Below, piece after piece: positions 1 to 64,000 of a stretch of 64,000 bases of DNA. The DNA is taken from contig CAWHWX010000016.1 in assembly GCA_963833125.1 (NCBI GenBank), forward strand, positions 128,001-192,000, written 5' to 3'. Position numbers and translations under genes: made by a program. This DNA comes from Candidatus Bathyarchaeota archaeon. GTDB lineage: Archaea; Thermoproteota; Bathyarchaeia; 40CM-2-53-6. Within the stretch, counting starts at the first letter, position 1. Every line of letters starts with the position of its first letter. Below the pieces are notes generated by a model. The model searched no databases. It was not told the origin of the DNA and was given only the letters and a program-made list of their open reading frames with translations.

Positions 1-52
1 CGATCTCGCCCACGCCGCCGTAGAAAGTTACGCCAGTTGGGCCGCTTGGCAT
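1..52 (-). CDS. N-terminus of MBL-fold hydrolase (RNase J/beta-CASP-like), runs off the window
   Basis: Minus strand from ATG at 52 reads MPSGPTGVTFYGGVGEI, matching the typical (T)FxGGVxEIG N-terminal motif. Confidence 0.65.
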   Translation of the reverse strand, partial: MPSGPTGVTFYGGVGEI

Positions 53-173
53 CCATGAACACCATGAGGCTGAGGGACGGAGCCTACTTAAAACAACTGA
101 ATGCTTGATGAGATTAAGCTTCACGAAGGGTTATGAACCTCTACCCTTCGCATGCTTTGGGTTCGTGGTATCG

Positions 174-910
174 TTGGTTAGGGCGGTCTTTCTCGACCTC
201 GGGGACACGCTGGTTCATCTAAACCGCCCTTGGGAAGATGTCTTCAACGCAAACCTCCAACAACTCTACAATTATCTCGTCAGGCAAGGTTTGACAGTGG
301 ATTCGCAGAAATTCGCTGAGAATTTTGTCAAGCAATTTGACATTGCCTCAGACCAATCGAACCTACGTAAAATCGAGATTCCGATGGAGGAAATAATCTC
401 AAAAGCCATCAGAAAATCCGGTTTACAACATCATGGGATGGACCTGCCGACGAATGCGATGATTGAATTCTTCAAGCCGGAAATAGAGGCTTGGCAGGTC
501 TACCCTGATACGATCGAAACCCTAACCGCACTCGAGAGAGTAGGTTATGCGATGGGTGTAGTATCGAACACGAAGAGTGACTACGCTGTGCGGCGATATT
601 ACAGCGACGTAACCTAGACAGATTCTTCAAGACTATCCTGAGTTCCGCGGCGCTGAGGATAAGGAAGCCACGTCCGGAAATCTTCACACAAGCTTTGATG
701 TGTCTAGGTGTGAATGCGTCTGATTCGATTTTTGTAGGGGACTCAATGGAAGCGGACGTAGCAGGTTCAAAGCACGTGGGGATGCGTTCGATTCACCTAC
801 TTCGCAAACCAATTGAGGGCGTACATCCAGTCAACCCAGATGCAAGAGTCAAAAGCCTTTCAGAAGCTCTCGGTGTCATTACGAACTGGAACAATGGTTT
901 CGCAGACTAG
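174..910 (+). CDS. HAD-superfamily hydrolase (frameshift near 600)
   Basis: Motif I FLDLGDTL and VVSN in ORF 105..617; RKPRPEIF and VGDSMEADVAG in the next frame (695..910). Confidence 0.85.
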
Positions 911-960
911 CCGCTCGAACACCGAATCTTCAGGCGCCGGCAGACCGATGTCCAAAAGGA

Positions 961-1440
961 TTACGGAGAGAACCAGTCTGATATTTTTCGGTCTTTACGT
1001 TCCTCAGCATTGCCCAATATGCGCCTAAACTGCCGTTCCACAACAGCCCTGTTATCTTTAGCTGCTAGTCTTCGTTGGGGTTTCAGAAGTGGATGGAATC
1101 TGACCCCCACGTGGGACCAGACACCGAAACCGTTTTGTTTGAAGTTGCCGAAATATGGGCTCGAGGTTGCGCGATTCCGGTCAGCGACGAGCACAACATA
1201 GTTGAACGCCTTCGCGTAGCAGCGGCACTGGTCCAGACCGCGCCTTATCGAGTCCTTCCGAGACTTGTATTCAAAAGCCCAGTAATCCTGGCCTTTGAGA
1301 GCCGCGACATCCACCCAACAATGCTTAGCGTCAGGACAGTATACCTCCTTCGGATGCACCTTGAATCCCTCGGCTTGCAGGAAAGAGATCAACTGTCTTC
1401 GTGCTGCCGGGTACTTTGGGTGTTGGGTTGTCATGGTCAT
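961..1440 (-). CDS. Small PD-(D/E)XK nuclease-fold protein
   Basis: E...VDVAA...AFEYKS (E-D-ExK) catalytic pattern followed by a GLDQC..Y helix. Confidence 0.65.
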   Translation of the reverse strand: MTMTTQHPKYPAARRQLISFLQAEGFKVHPKEVYCPDAKHCWVDVAALKGQDYWAFEYKSRKDSIRRGLDQCRCYAKAFNYVVLVADRNRATSSPYFGNFKQNGFGVWSHVGVRFHPLLKPQRRLAAKDNRAVVERQFRRILGNAEERKDRKISDWFSP

Positions 1441-1694
1441 GTTTTCTCAGCACCGATTGTAGAGGTTTTTCGATGCTTTTTGGTGGTTGTCTGAGTATAT
1501 GAGTCGTGCATTTGTCAATCTTCGCGCCTAGGTTAGTACGCCTACTTCGTTTGTCAGCATGGTCACAAATTCTTGAGAACCAGTTTTGCCCCGTTTAGCT
1601 TCATCAGTGTGGGAATTCGTGGAGGCGTGGATTTAACTCAAAGTAGGAATTGAGAGTGAGAGAGTTTAGTAAAAGAAACCTGGGGAGTTCGGTG

Positions 1695-2454
1695 ATGCAA
1701 GCGTTGGGTTTAATAGCGGTTGCAATCCTAACCGCACCGCTTCTCGCCGCTCTCGCAAACTTTCGCTTTCTTCTATATCCTCTTTTGCCGAAACTAAACC
1801 CATTGACGACCGCGATGCGCCTCGACCTTGAAGGTAATGCTCTCTTCATCTCAGACCTACACCTAAGATATGGTCAGCCGTTCGTGTACTCCGCTGCATT
1901 TCAGGTACTTCTGAAAGACCGCCAAGTTTCAAATTTAATTGTTGATGGTGACCTATTCGATTCACCCGAAGACGAGGAAGATTCTGGACAAAGATACGTT
2001 TCCTTCGATTGGCGATCTACTGGGTTTGGATGGTTTACCTGTGAAAGCGTTCTTTGTCGATGGGTCACCACCACATGACCCACCCCCAGAAGAGTGCGCA
2101 AATTTGGATATGTCACCTCTCGTCCCTGTAGGACGATGTGCAGTCCTAAGCTTCAATGGTATGCGGGTGGTGGCTTATCATGGCCACGATCTAAGTTTGA
2201 AAGGAGCAGTAGGTCATGGTTGGGACAGATTCATTTCGAAACTGAGTTTGGAGAGGGCCTGGAAGATCTTAGCCGGCGTTCCTAGCCAGGACTGGGTAAT
2301 TTTCGGTCACACTCATATTCCAGGAATCGACGCGAAACACAGGGTTGCGAACTGTGGGGGATGGCAATCTAAAGGATTCTTGGTTTATCCGGCACGGACA
2401 GGCATTTACCTTTCATCGAAAACTGATTCGCTAGAAGTGGTCAAGTTTGGGTGA
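1695..2454 (+). CDS. Membrane-anchored calcineurin-like metallophosphoesterase (frameshift near 1975)
   Basis: N-terminal hydrophobic helix; SDLH, GDLFD, HGH and FGHTH motifs split over two frames. Confidence 0.8.
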
Positions 2455-2458
2455 GAGA

Positions 2459-2908
2459 ATGGTCCTCCCGAGAAATTTCAGCTGGCTGGTAGAATCGAAA
2501 CTTGCGGGTTGTGCTAGGCCAGAGCTTGAGGCTGAGCTGAACGGGCTGAGAAGTAAAGGAGTCAAAGCCATAATCTCTTTGACTGGAACACGACTCTACC
2601 CTGAACCCGTCAACCGCTTGGGCTTTGAATACCTTCACTCTCATGTCTCTGGAGCCCCTTCGACTGTTCAACTTCACGAAATCATTCAATTCATTGAGGA
2701 ACAGAACGCTAAAACGAAACCTGTGGTTGTGCATTGCGCCGAGGGTATGGGACGAACAGGGACGGTTTTAGCAGCTTACTTGGTCTACAAGGGGCTGAGC
2801 GTGGATGACGCTATCAATAAAGTGAGGGAACAGCGCCCGGGTTCGATCCAGAATTTGGAGCAAGAGAACGCAATTCGAATATTCGAAAGAACTTTGAGAC
2901 CGAAATGA
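2459..2908 (+). CDS. Dual-specificity (Cys-based) protein phosphatase
   Basis: VHCAEGMGRTG = HCX5R signature; RPGSIQ tail typical of DUSP23/CDKN3-like enzymes. Confidence 0.92.
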   Translation: MVLPRNFSWLVESKLAGCARPELEAELNGLRSKGVKAIISLTGTRLYPEPVNRLGFEYLHSHVSGAPSTVQLHEIIQFIEEQNAKTKPVVVHCAEGMGRTGTVLAAYLVYKGLSVDDAINKVREQRPGSIQNLEQENAIRIFERTLRPK

Positions 2909-2998
2909 ACACTTGAAAAAGAAATTATTTTTCGAGATAACCTGTCGAAGCTTAAATAGAACGCGGACGTGATTCACGCGTTCCAAGTAGTGGCCTAA

Positions 2999-4501
2999 AT
3001 GTCACAACCCCCAGCATACGCACAAACTCCAGCATACGGCCGAGCCTCACAACAAGTTGCACTCAAACAGATCGACAAGTATGTCTGGGAAATTCCAAAA
3101 GACTCTCAACCAGGAATGACGGTACCCGGCAGAATATACGCCGACGACGCACTCATCGGAAAGATGCGAACAGACGCCACACTCCAACAATGCGCCAACG
3201 TCGCAACCCTCCCAGGCCTATACAAATGGGCCATCACAATGCCAGACGGACACGAAGGATACGGGTTTCCGATAGGCGGAGTCGCTGCAAGCGACTACGA
3301 CGAAGGCGTCGTAAGCCCCGGAGGAATCGGTTATGACATAAATTGCGGCGTCAGACTGATCCGAACTAACCTGATGGAGGCGGATGTTCGACCGTTCTTG
3401 GGTAAACTGTTGGATACTATGTTTGTGAATGTTCCGTCGGGTTTGGGAAGTCGTGGGAAGGTTGGAAGGCTTTCACAGGGAGATTTGGAGAAGGTTACGT
3501 GCGAGGGGGTGGAATGGGCCGTTGACCATGGGTACGGTTGGGCTGAGGACCAGAAACACTGTGAAGAGAGTGGTTGTATGGAGACGGCTAACCCGGACAA
3601 GGTTTCGGGGGTTGCAAAGCAACGTGGTGCACCCCAACTCGGAAGCTTGGGGAGCGGGAACCATTTTCTTGAGATCGAGAAAGTCGACAAGATCTTCGAC
3701 CAGCCGGTAGCAGAGAAACTTGGGATTCGGAAAGAAGGCCAAATCCTAGTTTTGGTTCACACCGGTAGCAGGGGGTTCGGATACCAGGTTTGCAGCGATT
3801 ACCTCAGGGTTATGGAACACGCAATTCAGAAATACGGAATCAAGCTGCCCGATAGACAGTTGGCCTGCGCCCCCGCCAAGAGCAATGAGGTTGAAGACTA
3901 CATCGGCGCCATGTCTTGTGCGGCAAATTTCGCTTGGTCAAACAGACAGATGATAACCCACTGGACGAGGGAGTCGTTCGAGAAGACGTTTGGAAAATCG
4001 TCCGACCAGCTCGATATGGGTTTGATCTATGACGTAGCCCACAACATAGCGAAAATTGAGGAACATGCGGTTGATGGGGGAAGGAAGAAAGTTTACGTTC
4101 ACAGGAAGGGCGCGACAAGGGCGTTCCCGCCAGGGCATCAGGCAATACCGCCAGAGTACCGTGACATTGGGCAACCGGTCCTCATCCCCGGAAGCATGGG
4201 CACAGCATCGTGGGTTCTGATCGGGGCACCGAAGTCAATGGAACTCAGTTTCGGAACAACCGCCCACGGGGCGGGGAGGTTCATGAGCCGCACGGCGGCC
4301 AAGAGAAGGAACCCTGCGCGAGCCGTCGAAGATTTGCTCTCTAAGAAGGGGATTATGATCAGAGCGGAAAACATTGGGACCGTGAGCGAGGAGGCCCCCG
4401 AAGCCTACAAGGACGTCGATAGTGTAGCGGAAGTCAGCCACCAACTTGGCATCGCAACCAAAGTCGCCCGCCTAACTCCTATCGGAGTAACCAAAGGTTA
4501 G
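2999..4501 (+). CDS. rtcB: RNA-splicing ligase RtcB
   Basis: MPDGHEGYGFPIGG, DINCGVR, GNHFLE, HRKGAT, HGAGR and EEAPEAYK motifs; no intein. Confidence 0.98.
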   Translation: MSQPPAYAQTPAYGRASQQVALKQIDKYVWEIPKDSQPGMTVPGRIYADDALIGKMRTDATLQQCANVATLPGLYKWAITMPDGHEGYGFPIGGVAASDYDEGVVSPGGIGYDINCGVRLIRTNLMEADVRPFLGKLLDTMFVNVPSGLGSRGKVGRLSQGDLEKVTCEGVEWAVDHGYGWAEDQKHCEESGCMETANPDKVSGVAKQRGAPQLGSLGSGNHFLEIEKVDKIFDQPVAEKLGIRKEGQILVLVHTGSRGFGYQVCSDYLRVMEHAIQKYGIKLPDRQLACAPAKSNEVEDYIGAMSCAANFAWSNRQMITHWTRESFEKTFGKSSDQLDMGLIYDVAHNIAKIEEHAVDGGRKKVYVHRKGATRAFPPGHQAIPPEYRDIGQPVLIPGSMGTASWVLIGAPKSMELSFGTTAHGAGRFMSRTAAKRRNPARAVEDLLSKKGIMIRAENIGTVSEEAPEAYKDVDSVAEVSHQLGIATKVARLTPIGVTKG

Positions 4502-5043
4502 TCCTCGAAGAAGCTTAGCGCTGAACCAGCGTTACGTTTCTTCAAATGCTCAGGAACCTCGCCTTTCGCCATCATTTCCTTGCCACGTCTTAGAATTGGA
4601 TTCTTAGGGCTAAGGGCGAGGGACTTTTTGATCGATTCCGTTGAGGCAATGGCATCCATGTTGAGATATTGGGCCCATGCTAGATTATACCATGCGTATT
4701 CATTCGCCGGGTTAACCCTCGTAGCCTGTTGGAGCACCGCCACCGCTTCGTTCGCCCTTGCGAGATCTATTAATGCCCATCCTTTGCTTGTGAGTGCCAT
4801 ATCGTCGTTAGGGTTTAGCAATAATGCCCGTTCGGCAAACTCCAGAGCCAGCCGTGAGTAGTCCCACTTTTTGTGGAGATTCGCTAGTTTGTTGAGCGAG
4901 TAGGCTTTGAGTGCGATGGCGCGGCTGTTTTCGGGAGATGATTTGATTATGCCATTCAGTTTCAGAATGGCTTCTTCTGTCCTATTCCTACCATAGATCA
5001 GATCGAAAACTTCATCCAGAAGATCTTTGGTGACCAAGAGCAA
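4498..5043 (-). CDS. Tetratricopeptide-repeat protein
   Basis: Repeated AL.LNP.D..A...KG.AL and P.N..AWYNLA TPR patterns. Confidence 0.85.
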   Translation of the reverse strand: MLLVTKDLLDEVFDLIYGRNRTEEAILKLNGIIKSSPENSRAIALKAYSLNKLANLHKKWDYSRLALEFAERALLLNPNDDMALTSKGWALIDLARANEAVAVLQQATRVNPANEYAWYNLAWAQYLNMDAIASTESIKKSLALSPKNPILRRGKEMMAKGEVPEHLKKRNAGSALSFFED

Positions 5044-5259
5044 TCCTACGCGAAAACTAATCAGTTGTTCAGGATATTTGAAGAGTAACAGTTTTCCGGT
5101 TCAAAGCTATCTCCTGCTTTTGTTAGTTTCACACAGATCTTCAGAACCTAAGGTCACCTGTCCTTAGGCAAAAACGCAATAAGGTGCAGAGAGCGTCCTC
5201 TATTGATGAAGCTGAGGTGTAGCAATGGCTCGCTCGATCGAGGCCTCATTGAAGGTTGA

Positions 5260-5985
5260 GTGATGAGCAATGCTTTAGCTCCCGCGATGCGAGAGCTTTT
5301 GAATATTCGAGAAGCTGATCCACACATTCTGGGATTGTACGTGGGGCCTCCTGGGAGTGGGAGGTCGGTGTTATGTAAGCAGATTGCGTATGAGACTCTC
5401 AAGGAGGGACGCCGAGTGATTTACATGTCGACCGAGCGTTCGTCCGCGGAAATATTCGAGCGCATGCAGGAGCATGGATGGAACGTCGAAGGATACCTTC
5501 GATCGAGCCTGAGATTAGTGGATATGTACTCATGGTTGGAGGACGGGAACCAAGCCTACGCCGAAACTCAGTATGGAAGCAGACTTTGCCCATTGAATTT
5601 GACTGATTTACAATTAGCCATTGGGAAACTGTACGAGGAGTTGGGCGCAGGATGGAGTCTCGTAATCTTCGATTCACTGTCGACGTTCGTCAGTACTGTT
5701 GGCGAAGAGAGAGCGCTTAGACTTATCCCGTCCGTCATTGCTAAAGTTAGACAACATGGGTCCGCGGTCGTATCCTTGACCTCGGGCATCCACGCCAACT
5801 CGACACTCGGCCAACTCTACTCTCTATTCGACCTAATTGTGGAGATGAAAATTGAAGCGGGAGAACATTTGGAGCGAATGCTCAGAATAACAAAATACAA
5901 CCTTGGGAGTCACCCCGATAAATGGATCCCCTTCCAGATTCTGGATCAAGGAATAATGTTACAAACTGGTCGCGGAAACAAGTGA
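5260..5985 (+). CDS. KaiC/RAD55-like RecA-superfamily ATPase (Walker A K->R)
   Basis: GPPGSGRS, YMSTE, VIFDSLS and R.LRITKY motifs. Confidence 0.85.
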   Translation: MMSNALAPAMRELLNIREADPHILGLYVGPPGSGRSVLCKQIAYETLKEGRRVIYMSTERSSAEIFERMQEHGWNVEGYLRSSLRLVDMYSWLEDGNQAYAETQYGSRLCPLNLTDLQLAIGKLYEELGAGWSLVIFDSLSTFVSTVGEERALRLIPSVIAKVRQHGSAVVSLTSGIHANSTLGQLYSLFDLIVEMKIEAGEHLERMLRITKYNLGSHPDKWIPFQILDQGIMLQTGRGNK

Positions 5986-6153
5986 GTTGATGGTTACACG
6001 GGATGGAATTATATTTTATTTTTTTGCTCTAACGGCGGCGTTTTGTGACAATTCTACGGATGTAGAACAAAATTGAGCGTTAAACGGTCCTTTGAATCTG
6101 GTTTTCTATTCTTTCCACTTACGTTTTAGTAAGCTGCGGCCCACCGGCCGCGC

Positions 6154-6321
6154 ATGCAAGCAAAGAGGTTTAACGTTCCTCAGCGCCTTGGTGCAGAAAT
6201 AAGGGGCGGCCCACTCTCGCCAAACGAAGGGAAGGGACCGGTAGGGATCTGCACGTGTAACGGCAACCTCCGCCAACCCCAGAGACGAAACGAGATTCTT
6301 GTATGTGCCCGATGCGGCTGA
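6154..6321 (+). CDS. Putative 55-aa zinc-ribbon microprotein (not in ORF track)
   Basis: ATG 6154 to TGA 6321, ending ICTCNGNL...ILVCARCG (CxC...CxxCG). Confidence 0.45.
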   Translation: MQAKRFNVPQRLGAEIRGGPLSPNEGKGPVGICTCNGNLRQPQRRNEILVCARCG

Positions 6322-6436
6322 CGGATTATCGATTAATCAACCAGTTTTGGTGGCCTTCTCGCTCTCAAGACCCGCGCAAGCAACGTATAAGTTCCAATAT
6401 CCGGTTTATCTAAGTTAACTGTGGAGGATTTGTCGG

Positions 6437-6811
6437 TTGGATGTTGAGAAGTTCGCCGCGGAGGCCTTTCGACGTGATAAGGGCATTCGATATGTTGGAA
6501 TCGTGGACAATCAGTTTCACATCCTCCTCTCTAAGATACGCGAGGGAGTAGTGAGTGTAGCGCCCTCGGAGGATGAACGCAATTTCATCCAAGTAATGCC
6601 ACCCATCATCGTCGATGCAGCGGAAAAGCTCCAGCCAATATTAGGCAAATTGGAGTCTGTAACGATGAGATATGAGAAGCTTCTTCTTGTATTCTTCAGG
6701 GTCAGGAGAGTCGTTGTAGCACTTACTTACGCCCCAGACGTCACGACGCCGTTCATTAGTGCATCTTCAGAACTAATGCGAATGCTCGGAACAACCTACC
6801 TCGGCGAATAA
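6437..6811 (+). CDS. Roadblock/profilin-like small protein (DUF6659-like)
   Basis: IRYVGIVD...REG...LGKL....RYEK pattern of this archaeal family, recognised by eye. Confidence 0.65.
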   Translation: MDVEKFAAEAFRRDKGIRYVGIVDNQFHILLSKIREGVVSVAPSEDERNFIQVMPPIIVDAAEKLQPILGKLESVTMRYEKLLLVFFRVRRVVVALTYAPDVTTPFISASSELMRMLGTTYLGE

Positions 6812-6942
6812 ACTCGCCGCTTCAAGAGACTAGGGGTTATTGTTAGCGGGTAGGCTTCGAAATCCGAAGTTTCGCGCCTGCACATGTGAAGGGGTCATTC
6901 TGCAAACCAGTACGTCGAACTTGCCAAACTTGCGGGGCAGTT

Positions 6943-7089
6943 TTGAGGCGACCAGATACACCAATTCTGACGGGCTATCAAATTTATCATAACTACATTC
7001 GTCCACACGAAGCACCTAGATGAAAAGACTCCCGAAGTCGCGGGAATCCAAGTCGGAGGAAAAGACGGATGACGCTAATTCAGAACGCA
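6943..7089 (+). mobile_element. Degenerate 3'-terminal remnant of a DDE (IS6/IS240-like) transposase
   Basis: Reads LRRPDTPILTGYQIYHNYIRPHEA/LDEKTPEVAGIQVGG/MTLIQNA with small indels; homologous to 52120..52257. Confidence 0.8.
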
Positions 7090-7103
7090 AAAAGTAACTC
7101 AGT

Positions 7104-7361
7104 CTAGTTCGGGTTCTCTGTTTTCCGAGGAGTTCTCCAAAATCGGAGGTTGTCCGTTCTTCGTGAGTACCTCCACCAGTACTCCAATTGGATCGTGAGG
7201 ACGAAGAGAGTGAGGACGGTTATCAGGGTGGTTACCTCAGTGAAGTTGGCGATGAATGTTTGCAGGTTTCGTGAGGCAGCGTAGAATGTGACGGCATCTA
7301 TGATGGCGACCACGGAGAGAACGCGCAGGAACAGGCGTTCTTTGCTCGTTAGACCTTTCAT
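7104..7361 (-). CDS. Small two-TM membrane protein, paralog of 51543..51842
   Basis: MKGLTSK..LFLRV N-terminus and WW.Y.RR.DNLRFW C-terminus shared with the 51.5 kb ORF. Confidence 0.75.
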   Translation of the reverse strand: MKGLTSKERLFLRVLSVVAIIDAVTFYAASRNLQTFIANFTEVTTLITVLTLFVLTIQLEYWWRYSRRTDNLRFWRTPRKTENPN

Positions 7362-7364
7362 CGT

Positions 7365-7628
7365 TCAAGCCTTCCTCCGGCTTCTTCGCATGTCAACACA
7401 TATGCCGAGAACCAGTGTGATCAGCACTATAGCAATCACAAACTCGGGCAGAGTCAATGTAATTCTTCCTCCCGCAAATTTCGAATTCCAAGTCCATCCA
7501 TGAACTGCGTACACAACAAGCGTGGAAAGACAAGCAACAAAAGTCAATCCGACACAATACTTTACAATACGCTTGGCGTACGTCGAGAGCCATTTGTCCA
7601 GCCGCTCACTTCTGTCATCACATTTCAC
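7365..7628 (-). CDS. Small two-TM membrane protein
   Basis: Two hydrophobic helices and a basic tail; stop codon lies 3 nt before the next ATG. Confidence 0.6.
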   Translation of the reverse strand: MKCDDRSERLDKWLSTYAKRIVKYCVGLTFVACLSTLVVYAVHGWTWNSKFAGGRITLTLPEFVIAIVLITLVLGICVDMRRSRRKA

Positions 7629-7727
7629 CCACCATCAATGTGCCGCAGTCTCGTTCTTACTGGTTTCCCTGTTTTTCACGAATCGAAACATGGTTCCGTG
7701 TGCAAACGGCTAGAAACGGTAAGATCG

Positions 7728-7750
7728 AATCCCACCAAACGAAAGTAAAC
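7728..7750 (+). repeat. Islet-terminal motif, copy A (AATCCCACCAAACGAAAGTAAAC)
   Basis: 13-nt core CCACCAAACGAAA identical to the reverse complement of 51096..51117; partial second copy CACCAAACGA at 7760..7769. Confidence 0.6.
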
Positions 7751-7778
7751 ATCCCTAAGCACCAAACGACAATGACGA

Positions 7779-7825
7779 GTTACCTTACGTAACAATATTT
7801 ATATCGAACTGTTACTAAAGGTAAC
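7779..7825 (+). promoter_or_regulatory. hsp20 promoter: TATA box flanked by two GTTAC-N5-GTAAC palindromic operators
   Basis: GTTACcttacGTAAC (7779-7793), TATTTATAT (7796-7804), GTTACtaaagGTAAC (7811-7825). Confidence 0.75.
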
Positions 7826-7855
7826 AAACTAGCCTATCAGAGGTGAAGTAAGAAA

Positions 7856-8464
7856 ATGTCTTCAGACGAATTCCTTCCCGAATGGTTTAGGTCCCGAAGA
7901 GGCAGGCAGTCCCCTTTCGGTTGGATGGACCGCTGGTTCGGCGACGTCGATGAGATGTTCGGAAACATGTTCCAGGACATGCTCAAGGGCATGCCAAAGG
8001 ACATGATGACAGAGAGAAAGCTACCTGACGGTTCAACCGTGAAGCAATACGGCCCATTCGTCTACGGGTACTCTATGTCCATCGGACCCGACGGAAAACC
8101 CAACGTACAAGAATTCGGCAACGTAAAACCATCCCGACGCCCAGGCGCATTCGGCATCCAACAACCAGCCTTAGAACCAAAAGAAACACGTGAACCCCTA
8201 GTCGACGTCATCAACGAACAAGCACAAGTGCGCGTAGTGGCAGAACTACCCGGCGTCGAGAAATCAGACATCAAGACTAGCATCAACGAGGACCAATTGA
8301 CGATCAAGGTGGATTCATCGACCCAGAAGTATTACAAGGAAGTCAAACTGCCAACAGGCGTTGACCCCGACAGCTCCAAAGCCTCATACAACAACGGCGT
8401 CCTAGAAATCACTCTACGCAAATTGCAACCTAGACCCAAGGGTAAAGAAATTAAAATCGACTAA
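7856..8464 (+). CDS. hsp20: Archaeal small heat-shock protein Hsp20
   Basis: GPFVYGYSMSIGPDGKP, EPLVDV, AELPGV and ASYNNGVLEI motifs; C-terminal IKID (IxI). Confidence 0.96.
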   Translation: MSSDEFLPEWFRSRRGRQSPFGWMDRWFGDVDEMFGNMFQDMLKGMPKDMMTERKLPDGSTVKQYGPFVYGYSMSIGPDGKPNVQEFGNVKPSRRPGAFGIQQPALEPKETREPLVDVINEQAQVRVVAELPGVEKSDIKTSINEDQLTIKVDSSTQKYYKEVKLPTGVDPDSSKASYNNGVLEITLRKLQPRPKGKEIKID

Positions 8465-8483
8465 ACCTAAAACTCCCTCCGCC

Positions 8484-8500
8484 TTTCTTTTTTCCTTTCT
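8484..8500 (+). terminator. Oligo-T archaeal terminator after hsp20
   Basis: TTTCTTTTTTCCTTTCT about 20 nt after the stop codon. Confidence 0.55.
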
Positions 8501-8514
8501 AATCACGAATTCAC

Positions 8515-8977
8515 CTAGAGCTTAGCGAGGGCGGATTTGACTTCGTCAAAGTTCGGTTGTGTTCCTGGATCCTCAGATATCCACCTGTAACGCACCGTCC
8601 CAGTGGGATCCAGTACGAACACGGATCTTTTCGCTGCCGTATACCCTTTCATTCCGACGAAATCGTTGTGAAAGATGTTCAGTTTCTTAATAGTCTCCCT
8701 CATGTAATCGCTGAGTATCGGAAACTGCAGCTTGTTCGCGTCCGCGAAAGCCTTATTCGTGAACGGATCGTTCACGCTAACCGCAACAACCTGCCCCGGC
8801 AAGCTTGCCAGAGAATCCCTGAATGTGCACATTTCTTTGGTACATACCGCCCGTGAACGCTCCTGGGAAGAACGCCAGGACAATCTTCTTTCCTTGAAAC
8901 TCTTTCAATGATCTTTGCTTCCGGTCTTGATCAGGAAGTTGGAAGTCTAACATCTTTTGACCTACTTCGACTGACAA
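8515..8977 (-). CDS. Peroxiredoxin (AhpE/BCP-like), frameshift near 8848
   Basis: FFPGAFTG-VCTKEMC (PxxxTxxC) restored by removing one G; LSD and AKRSVFV motifs. Confidence 0.9.
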
Positions 8978-9064
8978 ACCTGATTCCTCCTGCGATGGTT
9001 TTTCGGGCTCCCAATTAACCGTTTCTCATCGAGCTTCAACCGATTACGTACAGGACTTTCGCGG

Positions 9065-9373
9065 TCAGGGTGGTTCGGTTTGGCCTGGGGCAGGTAGGCC
9101 TTTGAAGTTCTTGTCGAGCTTAGCCACTAAATGCCATGGAAGAAGCATTGGGTTCTGAATCGTGCCGGTAACCTGAATCCCCTTAGCCGTTAAGCTCTCG
9201 ATGAGAACGGCGAGGCATCCGCAGATTGGTGCCAAGTAGTCTTTGTGCGGGCCTGACGCTAGAGCCTCAAGATTTACGAATCGGACCGTTTGAGGTTTAG
9301 CCTTCTCGATCTCGTCGGCCATTACCTTAATGACTTTCTTTTCAACGATATCAAAAACTTGGCCGGTCAACAT
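9065..9373 (-). CDS. Hypothetical protein
   Basis: 102-aa ORF filling an intergenic gap, normal protein composition; no family recognised. Confidence 0.55.
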   Translation of the reverse strand: MLTGQVFDIVEKKVIKVMADEIEKAKPQTVRFVNLEALASGPHKDYLAPICGCLAVLIESLTAKGIQVTGTIQNPMLLPWHLVAKLDKNFKGLPAPGQTEPP

Positions 9374-9580
9374 TTGATGGAGTTCACCGGTCGGTTGGGG
9401 AGCCTCCAGAGTTCAATGGTTCGAGTTTCTTGTTCAAATCGTTACCGTCAATTACGTACTCCTGCGCTGTCGACACGACCGTTACAACTCCGAAGCGATG
9501 CACGCTTGACACTCTTGGCCATCGTTATAGATGTTGTCAAATAACTCAGGCATTAATCTAAGCGCTAGGGCCGTGTCTCG

Positions 9581-10165
9581 ATGAGATTCCTAGTTAGGCT
9601 ATCCAACGATAAAAGACTCACACCAAAAGACGCGAAAGTGTTGACGCTGCAGTCTTACGCCGCGGTGAAGGAATTTCGCGGAGATGTTGGGAATCTTCGA
9701 GTGAGCAGTTCAGCTATCGAACTGGATCTCCTCCTAGATTCAAAGGCAAATTTGCCTGAGGCAACCCAGTCTCTTGAGAAAAAGCTAGGGCCATTACTTA
9801 CTCTACGGGAGCTTGACCTCTCGAGTCCTCAAATCGAACCGGGGGAAGCGATTCGGGAAGGGCTTGAGATGTTCAATGAAGAGCGGTTCTGGGAAAGCCA
9901 CGAGGCGCTGGAGTCGGCGTGGAGGAAGGCGTCCGGGGCTGAGAAGGAGATACTGCAAGGCATAATCCTGGTCGCCGCCGCATTAGTGCATTTACAAAAG
10001 GACGAAATCGCCGTTACTCTCAGCGTGATGGGCCGAGCCTATGATAAGCTGACCAGCTATCATTCAGAACACTTCAACATCAACATCGACAGTTTACGCG
10101 ACGATATCTCAAGAATGATCTCAACAGGTCGTCCAGAGTTTCTCAAGATTAACGGCAACCACTAG
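9581..10165 (+). CDS. DUF309 family protein with an extra N-terminal domain
   Basis: FNEERFWESHEALESAW...LQGII.VAAALVH signature. Confidence 0.88.
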   Translation: MRFLVRLSNDKRLTPKDAKVLTLQSYAAVKEFRGDVGNLRVSSSAIELDLLLDSKANLPEATQSLEKKLGPLLTLRELDLSSPQIEPGEAIREGLEMFNEERFWESHEALESAWRKASGAEKEILQGIILVAAALVHLQKDEIAVTLSVMGRAYDKLTSYHSEHFNINIDSLRDDISRMISTGRPEFLKINGNH

Positions 10166-10689
10166 CGCAATTGCGCTGCGCCTTGGAGGCCGGCTATTGT
10201 CTTCGCATCTTGTATCTCTCCTGACCGGATCTTGTCTAGAGCAGCCTCGAATGGAAAACTTTCAACGGTAATCTTCTCATCCTCCTCCATTCGCGTATGA
10301 GTCTTCGTCAAGCCTTTGGCTAAGTAGATGTGAATCTTCTCGGTGCTGTAGCCGGGCGCTACGAAGCATTCCAGCACCTTAGTAATAGTCTGGCAGGTGT
10401 ACCCGGTTTCTTCCTCTAACTCTCGTTTCGCACAATTCTCAGGCTCCTCACCAGGCTCCAATGTCCCGGCGGGGATTTCAAGCAGCTCAGCGGAGACCGC
10501 ATATCGGTATTGTCGGATGAGTAGCACTTCATCTCGCGTGAGAAGCGGAACTATCGCAGCAGCCCCTCTATGTTCAACAACTTCACGGCTCGTAACTTGC
10601 CCGTTTTCGATCTTGACTTCGTCAACACGCAGGTTGAGGATTCTGCCCTCGTAGACACGTTTCGATGTGATGCGCTGTTCCAACTTCAT
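10162..10689 (-). CDS. NUDIX hydrolase (ADP-ribose pyrophosphatase-like)
   Basis: Nudix box GTLEPGEEPENCAKRELEEETGY; QYRY and DAKT motifs. Confidence 0.95.
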   Translation of the reverse strand: MKLEQRITSKRVYEGRILNLRVDEVKIENGQVTSREVVEHRGAAAIVPLLTRDEVLLIRQYRYAVSAELLEIPAGTLEPGEEPENCAKRELEEETGYTCQTITKVLECFVAPGYSTEKIHIYLAKGLTKTHTRMEEDEKITVESFPFEAALDKIRSGEIQDAKTIAGLQGAAQLR

Positions 10690-10800
10690 CGTTTACAGCT
10701 CGGAGCGTTCATCGATAAGAGATGTTCGATTAACTCTCGTCTATCCAGTTGGTACTGTTTTTATTGAGAGTTATCTACTCATGTCGCGTAAGGATTTAGA

Positions 10801-12610
10801 ATGACAGAGAAATTTGTTCCCGACACATCCATAATCATTGACGGCAAGGTTCCGTCAATCATAGAGAAAGAGGGGTTAACCGATGTGGAAATTGTCATCC
10901 CCCGTGCAGTCTTAGATGAACTGCAAGCTCAAGCATCGAAAGGCCGCGAAACAGGTTTCATTGGGTTGAAGGAAATCAAGAAGTTACGAATCCTATGCGA
11001 GAGTAAAGGCATCAAACTCACATTATTGGGCGAGCGACCCGGCTACAATGACATTATGCTTGCAAGAAGCGGACGTCTGGACGCGCTAATCACCGATGTC
11101 GCGAAAACTGAGAATGGAACCCTACTGACCGCGGATTACGTGCAGGCCTTAGCCGCCGAAGCGGCAGGCGTCAAGGTGAAGCATATCCCAGGCGAGGTCA
11201 AACTAACTGGCCTAGCGTTCGAGAAATTCTTCACCCCAGACACATCGAGCATCCACCTGAAAGAAGGGACCAAGCCATTAGCCAAGAGGGGGTTACCGGG
11301 TAAATTCGAGCTAGTAACCCTATCCGAGAATCTTACCTCCGTTGAAGAAGTCGAACAGATAATACGCGAAGTCACCGAGGCTGCGCGTGTAAGCGATGAA
11401 GGCTTCGTTGAAATCAACCACGGCGGGGCCATGGTGATTCAACTCGGCCGTTTCAGGGTTGCCATAACCCGCCCGCCACTATCAGATGGATTAGAAGTCA
11501 CCATCGTCCGACCAGTAATCAGCCTCACCCTGCAAGACTACAAGCTATCACCGAAGCTAATGGAGCGCCTAGCCACACGCGCAGAAGGCATCCTTATCTC
11601 AGGCCCTCCCGGCTCCGGGAAAACAACGTTCGCGTCATCCCTAGCAGAGTTCTATTGGAAACAGAACAAGATAGTCAAGACGCTGGAATCTCCGAGAGAC
11701 CTGCAGGTTGGGCCCGAGATTACCCAATACGGTCCGTTGGAAGGTGATTTCGAGAAGACCGCAGAAATCCTACTGCTCGTCCGGCCTGATTACACAGTTT
11801 TCGATGAAGTGAGGAAAAGCAAGGACTTCATGATATTCGCGGACATGCGGCTTGCCGGGGTAGGCATGATCGGCGTCGTTCATGCGAGTAAAGCTATCGA
11901 CGCAATCCAACGGTTCATTGGACGAGTTGAGTTAGGCATGATCCCCCACATAATCGACACGATAATCTTCATCCAATATGGGGAGGTAAGAAACCTATTC
12001 ACGCTTGAATCTGACGGTAAAAGTTCCTACTGGAATGACGGAAGCTGATCTCGCTAGGCCAGTGGTTGAAGTAAACGACTTCGAAACCGGCAACCTGCAA
12101 TTCGAGATCTACACCTTCGGCGAAGAGAACGTGATTATTCCAGTCAGCGAAATCAAGCATACGACCAGCGGAGCCCGGAAGTTGGCTGAAGAGAGGATAA
12201 CACAGGAGATCAGACGGTTCGATCCGAACGCTGAGGTAACACTAGTATCCGACAACCGAGCCGTCGTGCGAGTCGACAACGACATCGTTCCCATACTCAT
12301 CGGCAAGAAGGGCGTAACGGTCACGAAGCTTGAAGAAAAGCTCGGCGTGAAGATTGACGTGGAACCCCTGGCTCCGAGTTCATCTGGAAAGGAAACACGG
12401 TACGAGATTAGGGAAGTTGGCAATCGAATCGACCTCGTCTTCGACGAAGACATAACCGGAACAGTCGCTAACGTTTACGTGGGCGACCAGTACCTCTTCT
12501 CAGCAACCGTAGGGAAGAAGGGCCAAATCAGGGTATCAAAGAAATCAGACCTAGGCCGTAGCCTCCTCCGTGCCCTAGTTTCGAAGCAGAGAATTCGAGT
12601 TCTAACCTAA
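10801..12610 (+). CDS. PIN-domain ATPase with KH domain (PINA family), frameshift near 12005
   Basis: VPDTSIIIDG PIN motif, GPPGSGKT, FDEVR, and C-terminal LIGKKG KH motif. Confidence 0.92.
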
Positions 12611-12615
12611 CAATC

Positions 12616-13887
12616 CTACGGGGGTTGAAGTTTCAGATCTGTGCCTGAGAGTTTCCGTACGAAGTTTTCTATTTCCCGCAAGAGCGAGTTAATCTGTTCT
12701 CCTGAATGTTTCTCGGTTTCGATCGCCCGTTCGAGTTCCGCTCTTAATTCCTCCTGTGAGGTGCGGTTTTCCTTACCTTTCTTGCGTAAGTCTGCGAGCC
12801 GTTGCACTAGCGCCTTGGTTTCTTGGTCGGAGAGAATTTGGTCGTAGGTCAATTTTGCTTTCTTTGCACTCTCATGAGTGGTAGACAACGAGTTTCCGGA
12901 AGTCACCTGTTCCGATCTTTCTACGACTTTCTTAGCCTCGCGTTGCTTGAGGGCTAGTTTACCTGAAGAGACCGCGGCGGATAGAGCTGACATTACCGAT
13001 TTCAAACGCGGGTACTCATCTGTTTCCGCAAGGAAAGTTGTGAATGGCTTTTTGATGTACTCTTTTAGGGTTTCGCGAACTTCGACAGTAAGCGGGTAGT
13101 CGCCGCGCTCTGAAATTGATATGAGCTTTTTGAGGGGGCGGCCGAGTCTACTGAAACCAGTTCGAATTAACTCGCCCCTGAGTTTCCTTAGCTCGGAGTC
13201 GATTTCAATGAACCTTGTTACCTTTGGGTTCCCTCGGACATTTTCAGCTTGGAGCCTCAATGATTCATCTAAGCGGTTTGTTTCCTCCAGCTTTTCCTCA
13301 AGGGATTTTCTTTGAGACACTGCTAGGTCTTCGGATGCTTTCATTTTGTTCAGAGAATTGATTTTTTCATCAACATCTTCAAGGGATCGAAGGAGAGTTC
13401 CGCGGCCCATGAGGAAGCTGTGGAGTTCGTCACTGAGCCTGCGGAGCTTGTCAATGTTCCCGCCTAACGTCATCATGTCTATGATGTAGTAGGGCCTGAT
13501 TTGACGCAACCATTCCTCTCTGGTTCTGGCAGCCTCGGATGCTAATTTTGACGTGTCCCGTTGTAGGTTTCTCAGGCTAGTCGAGTCGTTTAGAGTTGGG
13601 ACGTTGAAATCTTTACACATATCCGGTAAGATGCTAGTGAGTCTTGCGACCGCTTTAGAAGCCCTATATTGAGCTCTATTGTCCCGTTTTGTCTCCATGT
13701 CCTGCTCTGCTTTTCGAATGAGTTGATCGCAAAAGCCCTTAAGCGAATCAACCCCCCGTTTGATCTCTGAAACCAGTTTGTCTCGTTCTCGCTCTGCCTG
13801 GGAAAGGTTTGAACCTAACGACTTTCTTAGCCAATCCTGAAGTTTCGAGACTGCGACCTGGTTGGTCATCGGGGACACGAGATGCAT
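12616..13887 (-). CDS. Coiled-coil protein of unknown function
   Basis: Long ORF with heptad-rich, E/K/L-rich composition. Confidence 0.75.
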   Translation of the reverse strand: MHLVSPMTNQVAVSKLQDWLRKSLGSNLSQAERERDKLVSEIKRGVDSLKGFCDQLIRKAEQDMETKRDNRAQYRASKAVARLTSILPDMCKDFNVPTLNDSTSLRNLQRDTSKLASEAARTREEWLRQIRPYYIIDMMTLGGNIDKLRRLSDELHSFLMGRGTLLRSLEDVDEKINSLNKMKASEDLAVSQRKSLEEKLEETNRLDESLRLQAENVRGNPKVTRFIEIDSELRKLRGELIRTGFSRLGRPLKKLISISERGDYPLTVEVRETLKEYIKKPFTTFLAETDEYPRLKSVMSALSAAVSSGKLALKQREAKKVVERSEQVTSGNSLSTTHESAKKAKLTYDQILSDQETKALVQRLADLRKKGKENRTSQEELRAELERAIETEKHSGEQINSLLREIENFVRKLSGTDLKLQPP

Positions 13888-13943
13888 TCCATTGGCATCA
13901 ATGCGTGCTAAAGAACCTACGGCACGGCCTTCTAGTCTTGCCC

Positions 13944-15662
13944 TTAGCGGGCTTCTTCTCTCAGAGTAATCAAGATCGTTTCAACAGTCTCCTCAGCTCG
14001 ATCTATGCGCTTCGTGAGGTCGTTAACCATCGCATCGTATGTCTCCCTAGTCGATTTTCCAGATCGATACTGAGCTCTCACCTGGTTCAGACTGCCTCTA
14101 CAAACTTGGATTTCAGCTTCGGCACGGTCTATTCGGCGGATCAATTCGTCATAGTGTTGACTGATCGCTCTAATCTCCGCCTTGACAGCCATGAGCGACC
14201 TGTTGATCTCATCGAGCCTCAATTCCATTACTTTGGTTCTCCTTCTAAACTCATGCTTGACCATTCCACCCCTCGCGACTTCTTCCTCCATCGCAACGAG
14301 CTCCCTTGAGAGGGAAATCCTCTCGTCGTACAGCCCCACGAATTCTCTGAGTTTCTCGACGGGTATGGGAATCGCGAGTTCCGGTCCTCGTCTAACTCTG
14401 ACTGTCAAAACTACTGCGGCAAGTGCCACTTCAAGCCCCAGTAACCAAGGCAAATATCCGAATGCAGCCCAGAATGGAATGAACCTGAAGAATACTCCAA
14501 GTGTAACATTGCTGGAAACCGTGACTCCTTGAAGTTGGATTTGTCTTCGGATGGGGTCGTAGTGGATTGGGGCAGCGACAGGGTTTGTTGGTGGAAGTTG
14601 AACGTTGTCAATCCTGATGCCGCTAGGTGCCATGATTTTGATCGTGGCATTATCAAACACGAAATCTTCACGATTGTTGAGCATCGGAAGGGTGAGGTTA
14701 TAGTCTCCCCACCAATTCACTTGTTTGAGGTATTCAGACTGGGGGAGGTTATATGAGAGGCTGAAGGTGAAGTTCTCTCCACCCCTGACCCCTTGGCCGT
14801 ACCTAGGCGATACGCTTACTTGGTAAGGTGGAGCAGGGTTCTGCGGCGTCGTCCACATTGCACCAACAACATCGTACGCCATAACATTAGTTGCGCCGTC
14901 AGGAAGGGTAATCGTTAGGCTAGTGACTGGAATCGCATAGTTATGCAAGTTGTAAGTATCACGAACGCTCAATGTACCCGTACTGCCGATCTTGATATCC
15001 CTCTCCACGGATGCGACGTCCACAAGGTATTGACTAACAGTCAGGTAAGGCCCAATGAAAGTCTCCGCAGAATACGCTTTCCAGGGTTTGTACTGTTTAA
15101 CCAGGGCGGGTTGGCCTGCAATAGTCTTTTGAGCGTAAGTTGAATTTTGAGCAACTGCGAAACTGGATCCCACGGCTCCCAGGAGCGTAACGTTGGCTAC
15201 TCTTGCATCTTGTGTAAGAACCGGAGCGGCTGAGAAATTGTATAGAAGTCCATTCGGGGCGGTTGTTATGACGTGAGCTACGATGGAGTAAACGGTGAAT
15301 CGATAAGTCGAGTTAGCCGGAAGCTGGTTGGCGAAATGAACCCGTAGCCAATAGAAGCCACTCGTCCCGTTCACATTCGAATCCACTACGAGGGTTTTTC
15401 CTAGGCTGTCCGTCGCATCAACATAGTATACATCGCCCTTGAAAATGCTAAGCACACCAAAGTCCAGGTAGGTGGCAGGTGTCGTCCCTGAGTTGTGCAC
15501 AGTGTAATTGTCGACCATGTGCACTATGCCATACACCCCGATGGACGCGGTTCTAGAGATGTCTACTGTCAATTGAGCAGGTGGGGTCTGGGCATGGGTT
15601 GGGACGGCAGCCATGAGCGCGAGGACCAAGACTAGGGTAACGACTATGAACTTCGTCTTCAA
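13944..15662 (-). CDS. Ribophorin I (RPN1/OST1)-like type I membrane protein
   Basis: Signal peptide; two repeated R.I.I...G...V.D.Y...N beta domains; PRYG....G..F...YNLP.SEYL motif; single TM helix; C-terminal helical bundle. Confidence 0.75.
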   Translation of the reverse strand: MKTKFIVVTLVLVLALMAAVPTHAQTPPAQLTVDISRTASIGVYGIVHMVDNYTVHNSGTTPATYLDFGVLSIFKGDVYYVDATDSLGKTLVVDSNVNGTSGFYWLRVHFANQLPANSTYRFTVYSIVAHVITTAPNGLLYNFSAAPVLTQDARVANVTLLGAVGSSFAVAQNSTYAQKTIAGQPALVKQYKPWKAYSAETFIGPYLTVSQYLVDVASVERDIKIGSTGTLSVRDTYNLHNYAIPVTSLTITLPDGATNVMAYDVVGAMWTTPQNPAPPYQVSVSPRYGQGVRGGENFTFSLSYNLPQSEYLKQVNWWGDYNLTLPMLNNREDFVFDNATIKIMAPSGIRIDNVQLPPTNPVAAPIHYDPIRRQIQLQGVTVSSNVTLGVFFRFIPFWAAFGYLPWLLGLEVALAAVVLTVRVRRGPELAIPIPVEKLREFVGLYDERISLSRELVAMEEEVARGGMVKHEFRRRTKVMELRLDEINRSLMAVKAEIRAISQHYDELIRRIDRAEAEIQVCRGSLNQVRAQYRSGKSTRETYDAMVNDLTKRIDRAEETVETILITLREEAR

Positions 15663-15756
15663 CCTCAGCTTGCCTCGCTTTCATCGGGTTAAGGATACTC
15701 GAACATCGCCGTGATTGGGAAGTTCACTATTTATTCGTTCTGTTGAGGGCCTGGAA

Positions 15757-16523
15757 TCAATTTTGCAGCAGAGAAGAATGCCAATCATCAGGTACGCCTC
15801 TCATCTTCCTTGCAGGGACTCCCACAAAGATCGTTCGAGGCGGAACGTCAGTGTTTACCATCGCTTGCGACCCAATCACAGCTCCCTCTCCGACCACTAC
15901 TCCTGGAAAGAGGAGCGCAGTTTCGCGCCAATGCTTGCCCCTTTTTTGACCGTGGGGCCGATCAATTTGTACGGTTTCTGGGTAACGAATTTGTCGTTGG
16001 TGAAGACACAGCATGGGCCTAGGAATACCCCGTCTTCGATTGTTGAGTAGGTGCAGACGTAGACTCCAGTCTGAACTGAAACCCGACTACCTATCTTCGT
16101 GCTTCCGTCCACGACAACGTTAGTGCCCACCTTCGTGCCCGCTCCGATAGTGACGTTCTCTCTAACCATTGCGTTATGGCCAAAGGAAACGTTGTTGCCT
16201 GCAGTCACATTGGAGTAGATTGTAGCGCCGGATCGGACTATGCATTTCTCGCCGAGTAAGGTGGGTTTCTTTCTGGTCTTGTGAGACTGTGTTAACTGAT
16301 TGAGTTCGTTGGCTGCGGGGAATCCGATGACACAGTTCGGCCCGATATAGCTCTGCCTCCCGATCTTGATTGGTCCGTACAGAATTGCATTCGCATCTAT
16401 GTGAACCCCTTCACCCGTCCGCACAACACCAAACAGTCGAGCGCTCCTCTCAACGTAGGTCCCCTGCCCAAGCGCGCGTTTGTTCTCTACAAATGCAGAC
16501 GGCGCAATTTTTGTTGATCTCAA
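15757..16523 (-). CDS. Hexapeptide-repeat (left-handed beta-helix) acyltransferase, frameshift near 15925
   Basis: Repeated [IV]G hexapeptides, FLGPCCVFTND, GASIGA and VGVPAR. Confidence 0.88.
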
Positions 16524-16591
16524 TGATCTCCAGCCGTGGCTACACTGACCCACGCGTGGTTAATGTGATTTGTTGACAATCGGGACGACAA

Positions 16592-18052
16592 TTGCCTCCG
16601 AGAAGCAACCATAACCGAATAATATCTACCGATTTTGTTAGTGGCATTGATGAGGTAGCCAAAGTGTCTGCGGTCCATCCATACATTCCCAACAGCGACC
16701 GAGAAATCCAACGTAAAATGCTCGACGATATTGGCGTCAAATCCATCGACGAGCTCTTCAACGATATTCCGGCTGCGTTAAAGTCCAAATCGGAGTTACC
16801 AATCATGTCCAAACTCTCTGAGATGGAAACAAGACGATACGTCGAAGGTTTGCTCTCGAAGAATCAATCTACCCGTGACATTCTATCATTCCTGGGTGCG
16901 GGCGTCTGGCCTCACCACGTCCCTGCGGCAATTGATGCAATAATCAGTCGAGGAGAATTTCTCACTTCCTATACGCCCTACCAGCCTGAGGTCTCCCAGG
17001 GCATGCTCCAATCCATGTTCGAATACCAGAGTCTAATCTGCGACCTTACAGCAATGGACTACGCGAACAGTTCCCTTTACGATTGGTCCACAGCCCTAGG
17101 TGAAGCCGCGAGGATGACATCACGCGCAACCACCCGAGACGAATTCATTGTCCCTCACTTCATACACCCGGAACGCCTCCAAACACTCAAAACATTCTGC
17201 GACCCAGCGGACATCAAAATTGTCGAAGTCTCTCAAGATCCCGGGACAGGGTCCGTTGAACTGTCTGAGTTGAGAGCGAAACTCTCAGATCGAACCGCTG
17301 GGGTTTACGTCGAATCGCCCTCCTTTCTAGGATTCGTAGATGAGTCCTGTGATGACATCGCTCACCTATCCCACGACCGTGGCGCACTGTTTGTGGTCGG
17401 CTGTGAACCCATCTCACTCGGCGCGCTGAAACCGCCAGGCGATTTAGGTGCCGATATTGTTGTTGGAGAAGGACAGCCTCTCGGCAATCACATGAACTTT
17501 GGCGGGCCCCTCCTCGGCATCTTTGCATGCAAGGGTCAGAGTCTACTGAGGCAGATGCCGGGACGCATTATTGGAAAAACTACGACCCAAGATGGTAAAC
17601 AGGACGCATATTGCATGGCGTTACAGACGCGAGAACAGCACATCAGACGAGGAAAAGCAACATCCAACATATGCACGAACGAGGCGTTGCTCGCTCTAGC
17701 TGCGGCCATGTACCTATCACTACTAGGACCCGCTGGAATCACAGAACTCAGCGCGACTATCATCGAAAGAACAAACTATGCAATCGAGAAGATACGAAAG
17801 CTGCCAGGAGTCAAGGCACCCGTATTCAACGCCTTCCATTTCATGGAGTTCACCATAGACTTTCGTGATTCCGGAAAGAAAGTTCGTGAAATTAACGAGT
17901 CACTCTTAGAAGCCGGAATCCAGGGAGGACTTGATCTAAGCACATACTTCCCCGAATTGGGGCAAACCGCACTCTACTGCTTCACCGAGATTCACACACC
18001 TCACGACATCGACATGCTAACTGACGAACTTCGAGTCATTTTGGGGGAATGA
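16592..18052 (+). CDS. gcvPA: Glycine cleavage system P protein subunit 1
   Basis: TSYTPYQPEVSQG and LQTREQHIRRGKATSNICTN; true start probably near 16664. Confidence 0.97.
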   Translation: MPPRSNHNRIISTDFVSGIDEVAKVSAVHPYIPNSDREIQRKMLDDIGVKSIDELFNDIPAALKSKSELPIMSKLSEMETRRYVEGLLSKNQSTRDILSFLGAGVWPHHVPAAIDAIISRGEFLTSYTPYQPEVSQGMLQSMFEYQSLICDLTAMDYANSSLYDWSTALGEAARMTSRATTRDEFIVPHFIHPERLQTLKTFCDPADIKIVEVSQDPGTGSVELSELRAKLSDRTAGVYVESPSFLGFVDESCDDIAHLSHDRGALFVVGCEPISLGALKPPGDLGADIVVGEGQPLGNHMNFGGPLLGIFACKGQSLLRQMPGRIIGKTTTQDGKQDAYCMALQTREQHIRRGKATSNICTNEALLALAAAMYLSLLGPAGITELSATIIERTNYAIEKIRKLPGVKAPVFNAFHFMEFTIDFRDSGKKVREINESLLEAGIQGGLDLSTYFPELGQTALYCFTEIHTPHDIDMLTDELRVILGE

Positions 18053-19554
18053 AACAAATGGTATACTCTCAAGCCCGATGGGACGAACCGCCGATCAAGT
18101 CACTTTCCGGGCACGGGAAAATCGGTTTCCACAAACAAGCGTCAGACCCATCTCCCGCACTGACCACCATTCCTAGAAAACTGAGGCGTTCGGCTCCGCC
18201 ACCTCTTCCCGAACTTTCGGAAATTGAGGTAATTCGTCACTACACCCGTCTCTCACAAGAGAATTTCGGGGTCGACCTTGGTCTGTATCCGCTCGGGAGC
18301 TGTACGATGAAGTATAATCCGAAAGTCTGTGACCTTCTCGCTGCCTCACATAAGATGCAGGAACTTCATCCGTACCAGGATCAGAAAACTGTGCAGGGCA
18401 TTCTTCAACTACTTTACGAAGCCGCAGATTCTCTCGCTAAAATCGTGGGCGTTCAGAAAATGACTCTGCAACCCGCAGCTGGCGCTCACGGGGAGTACAC
18501 AGGTCTCATGCTGATGAGAGCCTATCATCGAGATATGAAAGATCTGAAGCGTGACGAGATAATTGTTCCAGATTCGGCGCACGGAACTAACCCCGCAAGC
18601 GCAGCTATGGCGGGTTACAAGGTTATCGAAGTGCCTTCCAACTCACGCGGCTGTGTGGACACTGAGGCATTGAAAGGTGCAGTCGGGCCCAAAACTGCGG
18701 GCCTAATGATAACAAACCCCAACACGCTTGGCATTTTTGAACGTGAAATTCTGGAAGTGACTCGCATCGTCCGCGAGGCAGGGGGATTGCTGTACTATGA
18801 TGGTGCTAACCTTAACGCCATTATGGGTAAAGCGAAGCCGGGGGACATGGGTTTCGACATAGTCCACCTTAACCTTCACAAGACATTCGCTACTCCTCAT
18901 GGAGGAGGGGGCCCAGGTGCCGGGCCAATCGGTGTGATGAGCAGACTCGCAGACTACCTGCCAATCCCGATGGTCGAATTTGACGGCTCGAAGTACTTTC
19001 TAGATTACAACAGGCCGAAGAGCATAGGAAGGGTGAGGGCATTTTATGGGAGCGCCGCAGTAGTGCTTCGTGCTTATGCTTACATCCTCTTGCATGGCAA
19101 GGAAGGGTTAGTCACGGCCTCTGAGGTGGCTGTTCTAAACGCTAACTACCTGTCGCAGAAACTCCGACGGGTCAAAGGTTTCTCTCTGCCGTATGCAGAG
19201 GGCGTCCCTAGGAAACATGAGTTCGTGTTGTCAGCTTCGAGGCTAGCGAAGGAGACAGGGGTTACCGCATTACAGGTTGGGAAGAGACTCCTCGACTTCG
19301 GTATTCACCCTCCCACCGTCTATTTCCCGCTCATCGTAGAAGAGGCGATGATGGCGGAACCCACCGAAACCGTGAGCAAACTAGAACTTGACGCGATGGT
19401 GACGCTGTTCGAAAAGATAAGCAACGAAGCCTACTCAAACTCTGACCAGCCGAAGACGAGCCCGCATGCAACCAGCGTCACGAGAATCGACGAGGCCAAA
19501 GCGAATCGGCCAAAGACGATGGAGTTAACGTGGGCGCCGCACCCAAGAGAATAG
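18049..19554 (+). CDS. gcvPB: Glycine cleavage system P protein subunit 2
   Basis: YPLGSCTMKYNP, SAHGTNPAS and HLNLHKTF.TPHGGGGPG (PLP lysine). Confidence 0.97.
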   Translation: MKQMVYSQARWDEPPIKSLSGHGKIGFHKQASDPSPALTTIPRKLRRSAPPPLPELSEIEVIRHYTRLSQENFGVDLGLYPLGSCTMKYNPKVCDLLAASHKMQELHPYQDQKTVQGILQLLYEAADSLAKIVGVQKMTLQPAAGAHGEYTGLMLMRAYHRDMKDLKRDEIIVPDSAHGTNPASAAMAGYKVIEVPSNSRGCVDTEALKGAVGPKTAGLMITNPNTLGIFEREILEVTRIVREAGGLLYYDGANLNAIMGKAKPGDMGFDIVHLNLHKTFATPHGGGGPGAGPIGVMSRLADYLPIPMVEFDGSKYFLDYNRPKSIGRVRAFYGSAAVVLRAYAYILLHGKEGLVTASEVAVLNANYLSQKLRRVKGFSLPYAEGVPRKHEFVLSASRLAKETGVTALQVGKRLLDFGIHPPTVYFPLIVEEAMMAEPTETVSKLELDAMVTLFEKISNEAYSNSDQPKTSPHATSVTRIDEAKANRPKTMELTWAPHPRE

Positions 19555-19589
19555 TCAGCAGCTTAGACCTAGGCAGGTTGGAATTGAGT

Positions 19590-19877
19590 TTGAAGATAAA
19601 TGTGCGACTTTTCGCCGCCGTCAGAGAGCTGGTCGGGGCGCATGAAGAGACGCTTGAACTTCCCGAAGGTGGCACAGTGGAGAATCTGCTAGATCTACTG
19701 GTCCAAAGGCATGGCAAACCTTTCAGAGACTACATTTACAACGAGAAAAACGGTGAATTGCGTCGGTCCATTCAGATTCTCGTGGGGGACAAGCCAACCT
19801 CGGCACTTAACGGACTATCCACGGTGTTAACTGATGGGTGCATCTTGGCGATAATTCCACCAGTTGGAGGAGGATAG
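19590..19877 (+). CDS. MoaD/ThiS/SAMP ubiquitin-like protein
   Basis: V.LFA..RE N-terminus and IIPPVGGG C-terminus. Confidence 0.9.
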   Translation: MKINVRLFAAVRELVGAHEETLELPEGGTVENLLDLLVQRHGKPFRDYIYNEKNGELRRSIQILVGDKPTSALNGLSTVLTDGCILAIIPPVGGG

Positions 19878-20263
19878 TCAAGATAATTCGCGCAAATAGT
19901 CACTCGTATTACAATTAGCCAGACAGCGTTCAGTGTATTTTTGCTGTTTCTTCGAAAGATAACGCAGCGAATAGCCCGAAAAAGTGTTCTGTCTTCTCTT
20001 TCCTCAGGCTGTGAAGCTGCAATCACACGCCTTCTCGCAAATATGTCTCGATGACTTCGCAGTTCAGATTCGAACTAGAGCCACGAAGGTGCGAATTTGG
20101 AATCTAACAGCCCCACAGCAAATCGCCTCAGTAGAGGAATTCAACAATTTGAACTTCGGCCACGAAGGAAATTGCATCTTGAAATGTGGGAGATGGAGCC
20201 TGAGGCTGGGGAAGATGAAAGAGTAGATGTCGACTTAGGTCTTGACCAGGTTGAGGATATGGA

Positions 20264-20892
20264 TTAGCGGAATTTGTAGCTGAGTTTTCGCATCTTGTTC
20301 CTGATAGAAGTAGCACGTCCTTCTGCTCTAACTTTTCCGGACCTTATCCCGTCAAGTATGTCCTTTACCTCTCTGGACTTTGCATCGACTATGGTGTAAG
20401 CGTCTCCGATCGTTTGAGGAATGTGGGAATCACTGCTTCCCACCTGGGGAACTTTGAATTTGACGGAGTCTCTTGCGCAAGCCAGTTTGAAACATAGAAT
20501 GAGAGGGCATCGGCGTTCACGGTTTCAACCGCGTCCGGCCTGGTCTTCAAACGAGAGATTTTGACACACTTACTGACTGGGTCATATGGGTGAGGGACTA
20601 TGGCCACGCCGTCCTGATCATGTATCCTTTGAATTGTATCATCAGCTGATAGCCCAGGTTGTATCATTTCCCTTATGCCCAAGGCAATAATGTGCCCATC
20701 TCTCGAACTGATTTCCACTCCTGGTAAAATTATGGCATTGTCAAACTTGACCGGATCAAAGACGTTATGTTCCGTCACCGCCACGCCGTCTAGCCCTTTA
20801 CTCTTGATGATCGCAGGCAAGTCCTCGCGTTTTGTGTGGGCGTCGGAGGATCTAACTGTGTGAACGTGCAGGTCCAGTTTTAGTAAAGGCAT
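20264..20892 (-). CDS. PHP-domain metal-dependent hydrolase (frameshift near 20475)
   Basis: DLHVHT, TEHN, GVEIS and PHP motifs; GGSDSH in the second frame. Confidence 0.88.
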
Positions 20893-20904
20893 CGAAGAGC
20901 CTCA

Positions 20905-22581
20905 TTATGATTTAGAAGTGCTGATCTTATGGAATAAGGGGACGGGTTTGCCAATCTTATGCCCTGCTTCAACCTGAAGTTTGCCTGCATCCCACCAATT
21001 GTCCTTGACGTTCGTATCTAGGTTGAGCTGTTCGCGGATTCCTTTGGCAGTTTCTGGTAAGAACGGTGAAATTAGAGTCGCGATGCTGCCGACTAGTTGA
21101 GTTGCAAAGTAGAGTGTGGTCGCTGTCTTGATAGGGTCTGTTTTGATGAGGTGCCATGGCTCTCGTTCGCTTAGGTACTGGTTCCCAGCCCTTGCCAATT
21201 CTATTATTTGAGCTAGGCCTCCTCTTAACTGAAAATCATCGAGAAGAGATGCGATCTTCGATGGGGCTTCTTCAATCTTCTTCTTAATCGCCTCATCTTT
21301 CTCGTCGAGGGTATCAGGTTTGGGGACTACACCCTCGAATTGGTTATTCACAAATGTGAGCGTGCGGTGAACGAAATTTCCGAGTACATCATTCAGCTCG
21401 GAGTTAACGTGTGTTTCAAAGTCACGCCAGGTAAAATTAGCATCTCGGGCTTCCGGCCTTATTGCGATGAGTACATACCGCCAGTACTCGGCGGGCGCTA
21501 CCTTCAGCGCTTCGTCCATCCACACACCTATTTTGTTGCTTTTTGAGAATTTCTTGCCGTCAAATAGTATGAATTCGGTCGACGACACCTGCCAGGGCAG
21601 AACGTAAAGTTCGTGCGTTGCGAGTAGAAGCGCGGGGAAGATTATCACGTGGAACGGAATGTTATCCTTTCCAATGAAATGCACATTCCTCGTTCCTTGC
21701 GAGAACCAGTAATCCTTCCAAGCTTCCGGTTTACCAGATTTCTCCGCCCACTCTATAGAGGCAGACACGTAACCAAGCACGGCTTCTAACCAAACATAGA
21801 TTGTTTTTCCTTCAGCACCGGGGAAGGGGGCTGGGATCCCCCACTTATTATCACGTGTCAATGCACGGGGTTTCAATCCTTCCTCGAGCCATCTCAACGA
21901 AAAGTTTCGTGCGTTCTCTGGTAACTGTTTGTTCTCTTTGACGGCGGTGTATAGCTTGTCCCGGAACTTTGGTAGGTCGAAAAACCAGTGGGTTGACGAT
22001 TTTATCGTCGGCGTATTACCGCAGAACACACATCGCGGCTTTACCAGTTCAAGCGGGTCTAGAACTCGGCCACAAGAGTCGCATTGGTCTCCTCTCGCGT
22101 TTTCGTAGCCACAGTGTGGGCAAGTTCCCTCTACGAATCGGTCGGGGAGAAATCTTTGGTCGGTTTCGCAATAAGGTAGGTTGACATTTTGAGTGTAGAT
22201 GTATCCGTTCTCGTACACCTTCCTATACAATTCCTGAGTATAGCGAATGTGCACTGGATTTTCGGTTCGGGTATAGTTGTCTAATCGAATGTTGTATGCT
22301 TCTAGAAGTTGGAGGATCTGATTGTGTATTTGATCCGTCAATTGTTTCGGCGGAACACCCTTCCTGATTGCCTCAACCTCGATTGGTGTCCCATGCTCAT
22401 CCGAACCGGTGACGGCTATGACTTCGTCGCCTTTGAGGCGTAGGTATCTTGCGTACACGTCAGCGCTTAGCAGGTGAATGAATGTGCCTAGGTGGGGAAC
22501 GGAATTAACGTAGGGCCAAGCAGAATTGACTATCCATCGTGTCAATCGTTCTCGTCTCCATTCGGGGCAATTGCATGCCAA
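20905..22581 (-). CDS. metG: Methionyl-tRNA synthetase (short form, no C-terminal EMAP domain)
   Basis: PYVNSVPHLG (HIGH), zinc-knuckle cysteines, GKDNIPFH and KFSKS. Confidence 0.97.
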   Translation of the reverse strand: MACNCPEWRRERLTRWIVNSAWPYVNSVPHLGTFIHLLSADVYARYLRLKGDEVIAVTGSDEHGTPIEVEAIRKGVPPKQLTDQIHNQILQLLEAYNIRLDNYTRTENPVHIRYTQELYRKVYENGYIYTQNVNLPYCETDQRFLPDRFVEGTCPHCGYENARGDQCDSCGRVLDPLELVKPRCVFCGNTPTIKSSTHWFFDLPKFRDKLYTAVKENKQLPENARNFSLRWLEEGLKPRALTRDNKWGIPAPFPGAEGKTIYVWLEAVLGYVSASIEWAEKSGKPEAWKDYWFSQGTRNVHFIGKDNIPFHVIIFPALLLATHELYVLPWQVSSTEFILFDGKKFSKSNKIGVWMDEALKVAPAEYWRYVLIAIRPEARDANFTWRDFETHVNSELNDVLGNFVHRTLTFVNNQFEGVVPKPDTLDEKDEAIKKKIEEAPSKIASLLDDFQLRGGLAQIIELARAGNQYLSEREPWHLIKTDPIKTATTLYFATQLVGSIATLISPFLPETAKGIREQLNLDTNVKDNWWDAGKLQVEAGHKIGKPVPLFHKISTSKS

Positions 22582-22737
22582 GGAAGGATGTTTGGTCCTC
22601 TACTGCCCGTCGGATTGTTGGCGGTTAGTTTCTGCCCCTCCAAATGCATTCCCAACATTTGCGCATATCCACATTAACGTTTTCATCAAGGGGAATCAAC
22701 AAATATGGCTCTTCATATGGTTCCCTAGGAATTAATC

Positions 22738-23148
22738 TTGAGCACGGATTATGCGAAACTCCTGGATAGAGCGTATTCGAATCTTCCGAAGGCGGTAGGT
22801 ACTGGGGAGAGGTTCGAGATTCCGAGGGTTGTCGGAATCAGGATGGGGCGACGGACCATCATCCAGAATTTTGGCGATATAAGCAGTAAGATTAACCGTG
22901 ACCCACATCACCTGCTAAAGTTTCTTTCTAGGGAGTTGGCTACTGCAGCGTCCTTGGATGGTGCCAGAGCTATCTTCCAGGGGAGGTTCGACGTGCAAAC
23001 TGTCACGAGGCTCCTCAACATTTATGCTAAGAGATTCGTAATCTGCCCAATTTGCAATAGGCCGGATACCAAGGTTGAGAAGGAGGGGCGTTTCCTATTC
23101 CTTCGTTGCGAGGCCTGTGGCGCTAGGTCTTCCATACTGCCCTTCTAG
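22738..23148 (+). CDS. eif2b: Translation initiation factor aIF-2 beta
   Basis: ERFEIP, TIIQNF and CPICNRPDT...CEACGA zinc finger. Confidence 0.96.
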   Translation: MSTDYAKLLDRAYSNLPKAVGTGERFEIPRVVGIRMGRRTIIQNFGDISSKINRDPHHLLKFLSRELATAASLDGARAIFQGRFDVQTVTRLLNIYAKRFVICPICNRPDTKVEKEGRFLFLRCEACGARSSILPF

Positions 23149-23150
23149 GA

Positions 23151-23459
23151 GTGTCTCCTCTGACTGAGGTCTTCGTTAGGATCTTCAAAGACGCGAAGCA
23201 CACCTTGGTTGCGGCGTGTGATTCAGAACTTCTCGGCGAGACTTTCCGAGAAGGAAAACTGAAACTCGAAGTCAAACCAGATTTCTACGGAGGAAGCCGC
23301 ACAACTATCGGCGAAGCTCTAGCGGCCATAGATACTGCCGACATCGCGAACCTTGTCGGAGAAACCATTGTGCAAGCTGCAGTTCAGCAAAGCCTCGTTG
23401 ATCCAACCGCAATCCTCCATATCAGCGGCGTCCCGCATGTGCAGATCGTCAAAATGTGA
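23151..23459 (+). CDS. DUF424 family protein
   Basis: LVAACDSELLG, FYGG and ANLVG motifs; conserved position next to aIF-2beta. Confidence 0.9.
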   Translation: MSPLTEVFVRIFKDAKHTLVAACDSELLGETFREGKLKLEVKPDFYGGSRTTIGEALAAIDTADIANLVGETIVQAAVQQSLVDPTAILHISGVPHVQIVKM

Positions 23460-23573
23460 CGCAAGTTTCACGATTGAATGGGCGCTACTGAGCCAAAGTA
23501 AGGTTCCAGAACGCTCGATTAATATGCTTATTTAGTGTCCTGAGTTATTAGCAGAATAAAATCGGTGGAATGT

Positions 23574-23879
23574 GTGGGCAAGAAAAAGGTCCTGAGCGAA
23601 GGAGATCTCAGGGAAATGGTCATGCCTGGTGAGGGGCAGATGTTTGGTGTCGTAACTCAGATGCTAGGTTATGACCGACTAATGGTGAAATGTGCGGACG
23701 GTCACGAGAGAGTGTGCCGTATTAGGGGTAAAATGAAGCGTCGGGTGTGGATTAAGGTCGGAGATACCGTACTTGTGGCGCCTTGGGACTTCCAAGTAGA
23801 CACAAGGGGCGACATTCTCTGGCGATATACGGAAAGCCAGGCCAACTGGCTCCGCAACCAAGGGCGCATCCTCGCTTAG
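23574..23879 (+). CDS. eif1a: Translation initiation factor aIF-1A
   Basis: CRIRGKMKRRVWI..GD.VLV.PWDFQ. Confidence 0.97.
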   Translation: MGKKKVLSEGDLREMVMPGEGQMFGVVTQMLGYDRLMVKCADGHERVCRIRGKMKRRVWIKVGDTVLVAPWDFQVDTRGDILWRYTESQANWLRNQGRILA

Positions 23880-23896
23880 ATTCCCAGGTGTCTTAG

Positions 23897-24695
23897 ATGG
23901 AATCGTTGGCTGAGCGAAAGCTACGGAGAAAGGTCGTCCATTATGAAACAAAGCGGTTGATGAGGGATAAGCGCAGCGAGGAAATGGAATCCCTCGAACA
24001 AGTGTTCGACCGGTCCACGCTCATGATCGTCTACCGCCTAATGAATCCGCGGTTACATCAAAAACATCAATGGCGTAGTCCGCTCTGGAAAGGAGTCCCG
24101 GCTATACTGGGGTGTCGGCAGACGAAGAAAGCTAGTGGCGATCAAGATCTTCTTGACTACTTCAGCCGAATTCTTGAAAGGCAGAATGATGTACATCCAA
24201 GGGGATGAAAGGTTCAAGAGCACGAGAAGAGACACCCGTTCATTAGTCAACCTATGGGCGTTGAAGGAATTCCGGAACCTTCAGCAAGCGGCCCAAGTGG
24301 GTATACGCGTCCCAACCCCATTGAAAGTTGAAGGGAACGTACTGCTGATGGAATTCATTGGCAAAAACGGAGAGCCCGCACCATTGCTAAGAGAAAGCCC
24401 CTTAGATCATCCCGCTCGAGTGTACGACAAGATAGCCGAAGCCATCAAGACCCTTTACCAAAAAGCACACCTGGTTCACGGCGACCTGAGTGAGTACAAC
24501 ATAATGATTGTCGATCGTAGCCCAATAATCTTCGATTTCGCTCAGGCGGTAACGATTGAGCATCCTATGGCGCAAAGTTTTCTCGAAAGAGATCTGCTTC
24601 GAATGAACGGATATTTCTCAAAGATTGGCGTAATCGTACCTCCGATCGAACGGTTAACGAAATGGGTGACAGGCGAAGATGTCGACAAGAATTAG
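23897..24695 (+). CDS. rio1: RIO1 serine kinase (frameshift near 24047)
   Basis: SGKES, AIKIF, WALKEFRNL, LVHGDLSEYNI and DFAQAV. Confidence 0.93.
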
Positions 24696-25251
24696 CACGA
24701 CGATTCCGAGCGAGCGTATGGGCGTCCTAATTGGAAGAGACGGGTCGACAAAAGCAAGCATTGAGAACACCTTCAAGGTGAGGCTTCTCGTTCAAAGTGA
24801 AAGCGGCGTGGTCGAGATCGTTCCACGCGAAGACTCGGATGATCCAACAACCATTCTGCGGGCCCGAGATGTAGTCATCGCTATTGCGAGAGGCTTTTCA
24901 CCAGAACGCGCGCTTACGCTAGCCGACGACGACATCGTTCTGGACATTATCGATCTGCGGGAGACTTTCGGGAAAAATGACCGGGACATCTCGCGTCTGA
25001 AAGGGCGCGTCATAGGTCGCGAGGGAAAGATTCGCAGACTACTGGAGGAGATGACGGACGCGAAAGTATCGGTCTACGGACATACGATCTCTATGATCGG
25101 GGACTACGAGACGGTCACTGCTGCAAGAGAAGCAATAGAACTCCTACTGAAAGGCAAACAGCATTCCACCGTGTACAAATTGCTTAGAAAGATAAAGAGC
25201 GAAAGCAAAAAGAGAGAAACCCTTGAGCTGTGGCAAAAGCCACCCACTTAA
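24679..25251 (+). CDS. KH-domain rRNA processing protein (Dim2/Pno1)
   Basis: LIGRDG, AIARGFSPE, GRVIGREG and G..HSTVY. Confidence 0.94.
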   Translation: MSTRISTTIPSERMGVLIGRDGSTKASIENTFKVRLLVQSESGVVEIVPREDSDDPTTILRARDVVIAIARGFSPERALTLADDDIVLDIIDLRETFGKNDRDISRLKGRVIGREGKIRRLLEEMTDAKVSVYGHTISMIGDYETVTAAREAIELLLKGKQHSTVYKLLRKIKSESKKRETLELWQKPPT

Positions 25252-25308
25252 CATGCGTCACCCATCATCAGCTTTATTCTACACGTACGCAAAGGTAGTC
25301 GAACCCTA

Positions 25309-26859
25309 ATGGCGCTTCAAGAAGTATTCCAGGAAATCTCAGCGGCAGACTTCTTCTACAGAAACCGGGACATCGCAGGGTTCACAAACCCAACTCGAGC
25401 TATCTACTCAACTATCCGTGAACTAGTTGAGAACTCTCTTGATGCGTGCGAAACAAAGCAGATCCCGCCCGAAATATACCTGCGAATTTCACATGAATCA
25501 GGCGCTACCGATGGGCCTGGCATTTACCGCGTCCACATCGAAGACAATGGAATTGGCATACCACATGACATAATTCCATCCGCGTTCGGTCAGGTACTTT
25601 TCGGCTCAAAGTACAAACTTCGGCAGACCCGAGGCACTTTCGGCTTGGGCGGAAAGATGGCGATTCTCTACGGCCAAATCACAACTCACGGCGCGGCCAC
25701 AATCATGTCGAGCACCGGACCGACGAAGATCCATCAATACGACTTGATGATTGACATCCAAAAGAACAAACCCGTCGTTCTGAAACATAAGACGCATCCG
25801 AATGAAAATAGGTGGCATGGAGCCGTAATCGAATTCTCAACCGAGGCAGATTATACCCGTGCAATGTCAAAGATTCTAGATTACCTAATGGCGACGGCGA
25901 TCGTCGCCCCATACGCCACTTTGACTTACGTCGACCCAAGGGGGAGGCTGTACAGGTTCGATCGAGTTACAACTCAGATGCCGAAACCACCTGAAGAAAC
26001 CCTGCCCCATCCACACGGGGTTGACGTTGAAACAATGAATCGCCTAATCGAACTAACAACTCAACGAACGCTCGTAGGTTTCATGAGAACCCACTTCCAT
26101 AGGGTTGGGAGAACAATCGCCACCTCCTTCCTCCTACAAGTAAACTTACCGACGAGGAAGAATCCAAAAAAACTGGCACCCGAAGAAATAGTCACTCTAG
26201 TCAACGGGATGAAGAATTACAAGTTCTTGGCTCCTGACGCTAGCTGTCTTTCCCCCCTTGGCGAGGAATTGTTGGAAGCTGGAATCAGGAAGGAGCTGTC
26301 TCCTGAATTCGTAGCTGTGTACCAGCGGAAACCCTCCGCATACTCGGGTTTCCCATTCATCGTAGAAGTTGGGGTAGCTTATGGCGGACAGATTGAGGCC
26401 GGTGGAGGAATCAAACTCTTCAGATTCGCCAACAAGATTCCTCTGCTCTTTGATGAGGCGAGCGACGTTTCATGGAAGGTGGTCAACACGGAAGTCGATT
26501 GGAAGCATTACAAGGCTACTTCCGAGATGCCGATTGCGGTTTTCGTTCACATCTGTTCCACTAAAGTCCCATACAAGAGCGTTGGCAAGGAATTCATCGC
26601 GGACAGGCCTGATGTTGAGCGCGAGATACTAAACGCGTTGCGTGAGGTCGCTCGCCAGCTGTCATTATTCCTATCGAAGAAGATCAACATCGCCCACGAT
26701 AAGCATAGGCTTGACGTATTCCAAAAGTACCTGCCCAAGATTGCTTCGTTCTCTACCAAGCTTGCTGGAAAGAGCAAGCAACCCGATGTATCACCGTTAC
26801 TGAGGAGTGTGTTGAGATTTGAAAAGGAAGACAGCGAAGAAGACATCGAAGACGCCTAG
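25309..26859 (+). CDS. top6B: DNA topoisomerase VI subunit B
   Basis: RELVENSLDA, EDNGIGI, RGTFGLG (GHKL ATPase) and RFANKIPL. Confidence 0.98.
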   Translation: MALQEVFQEISAADFFYRNRDIAGFTNPTRAIYSTIRELVENSLDACETKQIPPEIYLRISHESGATDGPGIYRVHIEDNGIGIPHDIIPSAFGQVLFGSKYKLRQTRGTFGLGGKMAILYGQITTHGAATIMSSTGPTKIHQYDLMIDIQKNKPVVLKHKTHPNENRWHGAVIEFSTEADYTRAMSKILDYLMATAIVAPYATLTYVDPRGRLYRFDRVTTQMPKPPEETLPHPHGVDVETMNRLIELTTQRTLVGFMRTHFHRVGRTIATSFLLQVNLPTRKNPKKLAPEEIVTLVNGMKNYKFLAPDASCLSPLGEELLEAGIRKELSPEFVAVYQRKPSAYSGFPFIVEVGVAYGGQIEAGGGIKLFRFANKIPLLFDEASDVSWKVVNTEVDWKHYKATSEMPIAVFVHICSTKVPYKSVGKEFIADRPDVEREILNALREVARQLSLFLSKKINIAHDKHRLDVFQKYLPKIASFSTKLAGKSKQPDVSPLLRSVLRFEKEDSEEDIEDA

Positions 26860-27928
26860 CCGAATCGAAGAGAAGAAGCGCGTAGTGCTGAATACACTAA
26901 AGGATCTTGGTGAACAAGTTTACGCGCAACTCTCAGAGAAGCAATGGCCCTCAATCCGCATGCCCAGCCGATCGATCAACAACATCCACTATGATCAACA
27001 GACTCGACAATACATTCTCGGCGATCACTACGTAAAACGTAGTGCACGCAACATCAGGCATGTCCGGCCATTAACCCAGCTTGTCTGGACTGGTTCGTTC
27101 GTCGACCAACTCACCAGCGAAGGAAAAACATCAACCCTTCGAGACGTTTTCTATTCGGCACAAGCGTATGAGATGAGCTTCACTGATCAGGCTGAAAGCG
27201 ACGACATAATCACTGATCTAGAAACCGTAATTGGCCACTCTAGGGAGGATTTCAACGTCTTCCCCGAGGAACGAAGCGCAATATTCGGCGACCTAACAAT
27301 CCGATATACCGTGCGAGGTTACGAGGGCAAGGAGCTCAACCTTGCGTCCCATCCCGACGGGATGATGATAGGCCCAGCCCTTACGAACGCGGAATTTGCT
27401 GATTGCAATGCTGATAAGATCATAGCCATCGAAAAAGGCGGTCTATTCACTCGTTTCATTGAAGAGAGGGTGCATGAGAAGTACAAAGCACTGCTAATTC
27501 ACACAGCGGGCCAAGCTCCGCGTGCAACTCGGTCGCTCATCAGGCGAATGAACAAAGAGCTGAAACTTCCTTGTTACATATTCTGTGACGCAGATCCTTG
27601 GGGAATGCACATTGCTAACGTAATAATCTCAGGCTCCGCGAATGCCGCGCACCTTCGAGATCTAAACACACCAGACGCGAAATGGTGCGGAGTTTGGGCC
27701 TCGGATATCGTCGATTACAAACTCCCAAGCGATCCATTAACTGATCTTGACATAAAACGCCTCTATGAGCTTGACAAAGATCCACGATACGATGGGAAGC
27801 TTTGGAAGAAGGAGATCCAGTCTTTCCTGAAATACAAACGCAAGGCAGAGCAGGAGGCCTTCAGCCGTTACGGCCTCGCCTACATAGTTGACAAGTATCT
27901 ACCCGCGAAATTGAAGGAGATGAGTTGA
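26819..27928 (+). CDS. top6A: DNA topoisomerase VI subunit A
   Basis: TLRDVFY (catalytic Tyr), IEK, DADPWG Toprim motif and KAEQEA. Confidence 0.98.
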   Translation: MKRKTAKKTSKTPSRIEEKKRVVLNTLKDLGEQVYAQLSEKQWPSIRMPSRSINNIHYDQQTRQYILGDHYVKRSARNIRHVRPLTQLVWTGSFVDQLTSEGKTSTLRDVFYSAQAYEMSFTDQAESDDIITDLETVIGHSREDFNVFPEERSAIFGDLTIRYTVRGYEGKELNLASHPDGMMIGPALTNAEFADCNADKIIAIEKGGLFTRFIEERVHEKYKALLIHTAGQAPRATRSLIRRMNKELKLPCYIFCDADPWGMHIANVIISGSANAAHLRDLNTPDAKWCGVWASDIVDYKLPSDPLTDLDIKRLYELDKDPRYDGKLWKKEIQSFLKYKRKAEQEAFSRYGLAYIVDKYLPAKLKEMS

Positions 27929-27936
27929 AAACTCAT

Positions 27937-28969
27937 CTAAGGCCGATCAGCGTTCGCTGAAACCAATTCACCTTCGTCGGAGATTGCATACCTCTCCCAG
28001 GCAGTGGAATGTTTCGCTCCAACCATCTTAAGAACCCGAAGCGAGAGCGCCATCCCTTGGTCCTCCTCATCCACTTTAAGCTCGATAACACCGTCTACGA
28101 TGTCCTGTGCGGAGGCAACGATGGCTGGGTGAAACGCTTTCCTATTCATGGTGACTAGGCAAAGACATTTCGCCTGTCGTGTCCTCGCCACGAGGACGCG
28201 CAAGAATTCGATCGCTGAATGGCCACCTCTCTTGCGTATCAAAGTGTTGAAGGAATCGACTACAATAAGGGAAACCTCACTACGCGACATCACATCTGAT
28301 ATTGCAATGCTAATGGCTGACAGGTTTTCTGGATCTACTGCATTCTGCTCTTCACTTTCCACACCGACCGTCTTAGAGTAGCAATCGACAAACACGAGGC
28401 TCGACCAGTCTACGTTTCCCTGGCTGGCATGTGTGTGAACGGTCTGGCGAATGTTGGGCGGGAAGTTATCCAAGGTAATGTATACTACGGTTTTTCCAGA
28501 TTCGATTTGGTGACCGACCAAGTGCGCCAAAAGATTTTCTGGCTCCAGCCCCTGGATCGCTGAGTAAGACGATAGTGCAAGTGGAAGGCAATCCGCCGGG
28601 AAGCAACTTGTCTATAATCTCCACGCCTGTATTGATCTTAGGAACCAGTTTTGCCTTGGTGCCGACCGATCCCTCGGGGGCAATTATTTCTCCTAGCGCG
28701 AGTTGCTTTGAAATGGCATCTTGTATTTCCTTATCGCGGTCCATTCCAAACGAATAAACTTCAACCTTCTTCAGAATTCCAAGTTCCACTAGATCCTCGA
28801 GTTCTCGCTGAACTTCAACGGGGTTCCGGCCGACCTTCTTTGCCAATCCCTCCGGCGTCTCAGATAGGTTCGCATTGTTATGGAAGAGCGTAAGAAGGTC
28901 TGCTTTCACATCAGTATCTAGCAAACGTTCGAAGAGTTTCATCGGGCGTTTTGCTATGGTCCGTTCCAC
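27937..28969 (-). CDS. Winged-HTH fused to a degenerate KaiC/RAD55-like ATPase (frameshift near 28530)
   Basis: N-terminal LA..VGR...V..ELEDLVELGIL HTH; TG...IDKLL.GG; degenerate P-loop SDPGAG; IVVDS and DGVIELK. Confidence 0.8.
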
Positions 28970-29105
28970 CTGAGGGGTAGATAATCGTACTATCGATAAC
29001 GGGAAAGGTTTCCGGATCGTACTTTAAAGTGGGTGACGGGTTGGATGATCGAGGAGACACGTTTCAGGCTAAACTCTATCAAGAAAAGTTGCACTTCTGA
29101 GTAAC

Positions 29106-29852
29106 TTATGTATCCTTCGCGTTGAGCCCGGAATGTTGGCCCCATTTACGAAATGACCGGAATATGCCGAGGGCGAGGATCGTCGAAAGTGCGACTATGA
29201 TTATTCTTTCTTCTGGATATAGGAAGAATATCAGGCGCCATATGTCTGCGAACTTCGTTGGAGTAAGCCCTCCTACAAACCCAACTACGAATTCGAACAG
29301 AAGGCCTCCCACAAGGTGTTGGGCCATCGTTCCTACAAACGCCAAGATTCCAATTGCTACGATCCCCACGAACCCACCTTTCCTAGACCAGGCGGGTATT
29401 CGCGACGCCGCAGGAGATAGCAGAACTAGAAGCGCAATTATGTGAAGCCAAACGTAGGGGATGTGATCGTACCCATACAGCAGGCTGTACGGACTTGCAA
29501 GAAATGCAACGAGGATGATAATGTAGCTTGCTTGGGCTATTCTGTGCCTCCCAGCCAATAGAAGTCCAGCGATGAATACGTTCGCTACGCCGGGAAGAAA
29601 ATCTAAACCCAGAAAGACGGGGGGTCTTATGGGATAAGCGATTATCGTTCCGACCAGAACTGAGATTGTGCCGCTCCAAAGCCCTGCGATCAGGGCAATC
29701 GAGGTTAATAGAAAATCTCCCGCCGTAAACTGTCCTGAGACCCCAATCATCGAAAACGTGGGCACGACACGTAGGATAAAGTAAACAATTGCTAATACGG
29801 CCGCCAAAGTGATTTGTCGAGTTCTCGTCGTACGCGGCTTAGGCACTTTCAC
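29106..29852 (-). CDS. ECF transporter S-component-like membrane protein
   Basis: About 7 TM helices with AAVLA..Y, G...GT and YP.ER patterns. Confidence 0.65.
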   Translation of the reverse strand: MKVPKPRTTRTRQITLAAVLAIVYFILRVVPTFSMIGVSGQFTAGDFLLTSIALIAGLWSGTISVLVGTIIAYPIRPPVFLGLDFLPGVANVFIAGLLLAGRHRIAQASYIIILVAFLASPYSLLYGYDHIPYVWLHIIALLVLLSPAASRIPAWSRKGGFVGIVAIGILAFVGTMAQHLVGGLLFEFVVGFVGGLTPTKFADIWRLIFFLYPEERIIIVALSTILALGIFRSFRKWGQHSGLNAKDT

Positions 29853-29864
29853 AAACGCAACCCA

Positions 29865-30731
29865 CTAGGCGAAGGACTTTACTGCCTCCGCAAATGCTTC
29901 GTAAGCTTTGCGGTCCGCATCGCGCGCAAACGAAGCTATGAAATAGTCAGTGTGTTCGCTTGTCATTGACCGCAACTGTCTCTTCATTTCGTCGATGATC
30001 GTAAGATTGCTCGAAGCCTGGTCCGTTCCGTCTACTTTTCCAGCCCACGATTTGACCAGGTCAGCGTAAGCGCGACCAACCTCATTACATTTTGCAATGA
30101 GATACTTCTCTCGTGCATCTAATTCCTTCTTGTCCACCCCCCAAGAGTTCCATCCGTCAGCAAGCTCGGCAACAACATCCAAAATCATTTTGTGCTTTCC
30201 ACCAATCCAAATCGGTGGCCCCGCTTCTTGTTTCGGTTTCGGCAAGCTCAGTGCATTCAATATCTCAATTGTCTTTCCTTTCACTGAGACCTTCTCCCCG
30301 GTCCACATGGCTCTCAAAATAAGGATCGTATCCCTCAAGCGATCTATTCTCTGGTCGAGGGGTGGAAAGGGATAACCATGAGTTTGCATTTCATGGGCAC
30401 TCAATCTATCGCCCGTTCCTAGTCCAACAATTAGCCTTCCGCCGCTAATGCAGTCTACTGTGCTTGTCATCTTTGCGAGTAATGCAGGATTTCGTAGGTT
30501 TACATTGGTAACTAAGCTACCAACCCTAATCTTCGACGTTCGTGCCGCGACCGCGGAGAGTAGAGTCCAACATTCCAATGCTCTACCCGAGCGAAGCCAG
30601 TATGGCGAGAGGTGGTCATACGCCCAAACACTATCGTACCCGAGGCTTTCGCATTCCTTCGCGATCTCTATGAGATGTTCCGGATCGGGAATATCCTGAG
30701 GAAGCTGGCAACCGAATTTAGGGCGCGGCAA
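29865..30731 (-). CDS. LLM-class (luciferase-like, probably F420-dependent) oxidoreductase
   Basis: GYDSVWAYDH, RNPALLAKM, SGGRL..GLG.G, PPIWIGG and ADGWN. Confidence 0.92.
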   Translation of the reverse strand: MPRPKFGCQLPQDIPDPEHLIEIAKECESLGYDSVWAYDHLSPYWLRSGRALECWTLLSAVAARTSKIRVGSLVTNVNLRNPALLAKMTSTVDCISGGRLIVGLGTGDRLSAHEMQTHGYPFPPLDQRIDRLRDTILILRAMWTGEKVSVKGKTIEILNALSLPKPKQEAGPPIWIGGKHKMILDVVAELADGWNSWGVDKKELDAREKYLIAKCNEVGRAYADLVKSWAGKVDGTDQASSNLTIIDEMKRQLRSMTSEHTDYFIASFARDADRKAYEAFAEAVKSFA

Positions 30732-30772
30732 ACGAAGCGCCTATGTAGACTGGTTGGATGCCTGTTTCGGGT

Positions 30773-32061
30773 TTATCTGTTCTGTGTGCCACGTCGCTTT
30801 GGCGTGTAGATCGTAAATACCCCTTTCCACATCGCGTCGTACGCTCTACTCATAGTTTCTGTGAACCGGTTGCTGTTTGTCCAAAATCCAACATCGGCTC
30901 CGACATCTGGGCTGTTGTCGTCTGGTAGCCTTTCGTAGAGCATTAGCTCTCGTTGATTGACGATAGCCATTCCTGTCGGTCCAAGTGATTCAGAGTAGCG
31001 TAACTCGGAAACTGGGACTAGTTTCCTGGCTCCTTCTGTGTTCTCGCTTGTGATCGGCGCTATTATCCGGATCTTTGCCCGCGTCCCTTTGCCTCTTTCA
31101 ACTGAATGAAATGGAAATCTGCGAGAGCTTGTATGCCCCTCATTGTTGTCCAGATCTCCACGCTCTTGTCCGCCGATTCGATCATTTGGTTGAGCTTTCC
31201 GTTAACTTCGTTTCGTCCTTTGAAAATTCTGAGTTCATCGGGAGGTATGCCTTTCCGCAACGCTTCGATGCGGGCTTCGGATGGCGTTGCAGATGTCCAC
31301 ATTTCGTCAAAGTAGGCTTGGAGGTTACGGACGAAGGCACGGCTATTGATCCAGAGAGCGACTTCCTCCTCCATTCTGGGGGATTCATCAGCCGTGCTTA
31401 TCTCAAATAGAGCCTCGCTGTCGTCGATAATCGACACTCTCGGAATTGGTTTCGCTTTTAGGTCTAAGTGTCGGATCTCAACGTGTTGTCGGAGTTTCTC
31501 AACGATTTCCAGGTTCGGTTGAACGATCGATGTGATCACTCTAACGCGTAGTCCCTCTTTCACGGCGTGGCTTAGCATGTCAAAGAGCCCTGCAGTATCG
31601 GCCCTAACCATCTCGGATGGGGAGAGGACTGTCATGACTGATTTCTGGGCCCCCGAGCATATCCCCTGCAGTCTCTGCTCAATCCGAAGTCTACCCTCGA
31701 CCACTTGAAACCGCTCCACTTCGTGCGTAACCGGTTCCACACGGACAACGTCAAATTGGCGGCGCAGTGCTTCCCCTCGCTGCTCGAGAATCCTCAACCT
31801 TGCCTTTCGTTCCTCGATGAGAATGCTCAAGCACCTGTCAAAGGGCACAGATTGCAATCGTACAGGCCTCTCCAGAGTTGCCTCCACGAGCGCACGTCTC
31901 TGAAGGTTCCTTATGGTTCGATATGTCTCGGTCCGGTTGATCATGACGGCACGCGCGACTTCGCTAGCCTTGGACGGGCCGGTCTTCGCCAAGAAAACCA
32001 ATACTCGAGCTTCGTTTCGGGTCAATCCATATTCCTGTAGCTCCGCGACAATATCACTCAT
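30773..32061 (-). CDS. TrmB-family transcriptional regulator with tandem effector domains (frameshift near 31080)
   Basis: GLT.NEARV..FL HTH; two RVRVI...I.D..E PLD-like domains, each ending in a W.N...F/Y..MW pattern. Confidence 0.88.
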
Positions 32062-32283
32062 CGCCTGGATCTGAACTGCGCTTGATGTACTCGTGGAGGG
32101 TTCACCTTATCGATGTGTCTGGTACGCCGGCGACACGGGAATATAAACAGAGGCTACATGTGTTCGAGGCCCTCGACGCTAATGCGCACTCAAGGTGTGG
32201 TCCCCGTCTAACAGGGTGTGGCCCACCCTGAATGCCAAATGGTAGTTTCGCTGGGCTATGGGGCTAGAAATTACTGGTGATTG

Positions 32284-34296
32284 CTATGCGGGTGCGGTTT
32301 GTACTCGGGTGTATGTTCTGATGATCCCGTAGGGTTTGAATGCGATGCCGCTTCCTTCGTAGAACTTAAGGAACCATTCTACCCAGTGGAGTCGAAGAGT
32401 CTGCATGAAAACGAACGCAGTCTCTAGTATCATGATCAGGATTGTTGTTAGAGCCGCGAACAGTATCCATCCTAAAGCGTCGCCGGCTAGGCTTCCCCAA
32501 GCCATGAAGAAGACTAGTACTCCAAGGAACAAGTGGAAGAATACGTCCTCGATGAGTTTCATTGCGAGTATTCGAACGTAGGAGATTGTGTGAGATAGGG
32601 ACGCGAGTAACGCTTCAAAAGCGTCCATCAAACCCATCGGCCCTTCAGCCCAGAGCTTTACCACGAGCATCGCTATGAGTGGGACTCCCATTCGCAAGAA
32701 TACGTCCATGCCATTGTTCGGGTTGAAGAGGTAGTTGGGGAAGCGCAACCCGTATTGTAGCAAAGTGATACCGAACGCTGCGTAGAACCAGAGCCAAACT
32801 AAGGGACCGGACACAAGTTCGCGGTATGCGCGAACGTATAGATCGTCGACTATTTTCAGTACCATACCGGACATTATGTGGATCACGCCGATTGTTATGG
32901 ATAGTCTCAGCATTAGTCGTATGTTGCTGAATGGCTCGAACCATAGAGGGCCGGGGAGACCGGTAACCATCCTAAACCATTCTACATTTCCGAATATTGT
33001 TCCATACAAGAATCCAACAACAAGAGAGGAGAAGCCGCTCAAAATCAACAAGGGTGAACCCTGGATTACCAGGCTGAAAACGCCACCCATTCCGCCGTAC
33101 GCGTTATCGGGGATTTTCAGTCCCCTTCTCTTGAAGAAGTAAATGATGCTTGATGCGATTATCACTACAATTCCGTTGCCTACATCACCGAACATAAGGC
33201 CGAAAAAGAGCGGGTAGGTTACTAGCCACAGAATGGTCGGGTCAATCTCATCGCTCTTTGGTACTCCGAAGCCGAGCGTTAGTTTCTCAAACGTGGCTAA
33301 GATGGGGCTCTTTGGATTTTGGAGTTGTGTTGGCGCGTCTTTCGCAGGCCAGTCCTTGATAATTGCTTCGTCTGCGCATATCGATTTGAGGTCATTCCTG
33401 ATCTTCTTTACTCTTGAAGACGGGATCCATCCTTCTATCATGGACGTCGATTCGGTCTTACCGCAGTAGCCCTTTGCCTGTTCCAGGGCTCTTTCCGCGC
33501 CAATGACCTCTCTCTGTATTAGCAGGTATTCTCCATCTTTCCGGCTGATATCAGCAAGGTTTGCGTTCAATTCCTTCAGACGGGTACGCGCAACTTCAAT
33601 CCTACTTGTTGCTTCGTATTGGAGGTTTTTCTTGCGTGAAATTGCTTTCAGCTTCAGGCCTAATGTGTTAGTAATCGTGTCGGCGATGGCTGCGGGATCT
33701 CGTTTCGTTGCCATAATTTTAGCGACGTTGTCTGATATGTCCTTGACGACCGCTTCTTCCATTGCCTTCGCTTCCACAGCGTCCGTCACTTTGAGTTCTG
33801 TCGGTTTCAGCGTCTGGAAGATGGTGGTCACGATCTCTTCCAGTTTGTGTCGGCCTTCGGGGGAATCTACGTTGTCGATTTTCGCTATTTCTTCAATGCT
33901 CAGTTTGAGTTGACGTTCCGCGTAGTTGATGAGCGCCTCGAGGGATTGTGCTTCATTCGCGAGAATGGTTACTTGTTGTTCTAATTCCGATACTTTCTTT
34001 TCGACTTCGGTCAAGTGTTCATCGGAGACACGTCGTTCGACTGGGACTGGTTTCGCACGCGGCTCGTTGAATCGCAGGGCCGTGATGACGGAATTAATCT
34101 TTGATTCCAGGGTCGTTAGACGGTAGAGCCTATCTGAAACGGGAGTAGAGGTAACGCCTCCTCCATATCCTTTGATCATTTCCTTAACGTCAAGGAGCTC
34201 GACGGCATTCTGCTCTCGGAGGTAGAGCATCACGTCTTCGAAATTTCTCTTGGGTACAATTATCTCGACGCGTCTCATCTTAGTTGGTAATAACAA
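32284..34296 (-). CDS. atpI: A/V-type ATP synthase subunit I (a), stand-alone
   Basis: EGWIP, PTQLQNP, EIDPT, FFGLMFGD.G, SYVRI and LRLHWVEWF.KFY.G. Confidence 0.93.
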   Translation of the reverse strand: MLLPTKMRRVEIIVPKRNFEDVMLYLREQNAVELLDVKEMIKGYGGGVTSTPVSDRLYRLTTLESKINSVITALRFNEPRAKPVPVERRVSDEHLTEVEKKVSELEQQVTILANEAQSLEALINYAERQLKLSIEEIAKIDNVDSPEGRHKLEEIVTTIFQTLKPTELKVTDAVEAKAMEEAVVKDISDNVAKIMATKRDPAAIADTITNTLGLKLKAISRKKNLQYEATSRIEVARTRLKELNANLADISRKDGEYLLIQREVIGAERALEQAKGYCGKTESTSMIEGWIPSSRVKKIRNDLKSICADEAIIKDWPAKDAPTQLQNPKSPILATFEKLTLGFGVPKSDEIDPTILWLVTYPLFFGLMFGDVGNGIVVIIASSIIYFFKRRGLKIPDNAYGGMGGVFSLVIQGSPLLILSGFSSLVVGFLYGTIFGNVEWFRMVTGLPGPLWFEPFSNIRLMLRLSITIGVIHIMSGMVLKIVDDLYVRAYRELVSGPLVWLWFYAAFGITLLQYGLRFPNYLFNPNNGMDVFLRMGVPLIAMLVVKLWAEGPMGLMDAFEALLASLSHTISYVRILAMKLIEDVFFHLFLGVLVFFMAWGSLAGDALGWILFAALTTILIMILETAFVFMQTLRLHWVEWFLKFYEGSGIAFKPYGIIRTYTRVQTAPA

Positions 34297-34329
34297 GAGG
34301 TACTCTTTCCTGACTCTTCTGATGTCTGA

Positions 34330-35487
34330 TTAGGTTTCTGAGTTTTCCCTCTGGCGGACTCGTCGCGGTTTCTGTTTGTCGGTCATCAGCCGTTTAAGTC
34401 TGTCCGTTATAAGGTCGTATACTGCCGGAAGTTCCCAGCCTTCATCGGAGTAGCTGAAGGAATCCACTGGAGTTCGGATTTGAACCGTAACTTCGTAACG
34501 GCCTCTGTCTCTTCCAGCCTTGAATTTCGATTTGATGACAGACCTCGCTTCGAGAATGTCCGGAAAGACTTTGTGTAATTGATTGACGGCTCGTTTGAAC
34601 TTAGTTTTCGTCGCTTCGGCTTCGAACGGATCTTCAGGAAGGCCGACGATGAATACTGGAAAGTCGGGTGCTGGTTCAACTTCGGCGAGGAGTGTCATAA
34701 AGTCTCGTTGAGTAGAAATTGCTTGGAGTTCCTCCCATTGAGTGACTAAAATGCAGGTCCTTTCATTCTTCAAGATCGACTCGAGTGCATGCTCTGCGGT
34801 CGCATCGGGGGGACAGGTTAGCGGGGTCTTGTCCATCGTGTCTCCAGCGCGAAAGTCCAAGCTGCTCTTAGTGTCAGGTATAATGGACTTACTACCAACG
34901 TGTTCGGGTGGCTTCAATCTCGAAACGATGTGAGATGAGGTAAGTAGTCCAACGATCCGTTTGTCATGGATCACCGGCAAGTGATCAATGCGTTTTCTAA
35001 CTAGCAGTTCCCTAGCCTTCCCGACGGGATCATCCTCCTGAATCGTGATTGGGTTCTCCGTTGCCAATGAAGTAATCTTGAGGTCCTCGCCAATTCTCCC
35101 TCTGAGTTCTCGGAGAAGGGCCATGCAGTTCACTTGACCAACGACCTTCCGACCATCCGAGATGGGAGTCGCTCTGATTCTATAGTCTGCCATCAGTCTA
35201 GCAACTTCCTGAACTAGCGCTTCCTTACGGAGAACAGGAATGTATGAAACTAAGGCTGATGGTTTTGTCGCTTCGATGCTTGTTGCTTTAAGGAGTTCCC
35301 TCGCTGAAATCATGCCGCATCGAGTCCCTTCCGGGAGGAAGACTTGGTAGGCTCCTCGATCTTGGAGCAATCCTAAGATTTTAGAAAGTGTGGCATCTGG
35401 GGGAGACTCGACTAGCGGAGTAACTAGATTGTCGATAGATCGTGTTTTGAGTTCGTCGACATATTTCGGTAACGATGTAACGGACAA
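34330..35487 (-). CDS. 4xCBS protein with C-terminal HPF/RaiA-like domain (archaeal ribosome hibernation factor-like)
   Basis: Four CBS repeats followed by a ~100-aa beta-alpha-beta-beta-beta-alpha domain (YEVTVQIRT...EGWELP..YD....LKR). Confidence 0.75.
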   Translation of the reverse strand: MSVTSLPKYVDELKTRSIDNLVTPLVESPPDATLSKILGLLQDRGAYQVFLPEGTRCGMISARELLKATSIEATKPSALVSYIPVLRKEALVQEVARLMADYRIRATPISDGRKVVGQVNCMALLRELRGRIGEDLKITSLATENPITIQEDDPVGKARELLVRKRIDHLPVIHDKRIVGLLTSSHIVSRLKPPEHVGSKSIIPDTKSSLDFRAGDTMDKTPLTCPPDATAEHALESILKNERTCILVTQWEELQAISTQRDFMTLLAEVEPAPDFPVFIVGLPEDPFEAEATKTKFKRAVNQLHKVFPDILEARSVIKSKFKAGRDRGRYEVTVQIRTPVDSFSYSDEGWELPAVYDLITDRLKRLMTDKQKPRRVRQRENSET

Positions 35488-35501
35488 GAGCTCGAATCAT
35501 C

Positions 35502-36980
35502 CTAAACCTTGAGTTCTTCTCGTTTCCCTACCGCACCGTGCTCTAACAAATAAGTTCCATAGTAGCTCAACGCCCAAAGGGCGCGAGCAGCTCTTTCCGG
35601 CACTGAATAAGCTGGCAGGCCGTGTTTCTCAAACGACATTCTCATCGTCTGCGCCATCTCCGTCGCACCCATGTCGCACGCCATGACAGGTTTCCCATAT
35701 TTCGCTACGGTCTTCGCGATCTTGTCGGGTACGTCATCGAGTATGGTTGGTGCGTGGTGTAGGCTTATTATTATCAGTCCTCCGATTTCCGGATCTTCCA
35801 GAATGGTTGATGCTGCTAAGGCGAACATCTCGCTTGTGGCTTCTGCTGAGAGATCTATAGGGTTGAAACCTGATTGAACTGGGAGGAGTAGCTTCTTAGC
35901 CTTGTACTCGGAGAATTTCGCTATGATGCGGTCGGGGAACCTCTGTACCAGAAGTCCCGACTCCTCTAGGGCATCCGCCACGATTATCCCGGGTCCGCCA
36001 GCATTCGTTATGACGGCCATATTTTTCGTATAGGTCGGTGGTTGTAGAGCTAATGCGCGGCCGAAGTCGAAAAGTTCTTCAACATTTCGGACCCTGATAA
36101 TCCCGGCTTGCTTGAATGCGCCGTCGTAAATCTGATCCATTCCCGCGAGTGCTGCAGTGTGAGAGGCCGTAGCTCTTGTGCCCGCTTCAGTTCTTCCTGC
36201 TTTTAGGGCGACAATCGGTTTTCTCTTTGATGTCTCCTCAGCTCTGAAGAGAAAATCTCTTGCTCTCGCGAGTCCTTCAACATACATTAGAATTGCTTTC
36301 GTTTTTAGGTCATTCTCGAAGTAACCGAGAAGTTCATCTTCGGTCACGTCGCATCTGTTGCCATAACTCACGAATCCTCTTATCCCCATCCCATGTCCGG
36401 CCATGTAATCTAGGGCGGCTGCTCCGAAGGCTCCGCTTTGTGTCAGAAACGAGACCGAACCTGGCCTTGGACGCGGGGTGGCGACGACTTCGCGGCCGTC
36501 GGAGAGGAACTTGTGTTCCGGGAGGAAGAGAGTGTCCATTCCAGTATAGGCGTCATATATTCCGAGGCAGTTCGGGCCTATCACTCGTACACCGTGCTTC
36601 CGCGCTGCTTTCACCAATTCCTCTTCTAGGTCTCTATATCCAACCTCCGCAAACCCGGATGATATTACGATCGCTGCTTTAGCGCCGCATTGTCCTGCTT
36701 CCTCAATTACTGCAGGTATGCCTGGAGCGGGAATCGCAACTACTACGGTTTCCACCTGTTCTGGGATTGCCGAAATAGAAGCGTAGCATTTCTCGCCTAG
36801 AATCTCTTGATGCTTTGGGTTTACTAAACGGACCTGACCCTTGAAAATGCCTCTACTTCGGTTTGTGACCATATTCTCCGCAATTACATACCCTATTCTG
36901 CTTGGGGTTGCGGAAGCGCCGATGATTGCCAAAGATTTTGGTTCAAAAAAAGAATTTAGGCTGCTATCTTCTTCAGATAT
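35502..36980 (-). CDS. acdA: ADP-forming acetyl/acyl-CoA synthetase alpha subunit
   Basis: FFEPKS.AIIGAS, GPNCLG, QSGA, SHTAALAG (phospho-His), NAGGPG and NPIDL; start codon uncertain. Confidence 0.93.
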   Translation of the reverse strand: MSEEDSSLNSFFEPKSLAIIGASATPSRIGYVIAENMVTNRSRGIFKGQVRLVNPKHQEILGEKCYASISAIPEQVETVVVAIPAPGIPAVIEEAGQCGAKAAIVISSGFAEVGYRDLEEELVKAARKHGVRVIGPNCLGIYDAYTGMDTLFLPEHKFLSDGREVVATPRPRPGSVSFLTQSGAFGAAALDYMAGHGMGIRGFVSYGNRCDVTEDELLGYFENDLKTKAILMYVEGLARARDFLFRAEETSKRKPIVALKAGRTEAGTRATASHTAALAGMDQIYDGAFKQAGIIRVRNVEELFDFGRALALQPPTYTKNMAVITNAGGPGIIVADALEESGLLVQRFPDRIIAKFSEYKAKKLLLPVQSGFNPIDLSAEATSEMFALAASTILEDPEIGGLIIISLHHAPTILDDVPDKIAKTVAKYGKPVMACDMGATEMAQTMRMSFEKHGLPAYSVPERAARALWALSYYGTYLLEHGAVGKREELKV

Positions 36981-38050
36981 TGAGTGTCTCCCCCGCCCTT
37001 ATGCTCTTTCCAGAATTGAGACACTTCGGTGTTGTTTTCAAGATACCGGTTCAATGCTACCTCAGAAACCATCTGTGATAGGCGGGAGATTTGAGCGAGG
37101 TCCCATACTATTCCTCTGAGCACTATGCAGAGCTTCCGGTTTTGTACGGATGAGATAACGAGTTCGGTGAGTTTCTTCTGTTCCTCTTCGATTCTCTTGG
37201 AGCGTTCAATGGTCCGATTTGTTAGCTCTACATCCAACATGCTGAAGGAATTCATTGCATCATTGGAAGTCGCAAGAGTCTCGGCTCCGAACTTAGACAC
37301 TTCGTCTATGATTGACGAATATTCGGTGTACTTCTCCTCAGACATGGTTATTATTTGATTAGCAATTGACTCGCTGCAATCGGCCATTTCCTCTAAGTAT
37401 TTTGATACGGCTCTATAACCGACGGCATGTGTTGCAGATTCGATACCAACATGCCTTGATAGTGGAATCCTAGAGATAGCACGAAAGATCTGGCGTAATA
37501 TCAACCAGTAAAGTCGGTCGGCTTCGTTCTCAAGCTCCAGAACTTCTAACGCGAGAGCGAACTTGCGGTCCGTTAGTGCTTGGAGAGCTGTTTCGAGCAT
37601 TGAGACTGAGACCTTGTGGAGACGCGAGAGGAGGCCGGTGATTGGAAACTTTGATGGGTCCAGAAAGCATTGGATCACCGTTTCTTTCGGAGTCTGTTCG
37701 ACGATGCCTAACCCGCTTAGTCGCCTTGTTGAGTTGCGAATTGCGTTGAGTTGTTCAGGAGTCAGTTCTGTAGTTGAGGAAACAATCGTTGTGTCGCGTC
37801 CTAGTATGTAGTTGCCTGTAATCATTCTTGCGAGAAGTTCGCTGTCTTTGCAAATGTCGGCATTGATCTTGCAAATCGTCATTTCGTCAGATTCGATCTC
37901 GCTACCTGGAGTGACGACCAGTTCTCCGAACTCGGAAAGTCGAAGCGTAACTACGCCGCCTCGCCTGAGCCCAACTTGTCTTACCCAATCCCGGGGGAGT
38001 GAGACCGTTAGGGTTGAGTGCCCAACCCGTTGAACCTTTCTGATTTCCAA
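36956..38050 (-). CDS. AbrB-PhoU-like transcriptional regulator (paralog 1)
   Basis: RKVQRVGHSTLTVSLPRDWV AbrB domain followed by two PhoU helical repeats (ADRLYWL). Confidence 0.9.
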   Translation of the reverse strand: MEIRKVQRVGHSTLTVSLPRDWVRQVGLRRGGVVTLRLSEFGELVVTPGSEIESDEMTICKINADICKDSELLARMITGNYILGRDTTIVSSTTELTPEQLNAIRNSTRRLSGLGIVEQTPKETVIQCFLDPSKFPITGLLSRLHKVSVSMLETALQALTDRKFALALEVLELENEADRLYWLILRQIFRAISRIPLSRHVGIESATHAVGYRAVSKYLEEMADCSESIANQIITMSEEKYTEYSSIIDEVSKFGAETLATSNDAMNSFSMLDVELTNRTIERSKRIEEEQKKLTELVISSVQNRKLCIVLRGIVWDLAQISRLSQMVSEVALNRYLENNTEVSQFWKEHKGGGDTQYLKKIAA

Positions 38051-38195
38051 TCTCCTTCACTCAGATAATTGTGCTCACTGCGGACTTGACACTGCTTGAA
38101 GTGGCTCCTGAAGCGCTGTTATATATTCCGCCGTAATTCTATATAGAGATTAGACGCGTAATAAGATGCCATACAATCTTCGGAGAATCGCTCTC

Positions 38196-38603
38196 CTACC
38201 CAGGCCCGCTCGTCCGCACTCTCGCAGTGGCTGAGGGAGCTAGCATACGGACCTTCGTGATGAGGCATTCATCTCCGCCTTCCAAGATTAGAGTCGTACC
38301 ACACTGGGGGCAGGTCATTTGTGGGAGGCTAAAATGGAATGAGAGGTCGTTAGTTTCTAGTTTTTCAGCGTAGCTGCAGTTTGTACACCTAGCATTTCCC
38401 GACGTCTCTTCAACCTCCAAAAGTGATCCTTCGAGCGCCGTACCCTTGGAGAGAATTTCGTACGAGAATTTCAATTGGTCGATCGATAGAACCCTCAGTT
38501 TTCCGACTCTGAGGTGAACCGCTAGGACCCTATTTGCAGACTGCTGTTCGGCGAGTTCGAGAAGAGTATCAACAAGTGAGGTTGCGATTGCAAGCTCATG
38601 CAC
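38196..38603 (-). CDS. hypA: Hydrogenase nickel metallochaperone HypA
   Basis: MHELAIA start and two CxxC motifs. Confidence 0.95.
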   Translation of the reverse strand: MHELAIATSLVDTLLELAEQQSANRVLAVHLRVGKLRVLSIDQLKFSYEILSKGTALEGSLLEVEETSGNARCTNCSYAEKLETNDLSFHFSLPQMTCPQCGTTLILEGGDECLITKVRMLAPSATARVRTSGPG

Positions 38604-38615
38604 GTGAAGAACCTG

Positions 38616-39323
38616 CTATCCGTTCCTCAACCCGAGCTTCTCAATTACCTCGTTAATCCCGGTCCCGTTCCTGCAGCTCGTGTGGACCGTAGCTGCTTTA
38701 GGATTGAGGCGAGCGACATCGGCGCTAAGCTTGTTCGGGTCGACTCCCATGGCTGCCGCAACATCGATCTTGTTGATCGCAACGACCTTTGCGTCTAGGA
38801 ACATCATCGGATGTTTGACTACCATGTAGGGTCCTTCAGTTACGCTAATGACCACTAATCTCCTGTCTGATCCCAGTGGAAACTCGGCCGGGCAGATGAG
38901 GTTTCCAACGTTCTCAATGAAAATCAAGTCAAGCCTATCCAGGGGGATTTTATCCAACGCCTTTCGTATGAGGTTCGCATCCAGATGGCATTCTTTGCCC
39001 GTGTTGACTTGAACTGTAGGTACTCCCTCTGAGGAGATAATGTCCGAGTCGATCGTGGTTGTGACGTCTCCCTCAATTACTGCAATACGGAGGTTTTTCT
39101 TGAGTTGCGATATCATCAATTTAATCAGAGAAGTCTTACCTGATCCCACGGAGCCCATAACGTCTACTGCGTGAACTCCTTTTGAGTCCAATCTGCTCTT
39201 GTTCTCTTTCGCTATTCGTTCATTTTCTCTGAGTATGTTGACTTCCAGTTCCACGTCGAAAACCTCGCCTTCTGCGGAAGTCACTACTTCGACTGGTTTC
39301 GCCAAGCTAATTCCACACTCCAA
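38616..39323 (-). CDS. hypB: Hydrogenase nickel incorporation GTPase HypB
   Basis: GSGKT, CHLDA, ENVGNLICPA and NKID. Confidence 0.96.
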   Translation of the reverse strand: MECGISLAKPVEVVTSAEGEVFDVELEVNILRENERIAKENKSRLDSKGVHAVDVMGSVGSGKTSLIKLMISQLKKNLRIAVIEGDVTTTIDSDIISSEGVPTVQVNTGKECHLDANLIRKALDKIPLDRLDLIFIENVGNLICPAEFPLGSDRRLVVISVTEGPYMVVKHPMMFLDAKVVAINKIDVAAAMGVDPNKLSADVARLNPKAATVHTSCRNGTGINEVIEKLGLRNG

Positions 39324-39467
39324 CCACTCTGAGGATCTCGGGTTAAGAAAGTGCTTGGCGGATTTCCAATATCAGTAGCCTTCGGGTGAAACATACCGGT
39401 TTCAAGTTTGAGAACCGCATTACAGACATATAGGGCGCAAACAAGATTCCCAACCAGGCGGTCCACC

Positions 39468-39701
39468 TTGTGCCTTACTATCCCTGGAAAGGTCGTGACG
39501 ATAAGTGGGGAATTTGCATCAGTGGATTACGGCCACGATGGAATCAGGAATAACGTCAATATTTCTCTCGTAAAGGCAAGCTTAGGCAGCTATGTCCTAG
39601 TGCAAAGTGGTTTCGCCGTCAAATTGCTCTCCAAGGAAGAAGCGGCGGAAGCCTTGGATTTGTGGAAGATGATTCGGGAGCTTGATTCCGAAGAGTCATA
39701 A
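39468..39701 (+). CDS. hypC: Hydrogenase assembly chaperone HypC
   Basis: TTG start giving MCLTIPGKV...G.YVLV..GFA. Confidence 0.92.
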   Translation: MCLTIPGKVVTISGEFASVDYGHDGIRNNVNISLVKASLGSYVLVQSGFAVKLLSKEEAAEALDLWKMIRELDSEES

Positions 39702-39707
39702 CTGGGT

Positions 39708-40493
39708 TTGCAGGTGAGATGGAAGATGGTCGATGGTGCAATTCTAGCTGCACGCCACAGTTTTATGCCTAATCGTTTAGGCTACTGTGGTCCAGACGAA
39801 AATGACGTATTATTCGATTCTTGCCTGACCAACCAGCGCAGCGAGCAACTGGTTGATGCCCTCCAAGGTTTCCAAGCGGCGTATCCATACATACGTTTCA
39901 TAGCGGAATCACTTGGTGCGCAGGATCCTCTGGATTACAGGGCGGTGGAGGCATATTGGATTGGCAACGATTTCCTCCAGAAAATTTCGCCCGGAGATTT
40001 CTATGACCACCTGATTGCTAGGTTCAAGTCGAAGTTTCCAAAGGAGCATATCAAGAAATTCTTTGACGCCCAAACCTTCGCTCCGTTTCCTCACCACGCT
40101 CTCCACGTATTCAACGCATTCTCCACAATGGGAACCGCGCCAGATGCGCTCGCGAGCGGTGTCGGTACAGATGAGACGATTGGCGGCTTGATGGACAAGT
40201 GCCGTATCTCTTGGGGGAGGGTTCTCGAAGTGGATGAATGCGGAGATCTGGTTGTCGAATATGAACCTGTACAGCGACTAGAGGGAAAGCTGAGTTTGGG
40301 AAAGTTGATTCCCACTAAAGTTCTCGCGCAGGTTCAAGGGAAGAGTTTCGTCGGTGCAGTGAAAAAGGAAGACTGGGTTTCATTCCATTGGGGATTCGCA
40401 TGCACCATCCTAACGCCAACTCAGGTCGCGAACCTCAGGAAGTACACTCTATCCGATATGGCCATGGCAAACGCGGTACCGGTCCCACCTTAG
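39708..40493 (+). CDS. DUF6390-like protein (hyp-cluster associated)
   Basis: PN.LGYCGP, AYPY..FIA, VEAYWIGN, PHH..HV, CRISWG and VSFHW..AC motifs. Confidence 0.75.
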   Translation: MQVRWKMVDGAILAARHSFMPNRLGYCGPDENDVLFDSCLTNQRSEQLVDALQGFQAAYPYIRFIAESLGAQDPLDYRAVEAYWIGNDFLQKISPGDFYDHLIARFKSKFPKEHIKKFFDAQTFAPFPHHALHVFNAFSTMGTAPDALASGVGTDETIGGLMDKCRISWGRVLEVDECGDLVVEYEPVQRLEGKLSLGKLIPTKVLAQVQGKSFVGAVKKEDWVSFHWGFACTILTPTQVANLRKYTLSDMAMANAVPVPP

Positions 40494-40511
40494 GCTTGAG
40501 AAGTTCAAGCG

Positions 40512-41729
40512 ATGCATCTTCGCAATCGGTGGACAATGGCGGTTCTGACAAGTGCAGGCATATTCGTGACGTTTGTTTTACGCGTGAACCTGTCGCCTGT
40601 AGCTCCAATCATTCAGCAGGATCTTCATTTATCTGACTTCGAACTTGGGCTAGTATTATCCGCTTTTCTGTGGGTTTACACCATTCTTCAGCCAGTAGCA
40701 GGACTCTTAACGGATCGGTTTGGAGCTAGGATGAGCCTATTCGTTGGGGGGCTAGCTACCTCTCTACTAACCATACTGACCGGGTTCACCAATTCGTTCG
40801 TATCTCTCTTTGCGGTTCGGACGTTGATTGGTGTCAGCCAAGCGCCGAATTTCGTATCCGGAGCAAAAGTTACTGCATCGGGATGGTACCGGGAAGAGGA
40901 GCGGGCGCGCGCAACTTCGATCTGGATTGCCGGTGGACGCCTTGGTCCTGTGTTGGCGTTCCCTCTCGCTGCTTGGCTTGGATTAAGCTACGGTTGGCCA
41001 TGGGTATTCTTCGCGACGGGACTGATGGGAATACTGTGGTGTGTCGTGTGGTACGTAGGATTCGAGGACAACCCAAAGCTCCAACTAAAAAGGGTCAAGA
41101 ATAGCCGCTCTAACATTCGCGCAAGTCTCCCGATCGTGATCAGCCCATTAGGTCTCGGACTAGCCCTGGCGAGTTTCGGCCAAGGCTACGTCGCCTACTA
41201 CTTCAATCTCTGGTTGCCGACCTACTTGGTGAGAGAACAGAAGTTCACGATCCTGAACGCAGGCGTCTTCGCAACGCTCCCTTTAATCGCGGCAGTCGTG
41301 ACAGTTCTATTTGTTGGCGGATTCATGTCTGACTACCTCGTCAAAATGGGTGCTTCCCCGCTAGGCTTGCGTCGAAAATTGTTCACACTCGGGATGGTCG
41401 CTACTGCGTTTCTAATGTTTGCGACCGCCTATGCTCCAGACCCATACTCCGCTCTTGTTTTACTGAGTATGGCGGGGGCATCGCTGGGTTTCTCAACACC
41501 GTCCTTGTGGGTGGCTCTTGTCGAAGCAACCCCCAAGTCTATTGCTGGTACAATGGGGGGCGTGCAGAATTTCGGGGGTAACGTTGCTGGGATAGTCGTT
41601 TCGGTATTGACCGGATATATCTTGCAGATCTCCCACAGCTTTTTCCTCGCGCTTGTTGCAGGGAGTTTAGCCGCGTTGCTGGGGGCTCTCTCTGCGGCTC
41701 TTCTGATCAAACCCTTGAAGGCGGAATGA
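40512..41729 (+). CDS. MFS transporter (ACS/hexuronate-like)
   Basis: About 12 TM helices; G.LTDRFGAR, ERARA and WLPTYL. Confidence 0.93.
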   Translation: MHLRNRWTMAVLTSAGIFVTFVLRVNLSPVAPIIQQDLHLSDFELGLVLSAFLWVYTILQPVAGLLTDRFGARMSLFVGGLATSLLTILTGFTNSFVSLFAVRTLIGVSQAPNFVSGAKVTASGWYREEERARATSIWIAGGRLGPVLAFPLAAWLGLSYGWPWVFFATGLMGILWCVVWYVGFEDNPKLQLKRVKNSRSNIRASLPIVISPLGLGLALASFGQGYVAYYFNLWLPTYLVREQKFTILNAGVFATLPLIAAVVTVLFVGGFMSDYLVKMGASPLGLRRKLFTLGMVATAFLMFATAYAPDPYSALVLLSMAGASLGFSTPSLWVALVEATPKSIAGTMGGVQNFGGNVAGIVVSVLTGYILQISHSFFLALVAGSLAALLGALSAALLIKPLKAE

Positions 41730-41816
41730 GCGCGCAAAAGGGTAGGTCAGTATTGTATGTAGAATACCAACAGAACTTCTAAGGGTAATTACTAGCCTCC
41801 TTCCCGCGGCGAGATT

Positions 41817-42236
41817 ATGCTGAACCAAAAACTCGCGGATATGCTAAAGGATCAACTCGATCATGAGGAACATGAGACTGAAGTCTACGCCAGAAAGGTG
41901 AGGGAAACTAAGCATAGCGTCGCAAAGCTTCTCTACGCCAAATTGATGCGAGACTCGATGCAGCACGCGGATGTCATTCACTGTGCGATCAGCTACCTCT
42001 CTACCGACAAATGGGAAACCTTGGCTCCGATCAAGGAAACCAGAGAGGACATTCTTGGTCTCATGGAGATGGAGGAGAAGGCTCTGCGGTTGTTTACGTC
42101 AGCCTCATCGCAGGTTCGGGATCCACATCTGAAAACAATGCTAACAATGCTGGCGTTAGATGAAGAGCAGCATTACGCAATGCTTCGTTACCTCTTGGAA
42201 AGTTTTGTCGATAAAAAAGAGGTATTAGAAATTTGA
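41817..42236 (+). CDS. Ferritin-like (rubrerythrin-type) di-iron protein
   Basis: E...DS..H and E...DEEQH four-helix ligand pattern. Confidence 0.8.
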   Translation: MLNQKLADMLKDQLDHEEHETEVYARKVRETKHSVAKLLYAKLMRDSMQHADVIHCAISYLSTDKWETLAPIKETREDILGLMEMEEKALRLFTSASSQVRDPHLKTMLTMLALDEEQHYAMLRYLLESFVDKKEVLEI

Positions 42237-42481
42237 GTCAAGTAACCACCCTTCAGCCCAGGGCCGACGTTAAGATTCTTGAAGAGCGATGCAAAGCATG
42301 CGAGCTCTGCGTCGTTACTTGCCCACAAGGTAACCTGAAGCTATCAACAAAGCTGAACCACGCGGGTTTCCACCCCGCCGAATTCTCGTATCGAGGAACA
42401 AAGGGAGAATGCACAGGTTGCGCAATCTGCTACTGGGTCTGCCCAGATTTCGCCATAAGTGAAATTCAGGTGAAGGCTTAG
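42233..42481 (+). CDS. 2-oxoacid:ferredoxin oxidoreductase delta (2x[4Fe-4S] ferredoxin)
   Basis: CKACELCVVTCP and CTGCAICYWVCP. Confidence 0.93.
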   Translation: MSQVTTLQPRADVKILEERCKACELCVVTCPQGNLKLSTKLNHAGFHPAEFSYRGTKGECTGCAICYWVCPDFAISEIQVKA

Positions 42482-43559
42482 ATGGTCAAGAAACGAGTTT
42501 ACCTAAAGGGAAACGAAGCCCTCGCATACGGGGCGCTAGAAGCTGGGCTCAACGCCTACTTCGCGTACCCAATCACGCCCTCAAGTGAAATCCCGGAAAC
42601 CCTGGCAAAAGAGTTTGGTAGCAAACAGTATCCCGAGTACAAGTTCTTCCTGCAGGCCGCAAGTGAACTAGAAGCAATTAACATGGTGATCGGCGCCGCC
42701 TCGGGTGGTGCTCGGGCCATGACCGCGACCTCAAGTCCTGGCTTCAGTCTGAAACAGGAAGGCCTCTCTTATGCTGCTGGGATGGAGCTTCCATTCTTAA
42801 TCGCCGACATATGCAGAGCTGGTCCAGGACTAGGGAACCTTGGCCCAGAACAGAGTGACTACTTTCAGGCGACTAAGGGCGGTGGCCATGGCGACTACCA
42901 CCTGCTTGTTCTCGCACCCGCCACAGTCCAAGAGATGGCACTCTTCCCACGAATTGGATTCGATCTAGCCTTCAAGTACCGTAATCCAGTCCTAATCCTC
43001 AGCGACGCTTTCACGGGACAGCTTAAGGAAGACGTGGAATTCCCAGAATTCACACCTGAACAGTACGACACATCATCATGGGCAACCACAGGTGCCCATG
43101 GGAGAAGTCCTCACATAATCAATTCCCTAGAACTTGACTACCAGAAGCACTTCAAACACATTGGAAGAATCTTCGAGAAATACAGAAACGCCGAAGCAAA
43201 TGATGTCAGGTTCGAAGAATACCGAACCGAAGACGCCGAGACAATCATAGTTGCTTTCGGAATCGTATCTAGAATAGCGAAAGGCGTTGTAAACAAGCTC
43301 CGCTTCAAAGGAATAAGGGTCGGGCTTTTCCGACCGATAACTCTCTGGCCGTTTCCGAAAGCTCAACTCAAGAAGCTTGCCTCATCGGGAAGGCGGTTCC
43401 TGGTAGTCGAGTTAAACACAGGACAAATGGTCGATGACGTTAAGCTCGCTGTCGGCAATGGTGTTACCAGTCGATTTCCTCGGTAAATGGGGAGGCATCG
43501 TACCAACTGAGGCAGAGATAGAGAGTAAGCTAAGGAGATTGGAGGTGGTCGCCGTATGA
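42482..43559 (+). CDS. 2-oxoacid (ketoisovalerate-type) ferredoxin oxidoreductase alpha (frameshift near 43470)
   Basis: KGNEA, YPITPSSE, SSPGFSLKQE, QSDYFQATKGGGHGD and RPITLWPFP. Confidence 0.93.
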
Positions 43560-44357
43560 GTCAACTCGCGCTTAGAGTTAAAGTTGGAAAACTTGAGTCG
43601 TTGACCGAAACCCCGACGCATTACTGTGCAGGCTGCGAACATGGCACGCTTACGAGGTTGATCGCGGCGGCGATTGATGATTTAGGGATACGTGAGAAAA
43701 CGGTAATGATCGATTCGGTCGGTTGCAGCGTTCTCGCCTACAATTACCTCAACTTTGACCATGTAGTGTCCCCACATGGGAGAGCACCTGCGGTGGCCGC
43801 CGGACTGAAGCATGTTCGACCTGAGTTGACGAGTATTCACTGTTCAGGGTGACGGCGACGCGGCTTCGATCGGGCTTCTGGAACTTGTCTACGCAGCAAA
43901 GAGAGCAACGCCGATTACAATATTCCTTGTGAACAATGCAATCTATGGGATGACAGGAGGCCAAATGGCTCCCACGACGCTGGAAGGCCAGGTTACAAGC
44001 ACAACCCCATTCGGGAGAGACGCTCATCTAACAGGAACAGAACTAGATGCGTCAAAGCTAATTTCGGGAATCGATGGCGCTTCATATGTGAAACGCGTAA
44101 GCCTAGCTGTTCAAGAGATTTCCAGCCAAAGAGGCAAAGTATACACGATCAAGAACCTGTTAGATGCAAAGAAATCTGTGGAGAACGCATTCAAAGTTCA
44201 AGCCCGCGGCGGGTTCGCATTCGTCGAACTCCTCAGCACATGCTCAATCAACTGGAAGATGTCAGTGCTTGACTCCAAGCGATTCGTTTACGATCGACTG
44301 GTGAAGAAGTTCCCGTTGGGATTATACAAAGACAGCTTTGGAGTTGAGAAAGAATGA
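43556..44357 (+). CDS. 2-oxoacid ferredoxin oxidoreductase beta (frameshift near 43830)
   Basis: HYCAGCEHG, VGCSV, HGRAPA, QGDGD and NNAIYGMTGGQMAPTT. Confidence 0.93.
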
Positions 44358-44989
44358 CCAAGACCAAGCTGCTGGTAGCCGGCCACGGTGGCCAGGGTGT
44401 GCTTCTGCTAAGCGACTACATAGCCTACGCCGCGATGCTGGAAGGGAAACATGTGGCGTATACGCCGTCATATGGACCGGAAACACGCGGCGGCAAAGCG
44501 AAATGCTATGTTGTAATCTCAGATGAAGAAGTTGACAACCCAATCGTAGAGGAGCCTGATGTGGAAATAATCATGAATCAACCGTCAATGGAATTTCTAA
44601 ACTATCTGCGTCCCAGCGGGTTGATCCTGTACAATTCAACGCTTGTCGACACTGGAGTAGACCGCGACGACGTACGTAGCATCGGGATTCCGGCAACTGA
44701 AATCGCCGACGGCTTAAAGGACGAGATGCAATCGAAAGGAATCAATGACACTAAAATATTTGCAAACGCAGTGATGTTTGGCGCCTTTATCGGGCTCTGT
44801 GCCCCGGAGATGGACGACGGGCGGATCAAGGAGTCGCTGAAATACTTCCTTTCCGGGAAGAAAGAAGATCTGATTGGTCTGAACTATTTGGCGCTGAAGA
44901 AAGGCAGAGATTTCGTGCAGGCGAATCCAATACCCGAATTCACATCAAGATCGCCCTTCCACTGCGTTCCAGCTTGGGCTGACCAGTAG
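44354..44989 (+). CDS. 2-oxoacid ferredoxin oxidoreductase gamma
   Basis: AGHGGQG and PSYGPETRGG. Confidence 0.94.
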   Translation: MTKTKLLVAGHGGQGVLLLSDYIAYAAMLEGKHVAYTPSYGPETRGGKAKCYVVISDEEVDNPIVEEPDVEIIMNQPSMEFLNYLRPSGLILYNSTLVDTGVDRDDVRSIGIPATEIADGLKDEMQSKGINDTKIFANAVMFGAFIGLCAPEMDDGRIKESLKYFLSGKKEDLIGLNYLALKKGRDFVQANPIPEFTSRSPFHCVPAWADQ

Positions 44990-44995
44990 ACAGAC

Positions 44996-45522
44996 TTACC
45001 CACACCAATAACGCTGAGCGCCCAGCCTACTTTCTCTCTCCTGATCTGTTAGGCGGTTGATGCAATCCGGGCAGAAGCTGTTCAGCCCCGTTTCAAGAAG
45101 GCCCGAAGATCTGTTGTGATTAGAAATCCAATAGAGGGTCCCGCATCGAATACAACGCCTCTTACTCGTCAGGATCTGCGTTCCAAGTTTCCTGGATTCC
45201 TCCACTGAGATGGTGCGAGCGATGCTTTCTCTTACTCCGAGCGCCAAGCATCGTTTAGGTTCCTCCGATGGAAGTCCCATGTCGGTAATTAGCAAGTCGT
45301 CTTGTTGGGTGAGCCAAACATCAAACTTTCCATGAAATTCGCATTCTCCATCAGTATTCTTAGCAGTGGCTCCCTGCTCGCCTAGAAAGCATCTTTCACC
45401 GAATAGGTGACATCTACCGCCTTCCACGAAATTTAGACACAGAGCCCTTCACCAGACGTGAACTCTTCCATCGACCAATAGTATCTAGACGCCTTCTTCT
45501 GGTAATACCCGTTGGTTATCAT
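44996..45522 (-). CDS. Cys-rich hypothetical protein (probable frameshift near 45440)
   Basis: C-terminal CIRCG...FCPDC zinc motif; upstream frame from ATG 45522 joins at a GTGT run. Confidence 0.55.
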
Positions 45523-45612
45523 AGTTGGGGGATTATCACATTCCATATACCTTAAGTTCGATAGGATTCAGCCAAGCACAGAAACCAGGCGTGAGACGGT
45601 AGGCATCAAGAG

Positions 45613-46836
45613 ATGGTCACTCTCTCCGACCGTGTTACTGCACTACACATCTCTCCTATCCGCCGCATCGCCGCGCTTCTCGCAGAAGCAAACAGCAGGA
45701 GGGAGATTATCTCGTTCGGAGGCGGCGCCCCAAGCCTTCCTCCACCCAGAGAAGTGTCTGAGGAAATCATCCGAAGGATGACTGAAGATCCTCAAGGAAC
45801 GACAGTTTACTCAGGCACTAGGGGTTACCTAGATCTTAGAAGGCTTGTCGCTGAGGATTGGGCTCGCCACCAAGGCGGAACATATGCCCCTGAAACTGAA
45901 GTCATAATGTGCGAGGGTGCCACCGAGGCTATCTTCGCTGCACTCCATTCGATATTGAACAAGAACGATGAAGTCATCCTGATAGACCCGACTTACCTCG
46001 GTTACTTAGAAGCGGCGCAACTTGCCGGGGGACGAATCGCACGACTCCCAGTTGCGGTCGAACACCAATACCAACCCAGCATGGAAGTGCTAAAGTCGCT
46101 CATCACCAGGCGGACCAAAGCTTTCATTCTGCTCAGCCCCGACAACCCTACAGGACGCATAATCCGCCTCCCCTTTGTGAAAGGCTTAGTAGATCTTGCA
46201 GTTGACAATGATTTCTGGATCATCAACGACGCAACATATCGCGACATAGTCTACGGCGAGAACAATCAACCTAAACTGACCTCTTTCCCCGGAGCGCACG
46301 AGCGTGTGATCTCAGTCGGCAGCTTTTCGAAGGAAGCTTCCACGCCGGGATTAAGGCTAGGTTACGCGTTGGGACCACCCGAAGCAATCGACGCCATAGA
46401 GAAAATGAAACAATACACAACGCTGGCACCAAACACGTTAAGCCAACGTGCAATGTTACGTTTCTTGACGGGGGATGTCAAACAGAAGTATCTGCAGGAG
46501 ATTGTCATTCCAACGTATGCAGCGCGAAGAGATTTCATGGCCAAAGCTATCGTCAAGCATTTGCCTGATGCGACTACCGTACTGCCAGAGGGGGCATTCT
46601 ACTTTTTCGTCGACATGAGGAAGTATCTAGGTGCAATGGAACGCACCGACAACGAATTGTGCGACCATTTGCTGAAGCAGAAGGGAGTCGTCGCTATACC
46701 TGGTTCGTACTTTGGAGATAATGGGGCAGGGCATGTTAGGCTGACATTTGTCAGTGAACCCGAGGAGAGAATAGATCTCGGAATGAAACGGATTGGAGAA
46801 TTTGTTTTCTCTTACGCGTTCTCCTTGGCGAAATAA
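45613..46836 (+). CDS. Class I PLP-dependent aminotransferase (aspartate/aromatic type)
   Basis: SPDNPTG, D.TY, GSFSK....GLRLGY, GAFY and VRL. Confidence 0.95.
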   Translation: MVTLSDRVTALHISPIRRIAALLAEANSRREIISFGGGAPSLPPPREVSEEIIRRMTEDPQGTTVYSGTRGYLDLRRLVAEDWARHQGGTYAPETEVIMCEGATEAIFAALHSILNKNDEVILIDPTYLGYLEAAQLAGGRIARLPVAVEHQYQPSMEVLKSLITRRTKAFILLSPDNPTGRIIRLPFVKGLVDLAVDNDFWIINDATYRDIVYGENNQPKLTSFPGAHERVISVGSFSKEASTPGLRLGYALGPPEAIDAIEKMKQYTTLAPNTLSQRAMLRFLTGDVKQKYLQEIVIPTYAARRDFMAKAIVKHLPDATTVLPEGAFYFFVDMRKYLGAMERTDNELCDHLLKQKGVVAIPGSYFGDNGAGHVRLTFVSEPEERIDLGMKRIGEFVFSYAFSLAK

Positions 46837-46981
46837 GGATAGTAATCACTCTTCCCCGTGGCAGCGAATTCGACGTAATGTAAGTGCATCTCTATAGTTA
46901 AATTCAGGTTAGTTTAGACTTTGAAAAACACTATAGAAGCATATATTCTACTGTCTAAACCATATTCAGCAGTGTGGGATT

Positions 46982-48046
46982 TTGGAAGCTCGCAAAGTAC
47001 AACGTGTTGGATACTCCACCCTCACAGTATCCCTGCCTCGAGACTGGGTCGAAGAGGTCAAACTCAAGGCCGGCGACATCGTTTCCATCAAACGAGAGGA
47101 CGATGGATCACTAAAGCTCGTCCCCGGCACGGAACACAAACGGGATGAGATCAGGAATTGCATCGTAAACGCTGACCTTTGCAACTCAAACCATCTCCTG
47201 ACCCGCGTCATAACCGCCAACTACATTCTCGGTCACGACACCATTCAGATCGTCGCAAAAGATGAACTGAAGAAGAACCACTTGAACGAGATACGAGCAA
47301 CTACGCAACGCCTAACCGGACTTAGTGTAGTGGAGCAAACAATCAAACAGATAACCCTGCAAAGTTTCGTGGACCCCACACGTTTTCCAATCTATGGGCT
47401 TATGCGCCGCCTGCACATCATTATCACATCTATGGTCGACGTTTCAATCAAAGCCTTGGTTGACAGGCGGCCGGAGCTCGCGTCTGAAGTCACCCACATG
47501 GAGGAAGAGTCAGATAGAATATATTGGCTCATTGTGCGACAGTTGCTTCTCGCCATACGCGACCGAAGCGTGGGAACCAAGATCGGAATCGAATCCCCCG
47601 TTCATATCGCAGGAAACAGAGTCGTCGCTAAGACGCTTGAAGAAATGGCTGACTGTGCAGAGAACATCGCAAACGAAGTTCTAGCATTGAAGGACCGAGA
47701 AATCAACAGCGACGCGATACTGAACGACATAGCAAAATACGGAGTCCAAACAACGAAGATCTCAGAACAGACAATCAAAGCACTGCTCACCGGAGACATC
47801 GCATTAGCCAACGACGCCGTGGAGATGGTCGAAGCCGCGGAAAACGACGAGAGAAAGCTGACCCAGAAAGTTCTCGCCTACGTCAAGGATCCAACCGTCG
47901 CAGCTAGCCTGAGGATTGTGGTCTGGAATCTAAGTCAAATTACGAAATATTGCCGTATGATTGGTGAGGTAACAATCAACCGCATCTTGGAGAAACCCTC
48001 GCCAATATGCGAGTACCTACCCCTCCCTGAGCCGCGAGCCAGTTGA
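46982..48046 (+). CDS. AbrB-PhoU-like transcriptional regulator (paralog 2)
   Basis: RKVQRVGYSTLTVSLPRDWV; colinear with 36956..38050. Confidence 0.9.
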   Translation: MEARKVQRVGYSTLTVSLPRDWVEEVKLKAGDIVSIKREDDGSLKLVPGTEHKRDEIRNCIVNADLCNSNHLLTRVITANYILGHDTIQIVAKDELKKNHLNEIRATTQRLTGLSVVEQTIKQITLQSFVDPTRFPIYGLMRRLHIIITSMVDVSIKALVDRRPELASEVTHMEEESDRIYWLIVRQLLLAIRDRSVGTKIGIESPVHIAGNRVVAKTLEEMADCAENIANEVLALKDREINSDAILNDIAKYGVQTTKISEQTIKALLTGDIALANDAVEMVEAAENDERKLTQKVLAYVKDPTVAASLRIVVWNLSQITKYCRMIGEVTINRILEKPSPICEYLPLPEPRAS

Positions 48047-48059
48047 CATACACCGCTCT

Positions 48060-48494
48060 CTAATCCTTCAGATGCTTGCCAACCATTACCAAATCTGAAT
48101 GAGTTTCATAACCGCGTGCCGCGAAGAATTTCTGAGATTTCGTATTCGACTGGTAGATTTGAGCATTAATCTTCTTTGCTCCCTTCTCAATCAGACGTTT
48201 CTCAACTTCGCTCAGCAGAGTGGTGGCTATCCCTTGTCTCTGGTGCGAAGGCTTCACGGCTAGGTGGTAAACCCAACCGCGTCTCCCGTCCCACCCACCG
48301 ATAATGCACCCAACAATCTCACCCTCAAGATCCGCAAGAAGGAATAGGTCTGGATCTCGAAGTAATTTCATACGAACTCCGTTTAATTCGTCTCCCGGTC
48401 TGATAACCAAACCCGCATCCTTCCACAACTCAAGAACCACATTGTAATCGTTCATCAGAAATTCGCGAATCTGAATCTTCGGCAAGTCAATCAT
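48060..48494 (-). CDS. GNAT acetyltransferase (YpeA-like)
   Basis: GWDGRRGWVYHLAV.P..QRQGIA. Confidence 0.92.
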   Translation of the reverse strand: MIDLPKIQIREFLMNDYNVVLELWKDAGLVIRPGDELNGVRMKLLRDPDLFLLADLEGEIVGCIIGGWDGRRGWVYHLAVKPSHQRQGIATTLLSEVEKRLIEKGAKKINAQIYQSNTKSQKFFAARGYETHSDLVMVGKHLKD

Positions 48495-48513
48495 CTAGGA
48501 TTCTACAAATCGT

Positions 48514-48644
48514 TGGCGCCGCCGGCAGGGCTCGAACCTGCGACCAACGGGTGTCTGCCCGTTTAACAGCTTCAGCTCCTTCTTGCGAAGGATCCGCTGC
48601 TCCACCACTGAGCTGTCGTCTGCGCATTATGTGCATACGGCGGC
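48514..48644 (-). tRNA. tRNA-Asn(GUU) with three introns (8/9: 48615-48636; 30/31: 48571-48593; 37/38: 48553-48563), CCA encoded
   Basis: Removing the three segments gives a 75-nt cloverleaf GCCGCCG-TA-GCTCAGTGGTGGAGC-A-GCGGG-CTGTTAA-CCCGT-TGGTC-GCAGGTTCGAGCCCTGC-CGGCGGC-G-CCA; each junction forms a BHB-like motif. Confidence 0.92.
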
Positions 48645-48688
48645 TAGGGTATGCGTTCGGCGGCGTTCGCGCATTTCCGGTTGGCGCT

Positions 48689-48988
48689 TTATTTGTTCTC
48701 CGGAATGGGTTGTTGCTGCTGCCATGAGCCGCAGAACGCGCATTTGCGTACACCCTCCGGTATTAGCGATCCACAGGATTTACAATTCACCAGTTTCTCA
48801 AGCTCGAATATTGGTTCAGCTGTCTTCTGACGAAGCGTTCTGATCCACCAAGCTCGACCCAACATAAGGACTACCACCGCCACGATAGCAAGAATTGCGA
48901 CCGTTAGGGTCGAGAGCAATTGCAAGAGCGCCAGAGATTGTGTTACATAGGGCCTGGCATAACATCTTCGCTTAGGAACGTGCACCAT
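48689..48988 (-). CDS. Small membrane protein with C-terminal zinc ribbon
   Basis: One TM helix, then CKSCG.LIP....CAFCG; true start probably downstream of 48988. Confidence 0.7.
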   Translation of the reverse strand: MVHVPKRRCYARPYVTQSLALLQLLSTLTVAILAIVAVVVLMLGRAWWIRTLRQKTAEPIFELEKLVNCKSCGSLIPEGVRKCAFCGSWQQQQPIPENK

Positions 48989-50247
48989 TGGAGCGTATGC
49001 ACACCGAAGGATTCCAGCAACTCACCAAGATCGAGGACGCGAACCGTGTCTTCTTCGAAGCGGTTGGGGACACGAAAGTGAGAGTCGAAAGCATTCGGAT
49101 TCAGGATACCGTAGGGAGGATTCTTGCACGAGAGGTAACTGCTCGAAGTTACCTTCCAGCAGCTAACTTATCCTCATTGGATGGGTACGCCGTTCGATCA
49201 AGTGATCTTCGAAACGCTTCACAAACGAGCCGTGTCGTGTTAAGGCTGGTTGGGGAGAGCATCCTCGGCGAGCCTTGTCACCTGACGATCGGGTCAGGAC
49301 AAGCTGTCCTGGTTGCCACCGGAAGCAGAATGCCACATGGAGCTGATGCCGTAGTGATGGTTGAACACATCAGCATATTACCGGAGAACATGATCGAAGT
49401 TCATTCACCCGTCCCGTTAGGAGAGGGAGTGACTCAGAAAGGAACAGACTTCACACCAGGCCGACGAGTCCTTCCCAAAGGAAGACAGTTACGGCCGGAG
49501 GATATCGGAGCACTAAAGGCATTGGGCTTATCGAAGGTCCTAGTGGTAAGACGAATTCGCGTTGGAGTTCTATCAACAGGTAACGAGCTTGTTAACTCGA
49601 GAAGAAAAGACAAGGGTGCTAAGATCCTCGACATAAATCGCCCCATCATTTCAGCGATGGTAAAAGAACTAGGGGCAGAACCGATAGACCTTGGTATTGC
49701 GAGGGACGATGCACGAGAAATAAGTCAAGCACTCAAGAAGGGTCTACGAAGCTCAGATGTAATTCTGGTCACGGCAGGCTCATCGGTGGGTAAGAAAGAC
49801 CTCGTTCCCAGTTGCATAAACCGTCTTGGAAAGCCCGGCATGTTGGTGCATGGGATCGCAATGCGGCCAGCGATGCCAACCGGATTAGCGGTCGTAAACC
49901 GTAAGCCCATAGTCTCGCTTCCCGGTTTTCCAGTCTCAGCGATCGTCGCCTTCAGGACATTCGTCACCCCACTCTTGACTAAATTGTCTGGGTCTACAAC
50001 GCCCATGGAGCATTCCATAAGAGCGATTCTTAAGGAGAGAATTTCTGGTGCGCCCAATCTACGGACCTTCGTCCGGGTCAGAGTCGAGAAGGGCCCGTCA
50101 GGATTTCTGGCATGGCCATTGAAAGTTCAGCGTTCGTCGTTGTTGACAACCATGGTGGACGCCAACGGGATCGTGACGATATCCGAATCTGTTGGAGCCA
50201 TTGAAGCGGGCCAAGAAGTGGACGTTAGCTTAACGGGCAGTACCTGA
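48988..50247 (+). CDS. moeA: Molybdopterin molybdotransferase MoeA
   Basis: DGYAVRS, ATG..MP.GADAVVMVE, STGNEL, SVG..D and LPGFPVSA. Confidence 0.95.
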   Translation: MERMHTEGFQQLTKIEDANRVFFEAVGDTKVRVESIRIQDTVGRILAREVTARSYLPAANLSSLDGYAVRSSDLRNASQTSRVVLRLVGESILGEPCHLTIGSGQAVLVATGSRMPHGADAVVMVEHISILPENMIEVHSPVPLGEGVTQKGTDFTPGRRVLPKGRQLRPEDIGALKALGLSKVLVVRRIRVGVLSTGNELVNSRRKDKGAKILDINRPIISAMVKELGAEPIDLGIARDDAREISQALKKGLRSSDVILVTAGSSVGKKDLVPSCINRLGKPGMLVHGIAMRPAMPTGLAVVNRKPIVSLPGFPVSAIVAFRTFVTPLLTKLSGSTTPMEHSIRAILKERISGAPNLRTFVRVRVEKGPSGFLAWPLKVQRSSLLTTMVDANGIVTISESVGAIEAGQEVDVSLTGST

Positions 50248-50251
50248 TCAG

Positions 50252-50560
50252 CTAAGTTTTTTTGTCTTTCTCTCTCGTGGCCCTCTGCTTTCGAATCTCA
50301 GAGGCCAGAGAACGAAGGAGTTTGGATTGAGGAGTTGCTTTTGGAACAATAAGGTAGCCTCCCTTCTCCCACCAGGTACTGGGTCTTGATTTCCCAGCTA
50401 CGACTTCATGCTCAACGGAGAGTTGGCTGGCTGCGTCTCTTAATTCTTCCAGCCTCGGAGTTTGGAGGGCGAATCCCTTAGCGAGTTTTCGTCCTGCTTT
50501 TCTGGATTTCGTCGAATCAAGATTTGCCGGCCAAACCACAGCCTTTTCGTGAAGCTTCAA
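50252..50560 (-). CDS. srp19: Signal recognition particle 19 kDa protein
   Basis: VVWPANLDS.KSR..GRK and P..WW...G. Confidence 0.93.
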   Translation of the reverse strand: MKLHEKAVVWPANLDSTKSRKAGRKLAKGFALQTPRLEELRDAASQLSVEHEVVAGKSRPSTWWEKGGYLIVPKATPQSKLLRSLASEIRKQRATREKDKKT

Positions 50561-50589
50561 GCCTCACGCCTCAAGCACGGCGCGAACGT

Positions 50590-50985
50590 TCACTTTTGAG
50601 TACTCTGCACGAGGATCGCGTTTACAACCCCGTGTTGTCCAGGTCTCGAAGTGACGACTGCCTGACCAAGAGGTGTATCAAGAACTGCGCCTTTAGTAAT
50701 CACGCCACGACGCTGATAGTCGACGTTGGCTGGGTTCTTCACGACTCCTTGAATCTCTGTCTTCTGACTCTTACCAGTAGCCGGGTCGGTTATGTTAACA
50801 GTGTTAATTGCCAGAGCAGCCAGTTTTATTCTTCCGCCGCGACCCCTTCTTACCGAGAATCGTTTCTCCCCGACAATTGTTTGCGCTGGATCGCTACCCA
50901 TTTCAAACGCGCGCTTCCCGCGGAAGATGTGCTTCTTACCGCCACTCTTCTTTCTCTTGTGAAGGTCTCCATGCCATTGGGGCAT
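50590..50985 (-). CDS. rps8e: 30S ribosomal protein S8e
   Basis: RKKSGG, RGRGG, ITKGA and TSRPGQHGVVNA. Confidence 0.97.
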   Translation of the reverse strand: MPQWHGDLHKRKKSGGKKHIFRGKRAFEMGSDPAQTIVGEKRFSVRRGRGGRIKLAALAINTVNITDPATGKSQKTEIQGVVKNPANVDYQRRGVITKGAVLDTPLGQAVVTSRPGQHGVVNAILVQSTQK

Positions 50986-51095
50986 TCAAATTAACTCCTG
51001 ATCGGGATTTCGTCCACAGGCATGAGCGGTTCATTTAAGCATTGTGAGGTCGGGTTCTGGTACCTTAGCGTTTGTTAGATCTGGTCGTCTGCGCT

Positions 51096-51117
51096 GTTAC
51101 TTTTCGTTTGGTGGATT
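51096..51117 (-). repeat. Islet-terminal motif, copy B (AATCCACCAAACGAAAAGTAAC)
   Basis: Matches 7728..7750; continues AACAGCGC, resembling an IS6-type terminal repeat end (AACAGTGCC). Confidence 0.6.
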
Positions 51118-51520
51118 AGTTTGGGGCTTTGCGCCTGATTACGCCGTAGCCAATTATAGCGAAAGTCGCAAGCAAAGTTAGACCGAAGGGGTACTCAGGT
51201 ATCGGTGGAGCGGCTTGAATTGTAAAGTTTATGCAAACATCCTCAATTCCATTAAATGTGCTGTATTGACCCGCCGGTTGTCCGGGAACAGTCAACTGAC
51301 CACTTCCATTGCTGAAATTGCTGAAAATTGGTGCACCGGGACAGCTGAACCCGGAATAAACAGAGATACGAGAAGTGGGTGCAGTAGTGGTGACAGTGAA
51401 AGGGACTCCTGCTGTAGGTGATGATGGGGTTACAGTGAGGGCCCACGCAGGCTTCACACTAACAAACAACAGCCCTACGGCTAGGAGAACGAATAACCCA
51501 ACAAGTCGCCTACCCCACAA
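51116..51520 (-). CDS. Small secreted surface protein with PEF-CTERM-like sorting signal
   Basis: Signal peptide (...PAWA), Ig-like beta-rich body with 2 Cys, then IPEYP + TM helix + RRK. Confidence 0.8.
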   Translation of the reverse strand: MWGRRLVGLFVLLAVGLLFVSVKPAWALTVTPSSPTAGVPFTVTTTAPTSRISVYSGFSCPGAPIFSNFSNGSGQLTVPGQPAGQYSTFNGIEDVCINFTIQAAPPIPEYPFGLTLLATFAIIGYGVIRRKAPN

Positions 51521-51542
51521 TACACAAACCCGGACAACGCGC

Positions 51543-51842
51543 CTATTGCTGAGAATTTAAGAGTTGTCTACCTTTGCGGTTACGTACGCTCTGAATCAGG
51601 GACATGGTTCCCCAAAATCGGAGATTGTCCGCTCTTCGCTGATACTTCCACCAAAAGAGTAGATTCACCGTAAGAGCGAAGAGGGTAATGGCAGTTGAAA
51701 ATACAGCAAATTCGACAAATAGCTGTGGCACAGTTACAACTTGAAGATTCAGGAAGAGGTTGTAGTAAATTGCCGCATTTGCAAGCGTAACTACGAGTAT
51801 TACTCGCAGGAATAGATGTTGCTTGCTCGTTAATCCCTTCAT
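51543..51842 (-). CDS. Small two-TM membrane protein, paralog of 7104..7361
   Basis: MKGLTSKQHLFLRV...WWKYQRRADNLRFW. Confidence 0.75.
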   Translation of the reverse strand: MKGLTSKQHLFLRVILVVTLANAAIYYNLFLNLQVVTVPQLFVEFAVFSTAITLFALTVNLLFWWKYQRRADNLRFWGTMSLIQSVRNRKGRQLLNSQQ

Positions 51843-52119
51843 CCATCTCACACCCTTATCCGTACGTACGTGTCAGCAGGAGTTACGGGTTACCCTGAAT
51901 TCTTAGGATGAAAATTCAAGCCACCCGATAAGTTACCTGTGTACCTCTTTGTTGGAATATCGGACGGTGACCAATCTTTACTCGCTTGGTTTCTGATACA
52001 TTCTTCCGTATGCAAGACAAATACCTCAGCAAGAACACCCCAGCAATTTTCTCTTAAAATAAGAGATGCTTTGTGACGGGAGAGAAACGAATGAAGTTGA
52101 GAGCTGATCGAGTTTGGGT

Positions 52120-52257
52120 CGCGTTCTGAATCAATGTAAGCCACTTGTTCTCACCTTGAACATCAATTCCCGCTAAGTCGACGGGAGTCCTGCCGTCTAA
52201 GCCCATGTGTGGACGAATATAGTTATGGAATATCTGATAGCCTGTTAGGATTGGGTA
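52120..52257 (-). mobile_element. 3'-terminal remnant of a DDE (IS6/IS240-like) transposase overlapping the end of scpB
   Basis: PILTGYQIFHNYIRPHMGLDGRTPVDLAGIDVQGENKWLTLIQNA (YN..RPH..L...TP integrase-core C-terminus). Confidence 0.85.
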
Positions 52258-52885
52258 CTTGCTCTGATTTTGAGATTGGCGCGGGATTTGATGTTTGGTC
52301 TTTCTTTGGTACTCGTTGCATCTTGATGTTGTCGAAGAGGTGTTCAAGTTGCTTCTTCTGAGCCTGGGGCTCTTGGCTTAGGTTGAAGTAATCCGCAAAG
52401 TTTGGAGTCGTGCGAAGAACTTTCGTTCGCCCTAATCTCTCCTCAGAAATCAGGCCTATCTCACGAAGCTGTTTCACGTGCGAGTAGGCTAGGTTGCCGC
52501 GGACTTTGGCGAGATACGATTGTGTAACTGGTTGTCGATAAGCGATGAATGATAGGGTCTTCATTGGGCCTGGTGTGAGCAGCTGCCTTGTGGCGAGGCG
52601 TTTGACATGGCGAACGTACTGGGGTTTGAGTTGCATGACGAACCTTCCGTCGCTTAATTCTAAGACTTCGAGGGCGCTGCCGTCTGCCCCGTACTTGGCC
52701 TTTAGCTGTCGAGCTAGCTCCTTGATTTTGTCTTCTGATCTGAACTCTACGACCGAGCCCAGCGTTTTTAGGTCCAAGGGTTTGCCCGTGACATAGAGCG
52801 CGGCTTCGATTAAAGCGACTTTCGTTCCAGCTTTCGGGATTGAAAGCTTAGGTTCTGGGGTGGGTATGGGTGTGGGTTCAGACAA
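52223..52885 (-). CDS. scpB: Condensin subunit ScpB
   Basis: IEAALY, TLSFIAYRQPVT..., VRG, GR....RTT..F.DYF. Confidence 0.95.
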   Translation of the reverse strand: MSEPTPIPTPEPKLSIPKAGTKVALIEAALYVTGKPLDLKTLGSVVEFRSEDKIKELARQLKAKYGADGSALEVLELSDGRFVMQLKPQYVRHVKRLATRQLLTPGPMKTLSFIAYRQPVTQSYLAKVRGNLAYSHVKQLREIGLISEERLGRTKVLRTTPNFADYFNLSQEPQAQKKQLEHLFDNIKMQRVPKKDQTSNPAPISKSEQVPNPNRLSDIP

Positions 52886-53549
52886 TTGGGGGCGAGACCT
52901 CGCCTAATCTTATGTATAAGTCAGGGTCGCCCTCGTTCTGCGTTAGGATGATCTTCTTTTGGTTCGCTAGAAACAGTAGCATGATGAAGATCCTCACGGC
53001 TTCCAAGAACGTCTGGCCCTCTACCACCTTTCTGAAGGAGAGAGGTGATCCCCTGATGCTGAGCTTGATCAAGTGGCCGTAGTAGGTTTCTATGTTCTCT
53101 TCAATGTTGGCTAGGAATTCGTCGAACTGTTCGAAGACCGATGGTGGGCTTAGAATGAAGGGTTTCTTCGCCAAGACTGCCTTTTCATTCGCTAGCACTT
53201 CTTGAAGCGTGCGTAGGATTTCTGCGACCGATGTGGAGGTGTATTCGAAGCGTAGGGGAAAGGGTAGCGGGGGTGGTATTTCCTCGTTTGGCCTGGGTGT
53301 TGGAGGTTTCGGTGGTTCCTCCATTTTGAGGACGAGTTCTGATTTCATTCGGTGAACTACTGACGATGAGAGTAAGGCGGTTCCCGAGGCGGAGAAGTCG
53401 ACGTATCCGCTCTTCTTCATCTCACCTAGGAAGGCGTTTAGAAGTTCCGTGATGTCCACATCCCAAGGTTTGATGCGGTGAAGCCTGAGCAGGTCGAACA
53501 GGATCAGGTAGGGTGGCCGGAGCCAGAATGGTTTACTTAGCTCTTCCAA
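52878..53549 (-). CDS. scpA: Kleisin ScpA
   Basis: PWDVDI, SGTALL.......KS and F..LLFLA...KI.L.Q. Confidence 0.9.
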   Translation of the reverse strand: MEELSKPFWLRPPYLILFDLLRLHRIKPWDVDITELLNAFLGEMKKSGYVDFSASGTALLSSSVVHRMKSELVLKMEEPPKPPTPRPNEEIPPPLPFPLRFEYTSTSVAEILRTLQEVLANEKAVLAKKPFILSPPSVFEQFDEFLANIEENIETYYGHLIKLSIRGSPLSFRKVVEGQTFLEAVRIFIMLLFLANQKKIILTQNEGDPDLYIRLGEVSPPIV

Positions 53550-56500
53550 CCGTCCTCACCTCTTGCATTGGTAGTCCGACGACCTGAGAAACTCCCTCTT
53601 GAATGAAGACGCCGTACACCGCGTCGGCGCGAGAAATTGTTACATCTTTCAGTGAAACGATTATGAATTGTGAGCCTTTCGACTTCGATTTCAAAAGTTC
53701 GGCAAGCTTCTGAGAGTTAACTACGTCGAGGTGCGCGTCAATTTCGTCCATCATATAGAACGGCATGGGATGGATGGCTTGAAGTGCTAGTATGAAGCAG
53801 ACTGTGCCTACAGATTTCTCTCCGCCGCTGGCGCTTCCGATCGTCATCTCAGTTTTGCCCGGAAATTGCAGCCTGATGTCGGCGCCTGCCTCGAACGGGT
53901 TCTCAGGGTTCTCAAGGAACATGCGTCCTGATCCGCTTGTGACCGTGGAGAAGATTTCATTGAATGAGGCACTGACCTGGTTGAATGCCTTCATGAATGC
54001 ATCCAGTTTCTGCCGGTCCAGTTCATTCATGAACCGTACGATGGAGAGTTTCTCTTTCTCTAACTCGTAGATCCTCGAGGCAAGGTGCTTGTAATTTTCC
54101 TTGACCTCGTCGTACTGCGAAGAGGCAAGTTCGTTTACGCCGCCTATTGACGCTAATTCTTTTTTGAGGACGGGTAGGGTCTTCTCCGCTCTTTCGAGTT
54201 CGGCGTCGGAGACCTCTGTTACCTCTGTGTAGCCCAACTCTTTCAGTTCGGCAAGATGGAAGTCAATCTGCATTTGCATATGCTTGTTTGAGGCTGTTGC
54301 GTCGGCGAATTTGCTATTCGCTGGGTCAAGTTCCTCAAGGATTTCAGTGATTTCTCCCTCTAACTTCCTGAGCTGTTGGTCGTACTCGTCGCGTTTCTTT
54401 TTCACTCCCGCTAACTCTCCGGAAAGCTGATCGCGGGTTGCGTTAGCCTCTTTGAGGTGGTCTTCGAACTTGGGGAGTTCAGTCTCGGTTTGGAGGAGTT
54501 CGTCGCTCAACTTTCTCAGTTGCTCGTCGATGCCGGTGATTTGTGTCTTCGTTTGGTCGGCTGTAGGTTCAATTGCGATGATCGTTGATGATAGCGCTTG
54601 CATGCGGCCTTCGGCTTCGATCCTTTGTCTTAGTAGGTCATTTGCTTCGCTGGTTAGTTTAGAATGTTCATTTTCCATTTCAAGTAGGGTTGTGGAGTGT
54701 GAGCGTATGCTCATGGAATCCCTGGAACTTTCATACGAAGACAAGGGAGTCTGCAGTTTCTCTTTCATCGCTTTGCTAGCTTCAAGAACGGTCTGTTCAG
54801 TTGCTATTTCGCGATCTAATTGCTCGATTCTAACAGCAGTTTCGTTGATTGTCTTGTGAGCTCGCTCTAGACTTTCTTTAACTGTTTCAATTTCTCTTTC
54901 TGTTAAGCGTGTTAGGTTGAGGCTCTGGGCTTTGTTCTTGCTTTGGTCTAGTACTTCTTGGTTGATTCTGGTGATTTCTTCTCTTGCTTTGAGTGTGAGT
55001 TTTTCGAGGGAAGATAGGGTGTTTTTGAGTTCGCTGACCGTCTTGCCGTTGAGCAGAAGTTTCGACATGTCAAGCGGTTGCCTAAAGTAACCCGTCTCCA
55101 TCGCGCCTCCCGGCTCGTATAGGTCGCCAGTTGCGGCTACCGCACGAATACCCTTCAGAGAGGCAAGGAATGCGGATTTCTGCGTGGTGGTTAGTACAGT
55201 GTCGCCGAAGACGTATTCGATCGCGGGCCGAATCAGGTCGTCAAACTCTAACTGTTCCGTCATAGGCCCAACAATTTCTCGAATTTGGTTGGGAATCAGC
55301 ATTTTCTTAGGCTTTTGAAGTCCATTTAGTGGAATTAGTTTGACGCGTCCGACCTTGGTCTTTTTCAGTACTTCAATGCAGTAGATCGCGGTTTCCATGT
55401 CCTTGACTACTATTGCCTTGAGCCAGCCGGCGGCTGCGGCTTCGACAGGTTTCAGGTCGCCCCTCTTCACTTTGATGAGGTCTGCGAGTCTTCCGTATAC
55501 GCCTGTGACGGTGCCTGCTTTCGCCATTTCTTCGATTAGTCGCAGGGCCTTGTCGTCTGACGCGAAATTTTGTGCTATGGTCCTCTGTGTATCGATTTCT
55601 GCTAGTGCTACGGTTGCTCGCTTGGCAACTTCATTTGCGTTCTCAATCTCTTTCGCTCGTTGCTCTTTTAGTGCAGTGTAGTCAGTTACTTTGTTCTCAG
55701 CCTCTGACGCTCGTTTCTCCTCGTGCTGCTTGGCTGTCTTGAGGTCATTTAGCCGATTGGTAACACCTTGTAAGATGTTTCCGTATTCTTCCTTTCGTGA
55801 TCTAAGCGTTTGGAGATGGTTGTTGAGGAGGTCAATTTTCGTTGCACTTGCCTTGATCTGGGAGTTGAACCGGAGGAGTCGGTTGTTTAACGTGCTTATC
55901 GTTCGTTCCAGATCCTCGGATTCCTTGTTCCTCTCGCCAAGGTTCTCTCGTACCCCTGTGAGTGCTTTGAAGGACGCATCTGCTAACGCCTGCTTTGCCT
56001 CTACCTCTTTCAGCAAAGATGCGTGCTGTGTTTCGAGCTGTTGCAGTTCCTTCCTAGAATTGGAGATTTTCTTGTCTATTTCTGCTGAGTTTTGTTCAAG
56101 TTCAAGTTTTTGTGCGTGCAATAATTTTGTATTAGATTGTATGGCGTCAGCTTGAGCTTGTAGTCGGGCGATTGTGGCATTTATGTCGCCCATTGCTCGT
56201 TGGACTTCAAGCAGTCTGCTGCTGCCTTTCTCCCCCACGGAGTCTTCATATTCTCTCTTTTCGGATTCGAGTTTTCCTCTCTCTTGGATTAGTTGGTCTC
56301 GTTTGGTTTTGAGGTCTTGGATCAGTTGTTGGCTTTGGGTTATTTCACCTTCTAAGTCCGTCGGCCTCGTGCTTCGCTTTGAGAATCTTATGCGAGATTG
56401 CCTTGGCTTGAAGTTCGTACATTTCATTTCTTATTTGGACAAACTTTAGGAAATCGTTGCGTTCCTTTTCAAGGGATTCAACTCGAAGCCGAACTTCTTC

Positions 56501-57085
56501 GATCTTTGCGGATGCGACTTGAAGGTTAACGTCGGCATTTTGTAACTCCGCTTGGGCAGAGGCCTTCTTTACATCATATACGGCTATCCCAATCATGTCT
56601 TCGATTATCTTGCGGCGTTCTTCGGCGGTCACTTCAGCAAGCCTGGTTATGGCGTGTTGTGGGACGATATTGTAGCCCGAGACTTGGATGTCTGCCGAGG
56701 AGAGGATGTCAGTCAACTGTTTTCTTGAAATCCTCCTTCCGTTTAGCCGGTAGATGCCCTCACCACCCCGACGGAATTCTCGAGAGATTGTTACGGCTTC
56801 GGCGTCGATGGGTATGCGTCTGTCGTGGTTGTCAAATTGTACCGCGACCCACGCTGAGCGTGTAGTGGCTGCTTGGGCGCCTTTGTGGATCAGGTCCCCT
56901 ATGGTTTCTCCTCTGAGCTCCTTGGGGCTAAGTTCGCCTAGGGCGAACTTTACGGAGTCTAGAATGTTGGATTTGCCGGATCCATTGGGTCCGGTTACTA
57001 TCGTAAGTCCTCGTTCGAGGTGGACGGTCGCCTTCTTTCCGAACGTCTTGAAGCCTCTGAGGTCGATTCTTTTGATGTATACCAA
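53533..57085 (-). CDS. smc: Chromosome segregation protein SMC (frameshift near 56420)
   Basis: GFKTF, GPNGSGKSN, hinge G.....GG, SGGEKS and MDEIDAHLD. Confidence 0.97.
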
Positions 57086-57305
57086 TGGTTGGTCGACTCG
57101 CCGCGGTGGATACGCGGGATTTTGCTACTTTGGCGACTGTCGTATTACCTCGGCTGCTAAGAAGGTGCGAAGATAAGGCTTGGTTACATTTTCATGATGA
57201 TTTGTATGGATAAGGCCGTGTCAACTTTGGCATGGTGCTGCTGCTGAAATCAAGTGTGAAACAGACAAGTTCGGGTAAACCAGACGCATCCGCCATATGA
57301 GGTTA

Positions 57306-57414
57306 CTAGGTAAGTTGCCGCTCCGCTATCCACCGTGGGGGCGTCCCATACCCAGCCTACGCGGCAAGCTAGGGGTGAAAGCGGATTTGTTCCTGGGGGA
57401 ACAAATCTTTCCGC
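57306..57414. other. GC-rich structured intergenic segment (two stem-loops)
   Basis: TTGCCGC(57315-21)/GCGGCAA(57361-67) helix; perfect 10-bp hairpin GATTTGTTCC-tggg-GGAACAAATC (57384-57407). Confidence 0.5.
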
Positions 57415-57436
57415 CTGGGAAGTATGTTACCCGGCC

Positions 57437-58219
57437 TTATGCGCCATACCTTCGCTTTCGGCGTTGGTATGTTCTTACGGCTCTCAATAGGTCGATTTTG
57501 CGGAATTCAGGCCAGTAGACGTCGAGGAAGACGAATTCGCTGTAGGCTGCTTGCCAGAGTAGGAAGCCGCTCAATCTTTCCTCGCCCGACGTTCGAATTA
57601 TCAGTTCAGGATAGGGGTTAGGTAGATACGATGTGTACAGGTATTTTCTGAACGTGTCCTCGTCGACTAGGTTCTCGTCTAATGCGCCGGTCTTGACTTC
57701 GTCAATTATTCGTTTGGCGGCGTCGACGATTTCTGCTCTTCCGCCGTAAGCTACGGCGATGTTCAGGTAGTGTTCGTCGTAGTCCGCCGTTACCTTCTCA
57801 ACTTCCGCCAAAGCACTTCTCAAAGTATCTGGGAGCAGTTCGAGTCGGCCAATCGCTTTTACGTGAACCCTGTTCGCGTGGATTCGCTTATCAGTTACCA
57901 GCTTACGGGATTCATCTTCGATCAGTTTCAGGATTGTACTAATTTCTTCCTTAGGCCTATGGAAGTTTTCCGTGGAGAAGACATAGAGAGTGACGGTTTT
58001 GATTCCGAGATCGAGGCACCATTCTAGAAAGTCCTCGCTAGTCTTCGCCCCGTAAAGATGGCCGTTTAACTTAGCCCCATACTTCTGGAATCCCCATCGC
58101 CTGTTACCATCAAGTATGATCCCAACATGCTCGGGCATTTCATCCGAGCTAACCTCGTCCTCCAACCATTTTTCATAGAAGGTATAGACACCAATAGCTT
58201 TGAGGAAGGTCGGCAGCAT
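57437..58219 (-). CDS. uppS: cis-prenyltransferase (UppS family)
   Basis: ILDGNRRW, FSTENF.R, YGGR.EI and IRTSGEERLSGFLLWQ. Confidence 0.97.
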   Translation of the reverse strand: MLPTFLKAIGVYTFYEKWLEDEVSSDEMPEHVGIILDGNRRWGFQKYGAKLNGHLYGAKTSEDFLEWCLDLGIKTVTLYVFSTENFHRPKEEISTILKLIEDESRKLVTDKRIHANRVHVKAIGRLELLPDTLRSALAEVEKVTADYDEHYLNIAVAYGGRAEIVDAAKRIIDEVKTGALDENLVDEDTFRKYLYTSYLPNPYPELIIRTSGEERLSGFLLWQAAYSEFVFLDVYWPEFRKIDLLRAVRTYQRRKRRYGA

Positions 58220-58222
58220 CGT

Positions 58223-58996
58223 TCACACCCGACCTTGACTAGTGGCCTTACCGCACATGCATGATCTTTCCTGCGGGATTCTTTCAACCGCGGTGCGAAT
58301 CACCTTTTGCATTGACGGCATTACTCCCTTTGCCACATTGAGAACTTCGATATGGGACAATCGCTCTTGCAAACCGGCCGCCTTGTTCGAAATGAAGCAT
58401 AGCGTTGAGTAGCAGATCTCGAGTTCCCTTGCCAAGAAGGCTTCTGGAGCCCCCGTCATACCGACTATATCCCCCCCGAGTTTACCGAGCATGCGGATCT
58501 CCGCCGGTGTCTCGTAACGTGGCCCTTCAGTTGCTGCAAGTATAGCCTTGGAGTGAGGTTCAACTCCGATTTCCCTGCAACAGTCGCTTAAGATGTTGCG
58601 CAGTTCGGGGCAATATGGTTCTGTCACGTCTATGTGGGTCACGGGAGCGGCATCAAAATAAGTGCCATTTCGTGACTTCGTCATGTCCAAAATGTCGGAC
58701 GGGATGGCCAAATCGCCGGGATTGTAGGCGGTGTTGATTGCGCCTACGGCGTTTGTCGCTATGATGCGTTCTACGCCGACTTGCTTAAGCGAATGGAGAT
58801 TCGCTCTGTAGTTTATTTTGTGTGGAGGGAGGTCATGCTTCGGTCCATGTCGGGGCAGAAAGGCCACCTCTTCTCGTCCCATTACTCCTACCGAGATTGG
58901 GGGCGCTGCGCCGTAGGGTGTCTCGAGGCGAACTATTTTTGATCCTTGTAGGAGGTCTTCTAGTCCGCTGCCCCCAATGATTGCGATTCTTGGCAA
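58223..58996 (-). CDS. 5'-methylthioadenosine/methylthioinosine phosphorylase
   Basis: IIGGSG, RHG..H..PPH.INYRAN, EGPRYET.AE and VGMT. Confidence 0.93.
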   Translation of the reverse strand: MPRIAIIGGSGLEDLLQGSKIVRLETPYGAAPPISVGVMGREEVAFLPRHGPKHDLPPHKINYRANLHSLKQVGVERIIATNAVGAINTAYNPGDLAIPSDILDMTKSRNGTYFDAAPVTHIDVTEPYCPELRNILSDCCREIGVEPHSKAILAATEGPRYETPAEIRMLGKLGGDIVGMTGAPEAFLARELEICYSTLCFISNKAAGLQERLSHIEVLNVAKGVMPSMQKVIRTAVERIPQERSCMCGKATSQGRV

Positions 58997-59014
58997 TGTT
59001 ATTGCACGAATTTT

Positions 59015-59917
59015 CTAGTCTTCGTCAGTATCGGAAACTGAATCCTCCATCAACGCTTGGAATTCTTCGAACGACAACTTTCCACCTGTACGCATTTTTT
59101 CGGTCGCAGCCTCCTTGTATTTTGACTTCACTTTCTCTCCCTTCAACCTCGGCGACTGCGACTCCTTAGCTTCCCCTATCTTTGTTCGGAGCAGATCCAT
59201 GCGTTCCAGGTTTTCCCTAAGTTTGCTTACCTCCTCGCGACGTTCCTTATTCAGATCAAGGAATAGTGCGTGTTTCGAATCTGCTTCTTTCTTCTTTTCG
59301 ATGAGTTTCTTCGCTAGTTCGTACATTGATTTGTGAACTTTCTCGCTTTCCTCAGCTATTTTCATGAGTTCCGCGTGCGTTGCTTGGGCTTGGATCCTCA
59401 GGGCTCCGACTTCGACCCGTAACTGTACCAACTTGTCTTTGACATTTCTGAGACCCTTATGTTTCGCCAAATCCTTTTCCAAGACGCTAATCTTGGCAAT
59501 TATGTTCCTCTCAGTTTTCGGGGCCAAAGGATTCGTTTGAATGTACCAGTCAAGGCTGTTGATCTGGCGGTAGAGTTCGGATACACTACCTTTGATTTGC
59601 TCAGACATCAGGTGTGTTTGATCCAGAAGTTTTGTCAGAGATTCACGTTTCTCCACGGCTTGAGTTCTCAATTCGTCACGTTTCACCTTCAGGTCCTTAA
59701 CCCGTCCATTTAGGGCGTCCCGTTGCGACTTGAGTTTCTTTACCTCGCCAGATAACTTCTTGACTTCCGCATTCAACCCGTCTCGTTCGTCAGCGGTCTC
59801 ATCTATCCGTTTCCGAAGATTCGCAATGTCAGCTTTCCTAGCAGTATTCTTGGCCTTCAGTTCGTCGAGTTCACTGTAAAGGTTGTCGAGAGATGTTTGG
59901 ATTACTTCGGTACCCAT
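59015..59917 (-). CDS. Archaeal coiled-coil protein (COG1340-like)
   Basis: RD.LN repeats, W.IQT..L and C-terminal G.KLSFEEF. Confidence 0.85.
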   Translation of the reverse strand: MGTEVIQTSLDNLYSELDELKAKNTARKADIANLRKRIDETADERDGLNAEVKKLSGEVKKLKSQRDALNGRVKDLKVKRDELRTQAVEKRESLTKLLDQTHLMSEQIKGSVSELYRQINSLDWYIQTNPLAPKTERNIIAKISVLEKDLAKHKGLRNVKDKLVQLRVEVGALRIQAQATHAELMKIAEESEKVHKSMYELAKKLIEKKKEADSKHALFLDLNKERREEVSKLRENLERMDLLRTKIGEAKESQSPRLKGEKVKSKYKEAATEKMRTGGKLSFEEFQALMEDSVSDTDED

Positions 59918-60166
59918 TCAACGACGCCCTGCTAAGCGAAATGGGACACTAAGGTTCTGAATAATGAGGTGATCGGCCATGGGGGCAGGCGGCTGCAACC
60001 GGTCCGTTGGCAGTATTGCCAAGCATTCACTCAGTTGCGTTATAATGCAGTGGATGCTGCAGAAATTTACCGGGTTACTCGGTGAGTAAGTAGGTGTGGC
60101 GTAGGAGGTTTTCAATTTAAACCGCTGTCTGAGAGATGTTGGAAAGATCTTTTCGCACATATATAA

Positions 60167-60961
60167 TCAGTGGGATGGTGTCAATGATTGGGTTAGGACA
60201 ATTCTAGCGTCAACCACCGTAGCCCCTTTTCCGTATACCATGACGGGATTGAGGTCTATCTGCTGTATCGCTGGATTCTCAAGCAACATCCTCGAAGTGG
60301 CTTGAAGGATACCCGTTATCGCGGCTTCATCAGAGGGTGGTCGCCCCCTAACTCCTTGTAGTATGGGGTACGAGCGAATCTCTCTAATCATTTGTTGTGC
60401 ATCCAAATCGGTTATTGGCGCCACTCTGAAACTCGCGTCCTTTAATACCTCAACGAAAATCCCACCAAGCCCAAAGAGTACAGTTGGTCCGAATTGGTTG
60501 TCTCTGAGACCTCCAACGATCACTTCCACGCCCATGGGCGCCATGTGCTGTACTAGGACACCATCGATCCGGGCGTTCTCTTTGTATCCTCTTACGTTCG
60601 AGAGAAGTTGCTCGTATCCGGCTTTCACCTGTTCCTTCGAGTTCAGGCCCAAGATGACTCCGCCCGCCTCTGTCTTGTGCAATATGTCTGCAGAAATTAT
60701 CTTCAGTACAACAGGGAACGACACTTGGTCTGCAAGCGCTATGGCTTCAGAGGGAGTGTGGGCTACTCGAAACGCCGGAGTCGGAACGCCATAGGCAATG
60801 CAAATCTCTTTGGCCTCGGGTTCGAGCAAGGCTTGGCGATGTTGCTCTTGAGCACCGATGAAGATGCGCTCTGCGATCTCTTGGGCCAAGTTTTTTCCTT
60901 CGAACTTTGATCCGACACCTATTCCCCTACTATTTACCGTTCGTGGCCGGTTTCCCTCCAC
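60167..60961 (-). CDS. acdB: ADP-forming acyl-CoA synthetase beta subunit (ATP-grasp)
   Basis: PVVLKIIS..HKTEAGGV, FGP.VLFGLGGIFVEVLKD and DLNP. Confidence 0.94.
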   Translation of the reverse strand: MEGNRPRTVNSRGIGVGSKFEGKNLAQEIAERIFIGAQEQHRQALLEPEAKEICIAYGVPTPAFRVAHTPSEAIALADQVSFPVVLKIISADILHKTEAGGVILGLNSKEQVKAGYEQLLSNVRGYKENARIDGVLVQHMAPMGVEVIVGGLRDNQFGPTVLFGLGGIFVEVLKDASFRVAPITDLDAQQMIREIRSYPILQGVRGRPPSDEAAITGILQATSRMLLENPAIQQIDLNPVMVYGKGATVVDARIVLTQSLTPSH

Positions 60962-60964
60962 TTC

Positions 60965-61729
60965 TCATGTGGACGACTCTTCACCGCCCGAGAGAATTCG
61001 GGTCACTGCAGCGTTGAGTTCCAAAAATCCAGAGTTGTCTTTTGCTGAAACAGGGATGGGTTCGGAAAGTAATCCGGTTTCGAAGATCGCGTTGGCTAGG
61101 TTTCTTGAAATTAACGAGAAATTTTCTTCTTTGATTGTCCGTAGGGATTGGTCGAAGGCGTCGGGGTCAGTTGCCCAAGATACTATCATGTCGATCTCCT
61201 GTTCAGTAATCAAATCTGCTTTGGATAAGGTTAGGATTTGAGGCTGTTGAATCCGGCTGTATACGGCAGCTGAGAGGAAAATGTTAGATGCGAAGTTGAG
61301 TGGGTATTTCGTGAAAGGTGCATCCATTAGATAAATGACTGCTTGATCGCCCTCAGCCAACTGGGTTGCAATGAATCGTCCTCCCTCTCTGAAGGCGAAT
61401 AATTCTATCTGGCCAGGTGTGTCAGCGAGGAGGATGTCCGGGTTTGCTGAGTCTATCTCTGACCGTATCTCCTCCAAATGATCTGCGAGCAGGTCAGAAG
61501 CCATGATGAGCGCTCCGTTCGGCCCAAGCCGATAGTCCAGCATCAATTTCTCTACGTCTACATATTGGCGAGCGTCGATATCGGGATTGTAAGGCAGCGC
61601 GATGGCGCCCGGGTCCAGATTCGCAACGAGGATGTCTTGGTCGGTGCTCCTAAGCCATTCTGAATACGCAGCGGCGAGGGCTGATTTTCCAGAACCAGCC
61701 ATCCCAACAAGGAATATTGTATACGTCAT
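60965..61729 (-). CDS. GPN-loop GTPase
   Basis: GMAGSGKS, NLDPG, LGPNG, DTPGQIELF and SKAD. Confidence 0.95.
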   Translation of the reverse strand: MTYTIFLVGMAGSGKSALAAAYSEWLRSTDQDILVANLDPGAIALPYNPDIDARQYVDVEKLMLDYRLGPNGALIMASDLLADHLEEIRSEIDSANPDILLADTPGQIELFAFREGGRFIATQLAEGDQAVIYLMDAPFTKYPLNFASNIFLSAAVYSRIQQPQILTLSKADLITEQEIDMIVSWATDPDAFDQSLRTIKEENFSLISRNLANAIFETGLLSEPIPVSAKDNSGFLELNAAVTRILSGGEESST

Positions 61730-61813
61730 GAGCGTGCCTGCCTGAGAATTAGCGCCGTATCAACTAGCTCCGCTGCTTCTAGATTCAGGCTTTTCCCTTT
61801 AATAGCCAAACCG

Positions 61814-63665
61814 ATGACTACGCGGACGGAGGTTAACCAGCTGGCTACTATTACCGACGTAGGTCAATTGCCAAGGTGGGATCTTTCCAATGTATATGCC
61901 GGCCTTGAGACCGATTCTCTTCGAAAAGCTATCTCCGATTTGGTCGGCCAAATTGACGCCTTGGATGAGTATCTCGATCGCTATAAAATATCCAGAACAA
62001 CCAATCCAGTTTCCAGCTACTCCCCTATCCAAGCGAAACCGCTCATCGATGGCTACTTGGATCGAACCAACAAAGCATTGCGTCTATACTCGACCATCAA
62101 CGCATACGTATCTTCATTCGTTACAACAGACTCCTACAATACGAACGCAAAGCGGCTTGAATCGGAACTCGAAATGGTCGGGGTTCGACTGCAGAAGCAA
62201 GAGGTGCGATTCAGAGGCTGGGTCGGTACAATTAAAGAAGCTTTGCCATCGGTCCTCGAAGCGAATGGAACCTGCGAAGGACCACGCGTTCTACCTACGC
62301 GAAACAGCCGAACAAAGTCGTTACCTCATGAGTGAACCCGAGGAAGCCTTAGCATCCGAGCTTGAACTGAGCGGATCAAACGCTTGGAGCAAACTCCAAG
62401 GCACTATTTGCTCTCAACTAACCGTTAATTTCGAACTCGACGGAAAGCCTCAGACAATTCCAATAACAACTCTTCAAAACTTAAGCCATCATCCCAACGC
62501 GGATGTTCGACGGCGAGCCTACGAAACCGAACTCGCTGCATGGGAAACCGCACGCGAGCCCTTGGCTGCTGCGCTCAACGGCGTGAAGGGAAGTTCAATC
62601 ACGATTGACAAACGACGCGGTCGAAAAGATGCACTCCACGATTCACTCGACACCTCAAGAATCGACCGCGAGACCCTAGACACTCTACTTTCGGTAATGC
62701 GTGAATCGTTCCCCACATTCCGGCGATATCTACAGGCCAAAGCAAAGCGACTTGGACACGATAGACTCCCGTGGTGGGAACTATTCGCACCAGTTGGGAA
62801 GAATGAGAGGAGATACACCTGGCAGGAAGCGATCAGTTTCATTCTCACCCAGTTTCGAAGTTTTGATGAACGATTAGAAAAACTCGCAAAGAAAGCGTTC
62901 GACAATCATTGGATCGACGCTGAACCACGTAACGGCAAACGTGGCGGAGCATTCTGCATGGACGTTCCTGGAGTTGAAGAATCTCGCATACTCTGTAATT
63001 TCGATGGTTCTCTCGACCAAGTTTCCACCGTGGCTCATGAGTTAGGGCACGCTTTCCACAACGAGTGTCTCTCCGGAAAACAGTTGCTGCAGCGGACCAC
63101 ACCGATGACCCTGGCGGAAACCGCTTCGATTATGGATGAAACAATCATCACTAATGCAGTACTAGCGCAAGCAGCGAATCCGGAAGAGGAATTGGCAATT
63201 CTAGAAACTTCCCTGATCGGTTCTAGTCAGGTGATCGTTGACATAACCTCACGCTTCCTATTTGAGAAGGAAGTGTTCGAAAAACGCGCGAACTCCGAAC
63301 TATCGGCAGACGATTTCTGCGAAATCATGTTGAGATGTCAAAAGGCTACCTATGCCGACGGATTAGATGAGAAGTTTCTTCACAAATACATGTGGGCTTG
63401 GAAGGTTCATTACTACATCCCCAGCTTCTCATTCTACAACTATCCTTATGCCTTCGGCTTGCTCTTCGGTACAGGCCTGTACGCAATTTACAGAGAACAA
63501 GGGCGGCAATTTGTTAAAGACTACGAGAACCTGCTAGCAAGCACAGGTGAAGCTACACCTGCAGAACTAGCTGCGAGATTCGGAATAGACATTCACAAAC
63601 CGGATTTCTGGCGTGGCAGCATGCGCGTCATCGAGGAACGGGTTCAGCGGTACATCAAACTATAG
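61814..63665 (+). CDS. pepF: M3B oligoendopeptidase F (frameshift near 62270)
   Basis: WDLS.VY, K.GGAFC, HELGHAFH, AETAS and FYNYPYAFG. Confidence 0.94.
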
Positions 63666-63674
63666 TAGCTATGC

Positions 63675-64000
63675 TTACTCATCGACCCGACCTCCTACAG
63701 TTCGCAGTTCCCTCCTCATTTCCTTCAATGCACCGCTCACCGTATGTGTGGCTCTCGTTTGACTCTTCGAGAAGGTAGAGAAGTGTAGCTCAATGTGGGG
63801 TCGACCACTCGCCTCAACGCCGCGAGGATGCGACTTGATGTAAACCCCAGCCCAGTGGCTCATTACGCGATCGATGATTGGAGCCAGTGCGGACTCCATG
63901 ATCCCACTGATCTTAATCCATTCTTCGGAGAAGATCTTCCCACCTGCCTTTGCACGTATCCTTTTCGATATTGACTTTTGGAATATTGCCTTCATCTCGG
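63675..64000 (-). CDS. C-terminus of a CinA-like/molybdopterin-binding protein (partial)
   Basis: PG.P.EMKAIF...ES.LAP...VYIKSHP motif of archaeal COG1058 proteins. Confidence 0.75.
   Translation of the reverse strand, partial: EMKAIFQKSISKRIRAKAGGKIFSEEWIKISGIMESALAPIIDRVMSHWAGVYIKSHPRGVEASGRPHIELHFSTFSKSQTRATHTVSGALKEMRRELRTVGGRVDE

Follow-up and report, generated by a model that had tools for sequence, protein, structure and literature searches.

A cargo islet upstream of hsp20 in a Candidatus Bathyarchaeota genome is very probably part of a dead IS6-family element with passenger genes

Positions 6943–7784 (~840 bp) of the 64,000-nucleotide stretch of archaeal DNA analysed here (the window) are very probably the right-hand part of a ‘transporter IS’ of the IS6 family, now dead, with passenger genes inside its repeats. 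An earlier interpretation, made from the DNA letters alone (the sequence-only reading), had proposed a new mobile system here; its place is taken by an ordinary one, a fossil IS with passengers. The motif which that reading had singled out is the inner half of the two-part right inverted repeat of a dead IS6-type element. The islet therefore represents an element of known type, though its archaeal form is unusual.

The features of this islet (site A), of a second in the window (site B) and of a third outside it (site C) are collected in table 1. G000 denotes the genome of the window, other G numbers denote other genomes and C numbers contigs. At site A the transposase 3' remnant, the small membrane genes and the motif lie exactly where the sequence-only reading had placed them. 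The remnant is translated as ..RRPDTPILTGYQIYHNYIRPHEAPR* and then, past the frameshift, as ..MTLIQNAKSNSV; an nhmmer DNA model of 17 full-length relatives aligns it to model positions 959–1112 of 1119 (E=6e-28). The stub has no match in Pfam; stubs match only the 3' end of full-length genes. Between the remnant match and the stop of passenger gene 1 lie 12 nt, and a simple Kyte–Doolittle scan gives two hydrophobic segments in each of the two cargo ORFs. The 124-aa ORF upstream of the islet had been called DUF6659-like; Pfam returns no DUF6659 match for it at E ≤ 1.

Table 1. Features of sites A and B (window coordinates) and of site C (contig coordinates).
Entry	Feature	Position	Strand	Basis or remark
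1	Site A: IS6-family transposase 3' remnant, last ~50 codons	6943–7092	+	gene broken by one stop and one frameshift
2	Site A: passenger gene 1, 85-aa 2-TM protein, ‘MKGLTSK’ family	7104–7361	-	ORF; convergent with remnant
3	Site A: passenger gene 2, ‘mem2’, 87-aa 2-TM protein	7365–7628	-	ORF; upstream gene of two-gene cargo operon
4	Site A: conserved leader/upstream block of cargo operon plus inner box	7606–7751	-	blastn of site A against site C, 97% identity
5	Site A: inner (subterminal) box of right inverted repeat, the motif of the earlier reading	7729–7751	+	
6	Site A: outer box and tip of right inverted repeat (IRR)	7752–7784	+	pattern scan match at G000:C16:135784
7	Site A: TTACGTAA, 8-bp palindromic target copy adjoining the tip	7785–7792	.	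18-genome hsp20 upstream alignment; inverted repeat I2
8	Site B: right inverted repeat with degenerate tip GGTACC (51059–51064), weak outer box and inner box (51096–51117)	51059–51118	-	
9	Site B: passenger, 134-aa secreted protein, C-terminal IPEYPFGL-TM-RRK tail	51116–51520	-	ORF
10	Site B: passenger, ‘MKGLTSK’-family 2-TM gene	51543–51851	-	ORF; co-directional with remnant
11	Site B: transposase 3' remnant, last ~47 codons, open	52115–52254	-	nhmmer model 976–1115, E=3e-33
12	Site C: third set of stub, cargo and motif	G000:C16:408581–409805 (outside the window)		motif at G000:C16:409750

Where does the element end? The motif (entry 5, table 1) had been taken to be terminal, and it is not. 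Within it, at 7733–7742, lies CACCAAACGA, which returns as a second box at 7760–7769 (direct repeat D6); beyond that box comes the tip GTTACC at 7779–7784, the true end of the element at site A. The sequence-only reading correctly saw a right-end cis element in the motif, which is the inner box of the IRR. In relatives both ends of the element are laid out as a tip GGTAAC, ~10 nt, a ..GTTTGGT box, 20–30 nt and a second ..CGTTTGGT box. The 13-mer core of the motif, CCACCAAACGAAA, occurs exactly three times in the 3.07-Mb genome, against none for the reversed control, and all three copies lie 0.64–1.0 kb downstream of a remnant and on the remnant's strand. The site A IRR is near-identical to IRRs in G014 and G033. 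Of 95 distinct transposase 3' ends, 45 have a recognizable IRR within 3 kb downstream. Its distance past the transposase gene in complete copies is mostly 0.46–1.6 kb (once 2.4 kb), and TM segments are frequent in the intervening ORFs. Two RNA interpretations of the motif were rejected: ARAGORN gives no tRNA within the 64-kb window, and Rfam at E ≤ 1 no match in 6000–9000.

Which kind of transposase left the remnant? Its full-length homologues in genomes of the same genus (Candidatus Bathyarchaeia per NCBI) are 370–490 aa long and match Pfam PF13610 DDE_Tnp_IS240 (52.9 and 51.4 bits, cutoff 27) and also SWIM. The best NCBIfam model is NF033587 transpos_IS6 (profile positions 1–200 of 202, E=4.7e-32); the score of 111.3 bits is below the curated equivalog cutoff of 125, which makes this a distant branch of IS6. 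The element itself is defined by two 2748-bp copies in G011, 100% identical, and two 2673-bp copies in G017, 99.9% identical. Both are thus IS6-family elements of ~2.7 kb. In the G011 unit the transposase has ORFs on either side, and there are four passenger ORFs. The unit ends in GGTAAC..GTTTGGT with the second ..CGTTTGGT box, and the 8-bp duplications differ between the two copies (ATCCCGAG and TTACGTAA). With copies identical down to the passenger ORFs and set in different duplications, the G011 element has moved as a unit with passengers between its inverted repeats, as a transporter IS does. Tips starting with GG, an IS6 feature, are present at both ends (GGTAAC); the compact IS6 plan of ~0.7–0.9 kb filled by the transposase gene is absent from units of this length. 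IS arrays also occur, in which abutting ends are separated by 8 bp (GTTACC-TTACGTAA-GGTAAC); TTACGTAA, the spacer in these arrays, also serves one G011 copy as its target duplication. A database search points to a large IS6-like group, with 5432 homologues at E ≤ 1e-10, the few with an organism name being from Candidatus Bathyarchaeia. A literature search, taken at the level of its listings, turned up no description of this IS group; related elements may stand in the supplementary tables of PMC7986276 and PMC6563490.

At site A the order of stub, cargo and IRR suggests that the passengers lay inside the repeats. All nine members in hand of the site A subfamily (inner box GTTTACTTTCG..) are truncated and no complete copy was found; we therefore infer the live position of the cargo from other subfamilies. 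The end model detects no left repeat in G000:C16:132000–134943 (window 4000–6943). With neither left repeat nor target duplication, site A departs from a mobile insertion cassette (MIC, an ISfinder term) or a MITE; the absence of a target duplication at sites A and B follows from the loss of the left end. An equally good interpretation of the end on the hsp20 side is a left repeat, belonging to a minus-strand element with an unrelated stub next to it.

Does the stub itself act as a site? On the sequence-only reading, a non-autonomous, one-ended or cassette-like element has the ~45-codon stub and the right-end motif as its cis sites and so captures and spreads small membrane genes; a transposase supplied in trans would mobilize it. 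We regard this as very unlikely, even though part of the evidence suits it. Short 3' stubs are strongly over-represented in G000, where nhmmer finds 27 distinct transposase 3' remnants with ragged starts and no intact gene: 20 of the 27 start at model position 950 or later (eight in 950–991, 12 in 1008–1058), there are no 5'-only remnants, and internal fragments number only four. Among relatives, in an unbiased listing tallied by hand, the start of many stand-alone matches falls at query positions 103–115 of 160. A stub, an MKGLTSK gene and an IRR stand together at non-orthologous places in G013 and G014, the stubs starting at 980 and 975 as against 959 at site A, and the confinement of all three 13-mers to the neighbourhood of remnants counts in the same direction. 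Simple random decay accounts only in part for this excess. Weaker detection at the 5' end explains the lack of 5' remnants only in part, the information content of the nhmmer model being fairly even (0.44–0.57 bits per position at 1–400, 0.69–0.76 at 901–1100). Nor is the pile-up of starts purely an alignment-edge artefact at A and B: no residual transposase homology is left in the 131 nt 5' of the site A remnant (z of 0.4 and 0.5 vs shuffles) or upstream of the site B remnant (z=-0.03), compared with z=21.6 for the positive control of the test. Since the assembly is 87.8% complete, live copies may be missing from it.

A single sharp breakpoint is nevertheless rejected, for the nhmmer starts spread over 950–1058 and the junction sequences differ. 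At A, in G014 and in G013 the left junctions lie at different codons and have no sequence in common. Stub length varies among orthologous or ~94%-identical units (~150, ~57, ~42 and ~30 nt); the three with ~94%-identical cargo are those of G000 (~150 nt), G002 (~57 nt) and G032 (~30 nt by eye). Cargo is found in both orientations relative to the stub. Ragged starts, unequal stubs and variable cargo orientation together mean that the ~45 codons are not a defined cis unit. The two remnants in the window had been said to start within a few codons of the same point. They do start only 17 nt apart in model coordinates (959 vs 976), but 49 of the 351 remnant pairs in G000 (14%) are as close, and the coincidence alone is thus not significant. 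Further, the stub at A is broken by a stop and a frameshift, neither a target duplication nor a left end is found at A or B, and complete two-ended elements with cargo and 8-bp duplications exist, all of which speaks against a one-ended system with a fixed stub. Non-autonomous cargo elements are present in G000, but they use two repeats and 8-bp duplications. A tnp-less 1222-bp element at G000:C30:41490–42711 has both repeats, two ORFs and the 8-bp duplication CAATTGAG. Of seven MITEs in G000, three were read out with the duplications GCTGTTAT, GTTAAACA and CATCGGGT. The non-autonomous elements shown to have moved in this genome are two-ended.

Just 5' of the hsp20 TATA box, site A is a genus-wide insertion hotspot. 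All 18 hsp20 loci have in common the tip, the 8-mer, this TATA box and a second palindrome. An IS-type box stands beside the tip in 16 of the 18, drawn from different repeat subfamilies; the remaining two loci look empty. In 12 of the 18, the 1.5 kb upstream include a transposase gene or its remnant. Tip and TTACGTAA together form GTTAC-N5-GTAAC, the first of two palindromes that flank the hsp20 TATA box (the second is at 7810–7825). These palindromes may serve as operators.

Is the second islet a repetition of the first? The same three components had been reported at 51096–52257, and the remnant, the MKGLTSK gene and the motif do recur there, the motif as an inner box that is a variant of the one at site A. 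The second cargo gene differs (2-TM at A, secreted at B), and the arrangement is not shared, the common membrane gene being convergent with the remnant at A and co-directional with it at B. At the amino acid level the site B MKGLTSK gene is 52% identical to that of site A and 86% identical to the copy at G000:C16:406557. The scpB ORF (52223–52885), compared with that of G016, has lost its own stop and reads ~10 codons into the remnant. The site B insertion has empty sites in relatives. Of eight relatives read and scanned, seven have no IS signal in the scpB–S8e spacer. In G016 the IRR has the same junction with the S8e promoter as at site B; this copy of the insertion keeps only model positions 1074–1115 (~14 codons) and holds a different small ORF. 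At the other nine loci with both flanks the spacers, by blastn coordinates, are 100–345 nt, too short for the 1.14-kb site B unit.

Could remnants, genes and motif be unrelated neighbours, or the product of a chimeric assembly? The assembly is in 39 contigs with an estimated 7% contamination, which speaks for such an explanation. Against it, the architecture recurs in at least six other genomes of the genus, remnants adjoin every copy of the motif (three of three, control 0), and on both flanks A and B keep the gene order of relatives. We give chance or artefact next to no credence.

The history that we propose for the fossil element is as follows. The live element would have moved in IS6 style, a DDE transposase acting on both inverted repeats and generating 8-bp target duplications. 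Its target would have been the 8-bp palindrome TTACGTAA, which precedes the hsp20 TATA box by 11 nt, and there its tip may have recreated the GTTAC-N5-GTAAC palindrome conserved in the genus. Later deletions would then have stripped away the left repeat together with most of the transposase gene and spared the cargo. At site B a related element probably inserted independently between scpB and the S8e promoter and decayed in the same way.

What was carried? The MKGLTSK-family gene has four copies in G000, all four beside transposase fragments, and homologues in 15 of the 23 genomes of the genus, many of them beside transposase ends. The sequence-only reading was right that the cargo derives from mobile elements. 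A database search with the protein gave 39 homologues, without Pfam domains and, where named, called ‘hypothetical protein’; the protein itself has no match in Pfam, NCBIfam or PADLOC. For mem2 the sole family match is a weak one, to the membrane stretch of PADLOC AbiZ (E=5.8e-4), and the cargo proteins as a set stay below thresholds in all three collections. Their ESM Atlas scores, 0.84–0.87 only, are at chance level. The 134-aa secreted protein of site B has no NCBIfam or Pfam match. The label ‘PEF-CTERM’ for its IPEYP tail, unconfirmed by NCBIfam, is not adopted here. The tail family is large in G000, with ~45 matches by genome-wide tblastn, several beside transposase remnants. An alignment of six copies has a conserved ~50-nt element ~40 nt before the cargo start codon in both orientation classes. 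The cargo is perhaps under selection.

Recombination may have been added to transposition, as a supplement to the fossil-IS explanation and not in its stead. Copies dead as transposons would exchange or flip their cargo by gene conversion or inversion between homology arms, one arm being the stub and the second the repeat plus leader, and small membrane and surface genes would be shuffled. We consider this possible, though on the unlikely side. Between sites A and C the 146-bp block 7606–7751 stands at 97% identity and the stub and gene 1 at 74%, with a middle that cannot be aligned and 35 terminal bp that differ. In the comparison with G014 this block has 92% identity and the coding part 73%. 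Such conservation could equally result from purifying selection on a promoter or on putative transposase-binding sites. At the orthologous hsp20 junction of G033 a 91%-identical DNA homologue of mem2 lies beside hsp20 in the opposite orientation, and insertion B has different cargo in G000 and G016 between the same junctions; deletions and nested insertions can also yield differences in cargo. A unit in G032:C158 apparently has transposase 3' traces on both sides (one an nhmmer match, the other seen by eye and unconfirmed by blastn-short). Inverted repeats able to flip the site A cargo amount to weak matches of 10–24 nt.

A bolder version is unlikely. Stub and bipartite repeat plus leader might be the working flanks of a cargo-exchange system; through recombination or a transposase in trans, membrane and surface genes might be swapped, flipped and spread among dozens of sites; and such sites might be founded where, as at hsp20, the IS tip mimics palindromes close to a promoter. 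If true, these archaea would have, through cargo exchange, a set of envelope genes open to shuffling. On the fossil-IS explanation that we prefer, the group offers a handle on the spread of envelope genes in an uncultured lineage, and short ‘LIQNA’ stubs can serve in annotation as marks of old IS cargo.

How does this group compare with known systems? For IS6 and IS26 we follow the review by Varani et al. 2021 (PMC7986276). Like the IS6/IS26 family, the elements have a DDE transposase matching the IS240 and IS6 models, a single transposase gene, repeats starting with GG, 8-bp target duplications, MITE derivatives and arrays of copies. Most members described there are 700–890 bp long, with the archaeal clades Ai and Aii at 700–750 bp, whereas the elements here are ~2.7 kb. 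Transposases extended by an N-terminal zinc finger are placed in clades h and i, clade h and most database relatives being from Clostridia; here the extension, SWIM plus Zn-ribbon, occurs in archaea. A single named member, ISDsp3, is given there with a passenger gene, while membrane or secreted cargo seems to be the rule in this large group. The repeats are bipartite, a form absent from the review's description, and ~60 nt with two boxes instead of 14–20 bp. There is a strong preference, also unlike IS6 as reviewed, for 8-bp palindromic sites resembling TTACGTAA that adjoin IS tips, and this homing yields IS arrays at one and the same promoter in 16 of 18 genomes.

The term transporter IS (tIS) comes from ISfinder, as quoted in the review (PMC7986276). 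The G011 unit, with its four passenger ORFs inside the IS repeats, and the tnp-less derivative on G000:C30, with both repeats, resemble tIS and MIC; sites A and B, which lack left repeat, duplication and transposase, are unlike them in being tIS fossils. The likeness to IS26 translocatable units drawn by the sequence-only reading stands in part. The transposase is of the same family, cargo DNA lies by IS copies, and insertions beside existing copies build arrays, as in translocatable units and pseudo-compound transposons. According to the review, a complete IS26 is indispensable to a translocatable unit, and for targeted insertion both partners must have an active transposase (PMC7986276); site A has only ~50 broken codons and no complete IS copy, and is therefore no translocatable unit. 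The arrays differ too, abutting ends here being 8 bp apart, where IS26 arrays have a shared-copy structure.

What does the islet beside hsp20 consist of? The sequence-only reading had described at 6943–7769 (site A, now drawn as 6943–7784) a C-terminal transposase remnant, two small membrane genes and a motif, and this observation is confirmed. It had also placed the same three components 44 kb away (51096–52257). At this site B (51059–52254), between scpB and the ribosomal protein S8e gene, we find the remnant, a homologue of the 85-aa gene and a variant of the motif, but the second gene encodes a secreted protein. The genome-wide motif scan that it proposed bears out the association: in the host genome (G000; 3.07 Mb, 39 contigs), where the window spans C16:128001–192000, the 13-base core of the motif has exactly three copies, at A, at B and at site C (G000:C16:408581–409805; core at C16:409750), each 0.64–1.0 kb downstream of a remnant and on its strand; the reversed control pattern occurs nowhere. 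The interpretation placed on the components is partly supported. We consider it very probable that islet A derives from an IS6-type transporter-IS, now decayed, and that it lies in a hotspot of insertion.

Features of sites A and B, MITEs and remnant starts (window positions unless otherwise indicated)
Feature	Position	Strand	Remark
Site A remnant, transposase extreme C-terminus	6943–7092	+	DDE type; one in-frame stop, one frameshift
Site A ORF, 85 aa (MKGLTSK gene)	7104–7361	-	two hydrophobic segments
Site A ORF, 87 aa (mem2)	7365–7628	-	two hydrophobic segments
Site A motif	7729–7751		follows the two small ORFs
Site B remnant	52115–52254	-	
Site B homologue of 85-aa gene	51543–51851		52% identity to site A gene
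Site B secreted protein gene, 134 aa	51116–51520		
Site B motif variant	51096–51117		
MITEs	G000:C12:129231, C12:151910, C18:132315, C19:51468, C19:174396, C26:6390, C38:6384		
G000 remnant starts 1–14 of 27	4, 619, 753, 796, 798, 869, 901, 950, 952, 959 (A), 963, 964, 976 (B), 983		model positions
G000 remnant starts 15–27 of 27	991, 1008, 1008, 1010, 1020, 1034, 1035, 1041, 1042, 1048, 1053, 1055, 1058		model positions

Is the motif, as had been supposed, the right end of the element? It belongs to that end but is not terminal. Read on the reverse strand from 7784, site A presents a tip, an outer box and an inner box, the architecture of relatives' element ends, and the motif corresponds to the inner one of the two boxes. 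The element itself ends in GTTACC (7779–7784), 33 nt farther out, and TTACGTAA comes next. Site B terminates in a degenerate tip, GGTACC (51059–51064); at site C the inner box is present and the outer part has decayed. The inner-box wording GTTTACTTTCG.. is that of one subfamily, seen also in G013, G014, G016, G033 and G006, other genomes of the genus, and the 13-mer is therefore rare and always near remnants.

An intact transposase gene is absent from the 32 nhmmer matches in G000, found with a DNA model 1119 positions long built from 17 full-length relatives. The full-length gene and the true right end that the sequence-only reading had wished to see are found in relatives: of the 18 genomes sampled within the genus (two relatives bear the NCBI name ‘Candidatus Bathyarchaeia archaeon’), 16 carry genes of 370–490 aa, matching DDE_Tnp_IS240 and SWIM in Pfam; their best NCBIfam model is an IS6 transposase, at 111 bits, under its cutoff of 125. 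The element is delimited by two copies of a 2748-bp unit in G011 (100% identity) and two of a 2673-bp unit in G017 (99.9%), each comprising the transposase gene with further ORFs on either side; the G011 passengers comprise one ORF resembling aspartyl proteases and three small ORFs. A single type of bipartite inverted repeat stands at either end: from the tip GGTAAC it runs over some 10 nt to a ..GTTTGGT box and, after a further 20–30 nt, to a second ..CGTTTGGT box. The 8-bp direct repeats around the two identical G011 copies differ (ATCCCGAG versus TTACGTAA). We conclude that these two copies moved as whole units, passengers included. The G011 element (L017:2002–4749 and L018:3969–6716), whose protease-like ORF is of retroviral type and 161 aa long, is apparently live. 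Three metagenome contigs, each exactly 2748 nt, encode transposases 83% identical (P0095–P0097).

How did the element come to lie beside hsp20? In all 10 relatives' loci compared, hsp20-side homology to the window starts inside the repeat, at 7727–7779. When the 150 nt upstream of hsp20 were aligned for 18 genomes, all 18 had GTTACC, an 8-mer (TTACGTAA in seven), a TATA box and a second palindrome, GTTAC-N5-GGTAAC. An IS-type box, of differing repeat subfamilies, lies about 10 nt inside the tip in 16, and a transposase gene or remnant within 1.5 kb upstream in 12. A look for empty sites had been suggested; G002 and G003, with neither IS box nor transposase within 1.5 kb, look like that state. 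In the closest relatives, G016 and G032, the interval from the 124-aa ORF to hsp20 is 7–8 kb of nested IS copies, whose abutting ends read GTTACC-TTACGTAA-GGTAAC. The element thus appears to favour the 8-bp palindrome, above all beside GGTAAC-like sequence. Its tip would rebuild the palindrome flanking the hsp20 TATA box, so that insertions there would be tolerated and recur. At window positions 7779–7825 two GTTAC-N5-GTAAC palindromes, kept in all 18 genomes, flank this TATA box, and the IS tip supplies half of the upstream one in 16; their conservation suggests a putative operator, likely a regulator binding site. For the 124-aa ORF itself (6437–6811), earlier called DUF6659-like, Pfam gave nothing at E ≤ 1. 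Other copies lie at G000:C28:128929–129300 and L019:10532–10906. The ORF has nine matches in G000, and several copies adjoin transposase remnants; it may therefore be IS cargo.

Site B has empty counterparts in relatives. scpB and S8e are adjacent throughout the genus, and we read and scanned the spacer in eight relatives. From scpB stop to S8e TATA box it measures 30–70 nt in G031 and G017; in G013, G033, G018, G014 and G004 it holds an ORF of about 60 aa and the scan gave no IS signal. Only G016 shares the insertion, with an identical S8e promoter junction; of the transposase gene it retains the last ~14 codons (model 1074–1115), with a repeat-like string before them, and its small membrane ORF is another one. 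At nine other loci with both flanks the spacers, from blastn coordinates alone, are 100–345 nt, and the 1.14-kb unit cannot fit. The native scpB stop, retained in G016, is lost in G000, where the ORF runs on for some 10 codons into stub B, in another frame (52223–52257). Stub B and its cargo are separated by 260 nt; the 84-aa ORF in this spacer (51890–52144), with no second match in G000 and no Pfam match, is probably no gene.

Are the ~45 codons left at both sites special? Their sharing had been taken as non-random, which does not survive tabulation of the 27 distinct remnants in G000 that extend to the 3' end. With the P-I-L codons at about model 973, the starts form a ragged continuum, denser toward short stubs, and a common breakpoint is therefore rejected; 14% of random remnant pairs start within 17 nt of one another. 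Stub B itself begins at 976 in G000 and 1074 in G016, and among units whose cargo matches that of A at about 94% identity the stub measures ~150 nt in G000, ~57 nt in G002:C28 and, as judged by eye, ~30 nt in G032:C158. The site C stub has 107 codons, that of the hsp20-linked G033 copy 143. The left junction of A has no sequence in common with those of the similar units in G014 and G013, and the codons at which the junctions fall differ.

Against the decayed-element reading stands a real excess of short 3' stubs. Twenty of the 27 begin at 950 or later; G000 has only four internal fragments and no 5'-only remnant was found there, and the sequence upstream of either stub, A or B, is no decayed transposase. 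Information content in the model is just mildly higher at the 3' end. Relatives' stand-alone matches, tallied by hand, cluster at query 103–115 of 160. A deletion hot spot may be responsible. In the account that we favour on the decayed-element reading, cargo would lie mostly downstream of the transposase gene, IS-killing deletions would be neutral until they reached it, and the last 60–170 nt would double as terminator or upstream region of the adjoining cargo gene. At site A the stop codons of remnant and cargo are a few nucleotides apart, with a T5 run there on the reverse strand. Among relatives, six or more copies from different genomes break frame near 112–117 of the 160-aa query, which could reflect common ancestry or a slippery spot.

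The subfamily's cargo is mem2 alone or with the MKGLTSK gene, co-directional with the stub in five units and convergent in four (A, C, G014, G013); at the hsp20 junction mem2 is reversed between G000 and G033, and a conserved ~50-nt leader accompanies cargo in either orientation. All four MKGLTSK copies in G000 adjoin transposase fragments, and 15 of 23 genus genomes have homologues. Its 39 database homologues lack Pfam domains, those named being all "hypothetical", and function searches on the cargo proteins gave nothing assignable. Between A and C the block 7606–7751 is 97% identical and adjoining parts are 74% or unalignable, a hint of conversion between copies or of strong constraint. Transposase remnants lie densely, together with the MKGLTSK copies C and D and genes for IPEYP-tail proteins, in a 25-kb region (G000:C16:405000–430000) that appears to be another IS array or a variable island.

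Non-autonomous elements, as previously proposed, are indeed present, but with two ends, having paired repeats and 8-bp duplications. One of 1222 bp (G000:C30:41490–42711), immediately followed by another IS tip, lacks a transposase and has a repeat at each end, the duplication CAATTGAG and two ORFs, of 107 and 223 aa. Seven MITEs of ~205 bp in G000 have the same GGTAACGTCAA.. tips, with 8-bp target duplications in all three read out; those on C26 and C38 look like one locus assembled twice. In this lineage a transposase has thus worked in trans, with paired repeats as its substrate.

Most of the significance attaches to the IS group and the way it homes, not to the islet. How do these elements compare with known ones? 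In the accessible part of the IS6 review (PMC7986276), 8-bp duplications such as those of the G011 copies mark the family. Members there measure 700–890 bp (archaeal clades Ai and Aii, 700–750 bp) with repeats of 14–20 bp, whereas the G017 and G011 units measure 2673 and 2748 bp. That part also gives zinc-finger-extended transposases for two clades, h and i (clade h, like the majority of database relatives, comes from Clostridia), and a passenger gene for one member alone; the accessible part of a thaumarchaeal mobile-element survey (PMC6563490) calls passenger-carrying transposons undetected in archaea until then. A literature search below full-text depth found no description of this IS group. 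From this comparison we conclude that the elements are a distinct variant of the known IS6-type kind, and that sites A and B are its fossils.
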